64,000 bases of DNA from Vitrella brassicaformis CCMP3155. Taxonomy: Eukaryota > Protista > Chromerida. Location of the stretch: contig CDMY01000272.1 of assembly GCA_001179505.1 (NCBI GenBank), positions 76,613-140,612 on the forward strand, given 5' to 3'. This document shows positions 1 to 64,000 of the stretch, one piece after another. Position 1 is the first letter of the stretch; each line of letters starts with the position of its first letter. The notes under the pieces were generated by a model, which saw only the letters and a program-made list of their open reading frames with translations, ran no database searches and had not been told where the DNA came from. Made by a program: the position numbers and the translations under genes.

Positions 1-25
1 ATGACGTGGTCGGGAGGCGGCTCAC

Positions 26-822
26 CGTCAGGAAACAGCAACTCCTGACAGACAAGACAACCAACCAGTGCGCCCGTTGACTTGGGTTGGAATGTTTGTG
101 CCTGTGTCCTCTCTTGGTCTTGTGTGGTGTGTAGTGTAATGCATTGGGTTCACACATGTGTCCTTATGCCAGATTGCTCGAGTATCTCGTCCGAGTATGT
201 GGCCTCACACGTCCGGACCAGATCAGTCACACCAAACTGACGCATCTCCTGTTAACACACACACATAGCACAGAGAAGGGGGTGGGTGGGGGGGGGGGGN
301 NNNNNNNNNNNNNNNNNNNNNNNNNNNNNNNNNNNNNNNNNNNNNNNNNNNNNNNNNNNNNNNNNNNNNNNNNNNNNNNNNNNNNNNNNNNNNNNNNNNN
401 NNNNNNNNNNNNNNNNNNNNNNNNNNNNNNNNNNNNNNNNNNNNNNNNNNNNNNNNNNNNNNNNNNNNNNNNNNNNNNNNNNNNNNNNNNNNNNNNNNNN
501 NNNNNNNNNNNNNNNNNNNNNNNNNNNNNNNNNNNNNNNNNNNNNNNNNNNNNNNNNNNNNNNNNNNNNNNNNNNNNNNNNNNNNNNNNNNNNNNNNNNG
601 GGGGGGGGGGGGGGGGGGGGGACATGATTTCTCTGACTTCTTTGGCCCTTTCTTTCCCTACCCCACCCACCCATCCCTATCCCTATCCCTCTCTCTCTCT
701 GCGTGTGGTGTGTACCTTACCTTGATATAGGCATTGAGGTTGTCATTGTTGGGTGCGTCCATGACCATGAACCTGAGCCTCCGGTGCTCAATCTCGGTGG
801 GCCGGTTGATAATTTGCGTCAT
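26..822 (-). CDS. PRL: PRL-type (PTP4A) protein tyrosine phosphatase, 5' part; gene continues off the window start
   Basis: Exons 822-721, 248-156 and 44-26 join at GT-AG sites to give MTQIINRPTEIEHRRLRFMVMDAPNNDNLNAYIK|EMRQFGVTDLVRTCEATYSDEILEQSGIRTH|ELLFPDG, matching the PRL N-terminus (VTDLVRTCE..Y, FPDG). The CX5R loop is outside the window. Confidence 0.9.
300..599. other. Assembly gap (300 N) within PRL intron 1
   Basis: N run with G-tracts on both sides; the flanking exons join without a missing segment. Confidence 0.99.
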
Positions 823-1748
823 CCTTGTCAATCAGCAGCAGAGTGGCCCTCGGCGACAGACCAACAGGCGACAGGCAGCGGGGGCAGGGGCGAGCGCCAG
901 ACACTCGAGGCAGTTGGTAGGGGTCGAACCAGCAGGTGGTCCTGCTCTGGTGGTCAGCAGAGGAGGGGGAGGATGGTGAGGCTTGGTCGAAAGATGATGT
1001 TGATTCAGCTGCAGCAAATGCGCCACCTAGGGATGGCGCAGAGGCTTTCTGCATCCACGTAAAGACAACGCCCTCTCGGCCACGGCAGCTGCAGCGGGGA
1101 GATGCCCGTCGTCCACACGCGCCACGACGGGTGGACGCAGGACGGTCGTCACAGTGGAGGGGTGGAGAGGGGCCTGGGTGGGAAAGACTGTCCCGAGCTG
1201 AGACAGGTGACCCTCGCGTCTGGCGACACGCTATCTTGGCGACACAAAAGCTGACAGCACCGCTGACGCAAACGGGATGGTGAGTTGGGTGGACGACACA
1301 CGGACTCGTGGGAGGACGAAGGCGGCCAAACGAGGTGTCCGCCGGGGGGGTGCACAGATAGTCAGTCGAGCTGCTCCATGCTCAGCAGCAGCCTCCGATA
1401 ACCACCAAACAACGCCTTCTTCGCTCCCTTTTCGCTCAGTTACAGCTTGCAATGCGAGCTATTGACAAAAGAAAGCAGGAGCTCCGTTGGATAATTAGGG
1501 CCCTCTGCCTGACCTCTGCCATCATATCTCTTCGACCAAAGCCGTTTTTCGTCCAGACCCCTCCCGGAAGAAGAGGAGTGCTGAATGCTCAGCCGAGGCT
1601 AAGGAACGGCCGGGCAGCATCGACTCCTCCTGCAGCAGCACCGCACACAGCAGCAACAGCGGCAGCCACGGCAGCAGCAGCGGCGTCACTCATCAGCCAT
1701 CCGGCCCTCGACTTGGGCGTTGATCTCTCCTCGCCGAGCAGCCTGACG

Positions 1749-1959
1749 ATGGCGTGGGTGGCGGGTTCGCCCGAGTTATGGATGTTTGTGTGTCTGGCGG
1801 CGGGCATGGCGGTGGTGCAGCTCATACAGATCGGCAGGAATGGGTGGATGCGGGAGAAGACAGACCACGAACGAGACCCCAAGTTCCCCAGGTCAGCTGA
1901 CTAATGCGCTTGTCGACCAGATCAGCTGACTGTCTTTTCTGCCATGTGTGTGTATGTGT

Positions 1960-1995
<36 letters not shown>

Positions 1996-4141
1996 ATCAG
2001 GTTTCAGGTCAATTTTCTGCTGGTGTATCTGCTGGCGATGTTTGCCGACTGGCTGCAGGGTCCGTATGTGTACGTGCTGTACGAGCGCATGGGCTACGAC
2101 ATGCGCATGATCGGATACCTCTTCGTCGTCGGATTCGCATCCTCGGCACTTGCCGGCATGGCCGTCGGGGACCTGGCCGACAGGTGGGATGTGGGGGCAA
2201 CACGCTCACAGCCACACACAGCCACACACACACACAGACAGACACAGACACAGACAGACACAGCCACAGCCACAGCCATGGGCATGGACGGTTATGTGTT
2301 GTGTGTGATAGGTATGGTCGCAAGGCGTGGTGTCTGCTGTACTCGCTGTTTTACATCCTGGCGTGTCTCATGTACAACATCAACAGCCTCCCGCTCCTCT
2401 TCTTCGGCCGCTTCTGCGCAGGGGTCGCCACCTCCATCCTCTTCACCACCTTCGACGCTTGGATGGTCTGTGAACACAAGAAACGGTACGTACGCTGAGC
2501 CGCGCTCTTCCTGCTCCACATGATGGGAGGACATGTGCCCATCTGTGCAATCTGTGCGTGACGTTGGCTGGCCATTCTGTCTTAGGCATTTTGAGATGCC
2601 GCTGCTGAACGAGACCTACGCGCGCGCCACCTTCGGCAACGGACTCGTGGCCATCATCGCAGGAGTGTGCGCAAGCGCAGTCGCAAACACGTGAGTAATT
2701 ATGGAGCACGCGCACACACAACACTCAGGCGCACCCGCACCCATACCCACAGCCGTTCATTGCCAATCCTCTCCGTCTGGCTGCCTTGTCAGTGTGGGCC
2801 CGGTCGGTCCGTTCGATGCGTCCATAGCTGTGCTGATAGTGCTGGCGCTGGTGGTGGCCTTCACGTGGACCGAAAACTACGGCCGGGAGGCAGTTGAGGA
2901 CACTGGCGATAAGGCCAAGGAGGGCGAGGATAAGAAGGGCGGTGCGGCTGCTGATGCGGTGTCGACCGACACGGGCCTGGCGTACGTCTTCCGCACATTC
3001 AGGACACACCCGGAGGTCTGGTGAGCGCTGACAGGGCGGGGGAGGGCCGTTCGTGTGCCGTCGAGCTATCTCTGAGAATGTGTGTGTGTGCGTGTGCGTT
3101 GACAGGTGGGTGGGTATGGTTCAGTCGTTCTTCGAGGCGGCCATGTATTCCTTTGTCTTTGTGTGGACACCAGCGCTGCCCAGGACGGTGAGCTCATCAA
3201 CGGCCAACCGACCGATCGGCGTCCTTGCGCAGTTGCCGTCTGGTTGTGTCAGATTGACCAGGGTATAGTCTTCTCCAGCTTCATGGTGGCCGTCATGCTC
3301 GGCAGCAACGTCTTCGTGTTCCTCGAAAAGGCCGGGTGCGCAGCAAGGCCGCACACAAACAAAACACACATGTTTGTCCCCATATTTGGTTGCTTGCCTT
3401 GCAGGCTTCAGCTGAGCCTGTCGGTACTGCTGTATGTGGTGGTGGGCGCGGTGTCCATGCTCTGTGCGGCACTGGCTCTCTACCTCAACGCGGCCTCACC
3501 ATGGCGGCTGCTGGCCTTCCTACTGTTCGAGCTGTGCTGCGGGGTCCATTTCTCGGCCTTCTACTCACTAAGGTGGGCGTCAGCAGGCGCATTGTGACGA
3601 TTTCGCCCATGTGTGTGTTGCGGTGGGTGGCATCAGGGCCCGCGTGTTGCCCGAGGAGGGCCGTGCGACCATCCTCAACCTCTATCGCGTCCCGCTCAAC
3701 CTGATCGTAATGGGCGTGTGCACACAGGTGGCCTACAGCCCAACCAACCAACCACACACACACACACACACACACACACGTGGAGCAATTCTTCTTGTGT
3801 GTGTGTGTGCAGGCGGCCTCGTTCCCACTTGAGGGTGTGTTCCTCTTTGCGGCCTTCCTGCTGCTGTGTGGGGCGGTGTTCCAGTGTCTGGTGCATCAGC
3901 GGGTGTCCAAAGACGGATACACCTCGCCCAGCTCCTCTACCAGCCAGAGCGCCATCGGCAGGGACACACCACAGCAAGAAGACAAAGAAGGTCAGTCAGC
4001 TGAGGCGGTGGATGGAGCAGGCTGGCCAGAACGAGACACCATGTTTGTGCGTGCGTGTGTTGTTCAGATGAGAAGGCTCGGCTGCTAGCTCGGCAAAGTG
4101 GGGGTGACGAGGCCACACGCGTCAACAGCCGGACAGAGTAG
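1749..4141 (+). CDS. MFSD5: MFS transporter, MFSD5/MOT2 (DUF791, molybdate-anion transporter) family; multi-exon
   Basis: Family motifs ADWLQGPYVY, GRFCAGVATSILFTTFDAWMVCEH, FFEAAMYSFVFVWTPAL and RATILNLYRVPLN, with many hydrophobic segments. ATG at 1749; last exon ends at TAG 4139-4141. Confidence 0.88.
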
Positions 4142-4952
4142 CGGGCCAGCCTATCAGACAGAAGGCGGGGCGGGGCCCTCACTGCCAATGCGACGCTCTG
4201 CTGGTGGTGGTGTGGAGGACACGTGGGTTGGTGTACATAAATAGGCCAGGAGGAGCTTAGCTTGGTCGGTCGGTCGGTCGGTCGGTCTGTCTGAGTTTGC
4301 AAGCCACGCCGCTGATGTGCGTGCAGACCAGACTGTCCCTGGGTGTGTATGGGCACGATGGATGCCATCGTGCAGTGCATGTGTGGGTGGATGGATGGAT
4401 ATATATATCTGGACGGCAGCTTGCTTATGTGTGTGTCCGAGGACTGACTTGTGTGATGTCAACCTGTCTATTCCACGCACGAGTGAGGAGGTCACAGCCA
4501 TGTAAGTCGCTCAGCGTCACTCAACCCGCTGCCTCTTGCCCCCTCCCTCCTTCTCGCCCTCACTCGGCCCATCTGCACGCCTCCTGTGCTGCGACACACT
4601 CCCACACTCAGCCGTCTGCGCCTGCAACACAGAAAGGACGACGGCACTTGGATGGAACACGCCTTTTTGTGTGTGTCATGTCAGTCAGCTTGCCTGGCCG
4701 TCCCCTGCCCCCTGCTGCAGTTGTTTGTCGTCCCCGTCTTGTGTGGCCTTGGGTGGGCCGGATGACTCCCCTTCGTCAACCTGCACGCGTCACACACACA
4801 TCCACACACGGAGTGAGCTGCCAGATGGTGTGCCCCGAGCTCACTGACAGATGACGCTGCCGGGACGGGAGAGGGCGTCGGCAGCAGGGCGTCTGAAAGA
4901 ATGAGTCAACGACAACAGATGAACACACACATGGGTCGTTGCTTCATCGGAT

Positions 4953-6083
4953 TCAGCTACCTTTAGCGGGCTGCTGCTGCTGTGCTGCAGGGTTGTTCTT
5001 GACGTCGATATACTTGGCAGCCGGCAGGGTGTAGAGCTTGAGGATGGTCCTGGCCGCCATCTCCAGCTGACGCCAGTCCACCTCTAGCAACTCGTACCAA
5101 CGCGACTCGCGGGGAAGAGCCACAGACAAGTCGCAGCAAGCCAGGTAGACGCTGCACAACACACCACACCACAGCCAGACACACAGGTGTTTGGTTTGAG
5201 AAGGTGGTGTGGATGGGCGGTTTTGTTAACCTGGCTGCTGCGATGACTTCTGGCTGCACCCTGCAGCAGAGGTTGGTGCGCAAGCTGTCGTTGAGATACC
5301 CCCATGTGCGGGTGGCGACCTCATGGTGACGAGGCAGACCTGAGATACAGACAGACAGACAGACAGCAGAAGTAGGGTGAGTGCCACTTGCAGATCTTGG
5401 ACTCGAGCCCCCCGTATCTACCTTTGATCATGTTGATGTACTGCAGTGCCAGCGTGTGTGGGTGCCGCAGCACCCGCTCCATCATGAACCCCAGCTCACG
5501 CAGCAGATACCGCTCGATACGCAACACGTCACTCTCCATCTTACGACACACCTGTCGTACACACATTCACAGCACGACTCTCAGCAGGTGTGTGTCTGGT
5601 TGCCCACTGCTCCGCGGCTGACCTGTGAGCTGGGGTCAAGCGGTGGAATGCCTTGTGCGTTGACGTCGGGCTGCTCCTCCTTCTGCTGCAGATGGTAGAA
5701 CACTGTGATGATGTCCTGCACACGCCGGCAGTCCTCCTCCATCTTCCCAGCCAACACCACACACGCCGCCGCTGTCCGCTGCACACACACGCATCCAGCC
5801 ACCCACCACCCCATCAATCATGGCTTATGTGATCAGACGCATGAACGGACGGTTGGTTCACTCTGACCCGGACGTCGAAGGCAGCGAATGATTTGCGGTA
5901 GTAGAACCGGTGCAGGATGACCTGGGCGCTGGCCTTGGTCACGGCCTGCAGCTTCAGCAGCGTGCCGGCCTTCTGGATCAGCTCACACCCATACACGCGC
6001 AGCTGAGTCTCCGTCGACTCATCTATCCCGTGCTCGCGGGAGGGAGGACTCCATAGTGCGTCGTCGGGGACCAGACGAATCAT
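4953..6083 (-). CDS. CCNL1: Cyclin L (cyclin L1-like); multi-exon
   Basis: SPPSREHGIDESTETQLRVYGCELIQKAGTLLKLQAVTKASAQVILHRFYYRKSF, LAGKMEE, ERYLLRELGF..HPH and WGYLNDSLRT are cyclin L hallmarks. Confidence 0.9.
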
Positions 6084-6529
6084 CTTCCGCGCGTCCTTGG
6101 TTTGGTTTGGTTAGTGTGTTTAACGAGACTCGTGTCTGTAACCCCGGAGGGATCCTGTTGTCTCACGCACTAAACTAGCAGCATGTACATGCAAAGCATG
6201 CACACGGCCTGTCTACCCCTCCCTGCACTGGCACCGGCGGACAAACAGATGGCAGCAGAGAGCACTGGCTGCCTTGTAGAACGTTGACAAACACCGATTC
6301 CGGCTACATACACAAGAACGGGCGCTGTCGCCCAGCAAGAGCCATGGCAAGTGTACAGAAGCCAGAAGGGGGAAGTGGAAAAATGAGCGCTCTCTGAGCC
6401 ACCAAAGCAACGATCAGCCAATCACATGAATACACCACCATATACACACGGGACCCATACGGAAGGAAGACAGGAAGACAGCAGAGGGAGAGAGAAGGAA
6501 ATAGCCAGGCAGGCCATGGGGCCCTGCAA

Positions 6530-6649
6530 CATATGATAGACGATACCTAAGGTGCACTCCATCCCTTCACACAGCACTGAGTATGATGCCACAGTGGCGC
6601 CTGTCTACTTGTACGGTAGTGAGCTGTGGGCGGGCACTAACTGTGATGC
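6530..6649 (+). mobile_element. Short fragment of the non-LTR retrotransposon seen at about 62.6-64 kb
   Basis: 6581-6649 matches 62741-62809 at 66/69 nt (YDATVAPVYLYGSELWAGTNCDA); weaker similarity extends about 50 nt upstream. It lies next to an assembly gap. Confidence 0.85.
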
Positions 6650-6677
6650 AGTACGGTGTGATCTAAGTCGATAGGCA

Positions 6678-6977
6678 NNNNNNNNNNNNNNNNNNNNNNN
6701 NNNNNNNNNNNNNNNNNNNNNNNNNNNNNNNNNNNNNNNNNNNNNNNNNNNNNNNNNNNNNNNNNNNNNNNNNNNNNNNNNNNNNNNNNNNNNNNNNNNN
6801 NNNNNNNNNNNNNNNNNNNNNNNNNNNNNNNNNNNNNNNNNNNNNNNNNNNNNNNNNNNNNNNNNNNNNNNNNNNNNNNNNNNNNNNNNNNNNNNNNNNN
6901 NNNNNNNNNNNNNNNNNNNNNNNNNNNNNNNNNNNNNNNNNNNNNNNNNNNNNNNNNNNNNNNNNNNNNNNNNNNNN
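6678..6977. other. Assembly gap (300 N)
   Basis: N run next to the LINE fragment. Confidence 0.99.
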
Positions 6978-7161
6978 GTCCGCTGAGACGGCGTCGTCAA
7001 GCAGATCTTGATGAAGACCCAATTGAGGCTCGGGGGGATGTGGGAGAGCGTGCCGGGGGGGCGAGAAGGACGCCAGAGGAAGAGCCAATAAGGCTGAGCG
7101 ATATGATGAGCTGCGGCGGGCAGCATCACGAGGAAAGGTCGGAGACGCCAACCACAGCCAA

Positions 7162-7976
7162 ATGGGCACGGACGAGGACGGGACGAGGACCAACATGACC
7201 CCCAGAGGGAGGGGAAGCCGATGGCATCCTCAGCCAAAAGAAAACAAGGCTGAGGATGCCTCGAGATCTGCCTTGGGATCTGCGAGCTCAAATGAAGGGG
7301 GATTCTCTCCCTTTCGGAGACGCTCCAGCTCGCATTTGCGAGCTCAGAATGATGCGAAGAACGTGTGGGTGGTTTCTGGGCTTCACGGGCACTGACGCGC
7401 TTGCCTGAGCCACACTGATGACAGATCTATCGGAAAAGCCTGCTCCTTCGACCCCTCCGGATGCTCCGGATGAGTTTCTCTTCCGCATCAATGAGATGGC
7501 GCTGTGCAGGCTCGCCGAGGAGCAGCCAGCCAGCCGTGGAGAGGAGAATCAGCCGAGCGAGGCGACGGAGCGGCCTTCGACCCAACAGCAGCAGCAACAG
7601 CAGCCAAAGCGGCGGGAAGAAGAGGCGAGCAGCAGCTTGATTCTGCACGAGGGTGCGATGGAGGTGTACCAGAAGTCGGGCGAGGGCATTGGGTTGGTGT
7701 TGGTGTGCGGGTGCTGGCGGATAGAGCTGGACAAGGACTCGCCGGTCCACTGCACCAGTCCCAATGTCTACACCTTCCCCATCACGGTGGACGGCAAGAC
7801 GCAGCTAGTCGGGCTCATCCTATCTGAGTGAGTGAATATGAGTGGGGGGAGGGTGGCTAACAATGCAAGTACGACTATATTGTGTTCTGTCTGTGTGCAG
7901 GCGGACCCCGGTGAAGGATGTGGACCTCCTGCAAGCTCTTCTCCTGTACTTCGTTCACCTGCACACACGACAGGTA

Positions 7977-8008
<32 letters not shown>

Positions 8009-9636
8009 GTCACTCACGTCGGCCTGCCTGCACTGCGTGTGTCGTCTCACTCATTCATTCGTGCAGGGCGACGTCACCCCCCGCGTCATCGCAGAGCAGT
8101 CCCAACAGATCCAGAGGCCGCTGCCTTCTCCCGCGGCCGCCGCTGCACCCGAACCTGCCCCCCGCGTCCCGTCTGGCCCTCCCCCGCGGCCCCTGGCGCC
8201 AGGTCTGAAGTTCCACGAGCGAATGGATGAGCTCAACCGTTGGATAGAGGTGGAGGCCAAGCCACGAGTGGAGGCACTCGAGAGAGCCATCGACGTTAGA
8301 CTCCCGCAGCTGGGTGAGCTCACTTGCCACTTGCAGGGAACCAAAACCAGGCGCCCGTTGATGCGTTGATGTGTGTTGCTGCGTTGTTGTCCTTCATGAC
8401 AGATCCGCATGACCCTGCTGGCAGCTGTGCTGACTGGATCGGCTCGGGTCTGAAGAGCGCCTCTTTGGTGCTGGCTGGGGGGCTGCAGAGGGGTGCATCC
8501 ATGGCCAGCAGCGGCATGCGCCGCGGAGTCGATCGCATCAAACCCAACCTCCCGCAGGCTCAAGGTACACAGACGGATGGATGGATGGATGGACAGCCGG
8601 CAATACAGACGTGCGACAGCGTGTGCATGGCTGTATGTGTGTGTGTGGCAGAGCCGGTGGTCGTGCACGACAATGTGCGGCGGATGGTACAGAGCACTCG
8701 ACGGGTCACTCAGGGAGCCGCGGACTGGTCCCTCAGAGGTGTGTTGCTGTACCCATGACACCCAAATGACGATGCACACACCCTCCCTCCCTCCCTCCCT
8801 GTCTGTCTGCGTGTGTGCCCTGCAGTGTGGCGCAGGTTTGTCAACTGGAGTGGCCAAGCCAGCCGTTACATCTCAGAAGCCGTCAACTCCGATGAGCCCA
8901 ACAACAGCCAGCCGCAGGAGCCATCCCCAGCTCCCCCAGTGCGCACAGTCAGGTGTGAGGCGTCACCCGACTTGGATGATGCCGCGCTGGCGTCGAGGGC
9001 GGACGGGGCCCTGTCTTTGGGTGTGACGATGAGGCGGCGGCAGTATCGGCCGGTGGTGACGCTCTTCTCCTCCGCAATTGAGAGCACTTGCAACATTTTC
9101 GACGCACTGTTGATCGCGGGAGACACCGTGCTCAGCGGCGGAGGTAGGTTGCGCATTGATGATCCGCAGACCAGCCAGCGGATGTGTGTGTGTGTGTGTG
9201 TGTTGTGCTGCTATCTGCAGCCGAGAATGTGTCCGACCTGATCCGCCATCGCTATGGGGACGATGTGGGTGCCGTCACGCGGGACGGTCTGATGACGGGT
9301 GTCGACGCTTACAGGTTCCACCGCATGGTGGGCGCCCTCGTCTCGCCGGCCTCCCTGGCACGCTCGGCCATCCGCGGCACGGCCATCGAGGCCGGCAGGA
9401 CACTCGAAGAGCCGGAGAACGTCAGGACACTGGCTGAGGCGGCATCGTCACCTGATCTGCTCGAGAAGGCGCGTGTGGCTGAGGGAGAGCAGCTGGGTGA
9501 TGGCATGACGCCGCTGCGGACGAGCGAGAGCGACCCGACTTTGGGAACGCCGAAGTCGGGGGCGGGGAGGGAGGCGGCGGCTGCGGCTGCGGCTGCGGAT
9601 GTGGCTGTGATGCGCTCACAGACGGGAGGGATGTAG
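7162..9636 (+). CDS. Spartin/senescence-domain protein (SPG20/ERD7-like); 5' end uncertain (ATG 7162 or 7418, next to a gap)
   Basis: CWRIELDKDSPVHCTSPNVYTFP..LVGLILSE resembles the spartin middle region. The C-terminal segment WIGSGLKSASLVLAGG...NVSDLIRHRYGDDVGAVTRDGL matches the senescence domain. No MIT domain is visible. Confidence 0.78.
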
Positions 9637-10775
9637 GATGGATGGATGGGATGAGCTCAGACAGGGAGCGAGGAGTGCCTTTTGTTGCTTGCTGTGATTT
9701 GTGAGACGGTCACTGATCGGTTTAGTCAATGAGGGAGCGTTATTTGTCTGAGAAAGAAAGGGAGGGAGGGTAGGAGGGTGCCGTGGACGCCCACATGGAA
9801 GCACACATGGAGGTGAACATGGCACCCTGAGTGAGTGACCACCATGGACTTTCTCTTTTTCTCCGATGTGTCTGTGTTTCTGTGGGTGTTAAGTGGGTGT
9901 ATGGGCGCGATGGGCGCATGAGACACATGAATCCACCACGGCCATGGCCGGCAAGGTGCGTGGTGGCTGGATGGCTGGCTGGGTGGGTGGACCAAGTGCA
10001 AACCAATGGATGGCTGATGTTGAGTGGCTTGCCGCATTCATGAGAACGAATTGGACAGACGTAAGTACTCTTTCATCATTGAAGCGATGTCCGCTGCCAT
10101 ACACAAACATGTAGACAGACATCGTCTCCACATATGTCTGTCTATCGGTGCTTGGAGGGCGAGAGAAGGCATCGCGTCGTGTCCGGCATCAATCCATCCA
10201 TCATGTCGTTGCAAGCGCAGTCCACTGTAGCCGGTTGGTGGTGTTGCTGTTGGTGTTGATGAGATGCAGCCGCGGTGTCAGGCCTTTCTGAGCGTTGCAG
10301 GGCTGTCTGTGTCCAAAAGTCACAACTTAGTGAGCGCATCACAGCGCCGGCGAGTCGGCATGGTGCATTGGCGCATTCATGAGTGGACCGGTATGTATGA
10401 TCTATAGAATGGATCCCTTTTTCAATCGATGCATTCCAATGATTGCCGACAGTGCGTGTGGCTTACTGAGGGAAACATGTATTGACACGCACACACACAC
10501 ATGAATGGTTCACCCACCCGCACGCACATGAGCCACCGAGTCGACAGACAGACAGACAGACAGAGTGTCCTACCGTCGGTCGGTCCGTTTGTCTGTTCGT
10601 AAGTACTTATTTACACAGGGACGGCAAGTGTGTTTTGTGGCTATCCTCTCTATCTCGCTGATCGAAGCGAATATATGAATGCCATCCACGATAGACGGAC
10701 CGACCACACTTTGGTTTGGGCACACGTGCGGAGCGATCCCCTCCCTCCCTCCCTCTGCCATTCACAGCAAACGAT

Positions 10776-11373
10776 CTATCTGTCGGCCTTGGGCACCCAC
10801 CGCACCTCCCTCCGTCCCCCTCTATGTCTCCTTGTCCCCCTCCCCCGGTCTGACTCACGCGACCTCGACGTCGGACGGCTGGGCGCCGCCGGCCTCCTTG
10901 GGGCCGGTCCGCTCGACGCAGCGGCGGGCGCATGCTTGGCCCCTTGGGGCTGGGGCGGCGGGGGGGTCGTGGGCTCGCTGTCGCTCGACGAGTCGGACTG
11001 GTCGATGTGCAGGATGTGGTTGCGGGCGGGCGACGAGGGGGCTGTGCACAGCGCCGTGGCGGCTGGTGGGGGCCAGGCTGATGTGCCGTCGTCACTCGCC
11101 AACCAGGGGTGCGCCAGCGCCTCGGCAGCTGCAGACAAGACAAAACAAAACGAGACATGCAGCGATTGATGCATTGGTAGTCGTCTTAGTTATTGACTTG
11201 ACTAAGTCGATCAACACACCGGAGGCCATGCGCTGCTTCTTGTCTGCCGTCAGCAGCTTGCTGATGAGGTCCGCCGCCTCAGCCGACACGCCGTCGCTTG
11301 GAAGGAAACGAGGCCCCTACATGACCACACACACCAGAACCGACACAGACGTCAGTTTGATGGATGGATGGCC

Positions 11374-11404
<31 letters not shown>

Positions 11405-13002
11405 GCCGTCGTCCCTCCCTCCCTCACTGACCCTCTTCATGGCCCGCAGGACGGCTGGCTCGATGCTGCCGTCGTCGGGGACGGTGGCGGGGATATCGAA
11501 CGGAAACCGGCAGGTCAGCAGATAGTACCTGTATGTGTGTGTGTGTGTGTCAGAGGAGAGAGGGAGGACACACAACACACACAATAAGCAAACGACACGC
11601 CCATCAGACTATGCCGCTTGGGCCCTGTCTGCGCATGTGTGTGTTTGATTGTGTGTGGGGCGTACTTACAGTGAGACGCCGATCGCCCAGAGGTCGCTGG
11701 CGGGGCTGTAGTCAAACCCTTCGAAGCACTCAGGGGCCTGCACACACACACACACACACAGACAGACAGTCAGATGTGCAGGTTTGTTTAGGTGAGGCAG
11801 CTTTGCTTTGGTTTGCTTTGGTGTGTGCTGACTGACTGACTGACCAGAAACTGGGGCGTGCCGGCGATCCGTGTGACCTTGGGGCTGTGTGGCGTGATGA
11901 TGTTGTCGAAGTCGATCAACATAACGCGCTCGCCGGTCCTCATTATGTTTCTCAGCGAAACATCCGCGTGCGTGATCTGCATATATTGATTGCCACACAT
12001 ACGCACATAAAGACAGACCTTCATGGAGACAGACAGGCTTGCAAGGGTGCCTTCCTTCCTCTCAGAGGACTTGTTGACGTACATACGTACGTCGTGGGTG
12101 TGCAGCACTTGGAGGCCTCGCAAGGCCCCTTGGGCTATGTGCCTGACCTCTCCCTCGCTCACGCGCCCGAGACCCATGCAGTCGCCCCCGCCCACCCACT
12201 CCATGACGATGTACAGGTACTCGTGGTCCCTCAGGACCTCGCTGGTGTAACAGAGGTGGGCGGAGTAGGGCAGACGTATGAGCCGCCGGTACTTGTCCAG
12301 GTACTCGGCCTCGGTGAACAGGGAGCTAGGGTACCTGCAGGCAGGCAGGCCAGAAAGAAAAGCCATACATACAATCAGCAGTAAGGATCATCAATCAATA
12401 CACACGGACGGACGGACGGGGAAGTATATATATATAAAAGTGCTGTGCTGGCTGTTTGGTAAACAAACTTGGGTGCATTCATTCATTCATTTGTCCTTTC
12501 ACCCAGCCAGATAGATAGCCATTCATTCACTAATTACTCACGTGAAGGCGTCACGGGGGAAGGCCTTGACGGCCCAGAAGAGGCCGGGGATGAACTCGTT
12601 ATCCACCTTGAACACATAACCGTTCCTGTGAGTCAACAGACAGACAAACCGTCGATGGATGGATGACACACATAGACATACACACACGCACTCTGTCTGT
12701 CTGTGTGTGTGTGTGGCTCACTTACGCGCCTTCGCCCGCCTCTCCGGCGTACTGGAAGCCGTTCTCAGCCAACATATGGCCGAAATCGTCGTACGTCTGC
12801 AGCATCACACACAGAAGGCATGCATGCAAGAGCCGCCAATCAATCAGCCAGCCGGCTGTCTCTCTGTCTGTCTGTGCCCCCCGCCAAGTGAACGTACCTT
12901 GGTCGTTCCGTCGTCAACAAGGTCGGCCTTGCCCTCAGGCTCATCCCCTGTGGCCAACTTGGTCATGCTAACGCCGCTCAGGCCGCACGGCATCGACGGC
13001 AT
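10776..13002 (-). CDS. Ser/Thr protein kinase (CAMK-like fold) with atypical HAD and DFD motifs; about 8 exons
   Basis: Joined exons give the G-loop GEGANG, AVK, YLYIVMEWVGGGD, HADVSLRNIM, LIDFD, GTPQFLAPE, DLWAIGV, LISKLLTADKKQR and EALAHPWL. ATG at 13002 is preceded by in-frame stops. Confidence 0.92.
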
Positions 13003-13415
13003 CTCAATCACACCAGCAGCTGCAGCACCAAGGCAGCCGCACCCGGCCTACTACACGGACTTGCACGCGCCACACAGCGCCGTTCGAACTTCCGAGGCGA
13101 AAGCACTGCCCGCCGACTCGCCGGCCGCCGCTGTGACACTGATGCGCTCACGAAGGAAGTTGTGTGTGACTTTTGGACACAGTTGGGGTCCGCAGACAGC
13201 CCTGCAACGCTCACGAAGGCGCTCGTCGTCGCAAAGCCGAAAAGGGGAGAGAAAGGGGTCGACTGGCAGCTCGCAGAAGGAAGGAGAGGAGAAAGAGGGG
13301 GAGGAGCGACGCATTTGCAGCTGCAAGAAGGCGGCGGGTGAGATTCACTCGAAGATCTGTCATTTTAACGAAACACATGTGTGCACCCTGCTGTGTTCAG
13401 GTGTTTCATCTACGA

Positions 13416-14543
13416 TGGCCAGCTCGTCAGCGGCGGACAAGCCAAACCAGGTAAGACCATGGCACTGGCAGGAAATCGTTGATGTTGAACCTGTGTGCTC
13501 TTTCTGTCTGTGTCAGAATTCACTGCGCTGTGCTCTCGTGGTGGACGGAGCGAACTTCATTTTGGGCTGGCACGGCTACCAGAGGCCGAAAACCGACAAG
13601 GTCAACATGCCCTACCAAGTGTTCGAGCACCACATCACGCGAATGATCAGCGACTTCCAAGACAAGACCGGGCGCACAATACAGCTGGTGGACGGGCACG
13701 TCACGTTCGTCAATGCGGATCCTGTTCGGCGCATGGATCGCCTCGAGGAATTCCTCTCTAGCCGCTACAGAGGCGATGAGCTTGAGACTCAGCTGAAATG
13801 GGCGAGGAATGACAAGAACAAGCTCATTCAGCTTCACAACCAAATTGCTGGCAAGAATGCCCGATATCCCTTCCAAGTAAAGCTGGTGGGCCTCAAGCCG
13901 AAGAGCCTCAAGCAGTCGGGAGGGGATACGCTGATCGCCGCGTGCCTGACGAAAGCGGCGATGGACAAGGGCGTGAACGGTGTGATACTGTTCAGCGGCG
14001 ATGGGGACTTCTGCCCCGTCCTGAAGATGATCAAAGAAACAATCTTACCCTTAACCACCACCACCACCACGGAAACTGTCCCTGATCCGAAGGTGTTCTT
14101 TGTCGCGTCGTTCGCCGCTTCACTCTCGTAATACATACTAACCCTCAGCACGCATGAGCGCCTGTTCGTGTGGTGTACGATGCTTTCGGTGTGTTTTCTG
14201 CAGTGACGAGCTGAGAAAAGAAGCGCTCATCGTGCACGAGATCCACAAGGATGACGTGGCACCTACATCGATGCCGAGGCCTCAGCGAACTTGGCCCAGA
14301 CACCAGACCCGCGAGATAAAGCAGTTCACGTTGATGGCGAGTTGGGGAGGTGCAGACGCATGTGAGGAAGAGGTCGGGGATGGCGCAGGCCTCCCTCTTA
14401 ATGAGACGGAAGATGACGATGAAGATGGAGAGGGAGGCGTGGTCACTCTTGATCGAAATATGCCCTGTGACAACATCATTGTTGACCCTGACATGCCCTG
14501 CTGTGACGACTTCTATTTGTTTTTTGGCTCAGCTTGGAAGTAG
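13416..14543 (+). CDS. NYN-domain (LabA/DUF88, PIN-like) putative ribonuclease; 3' end uncertain
   Basis: Motifs VVDGANF, KQSGGDTLIA, VILFSGDGDF and VFFVASF..SLSDELRKEA, followed by an acidic tail. Introns at about 13451-13517 and 14129-14203. Confidence 0.85.
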
Positions 14544-15162
14544 GTAGACGTAGGTGTTGGTCACATCATCCCGAGAAGAGGCAAGGACGAGTCATATCTT
14601 TTGCTCAAGTGTAGAATATGTGTGTGTGGTCGAGATGATCTGAGGGCTGTCTTGTATTGAGGAGTGGGTATTTGGGGCTGTGGGGAGGTGGACTGCCATA
14701 CCCTGTGGGCTGCGAGTGTGATTGGATCACCAATTCGTCATGTTATGTGATAGAGTGCATCCTGAAGAGAGGCTTGTCTTCTGATCGATCAAATGTCTCC
14801 GAATGTCTGGAGGGACGATGAGCTTGGAGAGGGAGGGGCTTTGTATTTTGCTTTGTGCTCTTTTGCACTGCGCCGATCCGATATGTGCGGAAGTTGGCAA
14901 TTGCGTCGTCGATGGGGACAATGTTGATGATGCATGGCACTGTCTCGACTACTTGTTCAATCAATTGCAGTGGTCCATTCCATCCGGGCAGCTCATGCGC
15001 CATGCAGCAGACGTCACAACCACCACAGCCAACACGTGGACACAACACTCACTCACTCCTTATGCAGCACCCAGCCCAGTGAAGCCCCATATCCTACGCA
15101 CATCCACATCCCCGAATACCATCAATCCATCCTACTCCCTCCCCTCCCTCCCCTCTAGTGCG

Positions 15163-18100
15163 TCAGTTGTATGCCGCCCCGCCCCCCTCAGGCATGTTCT
15201 CTATCGGCGGCACCACCCGTGCCCTCTTCCCCCCCTCGCCCCCTAACGCCTCACTCAACATCTGGCCCGTCTCGCCCATCCCCTCTACCTTGCCCTCCTC
15301 CTCTGCCACTGCTGGCGGCATCTGCGTCGCATCGAGCTCGTCGGCCATCAGGGGCTGCTGCTGCTGCTGCTGTTGCTGCTGCTGGCCGGCCTCCTCTGCG
15401 CCCTGGTCGACCTTGGCTGTCACCTCCACGGCTACGGCGTCCTTGTCTGGGATCTGGCCGTCGTACGGCGGCATCGTCATGGGGATGTCGAAGCACCCGT
15501 ACGTCAGCAGGCGATACTCATCCGACTACAGGCACGCACCACACACACACACGCATTCATCCAAGGGGAAAAGGATAAAAGAGAGAGGGGGAGAATGCAG
15601 GGGACCTACCTTGATGTAGACGGCGCTGGCGATTGCGAATGTGGCTAGGAATGCGGGCCAGTCGAGGTTGGGTTTGGGTCGTGCTGTGCGGCGGCCTGAC
15701 GGCTCCTGCTTCTGCAGTGCTGCGGCCGTCCAGCTGCCGCGGGACGTCGAGAGGTCGGGCGGCGGGGGAGGCGGGTTGAGGGAGAAGTGCTCACAGATCG
15801 ACTTGAAATCCTCACGCACCTGCACACACAACACGACCCACACACATGACATGACATGACATGACATGACATGAGGGAGGGAGGGAATGGCGGGCGTGGC
15901 GTGACCGCTCACCTTCTCAATGGGCACGTGTGCGAGTACGAAGGCCGGGTGGGCGGCGAAGTTCATCTTGCCCAGCAGATCCTCTAGCGTGATGGCCACA
16001 TTGGCCCCCTCACCACCACCACCCCCCTCCCCGCCCCCCTGCTGCTCGTTGCTATCAGCCCATCCCTCAGCACTTGGTGCCGGCGACCCGGTGGCCGCCT
16101 GCCAGGCCTTCTGCGTCCACTCCATGCGACGGGTGCTCATCCCGCCCTGAATGAGACACGCATGTGGTATGGGTGTGTGGGGGAGGAGGGAGGGGGAGGC
16201 TGGTGCATGGTATGTACCTGGAGCATGTCGAAGAAGGGTCCGTAGTGGAAGTGCCCGTCCATGTCAGCGTCGAAGGCCGAGAAGATGATGTCTCGCTCCA
16301 CCGGCGTCAGGCCCAAACTCATCACGCGACACAGACGATGCCAATCCGACTTGGTCAGCACCTACGGACACACACACACACACACACTTACGGCCCGTGC
16401 ACCGATCCTTCCTCGCCCCGCACTTGAGCGTACCTGTTTGCCGAATCCGTCGTACTTGTCTACAGCAGCGAGTAGGTTCTTCCACGGCTGCAGCAGCCGC
16501 GTCTGCGCCAGTCGGCCCCGCAGCCGACGGCAGATGAGCTCCAGGTTGTTGGAGAACACGTCACCAAACGCGAAGGTCAGGAACGACTTGGTCTGCACCC
16601 ATCCCATGCAGCACATCCATCCATCCATCCACTTGTTGGCCCGCCCCTTCCCCCAGCTCACAGTGGGCGACTGGCGTGCGTCAGGTGCTCCCTCTAGGAC
16701 GGGCAGGCGCAGGAATCGGCCGTATGAGCGTGGCGAGGGCGGGACGTCGATGTTGCGCGGCTGTGGGCCGGGGTGGTACGGCGGCTGGGGGTAGTCTTTG
16801 GGCAGCGTCTTGCCGGTGGGCGGGGTGGTGTCATAGAGGAAGGGGTGCGGCTTGGCGTAGTACTGGTTGTCATCCTTGAACAGCTGCCGGTCGTAGATGT
16901 GCTCCTCGGCTGCACACACAAAGAGAGACCAGCAATGGTCATCCTGCTTATGTGTGTGCGTGTGTGGATGGTTGTTGGTTTGGGTCGTACGCTTGCGTGG
17001 CGGGTTTGGCGGCTCGCGTGCTGTGGGTGGTCTGAGTGCATCGTCCTCCTCCTCCTTGGCCGCCTCAGCTAGGTCCAGGTCAGGATCTACCAGCCCCCAA
17101 CAACGGCTAACCATCGCTGAACCACAGACCACAAGCCACACAACACACAACACACACATGGGTTGGTTGTCGGTTCGTGTGTGTGTTGTGTGTCGTGTGT
17201 GTGTGCGGCAAAGGTTACTGTTGAAGTATGCATCATTCTGGTCGTCGACGAGTGCACTGACGACCGAGTAGTACTGGATCCAATCGGCCCCGGTCACCAT
17301 CACGTCGGCATCGTCCACACCACACACGCGATCGCCGCCGTGCTGACACACAGAGGGAGAGACAGGGGGAGGAGGAGGAGGAATGCATGTGTGTGTATGT
17401 GTGTGTGTCGGCGGGCACTCACCACGGCGGCAATGAATTTGGTGATTGATGTCTCGAACTCCTTGGCGATGAGCTCCGCCTCCGCCCGGCCCTGATCGAC
17501 CAGCGGATGGGCGCCGGCCTGCAACACACAGACACACACACATCCATCCATCCATCCAGCCAGCCACAGACATACAAGAGCTCTCTCCACTAGACGAGAG
17601 GCAACCAACGGACCTGGAAGTTGTGTTTGATGACGCTGAGTGGTATCTGTCCGCCGGCCCTGCCCCCCATCTCGTCCCGGTCGAGGGCGTGGAAGGCGCA
17701 CTCGACCATCACACGGCGAGCCGGCTTGATCGGACCCCACAGAACGGCCAACAGCCTAAGGAAATGACAGACAGACACGTGTCGCATGGACGGATGTGTG
17801 TGTATGTGTGTGGATGTGTGTGTGAGGGTCGGTGGTTTACTTGGTGACGGGTACGAGGGCGATGGGTTTGCCAGCGACTGTGTGTGTGTGTTTGGCGATG
17901 GACGTGTCGGCGAAGAGGGCGGCCTCCTCGGAGGGGCTCGCGTGGAGACCACACTGGACACACGCACGACGAAACTCTCCCATGTCTGAACCAAACACAC
18001 AGACACAGATACAGATACAGATACAAGGAAAGGAATGATCGGCCCTCTATGTGTGTGTGTGTGTGTTACCGATGTGGTCGTCATGGTCATCATCGGCCTC

Positions 18101-21043
18101 TATGAACGCCTGCACCACTTCCACCGCCGCCAACAAACCCCGACTTGCTGGACAACACACAGAGACAGAGGGAGAGAGACACACACGTCGTTCAACTGGT
18201 TACGTATGAGTAGCTGTGCCCCCATCTGTTTTGCCTACCTATGTTAGCTCTGATGCGCTGGAACGTCTCGGCCAGGTCGATGGCCGACGTGGGCGCACGG
18301 TACTCAACTGACGGACACACACATCGACATGAGAGCAGATGGCTCTGCAAGGATCACGCCCCCCATCGCCCACCCACCCACCGGTCTCATGCATTGTGTC
18401 CTGGTGCCAGTGGTGCAGATCGACACGCTGCCGAGCCTGCGTGCCCGCAGCAGGACCTAACCACACACAGTGAGTCGGTGCAATGCATTGGTGTGTTCCG
18501 CGGCCAATCCCATTGATTGACCTCACTCACCGGCAGCCGGGTCGACTTTGAGTGCGCTGTCGAAGGCGATGGCCGGCTTGTCGAGGTCCCACACACGCGT
18601 CACCAACTCTATCATATCACCGTGCCTGACACACACACACACACACAGATCCATAATGAGACACAGGGTGTGTGTGTGTGGGTGGGTGTGTGGGTGTTAC
18701 TTGTAGTAGTATCCGGCGATGAATTCGTTGTAGGCGATGAACTCCTCCCATGTCACCGTCTTGTTGACGTTGCGAGCGGCCGAACCGGTGCCACGCTGAA
18801 CACATACACACAGAGACCATGATATCACGGCAATCGATGGGTGTGCAATCGTCTTACTCGGTAGTTGAGCACGCCCTGCAGCGACTCCACTGCAAACGTC
18901 ACACACACACACGCATATTGTGTATGTGGGCTTATTGGGTCTCTCCGTATTGTATTGTGTGTATGGCTGTGTACCGAAGTCCTTGAGGGCCCTCTGCTCC
19001 ACACCCTCCTGGCGATTCGCTGCCACCTGACCCCACACACACAACACACAACACACAACACACAACACACGAAATGGCATCTTTCCCTGCCAGGTATGTG
19101 CGTGTCGGTATGGCTATGTCAGGCCACCTGTGGGTGTCTGGCGGCATTGTACAGTCGTATGATGTCGTCCATCGGCACAACCTTCTCGCCCTCAACCATC
19201 TCCTGAGGCACACACACACACACACAGACAACACAACCAAGAACACCACTTCTGCGAATCCGTGTGGCTGNNNNNNNNNNNNNNNNNNNNNNNNNNNNNN
19301 NNNNNNNNNNNNNNNNNNNNNNNNNNNNNNNNNNNNNNNNNNNNNNNNNNNNNNNNNNNNNNNNNNNNNNNNNNNNNNNNNNNNNNNNNNNNNNNNNNNN
19401 NNNNNNNNNNNNNNNNNNNNNNNNNNNNNNNNNNNNNNNNNNNNNNNNNNNNNNNNNNNNNNNNNNNNNNNNNNNNNNNNNNNNNNNNNNNNNNNNNNNN
19501 NNNNNNNNNNNNNNNNNNNNNNNNNNNNNNNNNNNNNNNNNNNNNNNNNNNNNNNNNNNNNNNNNNNNNNGGGGGGGGGGGGGGGGGGGGGGCAAGGCGG
19601 TTTTCCCTACAGTGAGGCGACGGAAGGCCTCGCGCACCACATCCCACACGGCCTTGCTCAGAGCAGCCTGCAGCCAACCGATCCATCCATCCATCCATCC
19701 GTATGCGTGTGCACGCCCTCTGCCTGGCCCCCGGCCATCCTCCCAGCCACCCACCTTGAGCTCGGCGATGAGCAGGTCGTATGCGAAGGAGCCGCTGTGA
19801 TGCGGGGCGCGGAAACGAGTGAACAGCTGCACATACAGAACCCACACACACGTCCGTCCTGCCTGTGTATGTGTCTGATATGGTGTAGTTGTGTGCCAGT
19901 TTGGTGTCATCTGAGTCGATTTCGAGCCGTGCGACGGTGCCGCGGCGCAGGACCACCATCAGGTCTTGCAGCGATATCATGCGGCTATCTGAACGACCCA
20001 TACACCCACAGCAACGTACACACACACGCACACACACACTCCCTCCCCCCTCCCCCCTCCCACCCCCAGGCCCTGGGTGGGTGTGTGTGTTCTCACTTGC
20101 TACGTCATGGTCTGTGAACTCCAGGGCGAAACGCACCAACGCATACGGATCCTGAGGGACAGGACAGGAAACCGCACACAAGGATGCAGACACCCTTTCC
20201 TGTGTGTCATGTACCGCCCGTACCTACCGTATCGGCTATGTAGTCCTTCATCCTCTGCACCAGCTGGTCTGCCGCAGGGATGGAGGCCGTGTCCAGCTTG
20301 GCCTCCCCCACAGATGGGCCACCCGGCCTGCAAACAACGACACACGCAAGGACGCATCCTCTCAGGTCAGGTGTGTGCGTCGTGCAAGATATGTCGCATC
20401 CTCTCCCCACCACCCCACCCACCCCTGCAGTGTGGCGATCTTCCCCGTCTGCGCCAACTCGTCGCTGCCGCGGACCTTCCCACTGCAACCATGGAACCAA
20501 CACGTACACCGACAAAGGAGTGCGTGGTCTGGTGATGCATCCGATGTGCGCGGGCAGTGCCTACTGTACCTGCAGAATGCGACAGCGAAGTCGCGGTACG
20601 GCATGGCAGCGCTGACATCGCCCCCGGCATACCGACTGAAGATCTGCTGCATCACCTGCACAGACAGATGGCCATGGAACAAACCAAACCGCATAACATA
20701 CCAGGCCTTCCCTGCGCCATCTCTCCCCTCTCCTCTCCTCTCCTCTCCTCTCCTCTCACACACATGGTCTGGCAGATGTCCAGCGTACGGCTCCAGGCTC
20801 TTCTTGAACCTCGCGAAGTCGCACCGGCCAGTGTCCCCAAGATCATGGTACCTGGGGGCGATTGGAAGCCACATGAAGCTCATTTCCATCCATCTCCGTC
20901 CAGATCTCTCCGTTTCCCCGTGCCCTCGTCACCCACTTGAACAGTTTGCCGACGAATGCCGCGGGAGCGGCGGGGTTGGCCGCCCGCTGCACCAGTCGGC
21001 TGAGCAGCTCCTCCTCAACACGATTTAGGTCCTTCGCGTCCAT
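15163..21043 (-). CDS. Calcyphosin-like multi-EF-hand protein with at least two calcyphosin modules; more than 20 exons
   Basis: Module 1: VREAFRRLT|EMVEGEKVVPMDDIIRLYNAARHP...VTWEEFIAY. Module 2: LWGPIKPARRVMVECAFHALD..HNFQ|AGAHPLV...WIQYYSVVSALVDD..DAYF..MVSRCWGL. Further EF-hand-like segments are DLGDTGRCDFARF and FDADMDGHFHYGPF. Confidence 0.75.
19271..19570. other. Assembly gap (300 N) within a calcyphosin-like gene intron
   Basis: N run followed by a G-tract; the flanking exons join as AFRRLT|EMVEGEK. Confidence 0.99.
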
Positions 21044-21157
21044 TCTACGCCACGAGCCGGAGCCATGTAAATTTGTTTGGCGTTTCATTCTGACCCTGGC
21101 CGAATCGCGAACGATGAGATTTGTTTGAAGCGCTTTTTCTCGGGATCATCAAACATC

Positions 21158-24100
21158 ATGCTGCACACGTTTTCATACCAGAGGCCTCCGCCACCCGCCC
21201 CCGTACCCGAATGGCCGCAGGTGAGAATAACACACACAGATCTCATGATGGCGGTGGCACACGTGGAGGATGCAACCATCTCTCTCTCTCCTTTGCCTGG
21301 ATCTCTCTCTTTTCCGTTCATTTCAGCGTCAGATCGGCCTCTCGTCCGGTAGCCATCCCACGCCGCCGCCCAATGCGCCGCAGCAGACGTCATCCACCGG
21401 CCAGATCCCAGATCCCACCGGTCAGCAGGGAGCCGGAGGCGGTCCCTTCCACCCCCGCATGCCCAACACGCACTCGGCGCTCTTCGGGCTCCGCCCTCCA
21501 CGCCCACCAATGCCCGAGGGCGTGCGCCCACCCGTACCTGCGGCTCATGGCGGTGGTATGCAGACCTTCGCGAATTCGCAGTCGTGGCGTCCGCCGCGTC
21601 CTGTGATGGTCCCTCCGCCCGCATCGCATCGCATGGCGCCGCTTAGCGCCACCAAACTCGTCCCCCCGCCGGCAGTGCCCAACGCTCCACGCGTCGCATC
21701 CATCCCGCAGACCTTGTCCATGCTGCCGGGGGTGTTCCGACCACCCCCTGCTGCTGCTGGTGGGGTAGTTGGTCCTTTTGGCGTACCGGGCCGCCCTGGT
21801 GGCCCAGGAGGACGGTTCACGCCAATGCCTATCCAGGCAGGGGGAGGGGGAGGGGTGACGGCCACTGGCGGCGGCATGACGGGTCAGGGAAAGGTGGGAG
21901 GTGAGGTAGTGAACGAGGTAGCCCGCTCGACGTCCGATCCGAACAAGGGCCCCCAGGGTCCGCAGGGTCAGCAGGGGGTCGGGGCGGTGCAGAGGGAGGG
22001 AGAGGGTGTGGTGGGCGGGAGAGAGGAGGGGATCTGTAGCGGTGTGGCCGGTGGGGTAGTGGGTCCGGCTGCTGGTGGTGGTGGTGTTGGGGGTATGGTG
22101 AGCACTTCGGTGCAGGAGGGGCGGCGACCCTTCTTCTACCCCACCACAGCTAACCCCCTGATCACGCCTGCCATGATACAGGTACCTACATGCGCACATG
22201 GGCCGGGCACACGGGAACGCATCACACACAGACACGTCCATCTGCATGGATCTGGGTGTGTTGGGTGTGTTGGGTGTGTTGTTGGTTCAGGCCCCTCTTC
22301 TCAAGTCGCATGCGTCACGTCCAGTGACCTCTCTGTCCCTCCAAGGGCAGCAGCTCACCACCGCCACCACACAGCAGCAGCACCAGCAGCAGCAGCAGCA
22401 GCCGCAGCAGCCACCCCCACAGCAGACACAAGACACTGCCACAGAGGACCACCATGCCACCACCGGCCCTCCCCACCTTCACCCGCACCCATGGCCGGAG
22501 GAGCCCGCCCTCTCCGTCCTGCCCAGTGACCCCCTGGCTAGAGAGGTGGAGAATCTCAAGACCGCCAAGTCGCTGGCAATGCAGAGCGAGAAATGGTCCA
22601 AACAACACCTACAGGGTGAGAAAGGACGCACACCACACGAGGGGGGCGAAAGAGGGAGGCCGGCCACTGGGGGCTCATATATCTGTTTCTGCTCTCTCTT
22701 GTTGTCTGTGTCTTGTGTGTGGGGGTTCAGAGCGCAACTCTCAGTTGTTCCGAGACCGTCAGGTGCACGGCCCCCGACGGACGGTAGCGGGCGGCGACGA
22801 TCCCCTCATCCATGGAGGGGGGGCAGGCGGTAAACACGAGACGGGCGGCACCTTCCTCACCTCGTTCACCCAACACCACCAGCAGCACCAGCAGCAGCCG
22901 CCCCCGTACACGGACGATTCGCCGTCCTTCCAGCCTCCACACCCACACCAGCAGCAGCAAGGCATGCAGCAGGGCATGGCCTTCGCCCCGCCCCCCGTCG
23001 TCCCTCCCAGCCATCCGTACCAGCAGCAGCACCACCAGCCGCTGCTCACCTACACCAACGCCGAGACGCAGTACGACCCACAGATGTACGGCACACTCGC
23101 CATGCAGGCGTCCACACACGCACCCCCACTCATCGAGAATAACTTCCCCGCACACGTGCCGGCCGGCTACCCATACGAGCAGCCCGTGCACGCGCCTCAG
23201 TACGAGCAGCAGATGGGCGAAGATGGAGAGATGGATGGAGGAGATGGGGCGGGAGGGGGCGGGGAGGGGCATGTGGTCAATGGCTTCGGCGTCGTAGATA
23301 GTGGTGCTGGTGTTGGTGGTGCTGGTGAGGCGCTGGCCAATGGGGTGCCGCTGGCACATGAGGGGGAGGGGATGGGCATGGGCATGATGGGCATGGGGGA
23401 GGGGGAGAGTGTGGAGCAGAACGCCCTGTTGGTCATGGAATTCTGCAAAGATAAGGTGGGTGGGTGACCGAACACATAAAAGGAGACCACACGGACACAC
23501 TGCTCACATCGCTTTTCCTTCCTCTCTTTGTGTGTGTGTGTGTTGGATCCATCCATCCATCAGTTGTCGCGTAGCGTAGTGCAGGAGTTGCGTCAGATGA
23601 AGCAGCCCCCCGCTGCCTCGCGCATCGTCCTTGAGACCCTCGCCACCCTCCTCTCGGTCCCCCTCACCGACACACGCCCCCTCGCCGTCCGCAAAGTGCT
23701 CGCCCTCCCCAACCTGGCCGACAAGCTCCACACCTTCGACCTCAACAGCGTCAAGAAAAAGGACTACCAGGCCATCCGCAGGAACCTGGCCAGCCACGAG
23801 TGGGACGAGACGGCACTCGAGACCACCAAGTTCGTCTTCCTGGCGCTCTGGGTGCGCGCCGTTGCCATGCTCCTGCAGACGCGCAAACACATGGCCAGCC
23901 CCCCCGTGCAGACCACTCTGACCTTCGAGCGGGCCATACGAGAGGCGACCATCGCCAAACACCCACTCGGCGAAAGTCGTGAGCAATGCCACCGTAGTCG
24001 TAGCAAGGAGACGGAGGGGAGGGGAGAGGGGGCGGGGCAGAGGGGGTCGTCAGTGCGGGGGGCGGAGGCCACAGTGACGAGTGGCGGTGGGAAGGTAGTG

Positions 24101-24629
24101 CTGAGTTTCGAGCCCGACCTTCGTGTGATGAGTGAGGATGAGAAGGGGGCGGTGATGGATTTGAAGATATCGCGCGAGGGAGTGGGCTCCATCCAGTTCC
24201 ACGGCATCACCGACTGCAGAGGAATCGACTTCGACGAGGTCAGCACAGTACACCTACCCCACCCACTCCATCACACAACGCACACACACACATCAATGCT
24301 CGTCTCATCTCTTTGTCTCTCTGTCTGTCTCTGTCTCTGTCTGTGTGTGTGGGCAGGTTGTTCGATTGGAGGTGGGTGAGGTGTTGGTGTACCCGAGCAA
24401 CAGCAGCGTGCGCAAGCCCGAGGTGGGGCACGGCCTCAACAGGCCGGCGACGGTGACCATGTACCAGTGCTGGCCGCCCCCCACGCAGCACGAGGGCACG
24501 CTGTCCGACACGGCCGCCATGGAGCGGTACCGCCGGAAGATCCAGCTCATGACGGAGCGCAAGGACGCCACCTTCATCGACTACTGCTGCCAGACAGGCG
24601 TGTGGAAATTCAGAGTCGAACACTTCTGA
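21158..24629 (+). CDS. Nup98-family autopeptidase (peptidase S59/Nucleoporin2) domain protein with P/G/Q-rich N-terminus and a dynein-stalk MTBD-like domain
   Basis: The C-terminus LKISREGVGSIQFHG...VVRLEVGEVLVYP...KPEVGHGLNRPATVTM...ATFIDYCCQTGVWKFRVEHF* is a clear S59 domain. The exon from 23564 reads LSRSVVQELRQMKQPP...KLHTFDLNSV...LALWVRAV. Confidence 0.85.
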
Positions 24630-27600
24630 TACATACGATGATAGATAGCACAACAGGTACATGGAGAGGTACACACAGACACGAGGGAGGGAGGGAGGGA
24701 GGTTATCATGTCTTTCCCTCTCTCTGTGTGTGTGTGGCAGATCTTACCGGTGTTTAATTAGGACACGGGACGGGAGGAGTGTAGCCTTTGCATGCCTGCC
24801 TGAGGGATGCGTGGATGGGTGGGCGGGCGTGTGTGTGTGTGTGTGTGTGGAGTGATGCGGTGTCTCCACGACTTCTAGTGCAGTGCATGATTTGTCGGAT
24901 GGCCGCTTTCTCGCACTTTTGCCCAGCGCATAGAAAGATAGCTTGACGGCTGGATGGATGGATGTGCACAGCGGTCTGTCCAAATCTCTCTCTGTGAAAG
25001 CCTTTCTTTTCTGCTGCCTGCGTGCCCGTCTGTTTGCGGCTCTCTCATCCGTGACGAGAGCCCAGACACACAGGCATTCGGACGGCGAAAGGACCGCATT
25101 CTAGAGCGAGTGAGCCCAGTAGCTATGAGGGGGCCTTTCTTGCGATGATTGTATGGAGCAGGGAAGAGAGGGTCTTTCCATCCAACCATTCATCCATCCA
25201 TCCCCTGCACACACCATCACACACAAGAGTGAGCGAGCGTGTATACGTGTGTGTGTGTTTGATGTGTGTGGTGGTGAGGTGTTTAAATGGACTGGGCGGC
25301 AGCCCCGCGCAAGTGCCCATCCGCCCGTCAGGGACCACTGGGCAGCCCTCACACACACACACACACACACACATCCACACCTTCAGCCAGCACCCCCAAC
25401 CAGACTGACTGACTGACTTGTATGCCGTCTCGGCTCGTCTACTCGTCTTTTCACACCCCAACGCTCACACGCTCACAGACAGGTGTCAGATCAGGTCAGA
25501 TCAGATCTCACACACTATTACTATAGGTTTTTGTCCGGGCCCTTCTCTCTTTCATGCGGGCAGGCTCTTCGATCTTCTGTGCAACTGTGAGAGAGGCCGG
25601 CCCATCCACTTCACGCTCCTGACGGGTTCCTTTCACAATTGTCACGACTCACTCGGCGTGTCGCTCTTTTTGCCGTCCCTCCCTGTCTCTATTTCCCTAC
25701 CTTTCTACCACCAACCGACCGACCGACCGACAAAACACACTGACTACACCCACCCATCACATGCACCCACCCCTCTCACACCCTACCTACCTATGGATCG
25801 ATGGATCGGCCCCGATGGATGTCTATCTACTCTCCATGATATTATGTCTGCCCGTGACGACCCGACCCACTCACTACAAAGGTAATAAGTAAGGTACTAG
25901 AGACGCACTGACGCGGTGTCGCCCGTCAGTACCCTGTGAACGTTGGCTGATATTGTGATGGTGGCCTGGCCTGCCTGTTCGACTGACTCGTCTGCACACA
26001 CACAGGGAGAGAGAGAAAGCTATACGTGTACGGGCATCAAAGAGAGAGAGGTGGTGGGATGGGTGTGTTCTCTTTCCTCTTCGGGTGAATCTCGACGAAT
26101 CGGTCTATTGTGCTCTATGCGACCGACACTCACATACACTCTATCTCACTAACTACGTCAGTACCTCTGGCCGATGCTACTCGCCGCTCGCCACACTGGC
26201 CCCCTACTCGTGATGGTGGACAATATTTGCCTGGATGATACTCTTTGTCTCTGTGAGGCTATGATTTTTCGCGCAACAACAAGCCTCGAGGAACCGAATG
26301 AGCTGCCCGGCGGTAGGCATCATCCATCTCGGTGGTGCCTGCCTGCCGCCGAACGTCTTTCTATATCCGATACTTCTTCCAGTGTGCGGGCACGTACATA
26401 CGACAGACAGACAGGAAAGATACTTACCTACCTACCTGCCTACTTCCTCGATGGTTTCTGAGAGGTCTCGGCGTCCACACACACGGAGGCTTTCCATTGG
26501 ATGTGACATGGTGAATGCAATGCTTCATGGCGCATGGCGACCATACGGTGTCGATATCATCCTTCATTCAGGTGTCGCCTGTGTCCCTCCCTCCCTCACT
26601 CCTGTTTTGAAGTGCATGTCTACCCCTCCCTCCCTCCCTCCGTCCCTCTGCATGCGACACATAATACTGCTGCGAAAGGAACCGATGTGTCTCGCCTGGT
26701 GTGTCTCTGACCGACCGACCCATCGATTGCCGTCCTCCTCCTACTATTACTTACTGTCTACGTGAGCTGATGTCAGGGGGGAGGGGGGAGAGAGAGGGAA
26801 CAAGTCCAAGGGCCACACACGAGAATACGCGAGCGTAGCGAGTAGGGGCCATTTCTCCCGACGTTTAATCCTCTCGGTCCTGTTTTCCCTCGTGCGCTAT
26901 CCCTCTTTCACACATCACACATCACACATCACACACACACACTCTATCAGAGTTTGGGGCTGGCTGCGTCCGTCCCTCACTCATCTGTCTGCATCATTCA
27001 CTCACCCACTGGTCATTCGATGGATGGGCCCTTTCCTTCCCTTCCCCTCCGATCCCTCCTGCGTGGCTCTTCGTTCCTACTTTCTTATACCTGCCTACCT
27101 ACCTTCTGTCGTCCGCACACTGTCTCTAAGACTGACGGTTCCTATGACCACTGCCGTCCGAGGGTGCTACCACTGGCCGACCGATATACCGATGATGGAT
27201 GGATGGATGGAAGGATGGACAGACAGACAGACAGCACTCACGGCGGCAGACGAGCTGAGGGCTTAGAACACCCTCGCTCAACCCGTGGGCACATCCATCC
27301 GATGGATGTGCCCACGGGTCGGGGAGACCCGACGGCGCACACACAACACGCCACACACACACTGCCACATTGGATGGGATGATGACATACATTTGATGAT
27401 ATGCGGAACGGTTTTCTTGGCGCAATGACTGCGGACTGACGCGACTGGCTTGTTGCTAATACTACCTACGCTGGCTGTGGATGTCGTGTGGTGTGTGGGG
27501 TGTGGTGGGGGCGGGGTGTTCAAAGGAAAGAGAGACCTTTTGACTGATATGTCTCTGTCTTCTTCCGAGTCCAGCGGCAGCCTCCTGAGTGCCCATCCGC

Positions 27601-29228
27601 CTCCCGTGAAGCACTGGGCAGCCGCCACACACGCGACACACACGCGCGCGCACACACGACACACACACACACATACATGTACATGCCTCGCTCACTCGAC
27701 CGCCGACTGACTCGATGGATGCTGGAAGGAAAGACCCTCTCTTCGCTGCCGTGTGCTGTGCTGTGCTGTGTTGTGTTGTGTTGTGTGTGCGAGTGGATGC
27801 GTGTGAGTGAGTGGATGTGTGTGAGAGTGTGTGTGTGTGTGTGTGTAGGGGGTGGGTGGGGTGGGGTGGGGTGGCCTTTGGTTGGTGTCGTGCACATGTG
27901 TGTGTGAGAGTGTTTGTGAGGGGATGGATGGATGGATGGACTAAGTGCTGTCTGTGTGCGGGTGGGTGTGAAACTCAATGTGGCCACAGAGCCTTTGAAC
28001 ACTGTTGTTGACAAAGACACAGTCAGTCCATGACAAGTAGACGGTGCGTTGACAAGCTCCTCTCCTCTCCTCTCACCGACACCAACAACACACAGCATTC
28101 GCCCACTCGCCCCCGCACACACGCACCACCCACACACATCGCACAGAGAGGGTAGTGGGCCAAGTTGACTGGCTAGGGCGCATGACGAGACATAAATACG
28201 CTCAGCATGCCACACCACACCACACCACACCACACACCCAGCAAGCGGGCCATCCATCCAGCCCATCCCATCCGCCACGGAACAGTACAAGACCCACATT
28301 ACATTACTAGTGACCGACCAGCTGCTTGCTGCTGCTGCGCAGTGACACACACACACATATATACACACACACACACACACACAGATGGATGGCTGGTCTT
28401 CACGTGGCACGGTATGCTTCAGTCAGTGTGTGATGGTTGGATGGATGGATGGACGGGCGATGTGATGTGACCGGAAAAAAGCCTCGCTGGTTGAGTTGAG
28501 CAATCGATGATCGACACGCGACAGAAGAAGAATAAGAAGAAATGCATCACGACGGACGGCAAAGGCAGCAACAGGTGAGTGAATGGTGACTGGATAGATG
28601 GATGAGCCAAGAGAAAGCGAGAAAACCTGTCCTGTCGGGGTAGCTAGCTAGGCTGAAGCGTTGGTGGCTATCACAGACTGGACAGGAGCAAAGAGGTGAG
28701 CGAGCCATACATTCCCCCTGGCCCGCTAACCGTTGCGTGTATGTGTCTCATACAAACAAACACGACAGACACGCAAGGGCGGGCAAACACCAAAAGGCTC
28801 AGATGCACTCGCACGCACCGCATGGGGGGAGGGGCTCTATGCTCTATGCTCTATCGATCCATCCATCCATCTGTCCTGTCTGTCTTTCTGTATGCCTGCG
28901 ATTGATTCGAAGGAGAGAGCGAAGGAGTCGACACAAAGCCACAAGGCAGGCAGGCCCATGAGCCAGTGCCAGTGCCCAAAACCGACTCACTCACCTCGCC
29001 CACTCCCATCGATGACCCTCCCATTCACCCACCCACAGCATTCAGTGACGATGAGCCGGGCATGCTGCTAGCTACCTCGGTAGAGCAGCCCGCTCATCAA
29101 AAATAGCCAAGCAAGCGATCCTTCCACCCGTCCATCGACTCAAATCAAATCAACTTAGTGTCTGTCTCTCTGTCTGTCTGTCTCACTCATGGACCACCCA
29201 TCCCGTGTCTGTTCCCAGATCTTTTCGA
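24630..29228. repeat. Microsatellite-dense intergenic region between convergent genes
   Basis: Runs of (CA)n/(TG)n, (GGAT)n, (GACA)n, (GACT)n, (CCCT)n and (CTAC)n; no credible ORF. Confidence 0.7.
27281..27319. repeat. Perfect inverted repeat, 19-bp arms with 1-nt spacer
   Basis: acccgtgggcacatccatc-c-gatggatgtgcccacgggt. Confidence 0.95.
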
Positions 29229-31537
29229 TTAGTAGCCTTTTTTGTGTGGCTGTCCCTTGTCGTGGCCACCATGTTCATGCCCCTTGTCATGGCCGCCGTG
29301 GTCGTGTCCCTTGCTGTGGCCATCGTGGTCATGTCCCTTGCTGTAGCTGTGCCCATGGCCGTTGCCTATGTCGGAAAACCGCGGTCGTAGTTGGGACTCG
29401 AGCTCCTTGGTCGACGGGATGTCTCTCTTGGATGCGGGGAATTCGGGGAGAGGGGGGTAGTAATACGGCAGGTCGGACGCCACCCACGCCGGCCGCTGAC
29501 CTGGCGCCCTCCCGATGACGGGGAGACTCTTGTCTTGGTCGAGGAAAGACAAACCCAGGCGGACCCACTCGGGCTTGAGGAACCGGAGGCCCTGGTCCAT
29601 GCACGTCCAGAAAGCCACATCGATCGCGTCGATGTCAAGGGGGACGGGGAACTGGTCAACCACATGGATGATCTGACCGACGACAAACACAGCGCGCACA
29701 TGACATCCACACACACGCGTCTCTGTCAGTCAGTGAGTAAGGGAACTAGGTGGTGCGTGGGGTGGTGGGGGCGCTCACCCCGTTGGCGATTTTGATGTCT
29801 GATTCGATGATCTTCTTGCCGTCAATGTAGAAGTGGCTGCCCCGCTGCTCGACCGGCAGGCCTTGATTCCCCAAGTTGGGGAGTGTCGAGGTCTGTGCCA
29901 GGAGGGTTTGGTTCCAGACGCCCGCGATGATGATCTTGTCGAACACTTTGCGGAGGGCGTCCTTATTCTCCGGTTTCACGAGGGCGTCCAGCAGGCAAAG
30001 AGGGAGCGGGTCGCCGGGAATCGCATTTGGGTCGCTGGTGCCTTCGGGAATCACCATGCCCGAGTCCCGGGCCACGACCACCGTCAATGGGCCCGCATTC
30101 GCGACGTTCGCTCCAGCTAAGATCGCACAGAGACAGGATTGATTGCACACACCGCCATGCGTCATGAGCGTTTGTTTGCGCCTGCGTACGAAGGAGGTCG
30201 GTCAGATCAGCCAGTGACGCCAGTCTGGCCAGCCTCGAGTACTCCTGCATGAAAAAAGACAACGACGCGACACGATGAGATGAGATGAGATGAGATGACA
30301 CCGCGTCAGTATGTCGGTCAGCCAGCCACGGCGTCCTCACGCTCACTCACCGGTCTCGCCCTCAGCCAGTCGATAAGCGTGGGGACGCCGTCGTGAAATT
30401 GCGGAAGGAGGATCTTGTCCGTCTCAATCACCGTCCCCTCCACACCCGGGATGACCTTTAGCACGTCCGCCGTCAGGCCGAACGAGTTCACCTTCAACGT
30501 CAAGCGCTCGGTAGAATCTGCCTCGTCACCCTCGCTGTCTCCGGCAGCCGCTTGGTCGCCGACGGGCGGCAGGACGCCCCCCTCACCATCTTGCAGCTGC
30601 CGCCTCCGCCTCCGCCCCGTGAATTCGAGGGCGGCGCTGTCCTTTGGCATTTCGGCGCTTATCGCCAGCGACTGGTTGTTCTCAGTGCGGACCACAAAGC
30701 CCGTGCCGGGTTGGAAGTCCGCGAGGTTGAGGCGCTCCCCGGCCACGATGTGGTAGTTGAGGATTTTCTGATCAAGGGGTGGAATGGAGAAGGTCAACAA
30801 ACACCAACCATGTCACGTGTCTGTGCGTGTCGTCATGATGTACATCCATCCCATCTTCTCATGATTCACCCACCTCCACTGTGTCGGCCTGCAGTGGATT
30901 TGAGAAGATGCTCTGAAAAGCTGGCGGCAGCCCTGACGTGAAGGCTTCGTTGGTCGGGGCGAACACGTTCACCTGCCTGTCTAGCGCCAACCCGACGAGC
31001 TGTGGGACCAGGTTCTGCCTCTCGGCCAGATCATTCAGCTCGGACAGAGACTACACAGAGAGAACGACAAGCCATCCACAAACATGTTGCTCACTCAGGA
31101 GCGACTCAGTGGTTGCGAGTGCGGACCTCTCGAGTGGCGAAGATGTTGAGCAGTCCTTCCGTGGGCTCCTCCTCCTCCTCCCTGCCGGCTGGGGACACTG
31201 CACCGCCCTTTGCGTCCTTGGCACTCTCTTTCGCGCCCTTGGCACTTTCCTTAGCACTCACGTCGCTCTCTTTTGCGCTCTCCTTGGCGCCGTCCTTGGC
31301 ACTTGTTGCCGCCTCCTTGCCACTCTCCTTGGCCGACTCCTTGGCGCCTTCTGTCGCCGACTCGGCCTCCTCGCCCTTGGCTTGGAGGGCCCTCTCGCCT
31401 TGACACGCAGTGCCGCAATCAGATGGGAACTGGGAAAGGTCCATGGCACCCTCTCGGGGCGCCAGGTAGCTGTACGGGTCGCCGCAGGCCGTGGCTAGCC
31501 ATGCGGCGAGCGTGACAAGGGCCCACACGCCACGCAT
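29229..31537 (-). CDS. Secreted fasciclin (FAS1) protein with two FAS1-like domains, KESA repeats and a His-rich tail
   Basis: Hydrophobic N-terminus MRGVWALVTLAAWLATACG; FAS1 motifs VNVFAPTNEAF, KILNYHIV and SDIKIANG|VIHVVDQ; C-terminal GHDHGGHDK repeats. Confidence 0.82.
29254..29345 (-). repeat. Coding 27-bp tandem repeat (about 3.3 units) encoding GH[DE]H[DG]GH[SD]K
   Basis: Units at 29254-29280, 29281-29307 and 29308-29334, each beginning cccttg on the + strand. Confidence 0.9.
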
Positions 31538-31766
31538 GGCAATCAGAGGGGGGAGGGGATGGGCAGCCTTGAGTGGGATGGGCTGTCGATGGATGGAGGG
31601 GGGCCTGGCAGGTTGGGTGACGATGAATGGCGGTCGGTCTCCTTGGACTCGTCCCGTCCCTTCAGATCACCAAGGGCTGCCTCTCTTGCATCGCCTGTAT
31701 CATCAATCCGTCACCACACGCGAAACAGAGCCTCCCAGCGAGCTGTACGGGCCCTTTAGAAGTCTC

Positions 31767-31787
31767 AAACCCTAAAACCCGAACCCT
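31767..31787. promoter_or_regulatory. Degenerate telomere-like (telo-box) repeat in a divergent promoter
   Basis: aaaccct-aaaaccc-gaaccct lies between the ATGs at 31537(-) and 31984(+). Function is not demonstrated. Confidence 0.3.
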
Positions 31788-31983
31788 GCTACTCGAGTGC
31801 GGGATGCCAATCTTATTTTTCCAATCATACGAAGGGTAGCAGCTCACTTTGTCGCCGCCATTCTCTGCAAGCAAGGAACTTCAAGAAACGAAGACGCTCG
31901 CCAATCGTCAGCGAGCTTAACCCCCACCCACCCCCCAGTCTCTGCTGGAGCGTCAGGCTCTCTTCTGTCCTGCTGTCCGCCCG

Positions 31984-34900
31984 ATGTCGGATCCGGTGGA
32001 GGTCAGCATCGAGTACTGCACCTCGAATGGCTTCAGCACCACATACAAGGTCGAGAAATATCCCCAAGTGTGCGACGCAGTAACGGTGAGTGCATGAGAG
32101 GGGGGGACGACAGGACAGAGGGCTGCATGGCGGGTGTGTTTTGGGTGTGGTGTGGTCAGGGGGCCCTCTACGACGAGCTGGGGGAGGTCTCAATCAAGAT
32201 CAATGAAGGTGGGGCTGGCGAGTGGCTTCCCTGCATGTGTCATCTCATCTTTGGTGTGCTTGTCCAGTGCCCAGCGGATGGAAGCCGTACTTCAACATGG
32301 AGAGCATCTACTTCAAGCGCCAAGCAGACGGGTCACCCACACTGTGGTCGTAAGTCCCGACAAGGCTACATACACGCCGTCATGGGCCGGGAGGTCAATG
32401 GCGCGTCGTTTCTCCCTGTCAGCTTCCCAAGGCGTGGTTCGTTTGAAGTCAGCGTCAAGTCTGGCAACGTCTCACGGGTCAGTCAGCCTGGAAGAGGAAA
32501 GGGGAAATTATCACACACACTGCCGCTTCCTCTTCTTGCCTGTCTACTTGTCTGTCACATCATGTCATGCAGGAGATGTTCTCGAAGCTCAAGTCAGGCA
32601 CCTGGCCTAACGTGTCCAAACTCGCAAAGGAGATAGCCAAGGTGGGGCTCAGAGGGACGTGGCGCGTGTAAGGCGATTGTGTATGTCGTTCACAATGGTC
32701 AGTTTGCCGAGGAGCCGACCAAGTACACTCCTCCTGATGCCTCGCCGGGCGGCAAGAACGGCCAAGCAGGAAGGGCACCATCACCCGTAAGGCATTTCTG
32801 GTGTCTTGAAGCCTCTCTTGATCACCATTGTTGCGAGGTGTCTCTGTTGGTTTGTTAGGACCATACCCAGTCACCAGGACCTCGCCCTCGGCCCCCCAGG
32901 CAGAGAGCCGACAGCCCCCGTGGCACATCCAGAATGCCCGAGGCTTTCGCCATGTCGCCCTACTACTCGCCAAGGTCGCCACCCCAAAAACGCCCCGGCC
33001 AGCGGGCCAAGTCCCCCGGACCGGCCGCCAAGCGCAAGGTGTCCAAAGAGAGACGGGAGGAGGTGGAGCAGGAACCAAAACCGCCTGTGACGTTCGGTGA
33101 AGACAAAAAGGTGCGCCACATGGAGGACATTTCAGGCTTTTGGACACGCAAGAAAGCCTCATTCTCTTACCGTCAGGAGAACGTGGTGGAGGAGCGGCCA
33201 CCAAAACCGTCTGAGGACCCTCAGCGTCGCGAGATGGTGGAGGAGCCTGCCCCGCCTGCCCCGCCCCCTCGCGAGCCCGTTGTGGTGCCGACCGTCATTG
33301 TGCCAACGGTGCCCAAGGAGGAGGGCCCACCCGAGCAGCAGGAGGAGGCAATGGTTGTGGAGGAGAAGGAAGAGCCGAAAGAGGATGTCGTCATGGTGCC
33401 ATCGGAGACCAAGTCAGAGAGGTACGACGAGGAGACCTTCGAGGCGCCCGAGGAGGAAGAGGACAAGAAGACCGCCGAGGAGCCGCCGGCAGAGGTCAAG
33501 AGCGAGGCGCCCGTCTCTGAGATCCCTGAGGAAGAGGAGCCACGGACAGTTCCAGAGCACAAAGAGGAGCCGCCCGAGGAGGAAAAGGAGACAGAGAAAG
33601 ACGAGGGTAAGTGAATGTCTTGCAATTCTGTCATATACAGCTTGGTCCCTCCTCAAATGTCTGACGTGTGCAGCTGAGGTGAAGGAGCCCTCCGTCGTCG
33701 GGGAGGAGCAGCCGGCACCAGTGGAGGAGAAGGAGGAAAAGCCCGTGCCAGAGGAGGTCAAGTCGGACGAGGGCTACCAACCCGACTTCGAAGACCAACA
33801 GGAGGGACAAGCAGACACGTACTGCATCGAACACACACATACACCTGCACAGGTTGTGCTGTCATGCCTGGTTTTGTGTGTGCTTCCAGCGCCCCCCCTG
33901 CGCCCGTTGAAGACTTCGCTGGCAAGACAGAGCCGCCTGTCGTTGAAGCTGTCGAGGTTGTCCAGGAGGCCAAGGAGGAGGACAAGACAGCTGAGATGCC
34001 GCTGGTGGAGGAAACAGTCGGGGAGGGAGGGGAGGCAAAGGAGGAGATGCCCGTCGAGGAAGAGGCCGCCAAGCCGGAAGTAACCGAGGACACAGTTGAA
34101 GCACCCGCACAACAAGAAGAGGTTGGTGCATCCACCACCAGAGCAATAGCGCTCACCCATCTCGATGTCACTGTGTCCTTGCTCTGTCACACATCGACAC
34201 GTGCAGGCTCCTCCACCCCGAGAGCCTGACGCCACGCCAGTGGCCCCACATGTCGAAGAAACGTCGCCCGAGCACCGTCACCCACCGACAGAGACCAAGG
34301 AGGAGGAACCTGTCGCTGGTCAGGAGGCCCCTGTGGCCGCCGTTGAGGTCAGTGAAGAGGTCCCGGCACCTGTTGAGGAGCAGAAGGAGGCCGTTCCGAC
34401 CGAGACACAGCAGGAGCCCCCACTCGAGGAGCCTGCCAAAGTCGAGGAAGAAGCCGCTCCTGTGGAGGAGGTGAAAGAAGAGGCCCCACCCGCCATCGTT
34501 GAGGAGGGCAAGGAAGAGCCCCCGGCTGAGACGAAGGGGGAAGAGAACGCCGAGGCTCTTGAGGAGGCCCCACCTGCTCCTGCGGCTGAGGAGGCCGTGG
34601 AGGCATCCGAGCAGCCCAAGGAAGAGCCTCCAACCGAGGACGGAGAGGTGGCCGAGCCCGCAGCGCCACAGGAGGAGGCCCCTGCTGCTGAAGTGCCGGA
34701 GGCGCCTGCCGAGGAGCAGAAGGAGGCTGAGCAGGTCGAAACACAGGCTCAGCCGGCCACTGTGGCTGTGGAAGAGGCTGCCCCTGTCGAGGAAGCCAAG
34801 GAAGAGGCGGCCAAGGAAGAGGCGACCAAGGAAGAGGCGGCGGAGGTCACAGAAGAGAAGGTCGAGGAGGCTCCAGCGGCTGAGCCCGAGGCAAAGGAGG

Positions 34901-36526
34901 AAGTCGCAGAGAAGAAAGTTGAGGAGGCCCCGGCGGCTGAGGCCGAGACAAAGGAGGAAGAGAAGGCCGAGGCTGTTGAAGAGGCCCCGGCCGAGGCAGA
35001 AGAAGAGCCAAAGAAAGAGGAAGAGGTGCGCCAAAGGATCCGTAGATGATCCACACATGCAGGTACGGTACATGGTCTGGGTGTGTGTGTGCCTATCTTG
35101 TGGCTGCAGAAGCATCCGCTGATGGAGCCCTCTAAAACCTATGACCTGAAGCTGGCGGTGGGGCAGGGCAAGAACCAGCGACTCACGTACACCAATACCA
35201 CGGGAGAGGACCAGGTACGGCAGATAGACACCAAAGAATGAGGGCTTGGAAGCAGCTGCCGCTGTCACGTAAATGCCTGGTCTGGTCTGGTGTCGTTCAT
35301 TGCTTCCAACCTTTAGCTGTACCACCTTCGGTCGAGCGACCCCACATTGATGACGTTGAAGCAGGATGAAGTCGCCATACCCAATGGTAGGTAGGGACAC
35401 ACGGAGTACCAGGAAGATTCACACACCCATTCTCAGCACTATATACCAGCTACACTTGTGCCTGCTGTGTGCCCTGTCTGTCATTGACTTGACGAGGCAC
35501 GACTGGCAAGTTCTCGATTCGTTTCAAGGAGGTGAGACAGACAAGCTTGACACTGTGACCCCGCAATGATGCCACTGCATCTCTCTTGCTGTCTGTCAGC
35601 TGGACCATGCGTGTGAGAAGACCTTCTACCTCTACGTGGAGGACGAGAACCTCGCCATCCTCGACTGCATCGCCGTCAGTGTCACCTACATCGAAACTGA
35701 CCAGCCGCCGCGAACCACCCCCCCGCCAGACGAGGGCGAGCAGGAGGGTGCCAAGGCTGCCAAGGCTGAAGAGCCCGAGACACCTGTGCCTCAACCCGAG
35801 TCAGGGGCAACGAGTGTGGCTGTGACTCGTGTGCAGTCGAGGCACCCGACTGTCGCTGTCGTGCCTGAGGTGGAGGGGCAGGACGAAGGGGAGGGCAAAG
35901 CCGAGACGGGCGAGGAAAAGGCCCAGGAGGCTGAAATGGTACGAATGGATGGATGGATGGATGGATGGAGGATGCAGTCGATTCCTTGTGACGCGTGTCT
36001 CTGTGTTGTATGGGTGCGCACAGGGTGGTGGTGAGGCTGGGGAGGGGACTCATCCTGAGATCGAGCCGTCCAAGTCCTACGACCTTCGGTTGGCCGTCGG
36101 GCAGAAGAAGAACCAGAAACTCACCTACACCAACATGACGGGGGAGGACCAGGTGAGGTTAAGAGATGGACGCAAGAATGTACAGCCACATCCAAACAAG
36201 AAAGCACTGTACACGGTGTGATAGGTGTATCATCTCCGCACGAGCCATCCTGCCTTCATGGTGCTCAAGGAGGACAAGGTGCCCATCGCCGCTGCCGCCA
36301 CGGGCAAATTCGCCATCCTCTTCAAAGAGGTCATTCGGCCGCCAGCTGTCCCACCATCCACAGGGATGGATGTCCATGTGTGTGTGTGCAGGTGTCGGAG
36401 GCGTGTGAGAAGAGCTACTACTTGTATGTTGACGACAGCGACAACAACCTCATCGAGTGCATCCAGATCAACATCATATACATCGCCCACGGGCTCAATC
36501 CTTCACCCACGAGTCTGAGGGACTGA
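31984..36526 (+). CDS. Multidomain protein: N-terminal Rdx/SelW-like thioredoxin fold, long Glu/Ala/Pro-rich region, two NPHP4 C-terminal-like Ig domains
   Basis: Exons join in phase to MSDPVEVSIEYCTSNGF...WSFPRRGSFEVSVKSGNVSR|EMFSKLKSGTWPNVSKLAKEIAK. Two copies of EPSKxYDLxLAVGQxKNQxLTYTNxTGEDQ|xYHLRxSxP...CEKxxYLYVxD...CIxxxxxY follow the acidic region. Confidence 0.75.
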
Positions 36527-37142
36527 CTGACTGACTGACTGACTCCACGCACATCCGCCGCACTTCACGCTGAGTCCACCCACACATGCACCCATACGAA
36601 CACAGTACACCCCTGCACGAGTGTTCCGATGTTGGCGTTCCGTCGCTCTGCCACTGAAGTCATCTTTGTTTGCTGAGAAGGGAATGGGGGCAATACACTC
36701 AAGGGGGAAAAGGACTGTCTGTACTGGCTGCTGAAGGCCACAGGTGAAGTGGGCGCACACCAGGATTGTTGCCTTGCGTTCTACCCACGCAGAGCGCCCA
36801 AAAGGGCCTTGATCCATCCATCCATCGCTTTGCTTTACGGTGTCCCGGTTGTCTGGCTTGTCGACGAGGGCAATGTGCGTGAGACATGGGCGATTGCTAC
36901 GGGTGGATGGGGAAAGGCACTCGACTGCATGGGGAGGGTGGGACACTGAAGAATGAAGACTTTGCGTACCGGCAACACACGAATCGACGATAACAATTCA
37001 GTACTGCAGCACGCAAGCCAACAAAGTTTTCATGTCCACTGCATGACCACACAGAGACATGTCATGTACACACATACACCCAACGCCACTCGGCGTTCCA
37101 AACAACAACTTGAAGAAAAATTACCCAGTAGTCACCGTTGGT

Positions 37143-40100
37143 TCACCTCCCCCTCCCTCTCTCTGCCCCATACTTGGTCATCGGTGCCGCCATAGGAATA
37201 TGATGCGGCTGCTGCTGCATCATCACTGGCCCAGCAGAGGGCCCAGCACGACTTGCGAGGCTCTTGCGCGATCCGTTCCGTCTTATTCTTGCGTCTCGTC
37301 CGTCGTCCTGCATTATTGACGACCCGCTGGGGCTGGAGGGATGCGGAGGGAAGAAGCCGCAGCACGCTTTGGGATGCGCACTCTTGCCCCGCACCCCCAT
37401 CATTTGCTTGAGGGACGGCGTGTGTCTGAATGAGGGTGGGGGGGCCGGAGGCGGCGGTGTCTTGGCTGCCGTATGGTGAATATTAGGCATGGACACTCGA
37501 TGGCTGTTGGGCGGGGCGCTGACCTTGCCCAGCTGCAGGGGAGGGATTCGCCTGGCGCGGGACGAAGGCGGGACAGATGTGGATGGGAAATAAAGGGGGG
37601 GTACCATCGGGCCAGGAGGGGGAGACAGAGGTGACGGGTGATGTCCCGAGAAATAAGGCAGGGCGCTCTTCGGAGGGTGATGTCCGGGGGGTGGGTGATG
37701 GTACCGAGCAGACATCGGGCCGGGTTGCATTGGAGACACGGCATTCCGGACCGATTGCATGAGGTTGGGCGGGATCGGGATGGAACGCCACGTGTGGTGG
37801 GGGCTGCCATTAGGATAGCGCGCGGTCATCGGTGCGCTTCTGTCGACTGTCCTTCTGGGCGGCAGAGGTGCCCCGTCATTGACAAGGGGCGCCTGGTCGC
37901 TGTTGAAGGGCTGTGTGAGGTGGAGAGCATTGGGTGGCGGGGTGGGGTGGTGAAGGGCGGCGGCGAGGCCGAATGATGGGGGCCCCATTTGGGGGCAGAG
38001 GTTGACCACATTCGGCGGGCTGAAGGCTGATGACGTGCTGTCCTTGATCTCATCTTCGACAAACTGCCGGACCAGCCTGTGACGGAAGTGGTGCAGCGCT
38101 CGGTGTATCCACAGTTGGCGCTGAGAAAAGGACACGATGGCCACGTCAATCAATGGACACACCTCTCTCTGCCAATCGTTACCTGTCGAATGAGGGGCCC
38201 CCTCGGTGACGGCGGTGCCGACCGACAGTACGGCACGTACAAAGGCGCCTCTCCCAACCCACCGCGCTCTCGAGTGTCTCTTCGCTGGTCAACATGGCTG
38301 GCTGCCTTCGGGCCACTGGCGCGCGGCGAGATCGGCGCCGAGACAGGCGAGATGACTAGTTTGGGGATTCGGAGCGACCGAGGCCGTGCGGGCGGCTCTT
38401 GTCGAGGCGCTCGTGGTGGGCTGCTGGTGCATATGTTGATGCACGGAGAGGGTGATGACGGCCGTGGTTGGCGCTGACGGGTGGCGGGCTCGCCGCCGAT
38501 CTGCTCGATGCGCTGGGCGATGCCGGCGAGGAAAATCTCGCCATACTGGAGAGCCTGTAAGGGGGATTCGCACATGACACACTATGCACCATGTACCGTC
38601 TTGGTGGCCGGTTACCTGTCCGACGGCTGCGGTGGGTATCGGTTGTTGTGTGTCGGACTGTGCGGCGTGTTGGATGTGGTACTGCACTTGGTCATTGAGC
38701 TGGTTGAGACGCTCCTCGAAGCAGTGGCGGAACTCGGCCATCTTGCCGACAGCTTGCTTGAACTCAGACCTGGGCAGGGCAGGCAGGGCCATGGAAGGAG
38801 TTGAGCGGTGACGTGCTCCTGTGAACTATGTAGGTACGCACCTGAATCTTGCGAGCTGCTGCTCCTTTTCCATGTACAGCTGGTGGAGCCGTTCATTTCT
38901 CTGTCGGAGGTCCTCTGAAAGGCAAAGTGAAGTGCGCTATACATTTATTTCCGTGGACCGAAGCAAGCGAGCCTCTCTTTTGCTTACCGATGGTCTTTCT
39001 GACAGTGGGCGAAGACTCCATGACACTGCTTAGCGTCTGCGGGGACACACACAGACACGCCAGCCGCAGGGCCTTCCTTCATGCGTCAACCGGTAGTGCG
39101 TGCGCATTGCCTCACCATCGATGCCCCGTGTTGCAGTGCCGCAGGTGGAGCTCCTCCCTCCTCAGAAAGCTCCGTGATACGGCTCTCCAGCTCAGCAACC
39201 CGCTGGCGCAGCGCCATTACGAGTGGATGGTGGTCCAACATGGCGTAGTCACGCGGCGAGGCGCTCAGGGCCAGCGAGGAACGGCGCTCGGCGTCGGCAT
39301 TAGCAGCGGCAGCCACCGGACTCATCTCGTCCAAGTGCTGATGCCAAGAGAGATGGTCACGCAAGGATGCACGTCAGGCAGTCATCTAGATTATCAAGGC
39401 AAGTACACATACCTGAGTGAATTGGCGGATGTTGGCTGTGGCGGTGTTGAGTCGTCTGAGAAATTTGCCCTCTTTGGAGTTGGCGTCGAATGTGACCATG
39501 TGTCTCATTCGGATCCTCTTGGTGCCGCCGGTGGTGCCGTCCTCTGGGGCCTCGTCCTCGCCCCCCTCCACAACCTCAGGCACCTCAACGATCTCACCAC
39601 CGATCTCCATCGAACCTGGGCGGGGTTTGCAGACAAACGGAACGAGCACAGACACCGATTGATTGACTGGTCGGTTGGTTGGTTGGTTGGTTGGTTGGTT
39701 TTACTTCTGAGTTCGAGGTCTTCTTCCTCTTCGTCTTCGTCGATGGCAGCGATGGCGCTGAAGTTGTGCTGGGACGCCAATGCGCTCAGAATGGCGCTGG
39801 GGCTCGCTACCCTGCATCCATCAAAGGGGGTGCGGTTTACTCGTCTTCCTTTGTGTCAGTCACTCCTTGCCGAGAGCTTACGATTGGGCGAGAGGCGTAT
39901 CTCCCGGCCCAACACCCATTTCCGTCGTCTCAATGCCGCCCCTCTGCTGCTTCAGCTTCTCAGTCAGCAGGGCATTTGCCACAGCCTGTTCGGCAGAGTG
40001 TGTCTCCAGCGTCATCAAGCGGATCTGGAGGCGCTTGAACTCGCCGAGGAGGTTCTGGCTCTGCGTGCGCATCTGGTTCACAAAAGCCAAAGCTTTGACC

Positions 40101-43100
40101 CTTTGGTTCTCGAGGTCGCGGCGGTCCTCCTCGGTCTTCTTGACGCAGTCGAAGTACTTGTCCCGGATCTCATTGACGTCGTTCTCCAGTTTCTCGATCT
40201 GCGCGTCCTTTGCAGCGATGGTCTTGGCCGTCTCACTGGCCGATGCCTCCAGCTGAAACATATATGGCGAAGGAAGAATTGTCACTCAGGAAAAGAATGC
40301 AGTGCGTCTTCGACCTGCAAGAGGCGTGAACTGAGTTCCTCCGCCTTCACCTCGAGCTCGCCGCTGCACAGTCAACAGACAGGTCAAGTAAGGTGCCTTG
40401 TCAGGGTTTCTCCGGCCCGTCAGCTCACTTGTATCTGTCGGCATTGGTCGCAAAGGCCTGCAGCTGCCTGAGCTGGTTCCGCAGGTCCAGCACTGCCTTC
40501 TTGTTCGAGAGGTCCTCCGGTATCACCACAACAGGCATGTCGCCCTTCCGCCCCGTCATGCTGCTCTTTGCCCCCCTCCCGCCGGGTGCCGGAGACACAG
40601 AGATCGATGGCGTCTTGCCTTTGGCCGCTGCCGCCCTGGCCTTGGCCTTGGCGGGGACGCTCTTGCCCCTGCCAGCTGCTGTTGAGGGGGGAGGGGGTGT
40701 GAGAGAAAGGCGGGGCGCCTCTTCCTCCTCTGACTCTTCCAGGTCTTCATGGGGCATCTCGATCAGTTTGGGGGTGGAGGGGATACGCCCGAACGCCGAC
40801 TGACGACGGGGACCCTAAACAAACGCACAAACAGGTCCACGCACAATGTCCTCTGCCGGCGCCCTGCTGTCTTACAGCGTCTTTTCGGTAGCTGGTTGCA
40901 GCTGCCGTGTCGATAGATGCGCGTCGCCGCGCGGCCCTTTCCTCCTCCAGCTGTGCGATGGCCAGCTCTGATGCCAGAGACCCCGCTTCTATGTTGGAGC
41001 TGCGACCGCTGCCGCCTCGCGTCTTCTGCAAATTGCCGACCAACTCCTGCACGAAGAGGGGGGAGATGAAGGGTCATGAATGCACATCTGCCGAGTCCCG
41101 TCATGCTTCCCATCGTACGTACCTCTTTCTCTTTGAGCTGCTCCTGGACGGATTTTAGCGTGGCTGGCAAAACACACGCATAGAAACAGGATGGATGGCA
41201 CATGCCCCCGTTGTCGGTGCGCACCTTTCAGCGCTTCGCATTGTCCCTTCCAGCGGTCCACCTCACTCATCAAAAAGCTCTTCTGAATCACGAAACTGAA
41301 TACACACACACACACACACGCACACACACCAGGCAGACAAGAGACACATAGGTGCGGTAGTGCACCTGATGTGTTCTCACTTACTCGCTTTTGAGGTTGT
41401 CGATCTTGGCGCCCATCTCCCTCTCCCTACAGTGCAGGCAGGCGCACCCTTCCATGGAACCTCCAACTTGTGTGTATTGTATGTCTCTCCTACTTGGCCT
41501 CGAGCAGCAGCCGCTGTCCTCTGAACCACTGCTGTTGGCGGAGCTCCTCGTGCTCCTTGGATGCCGACTCCTGCGCCTTGGCCTCGCTCTCTTGCACTGC
41601 ATGCGTCGTGGATGTCGGATTGGTTTGTGGGAGCCAGCAACCAACACCCATTCAGGCGATTGAACAGTGTGCGGTGTTGCGACTGACTGACCTTTGTCCT
41701 GGAGTTTTGTGATTTGTGTCTGTAGCTCGAGGAGTTCCTTCTCGACGTTTTCGTAGTTCCGACGGAGCCTCTTTGTCTCCTCCTGCCACACACAGAGACA
41801 TCCATCCACGGCCAGTCAATCCACAAGCGAATCGATCACACGCACCTCCGATGTCTTGAGTTTGGCCTCTACGAGAGCGATGTCTCTGTCTCGGTCGAAC
41901 AGCTGCTTCTCGAGCTTGAACTTGTCCGACCGGTCCTTACGGTAGGTGAGGATCTCCTGCTGCAGATCCTCTATCTTGAGCTGAGCATCGTCCAGACTTT
42001 GCACCAGCTCCTCTACCATCTGCTCCTTCTGCTTCTCGCGAATGCCCGACGGCCGCCGCTGACCACTCGACGTGCCGCTCCACCCGATGCTGCCTGGCCC
42101 CGCACCTCCACCCCCCGCCATGGCGGCCATCAAAGGGCCCGGTTTGGTCGGCAGCTGTGTGCTCATGACCGCGATGGATGCTCGACGGTTGCGGCTGGCA
42201 GCTGCAGCTGGGACGGCCAGACCACCGCCGCCTCGTGAAGGGGCAGGGAAGACTGACAGGGATAAGAAAGAGGGCACATAGCTGAGGGTGCTGCTTGTAT
42301 CGTGATGTGTTGCCTTTGCGTACCCGGTAGTGGTTCGGGTCCTCCCGAGGTGGAGAGGACGGACGACCTTCGCGAGTCGTATGACGACCCGCTGCCCTGA
42401 GGCAAAACGGAGGGGTGCTCGCCCTCTACCTCCTCTACATGCTGAGCTAGCCTGCACACACCAACGAGAGACACACACATGTCATGTCAGGATGGAGTGG
42501 ATGGATGGATGGATGGCGTGTGGAAGACATTCATTGGGTGGGGAGACACGGCTTGTCTCGGGTGGGGAGACATTCATTCGCCCTGACCTGGCAATTTCTA
42601 CTTCCTTTCGCTCCATCTGTTTGGACATCTTCTTGATAGTGACTTGCTGCTTCCACAACTTAGCATACGGCAAAGCCACCTTGTCAGCCGGCACGCTGCC
42701 GCGCTTCGCCGCCGGCCCCACTGTGCTGGGGCGAACGTCTCTCTTGGCCACACCCTCCGCCGTCTTCGGGCTTACTGACACCGACTTGGCAGCTGGCCGT
42801 CTCCCCTCCCCACCTCTGCTCCCCAGCCGAATGATTGGTCGAGGCCCCGTGCCAAGAGGGCTTGGCGAGGTCTTCCTGCCAGTGGGAGAGGGGGGTGACT
42901 GCAGGCTGCCCTCTTGTCGCTGGCTCAGGCTGAGACGTGGCGCGTTGGCATGAAACGTGTCAGGTGCCGGGGGAGTGGCGGCCTCTCTGTCGGTGGAACC
43001 GCGGGCGTTGGTGCCCTGACTCAGCTGGCTCGAGTGCCTGTGGAAAAAGAGAGAGGACTCACGTGCTTCTTCTGCATGTCGGCTATGTGACGGATGCATG

Positions 43101-43955
43101 AGTGACTCTCACATTGATGGCTGAGACATCTGCGACGCCTGTGAGGCCGTGCGATAGAGGTTGGCCGCACCCGCGTCGTCCGACCCCGCCGACCCTCGCC
43201 CCTTGGCTTTCGCCCGGGCCTTCTTTCTCTCGCCCTCCAGGCCCGCCAGGATTGGTGACGGCCCGGCCTGCGAGTGGGTCGGCGACCCAGCTGCAGACGA
43301 GGACGTCAGCTTCAGCACGGGAGCTGACCACAACAACAAGGGAATCCACACCAAGCACACCTTCTGACGGTTCTCTCTCCTCCCACCTGGTGTAGGACTT
43401 TCCGGTATCTGTGCGAGGGACGACCTGAATCCATGGGAGGTCGGCAGAGGTGAGGGAGCTGGGGAAGTGTCGGCATCGAAGTGAAGGGGGCTGGGGCGGC
43501 CTCGAGTGGGGTTGGGCGGCGTCTGGCCGCTCGGGACAGGCTTCGGGCTCGCCGACGCACTTTTGCTACCTGACGGATGGACAGAAAGGATGGATGAAAG
43601 CCACCGATTGATTCATCATGGCAGTGAGTGTCTCGCTCACCTGGCTCCCGCAAAGTCTGCGACTTGGCGAGACCCTCTACCTCCTCAGGCTGGCTGAACA
43701 TCACACTGTCCCTCCCTCCGCTCCCCGACGAGCCTGCACTGCCACTCCTGCTTCCCGCCGCCCGGCCCCGTGAAGTCGGCCTCCCAGCCTGCGATCCATG
43801 AACATCGTGTCAACTGACCACGCATGGCTCTGCATCGTGCGGCTGGTGCCTACCTTTGCTGGGCTGCTCGACGCGAGTGCAGAGGGTGTCTTGGGGAGTG
43901 CCGGGGAGGCATCCTCCTTCTGAGAGGACTCTGATACGGTGGGGATGCGCTTCAT
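37143..43955 (-). CDS. Large coiled-coil and low-complexity protein of unknown function; multi-exon
   Basis: Series of GT-AG exons with heptad-rich sequence (e.g. QIEKLENDVNEIRDKY, LDDAQLKIEDLQQEIL, LRQRVAELESRITEL) flanked by S/P-rich regions. ATG at 43955 (MKRIPTV) has an in-frame stop upstream. It could be more than one gene. Confidence 0.65.
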
Positions 43956-44191
43956 CGTCACAATTCAGGGCTCTGCAAGGTAGAGGGAGGTGAAACGCGA
44001 CAACGACTCTGACATGTGTGCATGAGCTTGCAGCTCGCAGCCCCCAAGCCCCCACCCTTTCTCCCCCCGGTTGCGGTCCTTCCTCCAGCTCTGACTCTCA
44101 TGGAGTCGCTGCAATTTAGGTTTGTCGGACGGAGCTGGCTTTGAAGTCATGAGAGTCCTTTGACGCTGAGTGAGGCCGTCTTGCCGGCCAC

Positions 44192-46203
44192 ATGAGCAGC
44201 TTGCCGCCGCCCTATGAGGCAGACGATGTCCCTCTCCGGCCCAAGGGAGCCAGTCCGCCTCCGCCTCCGCCTCCGCCTCCGCTCTGCGACTACCCCCTGC
44301 CTGTGGATGGGAGCGATGCGTCACTGTCGGACACCTACGACCTTCAGCACACGCACAGCGATGCGTTCGTGGCCTCTTCCATGCTTCCGAGTGGCATCCT
44401 TTGGGCGCGCAGCATGGACGACCATCCCGAGCATCCCGAGCACTCTGTGACAGACCACCCGGAGCCGCCGCCACTCTATCGAGAGCCGACGCATTATGGC
44501 TCGTCCTATCAGCCTCACACACGTCGAATGATTGCGCCCCCTCCCGCTCCGCCGCAGTCAGCGCCCGAGAGTGCGTCCAGGCTGGTGACCGACCTCTACC
44601 GAGATGACAGCACCACAGGAACTGAGTACATGGGGCGTACGAGCTCGGGCACCAGCACCACACTTGCTCTCCCTCCTCTCATGCACGCACCGACGGCCTC
44701 AACCTTGACCTCGTCGCAGTCGCCGTGTGAGAGAGGAAGGGGGCCTCTGCCTCAGTTGCCCACAGCTGGGCACACTGGGGAAGGCAAGCCGCGGGGCTAT
44801 GACGGTCGGCTGGTCGCGGAGGCGAGCCCACTGCTACCACCGCCTTATCGTGAACCTCCAGTGGGGCCGCTGAGTGGTGGCCTGGATGACAGCGGTGATC
44901 CATATCTTGACCCGAGGCAGCAGGCTGCGACCTTGAGGCACAGCGACCCTCATCTCAGCCATCACCACCCATCAGCCCCGCCCCATCCGTTCATCCTCCC
45001 GCCCCCTTCGCGCCCCATGACTCACTCCGATGACCGGCACTCGAGTGTGACGACGCTGAGGGAGCCGCCGGCGCACCATCATGCTCGTTCCGGCCCCCCA
45101 CCCATTCCACCCGCTTATGCGCCACCCATGCACGGCGCCTTTGGCAGTGGATTGCTGCCCATGCCGGCTCCACTGAGTGCGGGACATCCGTCGGCTGGGC
45201 TCTATCACTACGGCGGCGACGGGAGGGGTCGGGGGTATGGCTACCGGGGGCGAGGGCGGCAGGAGAAGAGGGGCAGGGGAGTCAGGAGTGGTGCGAGGGA
45301 GCCCAGGGACCCCAACCGTAAGCAAAGCACCCGACATCAACAGACGGGGCGCACACAAATTCCCTTGAATGTACCTACCTATGTCATGTGATGTGTGTGG
45401 TGCACGTCAGGTCCTCGGTGGGATGTCATTCGTCGGAGTATCCGCGACCTGCTGGAGAGCAATGTGGAGGAGGAGTCCGGCATACTCCTCTCGCAGCTCA
45501 AGCCACTGATCAGTAAGCACCCACCCACTCACTCACTAAGTCACTCACAAAGCCGTTGCCGTCGCATTCCTTACCGCCTCCTTCCTCAATCAGCACCACT
45601 TGTTTGTCATGTCTTCTTCTCATGTCAGAGGTGCAGGTGGACCCCTCCTTTCACGAACGACACTATGGCTTCGTCAAGTTCTCCGCCCTCCTGAGAGAGA
45701 TGGAGGAGCTGGGCGACCTCGAGTTCGCTTCCGAGCCACCGCAGGACATCTCAGCAGATACTGACCAGTCAAGCTCTCAGCAGCAGGTGACGGATCTGCG
45801 TGTGCGGCCCGCTCGTTTCAAGGTCAACGTCAAGGCGGCGTCGGAGCACTCTCTGCAGCCAAGTGATCGGCACACAGAGAGCGGCGTCGCCTCGGCTGGG
45901 AGCCTGCAGAGCCCTCTGCCGAGCCCATTGCCTGCTGAGGACGTCCTGGCTGAGGAGCGGGAGGTATACATTCAGTACATGCAGCAGATTGCGCGGTCGA
46001 TACCCCCGCCGCACCCACGGACACCGCCACGGGTACGCGGACATGACGGAGCAATGAGCGCACCGACACCCACCCATGTTTCCCCTAAATTGTGTCTGTG
46101 TGTTCAGCCACCGGCCGGCCCCTCTGCTGCCTCTTCTAGCCGCGACGAGGGCCAGGGACTGCAATCGCGGCAAGGCGTACATCATAAGGCTACTGCATTG
46201 TAG
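44192..46203 (+). CDS. OST-HTH/LOTUS domain protein with long Pro-rich N-terminus
   Basis: IRDLLE...GILLSQLKPLI|..VDPSFHERHYGFVKFSALLREM matches the LOTUS pattern (LSQL...F.ER.YGF.KFS.LL). An RG-rich segment lies just upstream. Confidence 0.8.
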
Positions 46204-47843
46204 GGGGGGTAGGGGGGGAGGGATGGGTGTTGGGAGGAATGGGGATCATTTTGACTTGACGACAGGGCGTGCAGATATCACGCCTTCGTGTCGGCTAGCT
46301 CCCTCCTGTTTCTCAGCCATCTTGCTCGGCACCAGCGACAGACCGGCCGACAGACCGATGTTCCGGTGTTCTGTCGAGCTGTCGTCGCTGGCCAGCAAGT
46401 AGCTCATGCCTCCTGCCCATGTGTCGATGGATGGATGGATGCCCACTTTCTCATACGCTGTTTGTCGCCTGCCTGCCTGCCTGCCTGCCTGCCGGTGTGC
46501 CTGATCAATTTGACTGACTGACTGACTGACTTACTGCAGTGAGTGTCAGGTCAGCCCACTTCTCGGGCTGCACCTGCGTCTTCTCTTAGGAAGAAATGGG
46601 TGGGGTGGGGTGTATGGCTGCCTTGCATTGCTCTACGTGTACCTGGATGGATGGATGGAGCACAGCATCGGTTTGTGGCTTGTCTGTCTGTTTGCTGACT
46701 TGGCGTCTGGCGCCGACGCAGCACATCCCAAATTACACGGATTGGTACTGGGGGGCGTGAGCCAGACAGCCCAGTGAGCCAGACAGACATCCGTGCCGGC
46801 AGAGCTGTCTCCATCCCATCCAACACTTGGCTTATTTTTGTGTATCTGCCTGTCTGTCTGTCTGTCTGTCGTGCTGAGGTAGGGATCGGTTGACGCTCAT
46901 AACCAACCATACAGGGCATTAGCCCAGGCAGTGTGCGGTCTGGTGCAACTATGCAAGACGGGCCGGGGAGGACCACCAGCCCTTTTCTTGACTGATGACT
47001 TTGCTAAGGAAGTTGACTGAGGTGGTCGCAGTGGGAGGGAGGGAGGGGAGGCAGAGGAGTCTGGGGGCCTGTGTGCTATTGGGGCAAGGGAGGAGAGAAT
47101 TCGGCTTGTCTGGGACGTTGGGGGGAGCACTGATTTTGACACGGGCCACACAAACACGGACACGGAGACAGAGAGCCACAGCTTTTTCATTCTCACTGAG
47201 AGGGGGAGGAGGAGAGGGCGAGAACTGGGTGAGCTAGGGGTGTGTGTGTGTGGGAAGGGGGCATGACTGATATGGGTGCTGGAGTGCGTCCGGGTTTCTG
47301 CTGCTGCACAGCACCGTCAATCGGCTGACGGACCGACCGACTGACTGGGAGAGAGGATGTGCAAAGACGGGCTCTCAGCTTGACTAGTAACTTGCCTGCC
47401 TGCCTGCCTGACTGCTGGATAGATAGATGTGCAAAGACATCCTGAGTGATGGACACACGTGTGTGTGTGTGCGTGTGTGTGCATGTGTATGTGACATGAA
47501 TGAGGACTCAGAGGCTCGTCAGTCAGCGAGTCGGGAACACACTGTGGGCGGGGCGATGGGATCGTGCAGTCATCGATCCGTCCGTCCACCAAACATACCA
47601 TTGCACGCCTTCCTTCCTTCGTCCATCGACACGATACATGATCACTGAGTGAATGAATGAGATAAGTAGAAAGAAGAAAGGGCACTCGTGCGGGCACACA
47701 CACACATGCGCAGCAAAAAGACCACCGCCGTGCATTTAGTGCATTTAGTCGGCCGCTCATCGTCTACTATGTACAGGACACACACCACACACACCACTCC
47801 GCCGCACCGCGCCACTCACGCGTGTGTCTAAGTGTGTTGTGCC

Positions 47844-48580
47844 TCAGATCTGCATGGCGTATATGGTGACGATGCAGTCCATCGTGTCGTTGCCAACCTG
47901 CATGCAGCACAAACCTGACACACACACACACACACAATCCGCCACGCGCACAAGTCAGGAGCCGTCAATCTGGCTGACCGTCAGTCTTGGTGTCCCAGAA
48001 CGCGGTCGCCGCCGTATGCAGCGGGGCGCCGTTCTTTTGCATGATGATGCACGTCACTGCATGGCACGAGCAGAACAGACGAGAGAGGCGGTACGGTCAC
48101 AACCGTGCCTTCCTTCTCACTCGTGTGCTTCTCTCTGCGTGTGTGGATGTCTACCGCAGTATTTGAACGGCTTGTCGAGTTTCGATAGCTCCTTGAGGCA
48201 GCTGTCGATGATCTGCTGGCACCACTGGTTGACCTTCTCACGCGTGTACGTCACGTTGGTCAACGTCGAGTTGATGGCCTGAATGAATGAAAGTCACACA
48301 CCACGCCGGGCACTCACTCAAGCGTGTGCGGCTGCCCTCGTGCTTTGCAGCCTAGCCTCTCTGTGCTCTTTCTGCCCACGTGTTTGGCGATTTCCTGCAC
48401 CTGCTCCGTCACAAACTCATTCTGAGTCAAGCAAATCACATGCAGCAACACAACGAACAGGGACACATTCCATCAACTCGCAAGAAGGAAGCTGCTTCTC
48501 GCAAATTGTGCGCTCAGGCTGCTCAAGTGAGGATGCCCGGCTGCCTGCCCAGCCCCTCTGACCTCTCCCTCGTCGTCCAT
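47844..48580 (-). CDS. DYNLT1: Dynein light chain Tctex-1
   Basis: Five exons give MDDEGE|[14 protein letters not shown]|[41 protein letters not shown]|[27 protein letters not shown]|[22 protein letters not shown]. Confidence 0.95.
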
Positions 48581-48875
48581 CGCCGCAACAGCCACTCACA
48601 ACCGACACGAGACCGCGATCGAACCTGACGCTTCCTCTATGCTCCAAGGCACCTCAGGCACCTTCACAAGCCCCTCAGAAGTCCCCAAAGGTCCAGGGAA
48701 GTGTTAAGGACTGCGAGCTTCGAAACGATCGCCGGCATTTCTGCGAAGGGGGGGAAAGCGGGAAGCGTGTGGCGTAGAGGGAGGCGTCGTGGGTTGGTTT
48801 GTGTGTGAATTGCCGTTGTACCAAGTTTCAAGTTCCCGCCATTGCATCGAGACAAGGGTGTAGACTCGGGGTGCG

Positions 48876-51056
48876 ATGGCGTCTGAGGAAGCTCCCGTGG
48901 AGGGGTTGCAGCCCACCGAGGGCGAAGCGACCGGTGACCAGCAACAGAACGGACAGGATGCCGGCGGCGTCGCCGTCGGCAGACCCCTAGGACAGCAGGT
49001 CAGACCACACACAGATGCACCACTGTGGCCGAATGCATGCACCTCTGGCCTCGCTGTCGGTTGGGATGTGTGCAGGAGGAGGCTCCCAAGGGTAAACGGA
49101 ACCAACATCGCGCTGGCGTGGTTGGCAAAGCTGTGAGACATTTGTTTCTGTGTGTGGCGGTTCAGAGGGTGTGGAGGTTGCCCAGTGGACCGACGAGGAG
49201 GATCTGCGTTTGGCTCAGCTGTGTCAGGAGAAAGGGGAGGAGATAAACTGGGAGGAAGTGGCCAAGTCGTTCCCGAAGAGGTGTGTGGAGGGTGGGGTGG
49301 ATCTCACACTCACACACACAAAGCCTGAGACGGACTGAATGCTGGCGTACGGAATGGTGGCTGTGTGTTGGTGTCTGGATGGATGGATGGATGTGTGTGT
49401 GCAGTTCACCTGAAGAAGTCAAGACCCGATACTACAGCGTTGTTCAGTAGGCTTGCCTGCCTGCCACACACGACACACAGCACGTCCCTCCTCGGCCACA
49501 GCAACGCACAGACAGGCGTCCATCTCTCTTGTGTGTGTATGTGTGTGCCACTCACCTGCAGGGAGCGGCTGCAGATGAAGCACCCCGGCGACCCGCTGAC
49601 CCAGGGCATGATGGCCGGCCAGGCGGCGCCCGCTGCTGCCGCACCATATGGCGTTCAGGCACCGTACGTTCAGCCACCAGCCCAATACCAATTCGCACAA
49701 CCTAAAGCAGCCGCTCCTGGTACCGTACCGCACACACATTGTGACACGGAGGGGTAAATGGCTGGGTGCAAGGATGGGTCATGGATGCGCTGTTTTGTCG
49801 CTGGTGTCGGTCGGTCGTATGTGTGTGCAGCAACTGCATCATCGCCTACGTTGCAAGCCGGCCAGGCCGGGTCACAGCCCGCCAGGTTCGGTGCGGCAAC
49901 CACTGATACAGACAGCTCGATGCATCCCTTCCTTTGTGTGGTCACTGCACTCCTTTGCCTGTCTGTCTGTCTGTCAGTGGCGAGACTGCGTCGGTGCCGA
50001 TGGCTCACGCCATTCCATCGTACCCGCCGCCCCAGGGCGGCTACCCCTGGCCCATGGCATCGCCATACGGCATGCCGCCTCAGGGGTATGCGGCAGCACG
50101 GCCCGGGCAGGCGCCCCCGCACGCGTGGTACTACCCTCAGCAGATGGCAGCACACATGCCGTACGCCATGCCATACGGGGCCATGCCACCTGGTTATGGG
50201 CGGCCGGCGATGGTTCAGCAGCCGGTGAGGGCCCCGGCGGGTCCGCGCGGGCCGCGGATGGTGCAGATAGCGGCTGTGGCGGGGCAGGAGCAGGTCAACG
50301 GGGAGGGCAAGGAGGGGCAGTCGAAACTCATGGAGGAAATGCGAAGGTAGGTACTCACACACGCGCACAGGGAGGGGCCGTGTGGACACCGACTCAATGC
50401 TCTCTGTGTGTGTGTATGTGATATCATCAGAGTTGGTCGTTCTGAGGAGGAGCAGGTCAAGGCCGAGCTCGCCGTGGCCGGCAAACAAGGCGGAGGACGG
50501 TCAGCCAACGCACCAACCCATCACATATATGACATCTTCCTCTGCTCTGGTCTCGTTTGTGCCCACAGGGGCGTGTCGGCTTCGCTGGCGGCCGCGGCCT
50601 CCATCTTCGAAACTGGCACCGTTCCCGCACGGTAAGTAACCAACACCCACCCACACTCGCATCATCTGTGTGGGAATGCTGGTTGGTTGGTTGATGCGAT
50701 GCAGTGGCCGGGGGCGTGGTGGCGGGTCTCGCGGCCGTGGGCGTGCTGCGGCTGCTGCCAGGGCTGCTGCCCGTGGTGAGGATGACGAGGAGGGCGATGA
50801 GGGCGATGAGGGCGATGAGGCGTACGAGGAGGGCTTAGATGAAGACTGGGAGGAGGATGACGAGGACTTCCGCGTCAGTGCCGCCGTGGCCCGCAAGCGT
50901 GCCCGCCGCGAGCGGGGCGGCGATGACGACGACGACGAGCATGAGGAGGGCGACGACGAGGCCAGGCGACCCCGCCGATCCCGACGCACCAAGAGCACAC
51001 TCAAGCGATTCGAGGACTACGACGTCGGGGACGAGTTCTTCCTCTGCCAGGAGTGA
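48876..51056 (+). CDS. Single Myb/SANT domain protein with Q/P/Y/M-rich middle and RG-rich plus acidic tail
   Basis: WTDEEDLRLAQLCQEKGEEINWEEVAKSFPKS|SPEEVKTRYYSVV, then GRGRGGGSRGRGR and D/E runs. Confidence 0.8.
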
Positions 51057-51227
51057 AGGACAGACTCACATCGACACACACACACATACCACACACCACA
51101 CACGCCATAGCAGCTAGCGTAACCTACATGCCCGCCTGCCTGCCTGCCTGCGTACCTAAGTTGTGACACCTATGGATGGATGGATGGATGGCTGCACGTA
51201 CGTATGAGGAGGGGGGGGGGGGAGAAA

Positions 51228-51527
51228 NNNNNNNNNNNNNNNNNNNNNNNNNNNNNNNNNNNNNNNNNNNNNNNNNNNNNNNNNNNNNNNNNNNNNNNNN
51301 NNNNNNNNNNNNNNNNNNNNNNNNNNNNNNNNNNNNNNNNNNNNNNNNNNNNNNNNNNNNNNNNNNNNNNNNNNNNNNNNNNNNNNNNNNNNNNNNNNNN
51401 NNNNNNNNNNNNNNNNNNNNNNNNNNNNNNNNNNNNNNNNNNNNNNNNNNNNNNNNNNNNNNNNNNNNNNNNNNNNNNNNNNNNNNNNNNNNNNNNNNNN
51501 NNNNNNNNNNNNNNNNNNNNNNNNNNN
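51228..51527. other. Assembly gap (300 N)
   Basis: N run; both flanks read (G)n-AGAAA. Confidence 0.99.
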
Positions 51528-52589
51528 GGGGGGGGGGGGGGGGGAGAAATCCAGACAGACAGACACAGAGAGATACAGAAAGATACAGAAAGATACAGGA
51601 GGAGGGACAGGGAAGACAGTAAAGACGGCCTGACTGCCACGCCATGCCACGCCATGCAGGCGTGCGCAGCACCACCCGCTCTCTCACTCATCCATCCATC
51701 CACCCACCCACGCCATTCCATCCATTACACACACACACACACACACACACAACAGAGACAGACAGACTCACACACCAAGACAGCAGCGGTGGTCAATCCA
51801 CTGCCTGCCCTTCTAATTAGGCTGGATGGCTGACGTGGGATGGGATGGCGGGTGTCGGCTGCGTGCGTGCGTCGCGTGCGGTTGTACTGTAGAAGTGGTG
51901 GTGGCGCTTACACTTACAGGGAAGGAAGGGGAGGGGGAGAGATAACCGACCGACTGACTGTCTGACTGACTGACTGACTGACTGCCTGATTGCCTGATTG
52001 CCTGACTGGCTATACCATGTTGTTATGCAGTGCCGTGCTTTGTGAGTGACGATGGTCAGGCCTGCCTGGATACACACAGACGTCTGCTGGTGCCGTGCCG
52101 TGCCGTGTGATACGCACGATGGATGGTGTTTGTATGCCTGCCTGCCTGGATGGATGGTGTGTTGGCCTGGATGCGATCGATGCCCGCCCGCAAGGATGGA
52201 TTGGATGGAGTGTCGTGTTAGTTTTTCTTTGTGGTGGATCTCGGTGCAAATGGACTCAACAGCACAGACTACTAAAGCACTTGCTTGGCGCCTGCTTATC
52301 CGAGCATCTCAAACCGTCCATCCATCAGGCGCACCGCGAGCTTAAAGATGCTTGCGAGCTGATAATTGCAGGAGCTCAGCTGTCCCACCCTTCCCCAGCA
52401 AGTGCAGCCAGCCTCACGGAGGCGCTATCCCTCAGGCACTGACATCTGACAAAGGCGACAGCACAGCGAGCAAGCTACACCTCGGGTCACCGACGGTCCG
52501 TCCCGACGGCCAAGCACACGTGTGTTCGGCTCCCTGGACCACCGCAGCCATCGTGTGTCTAGGCGGCAGGGCCCCGTGTGCTGTTTGCC

Positions 52590-55500
52590 ATGATTCGGCG
52601 TCAGTCCCATCGATGGGAGTTCGAGGCCTCCACTCACTTCTTCCTCATCCGGCCGCGGGCCTACTTCTCCAGTCGGCAGGCGGCAGAGCTCTCGTCCTCC
52701 CCCTCCACCCCGCACGACAACTCTCTCGTCATCGACCGCCGCACCAGGAGCATCACCACCGTCCCGTCCAACGCGCAGCTCATGCAGCAGCTGATGCAGC
52801 GGCCGGCAAGGCAGGGCGGCGAGCGGGACAAGTGGGTCGAGAGGAGGGAGTTCGACGCGCTACTCGGCGTCGTCACGATCGAGAATGCCGCTTACCTGGT
52901 GCTGGTGACTGACAGTACCAAGATCTGTTCCATGCCGTCGGTGGGCGGGGCGTCCAAGGACAACAAGGACATCTACACCATCAAGGCGGCCGAGTGCATC
53001 CCCTATCGGCCGTGTCCCCCCGGCATGCCACCCGGCGCACCATCGGGTCCCGCGGCGCCGGCGTCGAGCGGCCCAGGCGGTCTCAAGGGCGGGGATCATG
53101 CCAAGTATGTGTCCAACATCGAGAAGCTGCTCAGCTCGGGCTTCTACTACTCGTATGACTATGATCTCACCCACACACTGCAGCGAAAGAGGAACCAAGA
53201 GTAAGCAAGCTGATTGCGGGCGGGGGAGATCTGCTGTGTGTTGTGTGGCTTCTCATGTGCTGTGTGTTGTGTCAGGCTGTCGTCTGCTGAGAGTGCCCCA
53301 TTAGTGGAGATAGCAGACGAGCGGTTCTTCTGGAACCGGTGGCTGTGCCAGCCCTTCCTCGACAGCAAAGTCGCCCCCTACTGGCTCGTACCAATCGTGC
53401 AAGGTGACTACCCCACCTAAACTAAACACACACACTCCCGTAAAGGGAAGGGGCTATGCACTGACTGCACTTGATTGTATGTATGGTTGATGGTATGTAT
53501 GGTGGGTTCGTGCGTGCAGGTCACGTGAAGATGGCGAGCCTTGAGGAGGGCGGCAACCGGCTGGATCTGATTCTCATCAGCCGGCGGTCGTGCAGGCGGG
53601 GCGGCACGCGCTACAACGCCAGGGGCATCGACGACGAGGGGCAGGTTGCCAACTTCGTCGAGACCGAGCAGCTCACCTATATCAACAGACAGAGGGTCCT
53701 CTCCTTCGTACAGATACGCGGATCGGTGCCCGTCTTCTGGGAGCAGACTGGTGCGTGCGGTGGGGTGGGAAGGAACCAACAGGCAGGGCAGGAGATGAGG
53801 GAGGCTTGGCTTGTCGCACTCTGTGTCTGTCTGCCAACCGGGTGGGGTGATGTTGATGTGGTGTGTCCACCAGGTTTGGCGGCCAACACGACAGTGACCC
53901 GGCCGCCGTATTTCACGTACAAGGCGTGCAAGCGTCACCAGGACGAGATCATCCACCACTACGGCGAGATCATGTACGTCGACCTACTCAGCGGCAACAA
54001 ACTGCAGGAGACCCGCATCACCGAGGCCCTCAACAAGCAGCTCTCACACCTCTGGTGCCCACGGCCGGAGGACGGACGGCCGCCTGACGCTCCCCCCATC
54101 CCGCAGGGCGAGGCCGGCAACCCTGGGGGCCTCGAGGCCAAGTACAAGAAGCTCCTCTCCTACACACACTTCGATTTCCACCAAGAGGTCAGTCAGTCAG
54201 CTCATGAGACATACAGACAGCACAGAGAGAGGGATAGATGTGAGGTGTGTGGGCGTGTGTGTGTAGGTGAAGGATCTGGGGTTTGAGCTGGCGCTGCATT
54301 CTCTGATCCACTCGAAGCTGACGCCCTTCTTGTCACGGTCGGGCTTATACGACTCTGACGACCCCTCCAAGTGGCAGACGGGCGTCATCAGGACCAACTG
54401 CCTCGATTGCCTCGACAGAACCAACGCCGTCCAGTGGTACGTTCTCGCCATCCATCCATCCGCATACGCACACACGCTTCCACGTGTGATGAGGATGGCT
54501 TGGTCTGTTTGCTTGCGTGTGTGTGTGTTGGTGTGTTGGCTTGAAGGTACATCACCTGGTCGATGCTGGCGCAGCATCTCATGCCCATCCCCGCCCTCCA
54601 GGTCTTCGTCGCCGAGGAGACGCCTGCCGGCTCGCAGCAGCAGCAACAGCCGATGGTGAGCCAAGTGAAACGACCGACCAGCTGGCCACGGCAAACACAA
54701 TGGCCATTGATTGCATGTGTGTGGGTGCTGTCTGTGTCACATCAGGCGCAGCCGCAGCTGGTAGGGACTGCGATGGAGAAGATGGAGAAGGCGGCGGACG
54801 GCCTGCGGTCCAACTCACAGATGCAGCTGGAGCCTGAGAGGGTACCGCCACTCAAAGCAATGCTCTCGTCCATGTGGGCTGAACAGGTGAGCTAGCTGCG
54901 CAGAAGAATGCCGTTGTTGTGTGGTCGAGGGTCGTTCCCGTCTCCCCCCATTTCGTGTGTGTGTGTGTGTGTGTAGGGCGACGCGATATCAGTCCAGTAT
55001 ACGGGGACCGGGTCCATCCTGTCGTCTGTCATCAAGCAGGGCAAGTCGTCCATCACAACCAACATAGAGCACGCACTCCGCTCCATCGGCAGGTACAGAC
55101 AGCCTGGCACATGAAGAAGACCGACCGACACACCCACACCTCCCTCCCTCTCTCTCTCTCTCTCACCCATTGCCATCATTGCCATCATGATGCACTCACG
55201 CAGGTTCTACCAGAACAACTTCGAGGACAGCCTGCGTCAGGAGTGCATCGACCTCCTGCTCGGCCGCCACCGCATCTCCGGCACCCGCACCACCAGATTC
55301 GAAGACCCCTCCATGGCGGCATACCCCCGTGACGCCTCAGCCCCGCCCCTCCCCACCCGCCCCAACACATCCGAGGGCACCTCCCCCATTGCCCATGGCG
55401 ACGTGCTGCGCGAGCGGCACGCCACCGACCACGACGTCATCCCTGAGGACAACGCGCCCACTGATGGCACCCAGCACAAGGCCGCCATCAGGAGGATGTC

Positions 55501-58500
55501 CACCACGGGCGGCGAAGGGGCCCAGGGCCGGTCCAATGCGCCCAAGCCAGCCTCCTCCTCTGCACACCACCACCCCGGCCACCATCCTCACCACCACCAT
55601 CACACGTCACGGGGTGGCGGGGCGTCGTCAGGGCCGCTGTCGGGCGGGATGTCTGTGAAGGACCCCAACCGGCGTCGGCTGACGGTTTGGGTGGGGAGCT
55701 GGAACCTGGGGGGCAAGAGGCTGGACGGCACCATTCGGCACTGGCTAGAGCCCGACCCCGGCTGGCAGCCCTGGTGGGAGAGCCTCAAGGACAAGTATGG
55801 CGTCTCCGCCCCGCCAATCCGCGAGGACGACCAGGCGGAACACCTCCCGGACATATTCATTCTCTGCATACAGGAACTGGTAGGCACCGCACCCCGCCGG
55901 CCGGGCAAACAAGACAGACACCACCGCCAGTAGTCTCTTGTTGATGGATGTGTGTCTGTGGTCAGATTGAGTTGTCCGGCTACAATGTGATCATGGGCAG
56001 TCCAGACAAGGACCGGGAGGAGGGCATCGAGAGCGCCGTGGACTTCATCCTGCGCAACCTGGGGCTGCGCGGTGCGTCAGGTCAGCCGCTGTATCGGCGC
56101 GTGCAGAGTGTGGCGATGGTGGGCCTCTACTCGGTCATGTTCGCCAAAGACGCGCTCAGGGAGGTCCTCTCGGGCTTCGACGTCGGCTCCGTCAAAGTGG
56201 GCTTCAAGGGCAGCACCGGCAACAAGGTAAGGTACACCCATGGTGTGGCCACACACACGCAAACCAAGAATCGGCCAGCGTGTGTGTGTATGTGGGTGGG
56301 TGTGATTTGATTGCCCTCCTATTGTCCAGGGTGCCGTGTGTATCCGATTTGTGGTCGGCGCCACTCCTGTCTGTGTCGTCAATGTGCACCTCTCCCCTGG
56401 TCAGCCACCACGCAGCCCAACACAACACAGCACAACACAGCGTGTTGTGTGTGCAGGTCAGGAGAAGGTCGACGAGCGGTGTCGTGAGTTCCGTAGCATC
56501 CTGCAGCAGGCCTTCCAGAGCGTGCGGTCGCACTACTCCATCCTGGAGCACGACGCCATCATCGTGGCCGGCGACTTCAACTTCCGCGTCAACATGGACA
56601 AGGACGACATTCGCAGGAACATGACAACCGAACAGGGCATTCAGAAATGCATCTTGTAAGCTAAGTCCTATGAATGAATGGCATGGCAACACTGGCCGAA
56701 TGGCTGGCTGGCATAGTCCTTGAGCACTGGTCTCTCTCTGCGTTGCGTGTGTGTGGTCAGCCACGATCAGCTGACCCGTGCGCGCAAGGCTGATGAGTAT
56801 TTTCGTTACTTCCGGGAGCCGCCGCTGCGGTTCGGCCCCACCTACAAGTACATCGCATGCAGCACCGAATTCGACTGGAAGAGGGCACCCGCATGGTACA
56901 GCCCACACACACTCACACACGCACACCCTCACCCAAACCACCCATCCCTTGTCCTGTCGTCATGATCCATCCGTCCATCCATCCGCTCACCGCACCATTG
57001 TCTGCTTGCAGGTGTGACAGGATTCTGTTCACGGGCAAGCAGATCCGCTCCCTCACCTACTGCCGCCACGACCTCTCCACCAGCGACCACCGACCCATCT
57101 CGGCGCTGTTCGAGGTGGTGGTCCGCCTGCGGCCGCCACAGTACCGGCCGCAGAACGGCGTGCCCTACCACCACCCGCCCAACCACTCGTACCGATACGA
57201 GATACCCACCACGGCGGGGTTGAGGGTGGAGGGGGAGTCGCCCAGGCTGACCGTGCACCCGCCGCTGAGGGCGCCAGACGTCGCATACAACAACGATGGA
57301 CGGGTAAGGGCAAGGAGAGGAGAGAGGATGGGATGCCTGTCTATCGAGCTAACAGGGGGTATTCTTATGCCTTGTCCGTGTGTGTGCTGCAGGAGTCCTC
57401 GTCTGGGCCGCGGTCTGTCCGGTCTGCTGAAGAGGCCAGGAGGTGCGTGAGATCCTCAGACCAACACATGAACAAACAGCCGTGACTTGCTGACCGCTTC
57501 GTGTGTGCGCGCGTGGCTTCCTTTCTTCCTTCAGTGAGTCTGAGAGCGTCGCCGAGTCGTTCACTCTGATCGACCTGTCCGACAGCCAGTCCCCCTCCCT
57601 CTGCCCCCAGCCCCCGCCCCCATACCCATCCAGCGCACCATCCTCACCCCTACCATCAGTCATCCACACACCTTCAGAGCCGCCGCTCTCCTCGCCCGAG
57701 TGGACGGCATCTGAGGCACCATCGCCATCAGTCTCTCCGGACCCCAGGCCACCGCATGACGAGTCGAAGACGCAGCAAGCTTCGTCGTCATCAGGACCAC
57801 CGCCACGACCAAAAGCGGCGAGCAGTGGCAAAGAGCCGGCTGCCAACCTCACGTCGCCGGGGCTGGGCAGAGGTGAGGAAGGAAGGCGACACGGGGAAGG
57901 TTTCGTCGGCCATGGAGGCTTACCTGCGCACTCGTGTGTCCACTCAGGTGGCAAAGGCGGGCTCTCGGCGCCGCCAGAATGGGCCATCGTCAACACATCC
58001 GGATCACAGGTGCGATGCACACCTGATAAAGAGAAGAAATGCCCTCATTGACCATTGTCGCTGTCTTCCGTCATGTGTGTGCAGCGGTCCGTGGCGTCCG
58101 GCTCATCCGGGGAGTTCTCATCCGAGTACGAGCTGCTGGCGGCCCCGTCGCGCCTCCCGTCGTCCAACTCGCCCTCACAAGGGGCCTCATCGCCGTCATC
58201 GTCTCTCAGGCCGCCCCCTCCCCCACCCCCACCCCCACCAGCCCAGCCGCAACCTCAGCCAGCGCCCCCTGCACCGGTGCGCCCATCGGCTGCGACGGCC
58301 AATCCGCCTGTCGCAGCGGTGAGGACCGTGCAGGGGCCACTGGCGCAGCAGAATGGGCCATTGGTCCCCGCACAGCCTGTGCCAGCGTCGGTGTTGGCGA
58401 AGCGAGAGGAGGGGCATTCGTCTCTTGTGGACTACCTTAGTTCATCACGTGAGCACGCAATACACTGATAGCACGTACACACAGAGTCTGCTGTATGTCG

Positions 58501-59158
58501 TTGGCGTTGGTGTGTGTTTCGCTGCGCAGTTGCGAGCTTGCCCGAAGATTTGTTGTCAGCCCGACCTCGCGAGCAAGGTGAGACGGCCGAGCAACACTCG
58601 GTCGTGGGACAGATGAAAGACACTGATCGACCGATCTGTCTGTGTTTTCGACGAACAGATTTGTTGTCTGGTTCCCCGTACCACCACCGCCACGTGAGCA
58701 ACCCACTGTCGCCCCTGATGCTGGCAGCAGACAGCGTCCGCCCAACCTCAACCGTCAGTAGCCATCCCCCCGTGCCCCTTCCCCCCACACGCCCGTCCCC
58801 TCCCTCCTCCTTCCACCACTACATCGACAACATCCACGACAGTCGACTCATGGCCACGGCCGCGCCACCAAGTGCTGCGAGCGTCCCTCTCATGGGCTCC
58901 TCGCCGCCCGGCCAGTCTTTGTGGGCGGGCGGTGACGGGCGGGGTCGCGCCCCCTCTCCTGAGCCTGCAGTGTCGCATTCGATGGGCGACGCCAGCCTAG
59001 ATGACGTCTTTGGTGCCGCTGCTGCTGCTTCTGCTTCTGTGATGGGTGGCGAGTCGGGTCAGAGGGATGGAGGTGACGTGAAGAAGCAGCATCAGCAGCA
59101 GCCGCCTCAGGACGATCTGATAGACGATTGGTGGATGCAGGATGGGGCCAAAGAGTGA
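52590..59158 (+). CDS. Synaptojanin-like phosphoinositide phosphatase (SAC domain plus inositol 5-phosphatase plus Pro-rich tail)
   Basis: SAC domain: [48 protein letters not shown], and intact CX5RT in [12 protein letters not shown]. 5-phosphatase: [34 protein letters not shown]|CDRIL, SDHRPI. Confidence 0.93.
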
Positions 59159-59543
59159 TGTGTGTATGTGTGTATGTGTGTGTGAGTTGTTAGTTGAGAG
59201 AGAGAGAGTGTGAGTGAGATGAGATGCGGATTTTTCGCGCCGTGTCTGTCTGTCTGTATTTGCCCTGCATGCTTGTGTGGTGTGGAAATTGCGCCTGCTG
59301 GTGTGGGTGGGGGAGAGATGGTGGGCGGACGGACGGATGGTGGGCGGATGGGATCATGGAGTGGGAATGGATGTGACGAGACTAGTCTCAGAAAGGCTGA
59401 CGTGCGATGGACATCATGGCCGAGGCTGATCCATATGTGTGTGTAAAGCGCTTCATGCACTCATCTATGCAAAATCGTCATCGGCACGAATCACACACAC
59501 AGAAGTAGGTCCTCCCCTCCTGAGTTATAGGGTATCTGTCATA

Positions 59544-61902
59544 TCACCCGCGGCGCTTGACCTGCAATACAAATCTATCGCATTCGACATCGAATTGGTT
59601 CGAGCAGAGGCCGGTCAGGCTGTGCTGAGCCCGGAAGCGACACGCCACCTTTCTACCCACAGTGGTGTGACCAAAAAAGGTCACGGACGTCTCCTTGTGG
59701 CCCTGCCCGCAGGAAAAGCATACATATAGAGATCGGTGGTGGGCGTGTCTGACTGGCCAGCTGCCTTCCTTCCTTGTGTGTTACTCTGAGTTTGGTGGAT
59801 GAGGCTACCACCGCCATGACGTTGCCATAGAACGCATCGAAGTCGGCATCCGTCACATCACCTGAAAGGCACACAAACTCGCAACCGAATGGCGATGAAA
59901 TGGCGGCCCGATTTCATCTGGCTGGTACGTACCTGTGATATGGAAGGTCACCTTTTCAATGGCGGGCAGATGGGCCGCGTGTCGACCCAGCTCCAAGCCA
60001 TTCCTCGCACCGGCTGTGGTCAGCGTGGCCGAAGGGATGCTGCGCAAGTCTAGTGTGAGGGTCCTGTCGGTCTTGGTCCTGGCGTAGTGGGACTGGAGGG
60101 CTCTGAGAAAGGGCACGATAGCGTCGGGCTCAGCCGGGGATGTCCGCGCTAGCACCGTGGTGAGCTTGCGCATGCAGGCCGCGATGTCGGCGGCCCTCTC
60201 CTGCTTCTCTGGCGTCGCCAAAGCACTCGACTCCAGCTCGAGGGTGTCGGCCTCTGGAAACGTGCCATCTGTGATACCACTAGCACCCGCTGCACAGGTG
60301 GCTGCTGCTGCGGTCCCTTCTTGGGCCGTCTCCTCACCCCCTGAGTATACGACTTGGCCCAAGTGAGCAGCGAGATGGCCGACAATCGCTCGCACCAGCG
60401 GCCTGCGGTGAGTGCAGCCCCAAGACACGAGCTCCGCAGCGATGCTGCACTGGTAGTCCGTGTCTAAGAAGGACTGGGGACTCGCGAGGGCATCAGGATG
60501 CATGACAGCACCACTGCACGCACACACCGCACAATGCGAGTAGGAAAGAAAGGTGCTACTACGCGGCCTTACGCGAGGTCAGCCACTTTCTCGATTCGGA
60601 TGCGAGTCCCATCGTCGTTGCGCATGTCGTCACCAGGAAGAATGTCCATGCCCATATGGCAGAGCGTACGGTTGACACCCCGCCCCACCAGAGTGTCGCG
60701 CAATCGGTCGATATGGTGGGCCCGTGCCTGCCACACCTTGACTGGCTTAAGCGAACGGAGACTCGACAGAGAGTTGCTGGGTGAAAGAACACGGAGGACC
60801 TCCACCAGCTCTTCCCCTTCACCGTCCTCCTCAATTCCCCCAAGGTCGATTTCCTCGAGACTCTCACACCCGCTGATCCACGGCTTGACGGCCTCAGTGG
60901 ACACAAAACCTCGGTCAATCGCGAGACTTGTGAGGTTGGGGGTGCACCAGCTGCGGCCAATGCGAAGAGGGGCAAACTCTACCGACAGGCCAACGACCGT
61001 TGTGAGCGCGGGCAGGTGGACGGGGGCGGAGGGGGCGGGGAGGGGCTCAGATGAGGGGGGCGGGTGGGGGATGCGAATGCTGTAGAGAAAGAAGAGCCTG
61101 AATTCCTCAAAGGACAACACTTCCAATGTGCCCTCGTCTGCCGACTGGCTGCGGTCATCATCTCGCCCTGCCGCGGCAGCAGCTGCCCCCTCCCCGCCCT
61201 TCCTCTCCTGTCGTTTCTTGTCTGCGATGGCCGCCCTGCCGAAGGCGTGACCTTCCACCACGGCCACCCAGGTCCCGCGGCACCAGCAGTCGCAGTCCTC
61301 GGGGTAGCGGTGCTTGATCTCTCGCACGTTTGCCGCCCTCTTGCCCCATCTGTGTGCCACGGCCAGCGGCATGGTCTCCCACATGCGCCGTGCGGTGTCG
61401 TTCTCACAGTCGATGACCAGGTTGGTGTAGTTGGCGGCCGACTGATGGAAGAGGGGCGTGCCGAGAGGCCGGCGGTGGCGCGTCAGCTCCCAGGGCTGCA
61501 GGTGGCCGAAGACCTCGGAGAGCTCATCACGGGACAGACGAATGCGAGCCTGGCATGGAAACGGGGAGGGCATCGATATGTGACGGACTCATACTATTCT
61601 CGCGCATTGCTGGCCCTTACTGGTGTTTGGTGGATGGGTGCATTGCCACTCTTATGAATCAAACGATACGATGGGCCGGCGACTGCCGGAGCCTACAACA
61701 CCACCACAGCAATGCAGAATGGAGAGATCCCTGCGTCACGATGGCCGGGCACGTCACCCGCTGATCTCACCAGTGCCTCTGTGTGTTGAGGGCCCGCCGC
61801 AGCAGCAGCCTCCGTGGTCGGTGTGAGTGCATCCACAGCACCGGCCAGGCCGGGCTCTCCCTGCTCCAGCTGGGTGGTGAGTGCATTCAGCAGGGAGGCC
61901 AT
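59544..61902 (-). CDS. Member of a lineage-expanded uncharacterised family (F-box-like N-terminus, LRR-like body)
   Basis: LSRDELSEVFGHLQPWEL...AANYTNLVID...WGKRAANVREIK, LPALTTVVGL and WISGCESLEEIDL resemble a repetitive Vitrella-type family as I recall it. Predicted exon 1 is 61902 to about 61769, followed by phase-compatible exons. Confidence 0.6.
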
Positions 61903-62619
61903 CGAGCCCAGCTGATGATTGAGCACCCATGCCTCAGGAGACGACGCCTGAAGATGAGATGAGCCGCACAAGACCACAGTGGACGGCCCTTCGGCGCCTT
62001 TTCTCAGTCAGTGAGTTTGACCCACCTGTGCAGCGATGCTGGCGGCGTCTTGCTCAAGAAGGCGCGACAACCGTGCTATGATCTATTCACACAACACACA
62101 CCACCACGCGCGCACACAGCACTGTGCAGCCGAGGAAGCAGCAAGGAAATGGCGTCGTATGGCGTACGTACCCTATCCTGAATGGGCTGCAGGTGCACCA
62201 AGCTGTCCTTCACAGCCTGTGCATTCGCAACAAACTAAAGGGACGCCGAGCAACACACACAGCAGAGCAGTGAAGGCCCTTCTCCGTCTGGATTATCTCT
62301 TCTGTGGTCGTGTGTCATCCTCTGCCCCAGCTGCCTTGTGAGCCCTCAAGAGCCCTCCCGCTCATCGCACTCACCTGACTGACGTCCATGGCGGATCAGT
62401 CCACGTGTGCTGGCGACGGAAACCAGCCACAAGCTATCAGATCGCACAGGCGGCAGCAATCACTCTCCTGCGATGAGTCTAAATCCTCAAAATCGCAGGA
62501 TGACACACACACGAAGACCATGACCAACAAACTCATGCCAGCCTCCCAACTCGCAACCGCTCACCGCATTCATGAGAATGCCTCAAGAGCGCAGACCTGC
62601 CGTGTACCACATCATGCTC

Positions 62620-64000
62620 TAACTCGACAGAGGCACGCATCCGTCGTCCCACACGTCATGAAAGGGGTGGCTGCGCTAGCGGTATATCGACGTCGCCTTA
62701 GACAGCTTCCTGCCCTTGACCTACAAACACGCTTCCACCTGTATTATGCCACAGTGGCGCCTGTCTACCTGTACGGTAGTGAGCTGTGGGCGGGCACCAA
62801 CTGTGATGCTCTAGAGCGTCTCCATCGGCACTACTTGCTGTCATGTATGGGAGTCACTCGTCGTGTCTCTACTGAGGCCTTGCTGTGTGAGCTTGGTCGT
62901 TTTTCGGTGCTCTTCGAGGCGCGTTGTCGCCAGCTGTCCTTCTATATCCGCCTCCGCAATCGCAGAGCTGGCATCCTTGCAGAGAAGGCTTTTGCTGTTG
63001 CACAGCATGCGTATCGGTCTGCTCCGTCATTCCGGCGCATGCAGGGCAACGACGCTTACTTCTACATGCAAAAACACAACCCATTCACTCTGTTTGCACG
63101 CACATTCGATTTCATGGGCCAGCGTGTCCGGATTAGTCAGATTGGCCCGCTGAGTGCTATCGATATCAAACAGATGATCACGGCGCATACAAAGGCAGAG
63201 TTTGCTCGTATTTTGACCGAGCGATGGAATCGTGCTCGGTTGCCTGATATGCGTAACACTCCCTCACTTCCTCCGCCCCTCTCTCTCTCCGCCGAAGCGA
63301 TATCCTTACTGCCTTGGCGCACATATGCATGTGGTCAGACAGCTGTTACTCGTAGGGCCCTCTTTCAGGCACGCAAGGAGCTGTTCGTGGCATCCTCTCT
63401 GTTCAATCATGCCTTTCTTGTAGCATTTCCTCGCCTACATCGTTCCTTTCCGTCTCCCTTACGCGACTGCCCGTGTGACATGGACTCGATTGTGTGTATG
63501 GCGCCATATGTGCCTGCTGCTGCGTATATGGATGTGGTGCAGCAAGGGCAAGACTGGCTCCATCGCCTCATTCAGCTGTTGCCGTGCTTTCCTTCCTACC
63601 TGTCACTGCCGTTTCGTAAGCGCCGTGTTCTGTTTCTTTTTGGATGGACGCATCCTCGGCCGGCCGCGAGAGGGCAGCGTCTGCCCGTTTTGCTCGCACA
63701 GAACTGACTTGCTCGTATCTGCCGTGAGCCTTACTGGGCAATCAATCACCCGCCCTCCCATTGAGGATGAGTCTCGTATTTTTGCATTCTGTCCATTGTA
63801 TCGCTCTACTCGTGACACACTCCACACAGTTATCGCCCAGCATGGCGTGACTGCCCCTGACGCCTGTAGTTATCGTCGGTGGCGCAGGTCACATCCCATT
63901 GTGTTCACTTATTGTGTGCTGCAATTGGACAAACTGCCGGTGCTTTCTGCAGCGGCCGACTTTCTTCTGTCAGCACAGGCGACACGCACTAAGTGGCTTG
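62620..64000 (+). mobile_element. 5'-truncated, frameshifted non-LTR retrotransposon (LINE) ORF2 C-terminus
   Basis: Intronless LYYATVAPVYLYGSELW...LERLHRHYL...LLCELG is typical post-RT LINE sequence. A shifted frame from 63682 reads CPFC...IEDESRIFAFCPLYRSTR (zinc knuckle, His replaced by Arg). No RT catalytic YxDD motif is present. Confidence 0.85.

Follow-up and report, generated by a model that had tools for sequence, protein, structure and literature searches.

The analysed window, a stretch of 64,000 nucleotides from the genome of Vitrella brassicaformis, contains between positions 21158 and 24629 of its plus strand a gene encoding a protein of 971 residues. It comprises six exons, all of which are joined by GT-AG introns with every frame open. 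Its features, with positions referring to the window, are the following:

21158..21220, + strand: exon 1, residues 1-21, with the proposed ATG at 21158
21327..22181, + strand: exon 2, residues 22-306, P/G/Q-rich and of low complexity
22291..22615, + strand: exon 3 (phase 1 at its end), residues 307-414; contains a Q-rich stretch and, from 22492, the beginning of a conserved coiled-coil-like segment of helical character
22731..23455, + strand: exon 4, residues 415-656; remainder of the coiled-coil-like segment (up to 22762), then a spacer rich in Q/P/G/M and, from 23417, a CC1-like helix ahead of the MTBD
23564-24238, + strand: exon 5, with AG acceptor at 23562-23563; MTBD-like domain, linker and first part of the S59 domain
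23564..23887, + strand: MTBD-like domain, H1-H6; residues 1-108 of exon 5, corresponding to protein residues 657-764
23888..24094, + strand: linker between the MTBD-like and S59 domains, residues 765-833, R/S/G/E-rich
24095..24238, + strand: first part of the S59 domain at the end of exon 5, PF04096 positions 12-52; aligns with relatives
24239..24356, + strand: intron splitting the S59 domain, 118 bp, GT...AG; PF04096 resumes from 52 to 57 across it
24357..24629, + strand: exon 6, second part of the S59 domain with terminal ...RVEHF; TGA stop at 24627-24629
24657..24740, + strand: intron in the 3' UTR, past the stop codon; GT..AG joint 24653->24738 (cut +3) in contigs of runs X1 and X5

We infer the ATG at 21158 to be the start codon; a contig of run X5 begins at 21101. 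The splicing of the gene is reflected in contigs that we call RNA-like, a label that is based only on the presence of spliced contigs in runs X1 and X5. These confirm three of the coding introns and the one in the 3' UTR, with the GT..AG joint 21220|21327 and the joint 22615|22731 both found in contigs of X1 and X5, and the joint 22181|22291 equally present in RNA-like contigs. Exons 5 and 6 are also covered, in one case by a contig that reads through the TGA stop. The two joints that flank exon 5 (23455|23564 and 24238|24357) are absent among the read joints listed, with the region 24308-24360 being repeat-masked, and the spliced protein aligns without gaps to dinoflagellate proteins across both. 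In the surroundings of the gene, an assembly gap (19272-19570) is located 2 kb upstream, and the minus-strand open reading frames of the upstream region (16362-21088) match no Pfam family.

The two out of five coding-exon joints that were not seen in the reads and the proximity of the assembly gap could be taken to indicate that the fusion of the two domains is an artefact, resulting from a chimeric gene model, an error in the assembly or a pseudogene. We regard this explanation as close to refuted, since both domains reside within the open exon 5, so that no splicing is required to join them, since exons 5 and 6 are covered by RNA-like contigs with all frames open, and since the same architecture recurs in more than 100 independent transcripts and genomes.

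The first of the two domains resembles the microtubule-binding domain (MTBD) at the tip of the dynein stalk. As described in an earlier sequence-only reading, which had recognized this resemblance, exon 5 starts at 23564 and reads LSRSVVQELRQMKQPPAASRIVLETLATLL...LALWVRAV. While this exon holds the bulk of the domain, our analysis places its beginning about 13 residues further upstream, in exon 4, and it thus spans residues ~644-764, with a homology to relatives that is free of gaps over the 23455|23564 junction. On its own, the Vitrella copy is divergent and shows no match to the Pfam MT family (PF12777) at E<=1, and in a search against the PDB its best matches are dynein MTBDs, but with a weak E-value of 0.009. 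In contrast, 43 of 64 relatives match PF12777 (best 2.9e-17), P0041 is above both Pfam cut-offs, and in a search of the ESM Atlas the same family is assigned to 83 of 100 matches. The relationship becomes evident in family profiles, where the alignment A1 finds 96 matches in the PDB, all of them dynein heavy chains, with DNAH6 as best (4.1e-26), and the alignment A3, which was restricted to S59-linked members, finds 83 matches, again dyneins only (best 1.3e-19), including the MTBD of cytoplasmic dynein-1 (6rzb, 2.1e-17).

The same relationship is found at the level of structure. A prediction of exon 5 by AlphaFold without alignment reached a pLDDT of 38.7, and we have instead used an alignment-based model of the MTBD-like domain, which contains seven helices and was obtained with a pLDDT of 85.3 and a pTM of 0.77. 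In a Foldseek search of the PDB with this model, the top 27 matches are all dynein MTBDs, with TM scores that reach 0.70-0.75 in the best of them and fall to no less than 0.60, and with rmsds of 2.4-2.8 Å over 113-126 columns at 13-22% identity for the best matches, whereas the first non-dynein match scores 0.21 and other folds do not exceed 0.3. The resemblance noted from the sequence is thus upheld by family profile and structure far beyond chance, and the domain is a homologue of the six-helix MTBD of dynein heavy chains, with the inner-arm DNAH6 type as best match, a hint that it may derive from such a dynein. Both share the signature L.EL+....PP..V..V.EA...LL...W...+..L....F...L...D...V......L......F.EE.......L..W.RA.

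A pronounced difference to dynein concerns the parts that surround the domain. The antiparallel CC1/CC2 stalk is absent in the AlphaFold model, which shows only a short CC1-like helix ahead of H1, and the region past H6 is a coil of low pLDDT, with a GGP turn that is conserved in most relatives. Neither the exons of the Vitrella gene nor the full-length relatives contain AAA or dynein Pfam domains, and there is no motor and no tail. The family thus lacks the CC2 return helix, the antiparallel stalk, the AAA+ ring and the tail of dynein, and its members remain below 1,300 residues, compared to more than 4,000 in dynein. MTBD modules outside dynein heavy chains are also found, equally stalk-less, in the proteins P0058 and P0105 from marine metatranscriptomes (PF12777 at 2.8e-50 and 3e-31). 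These differ by containing two or three MTBDs in tandem, which are much nearer to those of dynein, and by the absence of an S59 domain.

The second domain is the autopeptidase (S59) domain of Nup98, whose assignment in the sequence-only reading is borne out by PF04096 and by the family profile. The proposal that the MTBD-like domain runs into S59 within one open exon holds for the first third of the latter, which is encoded in exon 5 (residues 185-225 of the exon, corresponding to profile positions 12-52, E 2.3e-4), but an intron interrupts the domain, and the remainder is found in exon 6 (positions 57-143, E 1.1e-21, 77.9 bits vs a cut-off of 28.4). Relatives align without gaps across this intron. 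The S59 profile of the family matches the structures of Nup98, Nup145N and Nup116 in a range of 1e-30 to 1e-15, with values of 1.1e-30 for the Nup98 autoproteolytic domain, 3e-23 for Nup145N and 4e-18 for Nup116. The His-Phe pair that forms P2-P1 of the autocleavage site is present in the Vitrella protein (...RVEHF), and in the profile alignment the HF end of the family coincides with that of cleaved Nup98 chains. The Ser/Thr nucleophile and the downstream Nup96 part are absent, with the TGA directly following Phe, and the domain is thus unable to cleave itself because nothing follows this residue.

The fold and sequence family of the S59 domain and the end of the chain at the HF of the cleaved form are thus shared with Nup98, Nup145N, Nup116 and Nup100; yeast Nup116 and Nup100 also lack an attached Nup96-like part. 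In contrast to these proteins, the Vitrella protein contains no GLFG/FG repeat domain and no residue past the Phe, and carries a dynein MTBD upstream instead. The first of these properties is reflected in the N-terminal ~650 residues, which are P/Q/G-rich and nearly devoid of FG motifs, with 3 FG and 0 GLFG in the whole protein of 971 residues. Within this part, a conserved motif in exon 2, RRPFFYPTTANPL (22119-22166), is common to 20 of 109 full-length relatives, and the coiled-coil-like segment, whose residues 374-425 align to relatives with E-values of 5e-5 to 5e-3, begins in exon 3, whose AKSLA motif is present in 27 of the 109. Both the short motif and the segment were found in Vitrella and in one clade of dinoflagellates. 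The linker between the two folded domains (residues 765-833) is variable and gapped among relatives, and the pLDDT of the AlphaFold model drops past model residue 108. The genome of Vitrella also encodes a canonical GLFG-containing Nup98-Nup96 gene (on contig C748), which reads ...VEHF|TKY... and continues into the downstream Nup96 part, whose first residues are TKYDML, and a 288-residue piece of which contains 12 FG and 8 GLFG. In a search of the same genome with the MTBD-like part, no paralogue was found and other matches were at E>1. As a separate observation, introns divide the tubulin genes of Vitrella into short exons.

The combination of MTBD and S59 defines a family of 117 cluster representatives of 186-1,272 residues, nearly all of which show the same architecture. 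Its conserved order consists of a disordered, FG-poor N-terminus (with a median FG density in the family of 0.12 per 100 residues), a stalk-less MTBD homologue and a C-terminal S59 domain that stops at HF. The C-terminal end is complete in 106 relatives, and the final residues are HF in 83 of the 117, RF in 16 and QF in 5. All named members are from dinoflagellates, which contain several paralogues compared to a single copy in the chromerid Vitrella, whose own protein was not among the matches of either database search. The relatives carry database labels such as 'Peptidase S59 domain-containing protein', 'NUP98B' or even 'Dynein axonemal heavy chain 6'. The claim that no protein of this architecture has been described holds for the publications covered, as our search of the literature on MTBD-like domains outside dynein, on dinoflagellate Nup98 and on nucleoporins in relation to the extranuclear spindle found nothing on the family, but sequence databases hold more than 100 such entries. 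A candidate apicomplexan member, TGGT1_220400, which is listed as 'nucleoporin autopeptidase' in Table 1 of PMC10923651, was rejected; this label is probably an error of the table, and two papers assign the gene to ADF.

The fusion of an MTBD to the Nup98 domain suggests that nuclear pores could be linked directly to microtubules, and in our best reading, to which we assign a probability of about one half, the protein is a static, direct and motor-free tether between the two. The S59 domain would from the outset take the form of the cleaved C-terminal domain of Nup98, because self-cleavage is impossible, and it would dock at the usual sites of Nup98 at the pore, the N-terminus of Nup96 and Nup88/Nup82, where it would adjoin or compete with the canonical GLFG Nup98. 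The basic MTBD would in turn attach to the microtubule lattice independently of a motor and with an affinity that would not be gated by ATP, since the CC1/CC2 stalk is absent, and two molecules may associate via the coiled-coil-like segment, thereby providing two microtubule-binding heads. Pores are also connected to microtubules in animals and fungi, where the tethers RanBP2-BICD2-dynein and Nup133-CENP-F-NudE/L-dynein recruit the whole motor via adaptors. In contrast, the protein described here contains only the microtubule-binding tip of the motor, fused to a pore-docking domain, and it is therefore not expected to generate force.

The MTBD of dynein contacts tubulin at the intradimer interface, with K3299 and R3337 as known contact residues, and the registry of the stalk gates its affinity, with the high affinity of isolated MTBDs depending on this registry (PMC6629372). 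Since the stalk is absent, the affinity of the MTBD-like domain is not predictable. The domain of Vitrella carries a net charge of +7 at a pI of 10.3, and the corresponding medians of the family are +5 and 9.3, with conserved basic residues located in H2, H3, H4 and H6. It is conceivable, although in our view rather unlikely, that the protein is a pore component whose dynein-derived domain has lost its binding to microtubules and is re-used as a module for the interaction with another protein, such as soluble tubulin, another nucleoporin or a cargo. Such a loss would agree with the divergence of the Vitrella copy and its missing match to Pfam MT, with the disappearance of the regulatory stalk and with the fact that the conserved residues include many hydrophobics of the core (W96, L9, V22 and L104) that folding alone would preserve. 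However, the entire MTBD signature is kept in more than 100 sequences, and so are basic residues at the surface of H3 and H6, with position K54 being basic in 92% and R98 in 77%, and a net positive charge, as would be expected for a domain that still binds an acidic partner, for instance the tubulin surface.

A second question concerns the location of the protein. In vertebrates, as described by Cross and Powers (2011, PMC3046062), the C-terminus of Nup98 itself associates with microtubules on the spindle, together with MCAK and after disassembly of the pores, and Nup98-type C-termini would be linked to microtubules in both systems. In contrast to the vertebrate protein, the family described here contains a dedicated dynein-derived MTBD in a separate, FG-less paralogue. 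The vertebrate example of a mitotic association away from pores leaves some room for a microtubule-associated protein whose S59 domain docks elsewhere, be it at a microtubule-organising centre, the flagellar base or the spindle, or acts on regulators of microtubules, as has been suggested for MCAK and the C-terminus of vertebrate Nup98. The docking surface may have changed, as the S59 domains of the family are well apart from canonical Nup98, with E-values of 1e-42 or better among themselves vs 5e-14 for the next match. We nevertheless consider an off-pore location to be improbable, since S59 shows the strongest conservation within the family (a mean column identity of 50%), since it still terminates exactly at the HF of the form that docks at the pore and since docking at the pore is the sole known role of this fold.

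With respect to a tether at the pore, the distribution of the family in dinoflagellates and a chromerid fits a link to closed mitosis, as a correlation alone. Dinoflagellate chromosomes are attached to the nuclear envelope while the spindle is extranuclear and passes through tunnels, and the attachment plaques form beside nuclear pores, with their microtubule-binding component not identified (PMC3603444). Our proposal that the family constitutes this missing microtubule-binding face of spindle attachment sites embedded in the envelope is an improbable one. If true, a pore-docked MTBD without motor would either be that component of the plaque or tie pores and envelope to the microtubules of the spindle or the tunnels.

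To our knowledge, and in the literature that we searched, descriptions of the dynein MTBD have so far been confined to its place at the end of the dynein stalk. In the family described here it stands alone, in a stalk-less form that is fused to the pore-anchoring domain of Nup98 and conserved across dinoflagellates and a chromerid. The family also offers a natural stalk-less MTBD for asking how far the microtubule affinity of dynein depends on the stalk. If the proposed mechanism is true, it would constitute a direct, motor-free link between pores and microtubules in lineages where mitosis proceeds within a closed envelope, and for the attachment of the dinoflagellate spindle to chromosomes, which takes place through the envelope and beside the pores, the family would provide a concrete candidate component.

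Vitrella brassicaformis is a photosynthetic, free-living relative of the apicomplexans. In our model of the window gene, six exons with GT-AG borders form a single continuous frame of 971 codons on the + strand.

Exons of the window gene (gene model, window positions)
21158-21220, + strand, exon 1
21327-22181, + strand, exon 2
22291-22615, + strand, exon 3
22731-23455, + strand, exon 4
23564-24238, + strand, exon 5
24357-24629, + strand, exon 6

Two of four sequencing runs were taken as RNA-like because spliced contigs are present in them, and in both, introns 1-3 match the model exactly. Spliced contigs from two runs also define an 84-bp GT-AG intron in the 3' UTR (24657-24740, 27 bases past the stop codon), and a contig with this intron spliced reads across the stop codon. 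The joints flanking exon 5 are absent among the read joints listed for these runs, partly because 24308-24360 is masked as a repeat. Both joints are nevertheless supported, since the Pfam S59 profile continues across the exon 5/exon 6 border (exon 5 stops at profile position 52 and exon 6 resumes at 57) and since the spliced protein aligns without gaps to dinoflagellate proteins at both exon 5 junctions. Moreover, exon 5 holds, in one open exon, both the domain resembling the dynein microtubule-binding domain (MTBD) and the first third of the Nup98 S59 domain, so that splicing is unnecessary for the fusion; the sequence-only reading had let this exon run directly into the S59 domain, which is however completed in exon 6. 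That the fusion is an artefact is nearly excluded. Upstream, an assembly gap (N run, 19272-19570), followed by a G run at 19571-19593, sits inside an apparent multi-exon minus-strand gene that starts at ~21043, head to head with the window gene, and whose ORFs are without Pfam match.

On its own, the MTBD-like sequence finds dynein MTBDs as best but weak matches in the PDB (E 0.009-0.09), and a Pfam search gives no match to PF12777, the Pfam family of this domain, which is carried by 83 of its 100 nearest clusters in language-model features. The profile of A1, a 64-sequence alignment of this part of the family with the window copy first, matches 96 distinct PDB sequences, all of them dynein heavy chains, with axonemal DNAH6 as the best (4.1e-26) and cytoplasmic dynein-1 MTBD structures at 1e-19 to 1e-18. 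The PF12777 match, missing in the window copy, is found individually in 43 of the 64 members (best 2.9e-17). A control profile from 40 S59-linked members only, without two tandem-MTBD proteins that are far closer to dynein, retrieves 83 sequences, all of them dyneins (DNAH6 1.3e-19, 6rzb 2.1e-17). Judged by sequence, the middle domain is a homologue of the dynein MTBD, with the relatives settling what the window copy shows weakly.

This assignment, proposed in the sequence-only reading, is also borne out by the predicted structure. An AlphaFold2 model of 123 window residues, with A1 as alignment (pLDDT 85.3, pTM 0.77), displays a short leading helix followed by six helices and a disordered tail. 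In a Foldseek search of the PDB, the first 27 matches are all dynein MTBDs (TM 0.60-0.75), the best with TM 0.70-0.75 and an rmsd of 2.4-2.8 Å over 113-126 columns, and the first non-dynein match follows at TM 0.21; that the E-values are modest (5e-3) is in line with the small size of the domain. In contrast to dynein, the helix corresponding to the first stalk helix CC1 is short (~25 residues, beginning in exon 4), the second stalk helix CC2 is absent, with a conserved GGP turn after helix H6 in most relatives, and there is no AAA+ motor. The domain is basic (net charge +7, pI 10.3; family medians +5 and 9.3), with conserved basic positions of the family in H2, H3, H4 and H6.

The identification of the C-terminus as a Nup98 autopeptidase domain was correct: exon 6 matches PF04096 (Nup98-96 autopeptidase S59) with an E-value of 1.1e-21, the preceding strands being supplied by exon 5, and A2, a profile built from the C-terminal domains of the family, matches solved structures of Nup98 autoproteolytic domains (1.1e-30), Nup145N (3e-23) and Nup116 (4e-18). 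In this profile, the terminal His-Phe (HF) of the family is aligned with the terminal two residues of cleaved Nup98 chains. Since in the window gene a TGA directly follows the Phe codon, the nucleophile is absent and there is nothing to release; the domain is made in the form that Nup98 attains only after self-cutting. As the genome also contains a canonical Nup98-Nup96 gene (contig C748, 166000-175999, minus strand), we regard the window gene as a second, nearly FG-free Nup98 S59 paralogue in Vitrella. The canonical gene combines GGLFG repeats with an S59 domain, whose cleavage site separates FWVEHF from TKYDML before continuing into a Nup96-like part, whereas the window chain ends at HF and contains 3 FG in 971 residues, compared to 12 in a 288-residue piece of its counterpart.

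Searching 1.84 billion cluster representatives with exon 5 yielded 117 proteins at E<=1e-3, of which 23 reach E<=1e-10; almost every one has an MTBD-like stretch and an S59 start near the C-terminus. The end W.F.V..F is complete in 106 relatives (83 HF, 16 RF, 5 QF, 1 EF, 1 GF), and the complete members, with a median length of 671 residues, contain hardly any FG. In a word-based search, family matches end at ~1e-42, followed by canonical Nup98-96 at 5e-14 and 3e-5. The organism-named members are all dinoflagellates (Effrenium voratum, Polarella glacialis, Cladocopium goreaui, Symbiodinium necroappetens, Karlodinium veneficum, Gymnodinium catenatum, Yihiella yeosuensis), and the remainder stem from marine metatranscriptomes, on contigs of 2.5-4.5 kb, and from a small number of genomic contigs. 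Apicomplexans and ciliates, where the domain pair was also to be sought, and perkinsids do not appear among the organism-named matches, which are a minority. A quick tree contains at least three deep clades, which implies several paralogues in dinoflagellates, and places the window protein on a long branch. Two further N-terminal regions, neither of which matched a known domain or partner, are each common to Vitrella and one dinoflagellate clade, so that this kinship spans the whole protein: the motif RRPFFYPTTANPL (22119-22166; consensus RRP(TD)PFFYPTT.NPL; 20 of 109 full-length relatives) and a coiled-coil-like segment around TAKSLAMQ (22492-22762; AKSLA; 27 of 109).

P0017 (Effrenium voratum, 984 aa) carries two Pfam S59 stretches, one spanning residues 265-390 and the other C-terminal; either the duplication is real, or the gene model has joined two adjacent genes. 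P0156 and P0067 are intronless, lie on very long contigs (1.8 Mb and 0.32 Mb, ENA assemblies) and have RF rather than HF as their last two residues. Two or three dynein MTBD modules in tandem, with a short flanking coil, make up the metatranscriptome proteins P0058 (465 aa; PF12777, E 2.8e-50) and P0105 (386 aa; PF12777, E 3e-31), which lack the S59 end; their composition marks them as a second sort of non-dynein protein made from the dynein MTBD. TGGT1_220400, listed as 'Nucleoporin autopeptidase' among TgNup503 interactors (PMC10923651, Table 1), is given as ADF (actin-depolymerising factor) in two other papers, and the table probably carries a wrong identifier or name here. The claim that no such protein had been described agrees with our literature search, in which no paper on the MTBD-S59 family came up, nor any on a dynein MTBD in other proteins than dynein heavy chains, but does not hold for databases, which hold the 117 relatives under labels such as 'Peptidase S59 domain-containing protein', 'NUP98B' and once 'Dynein axonemal heavy chain 6'. 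Both parts are known and their combination is new.

Wherever it has been studied, the S59 fold docks proteins of the Nup98 type at the pore via the Nup96 N-terminus or Nup88/Nup82, and a copy ending at HF, equivalent to the docked, post-cleavage form, would provide anchoring by this predicted docking. That the domain instead docks elsewhere than at the pore is a main rival, in whose favour one report describes binding of the vertebrate Nup98 C-terminus to microtubules and MCAK in mitosis (PMC3046062). Dynein's own MTBD attaches to tubulin at the intradimer interface, with an affinity tuned by stalk registry (PMC6629372); without stalk or motor, the MTBD-like domain could bind microtubules statically only, and two such heads could be brought together by the coiled-coil-like segment upstream. 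In the other main rival, the domain derived from dynein would now serve a different partner. What the analysis shows is a conserved architecture of two domains, each with its homology and predicted fold; to the full mechanism of a pore-anchored microtubule tether we give about even odds, since the S59 domain ends in the docked form and an MTBD lacking stalk and motor could bind statically.

According to a review of unusual mitoses, dinoflagellate chromosomes attach to plaques that are embedded in the envelope, adjoin nuclear pores and look onto a spindle outside the nucleus; the molecular make-up of the plaques is unknown (PMC3603444). A fusion of a pore-docking domain with an MTBD that is expanded in dinoflagellates would be an obvious candidate for a component of these plaques.
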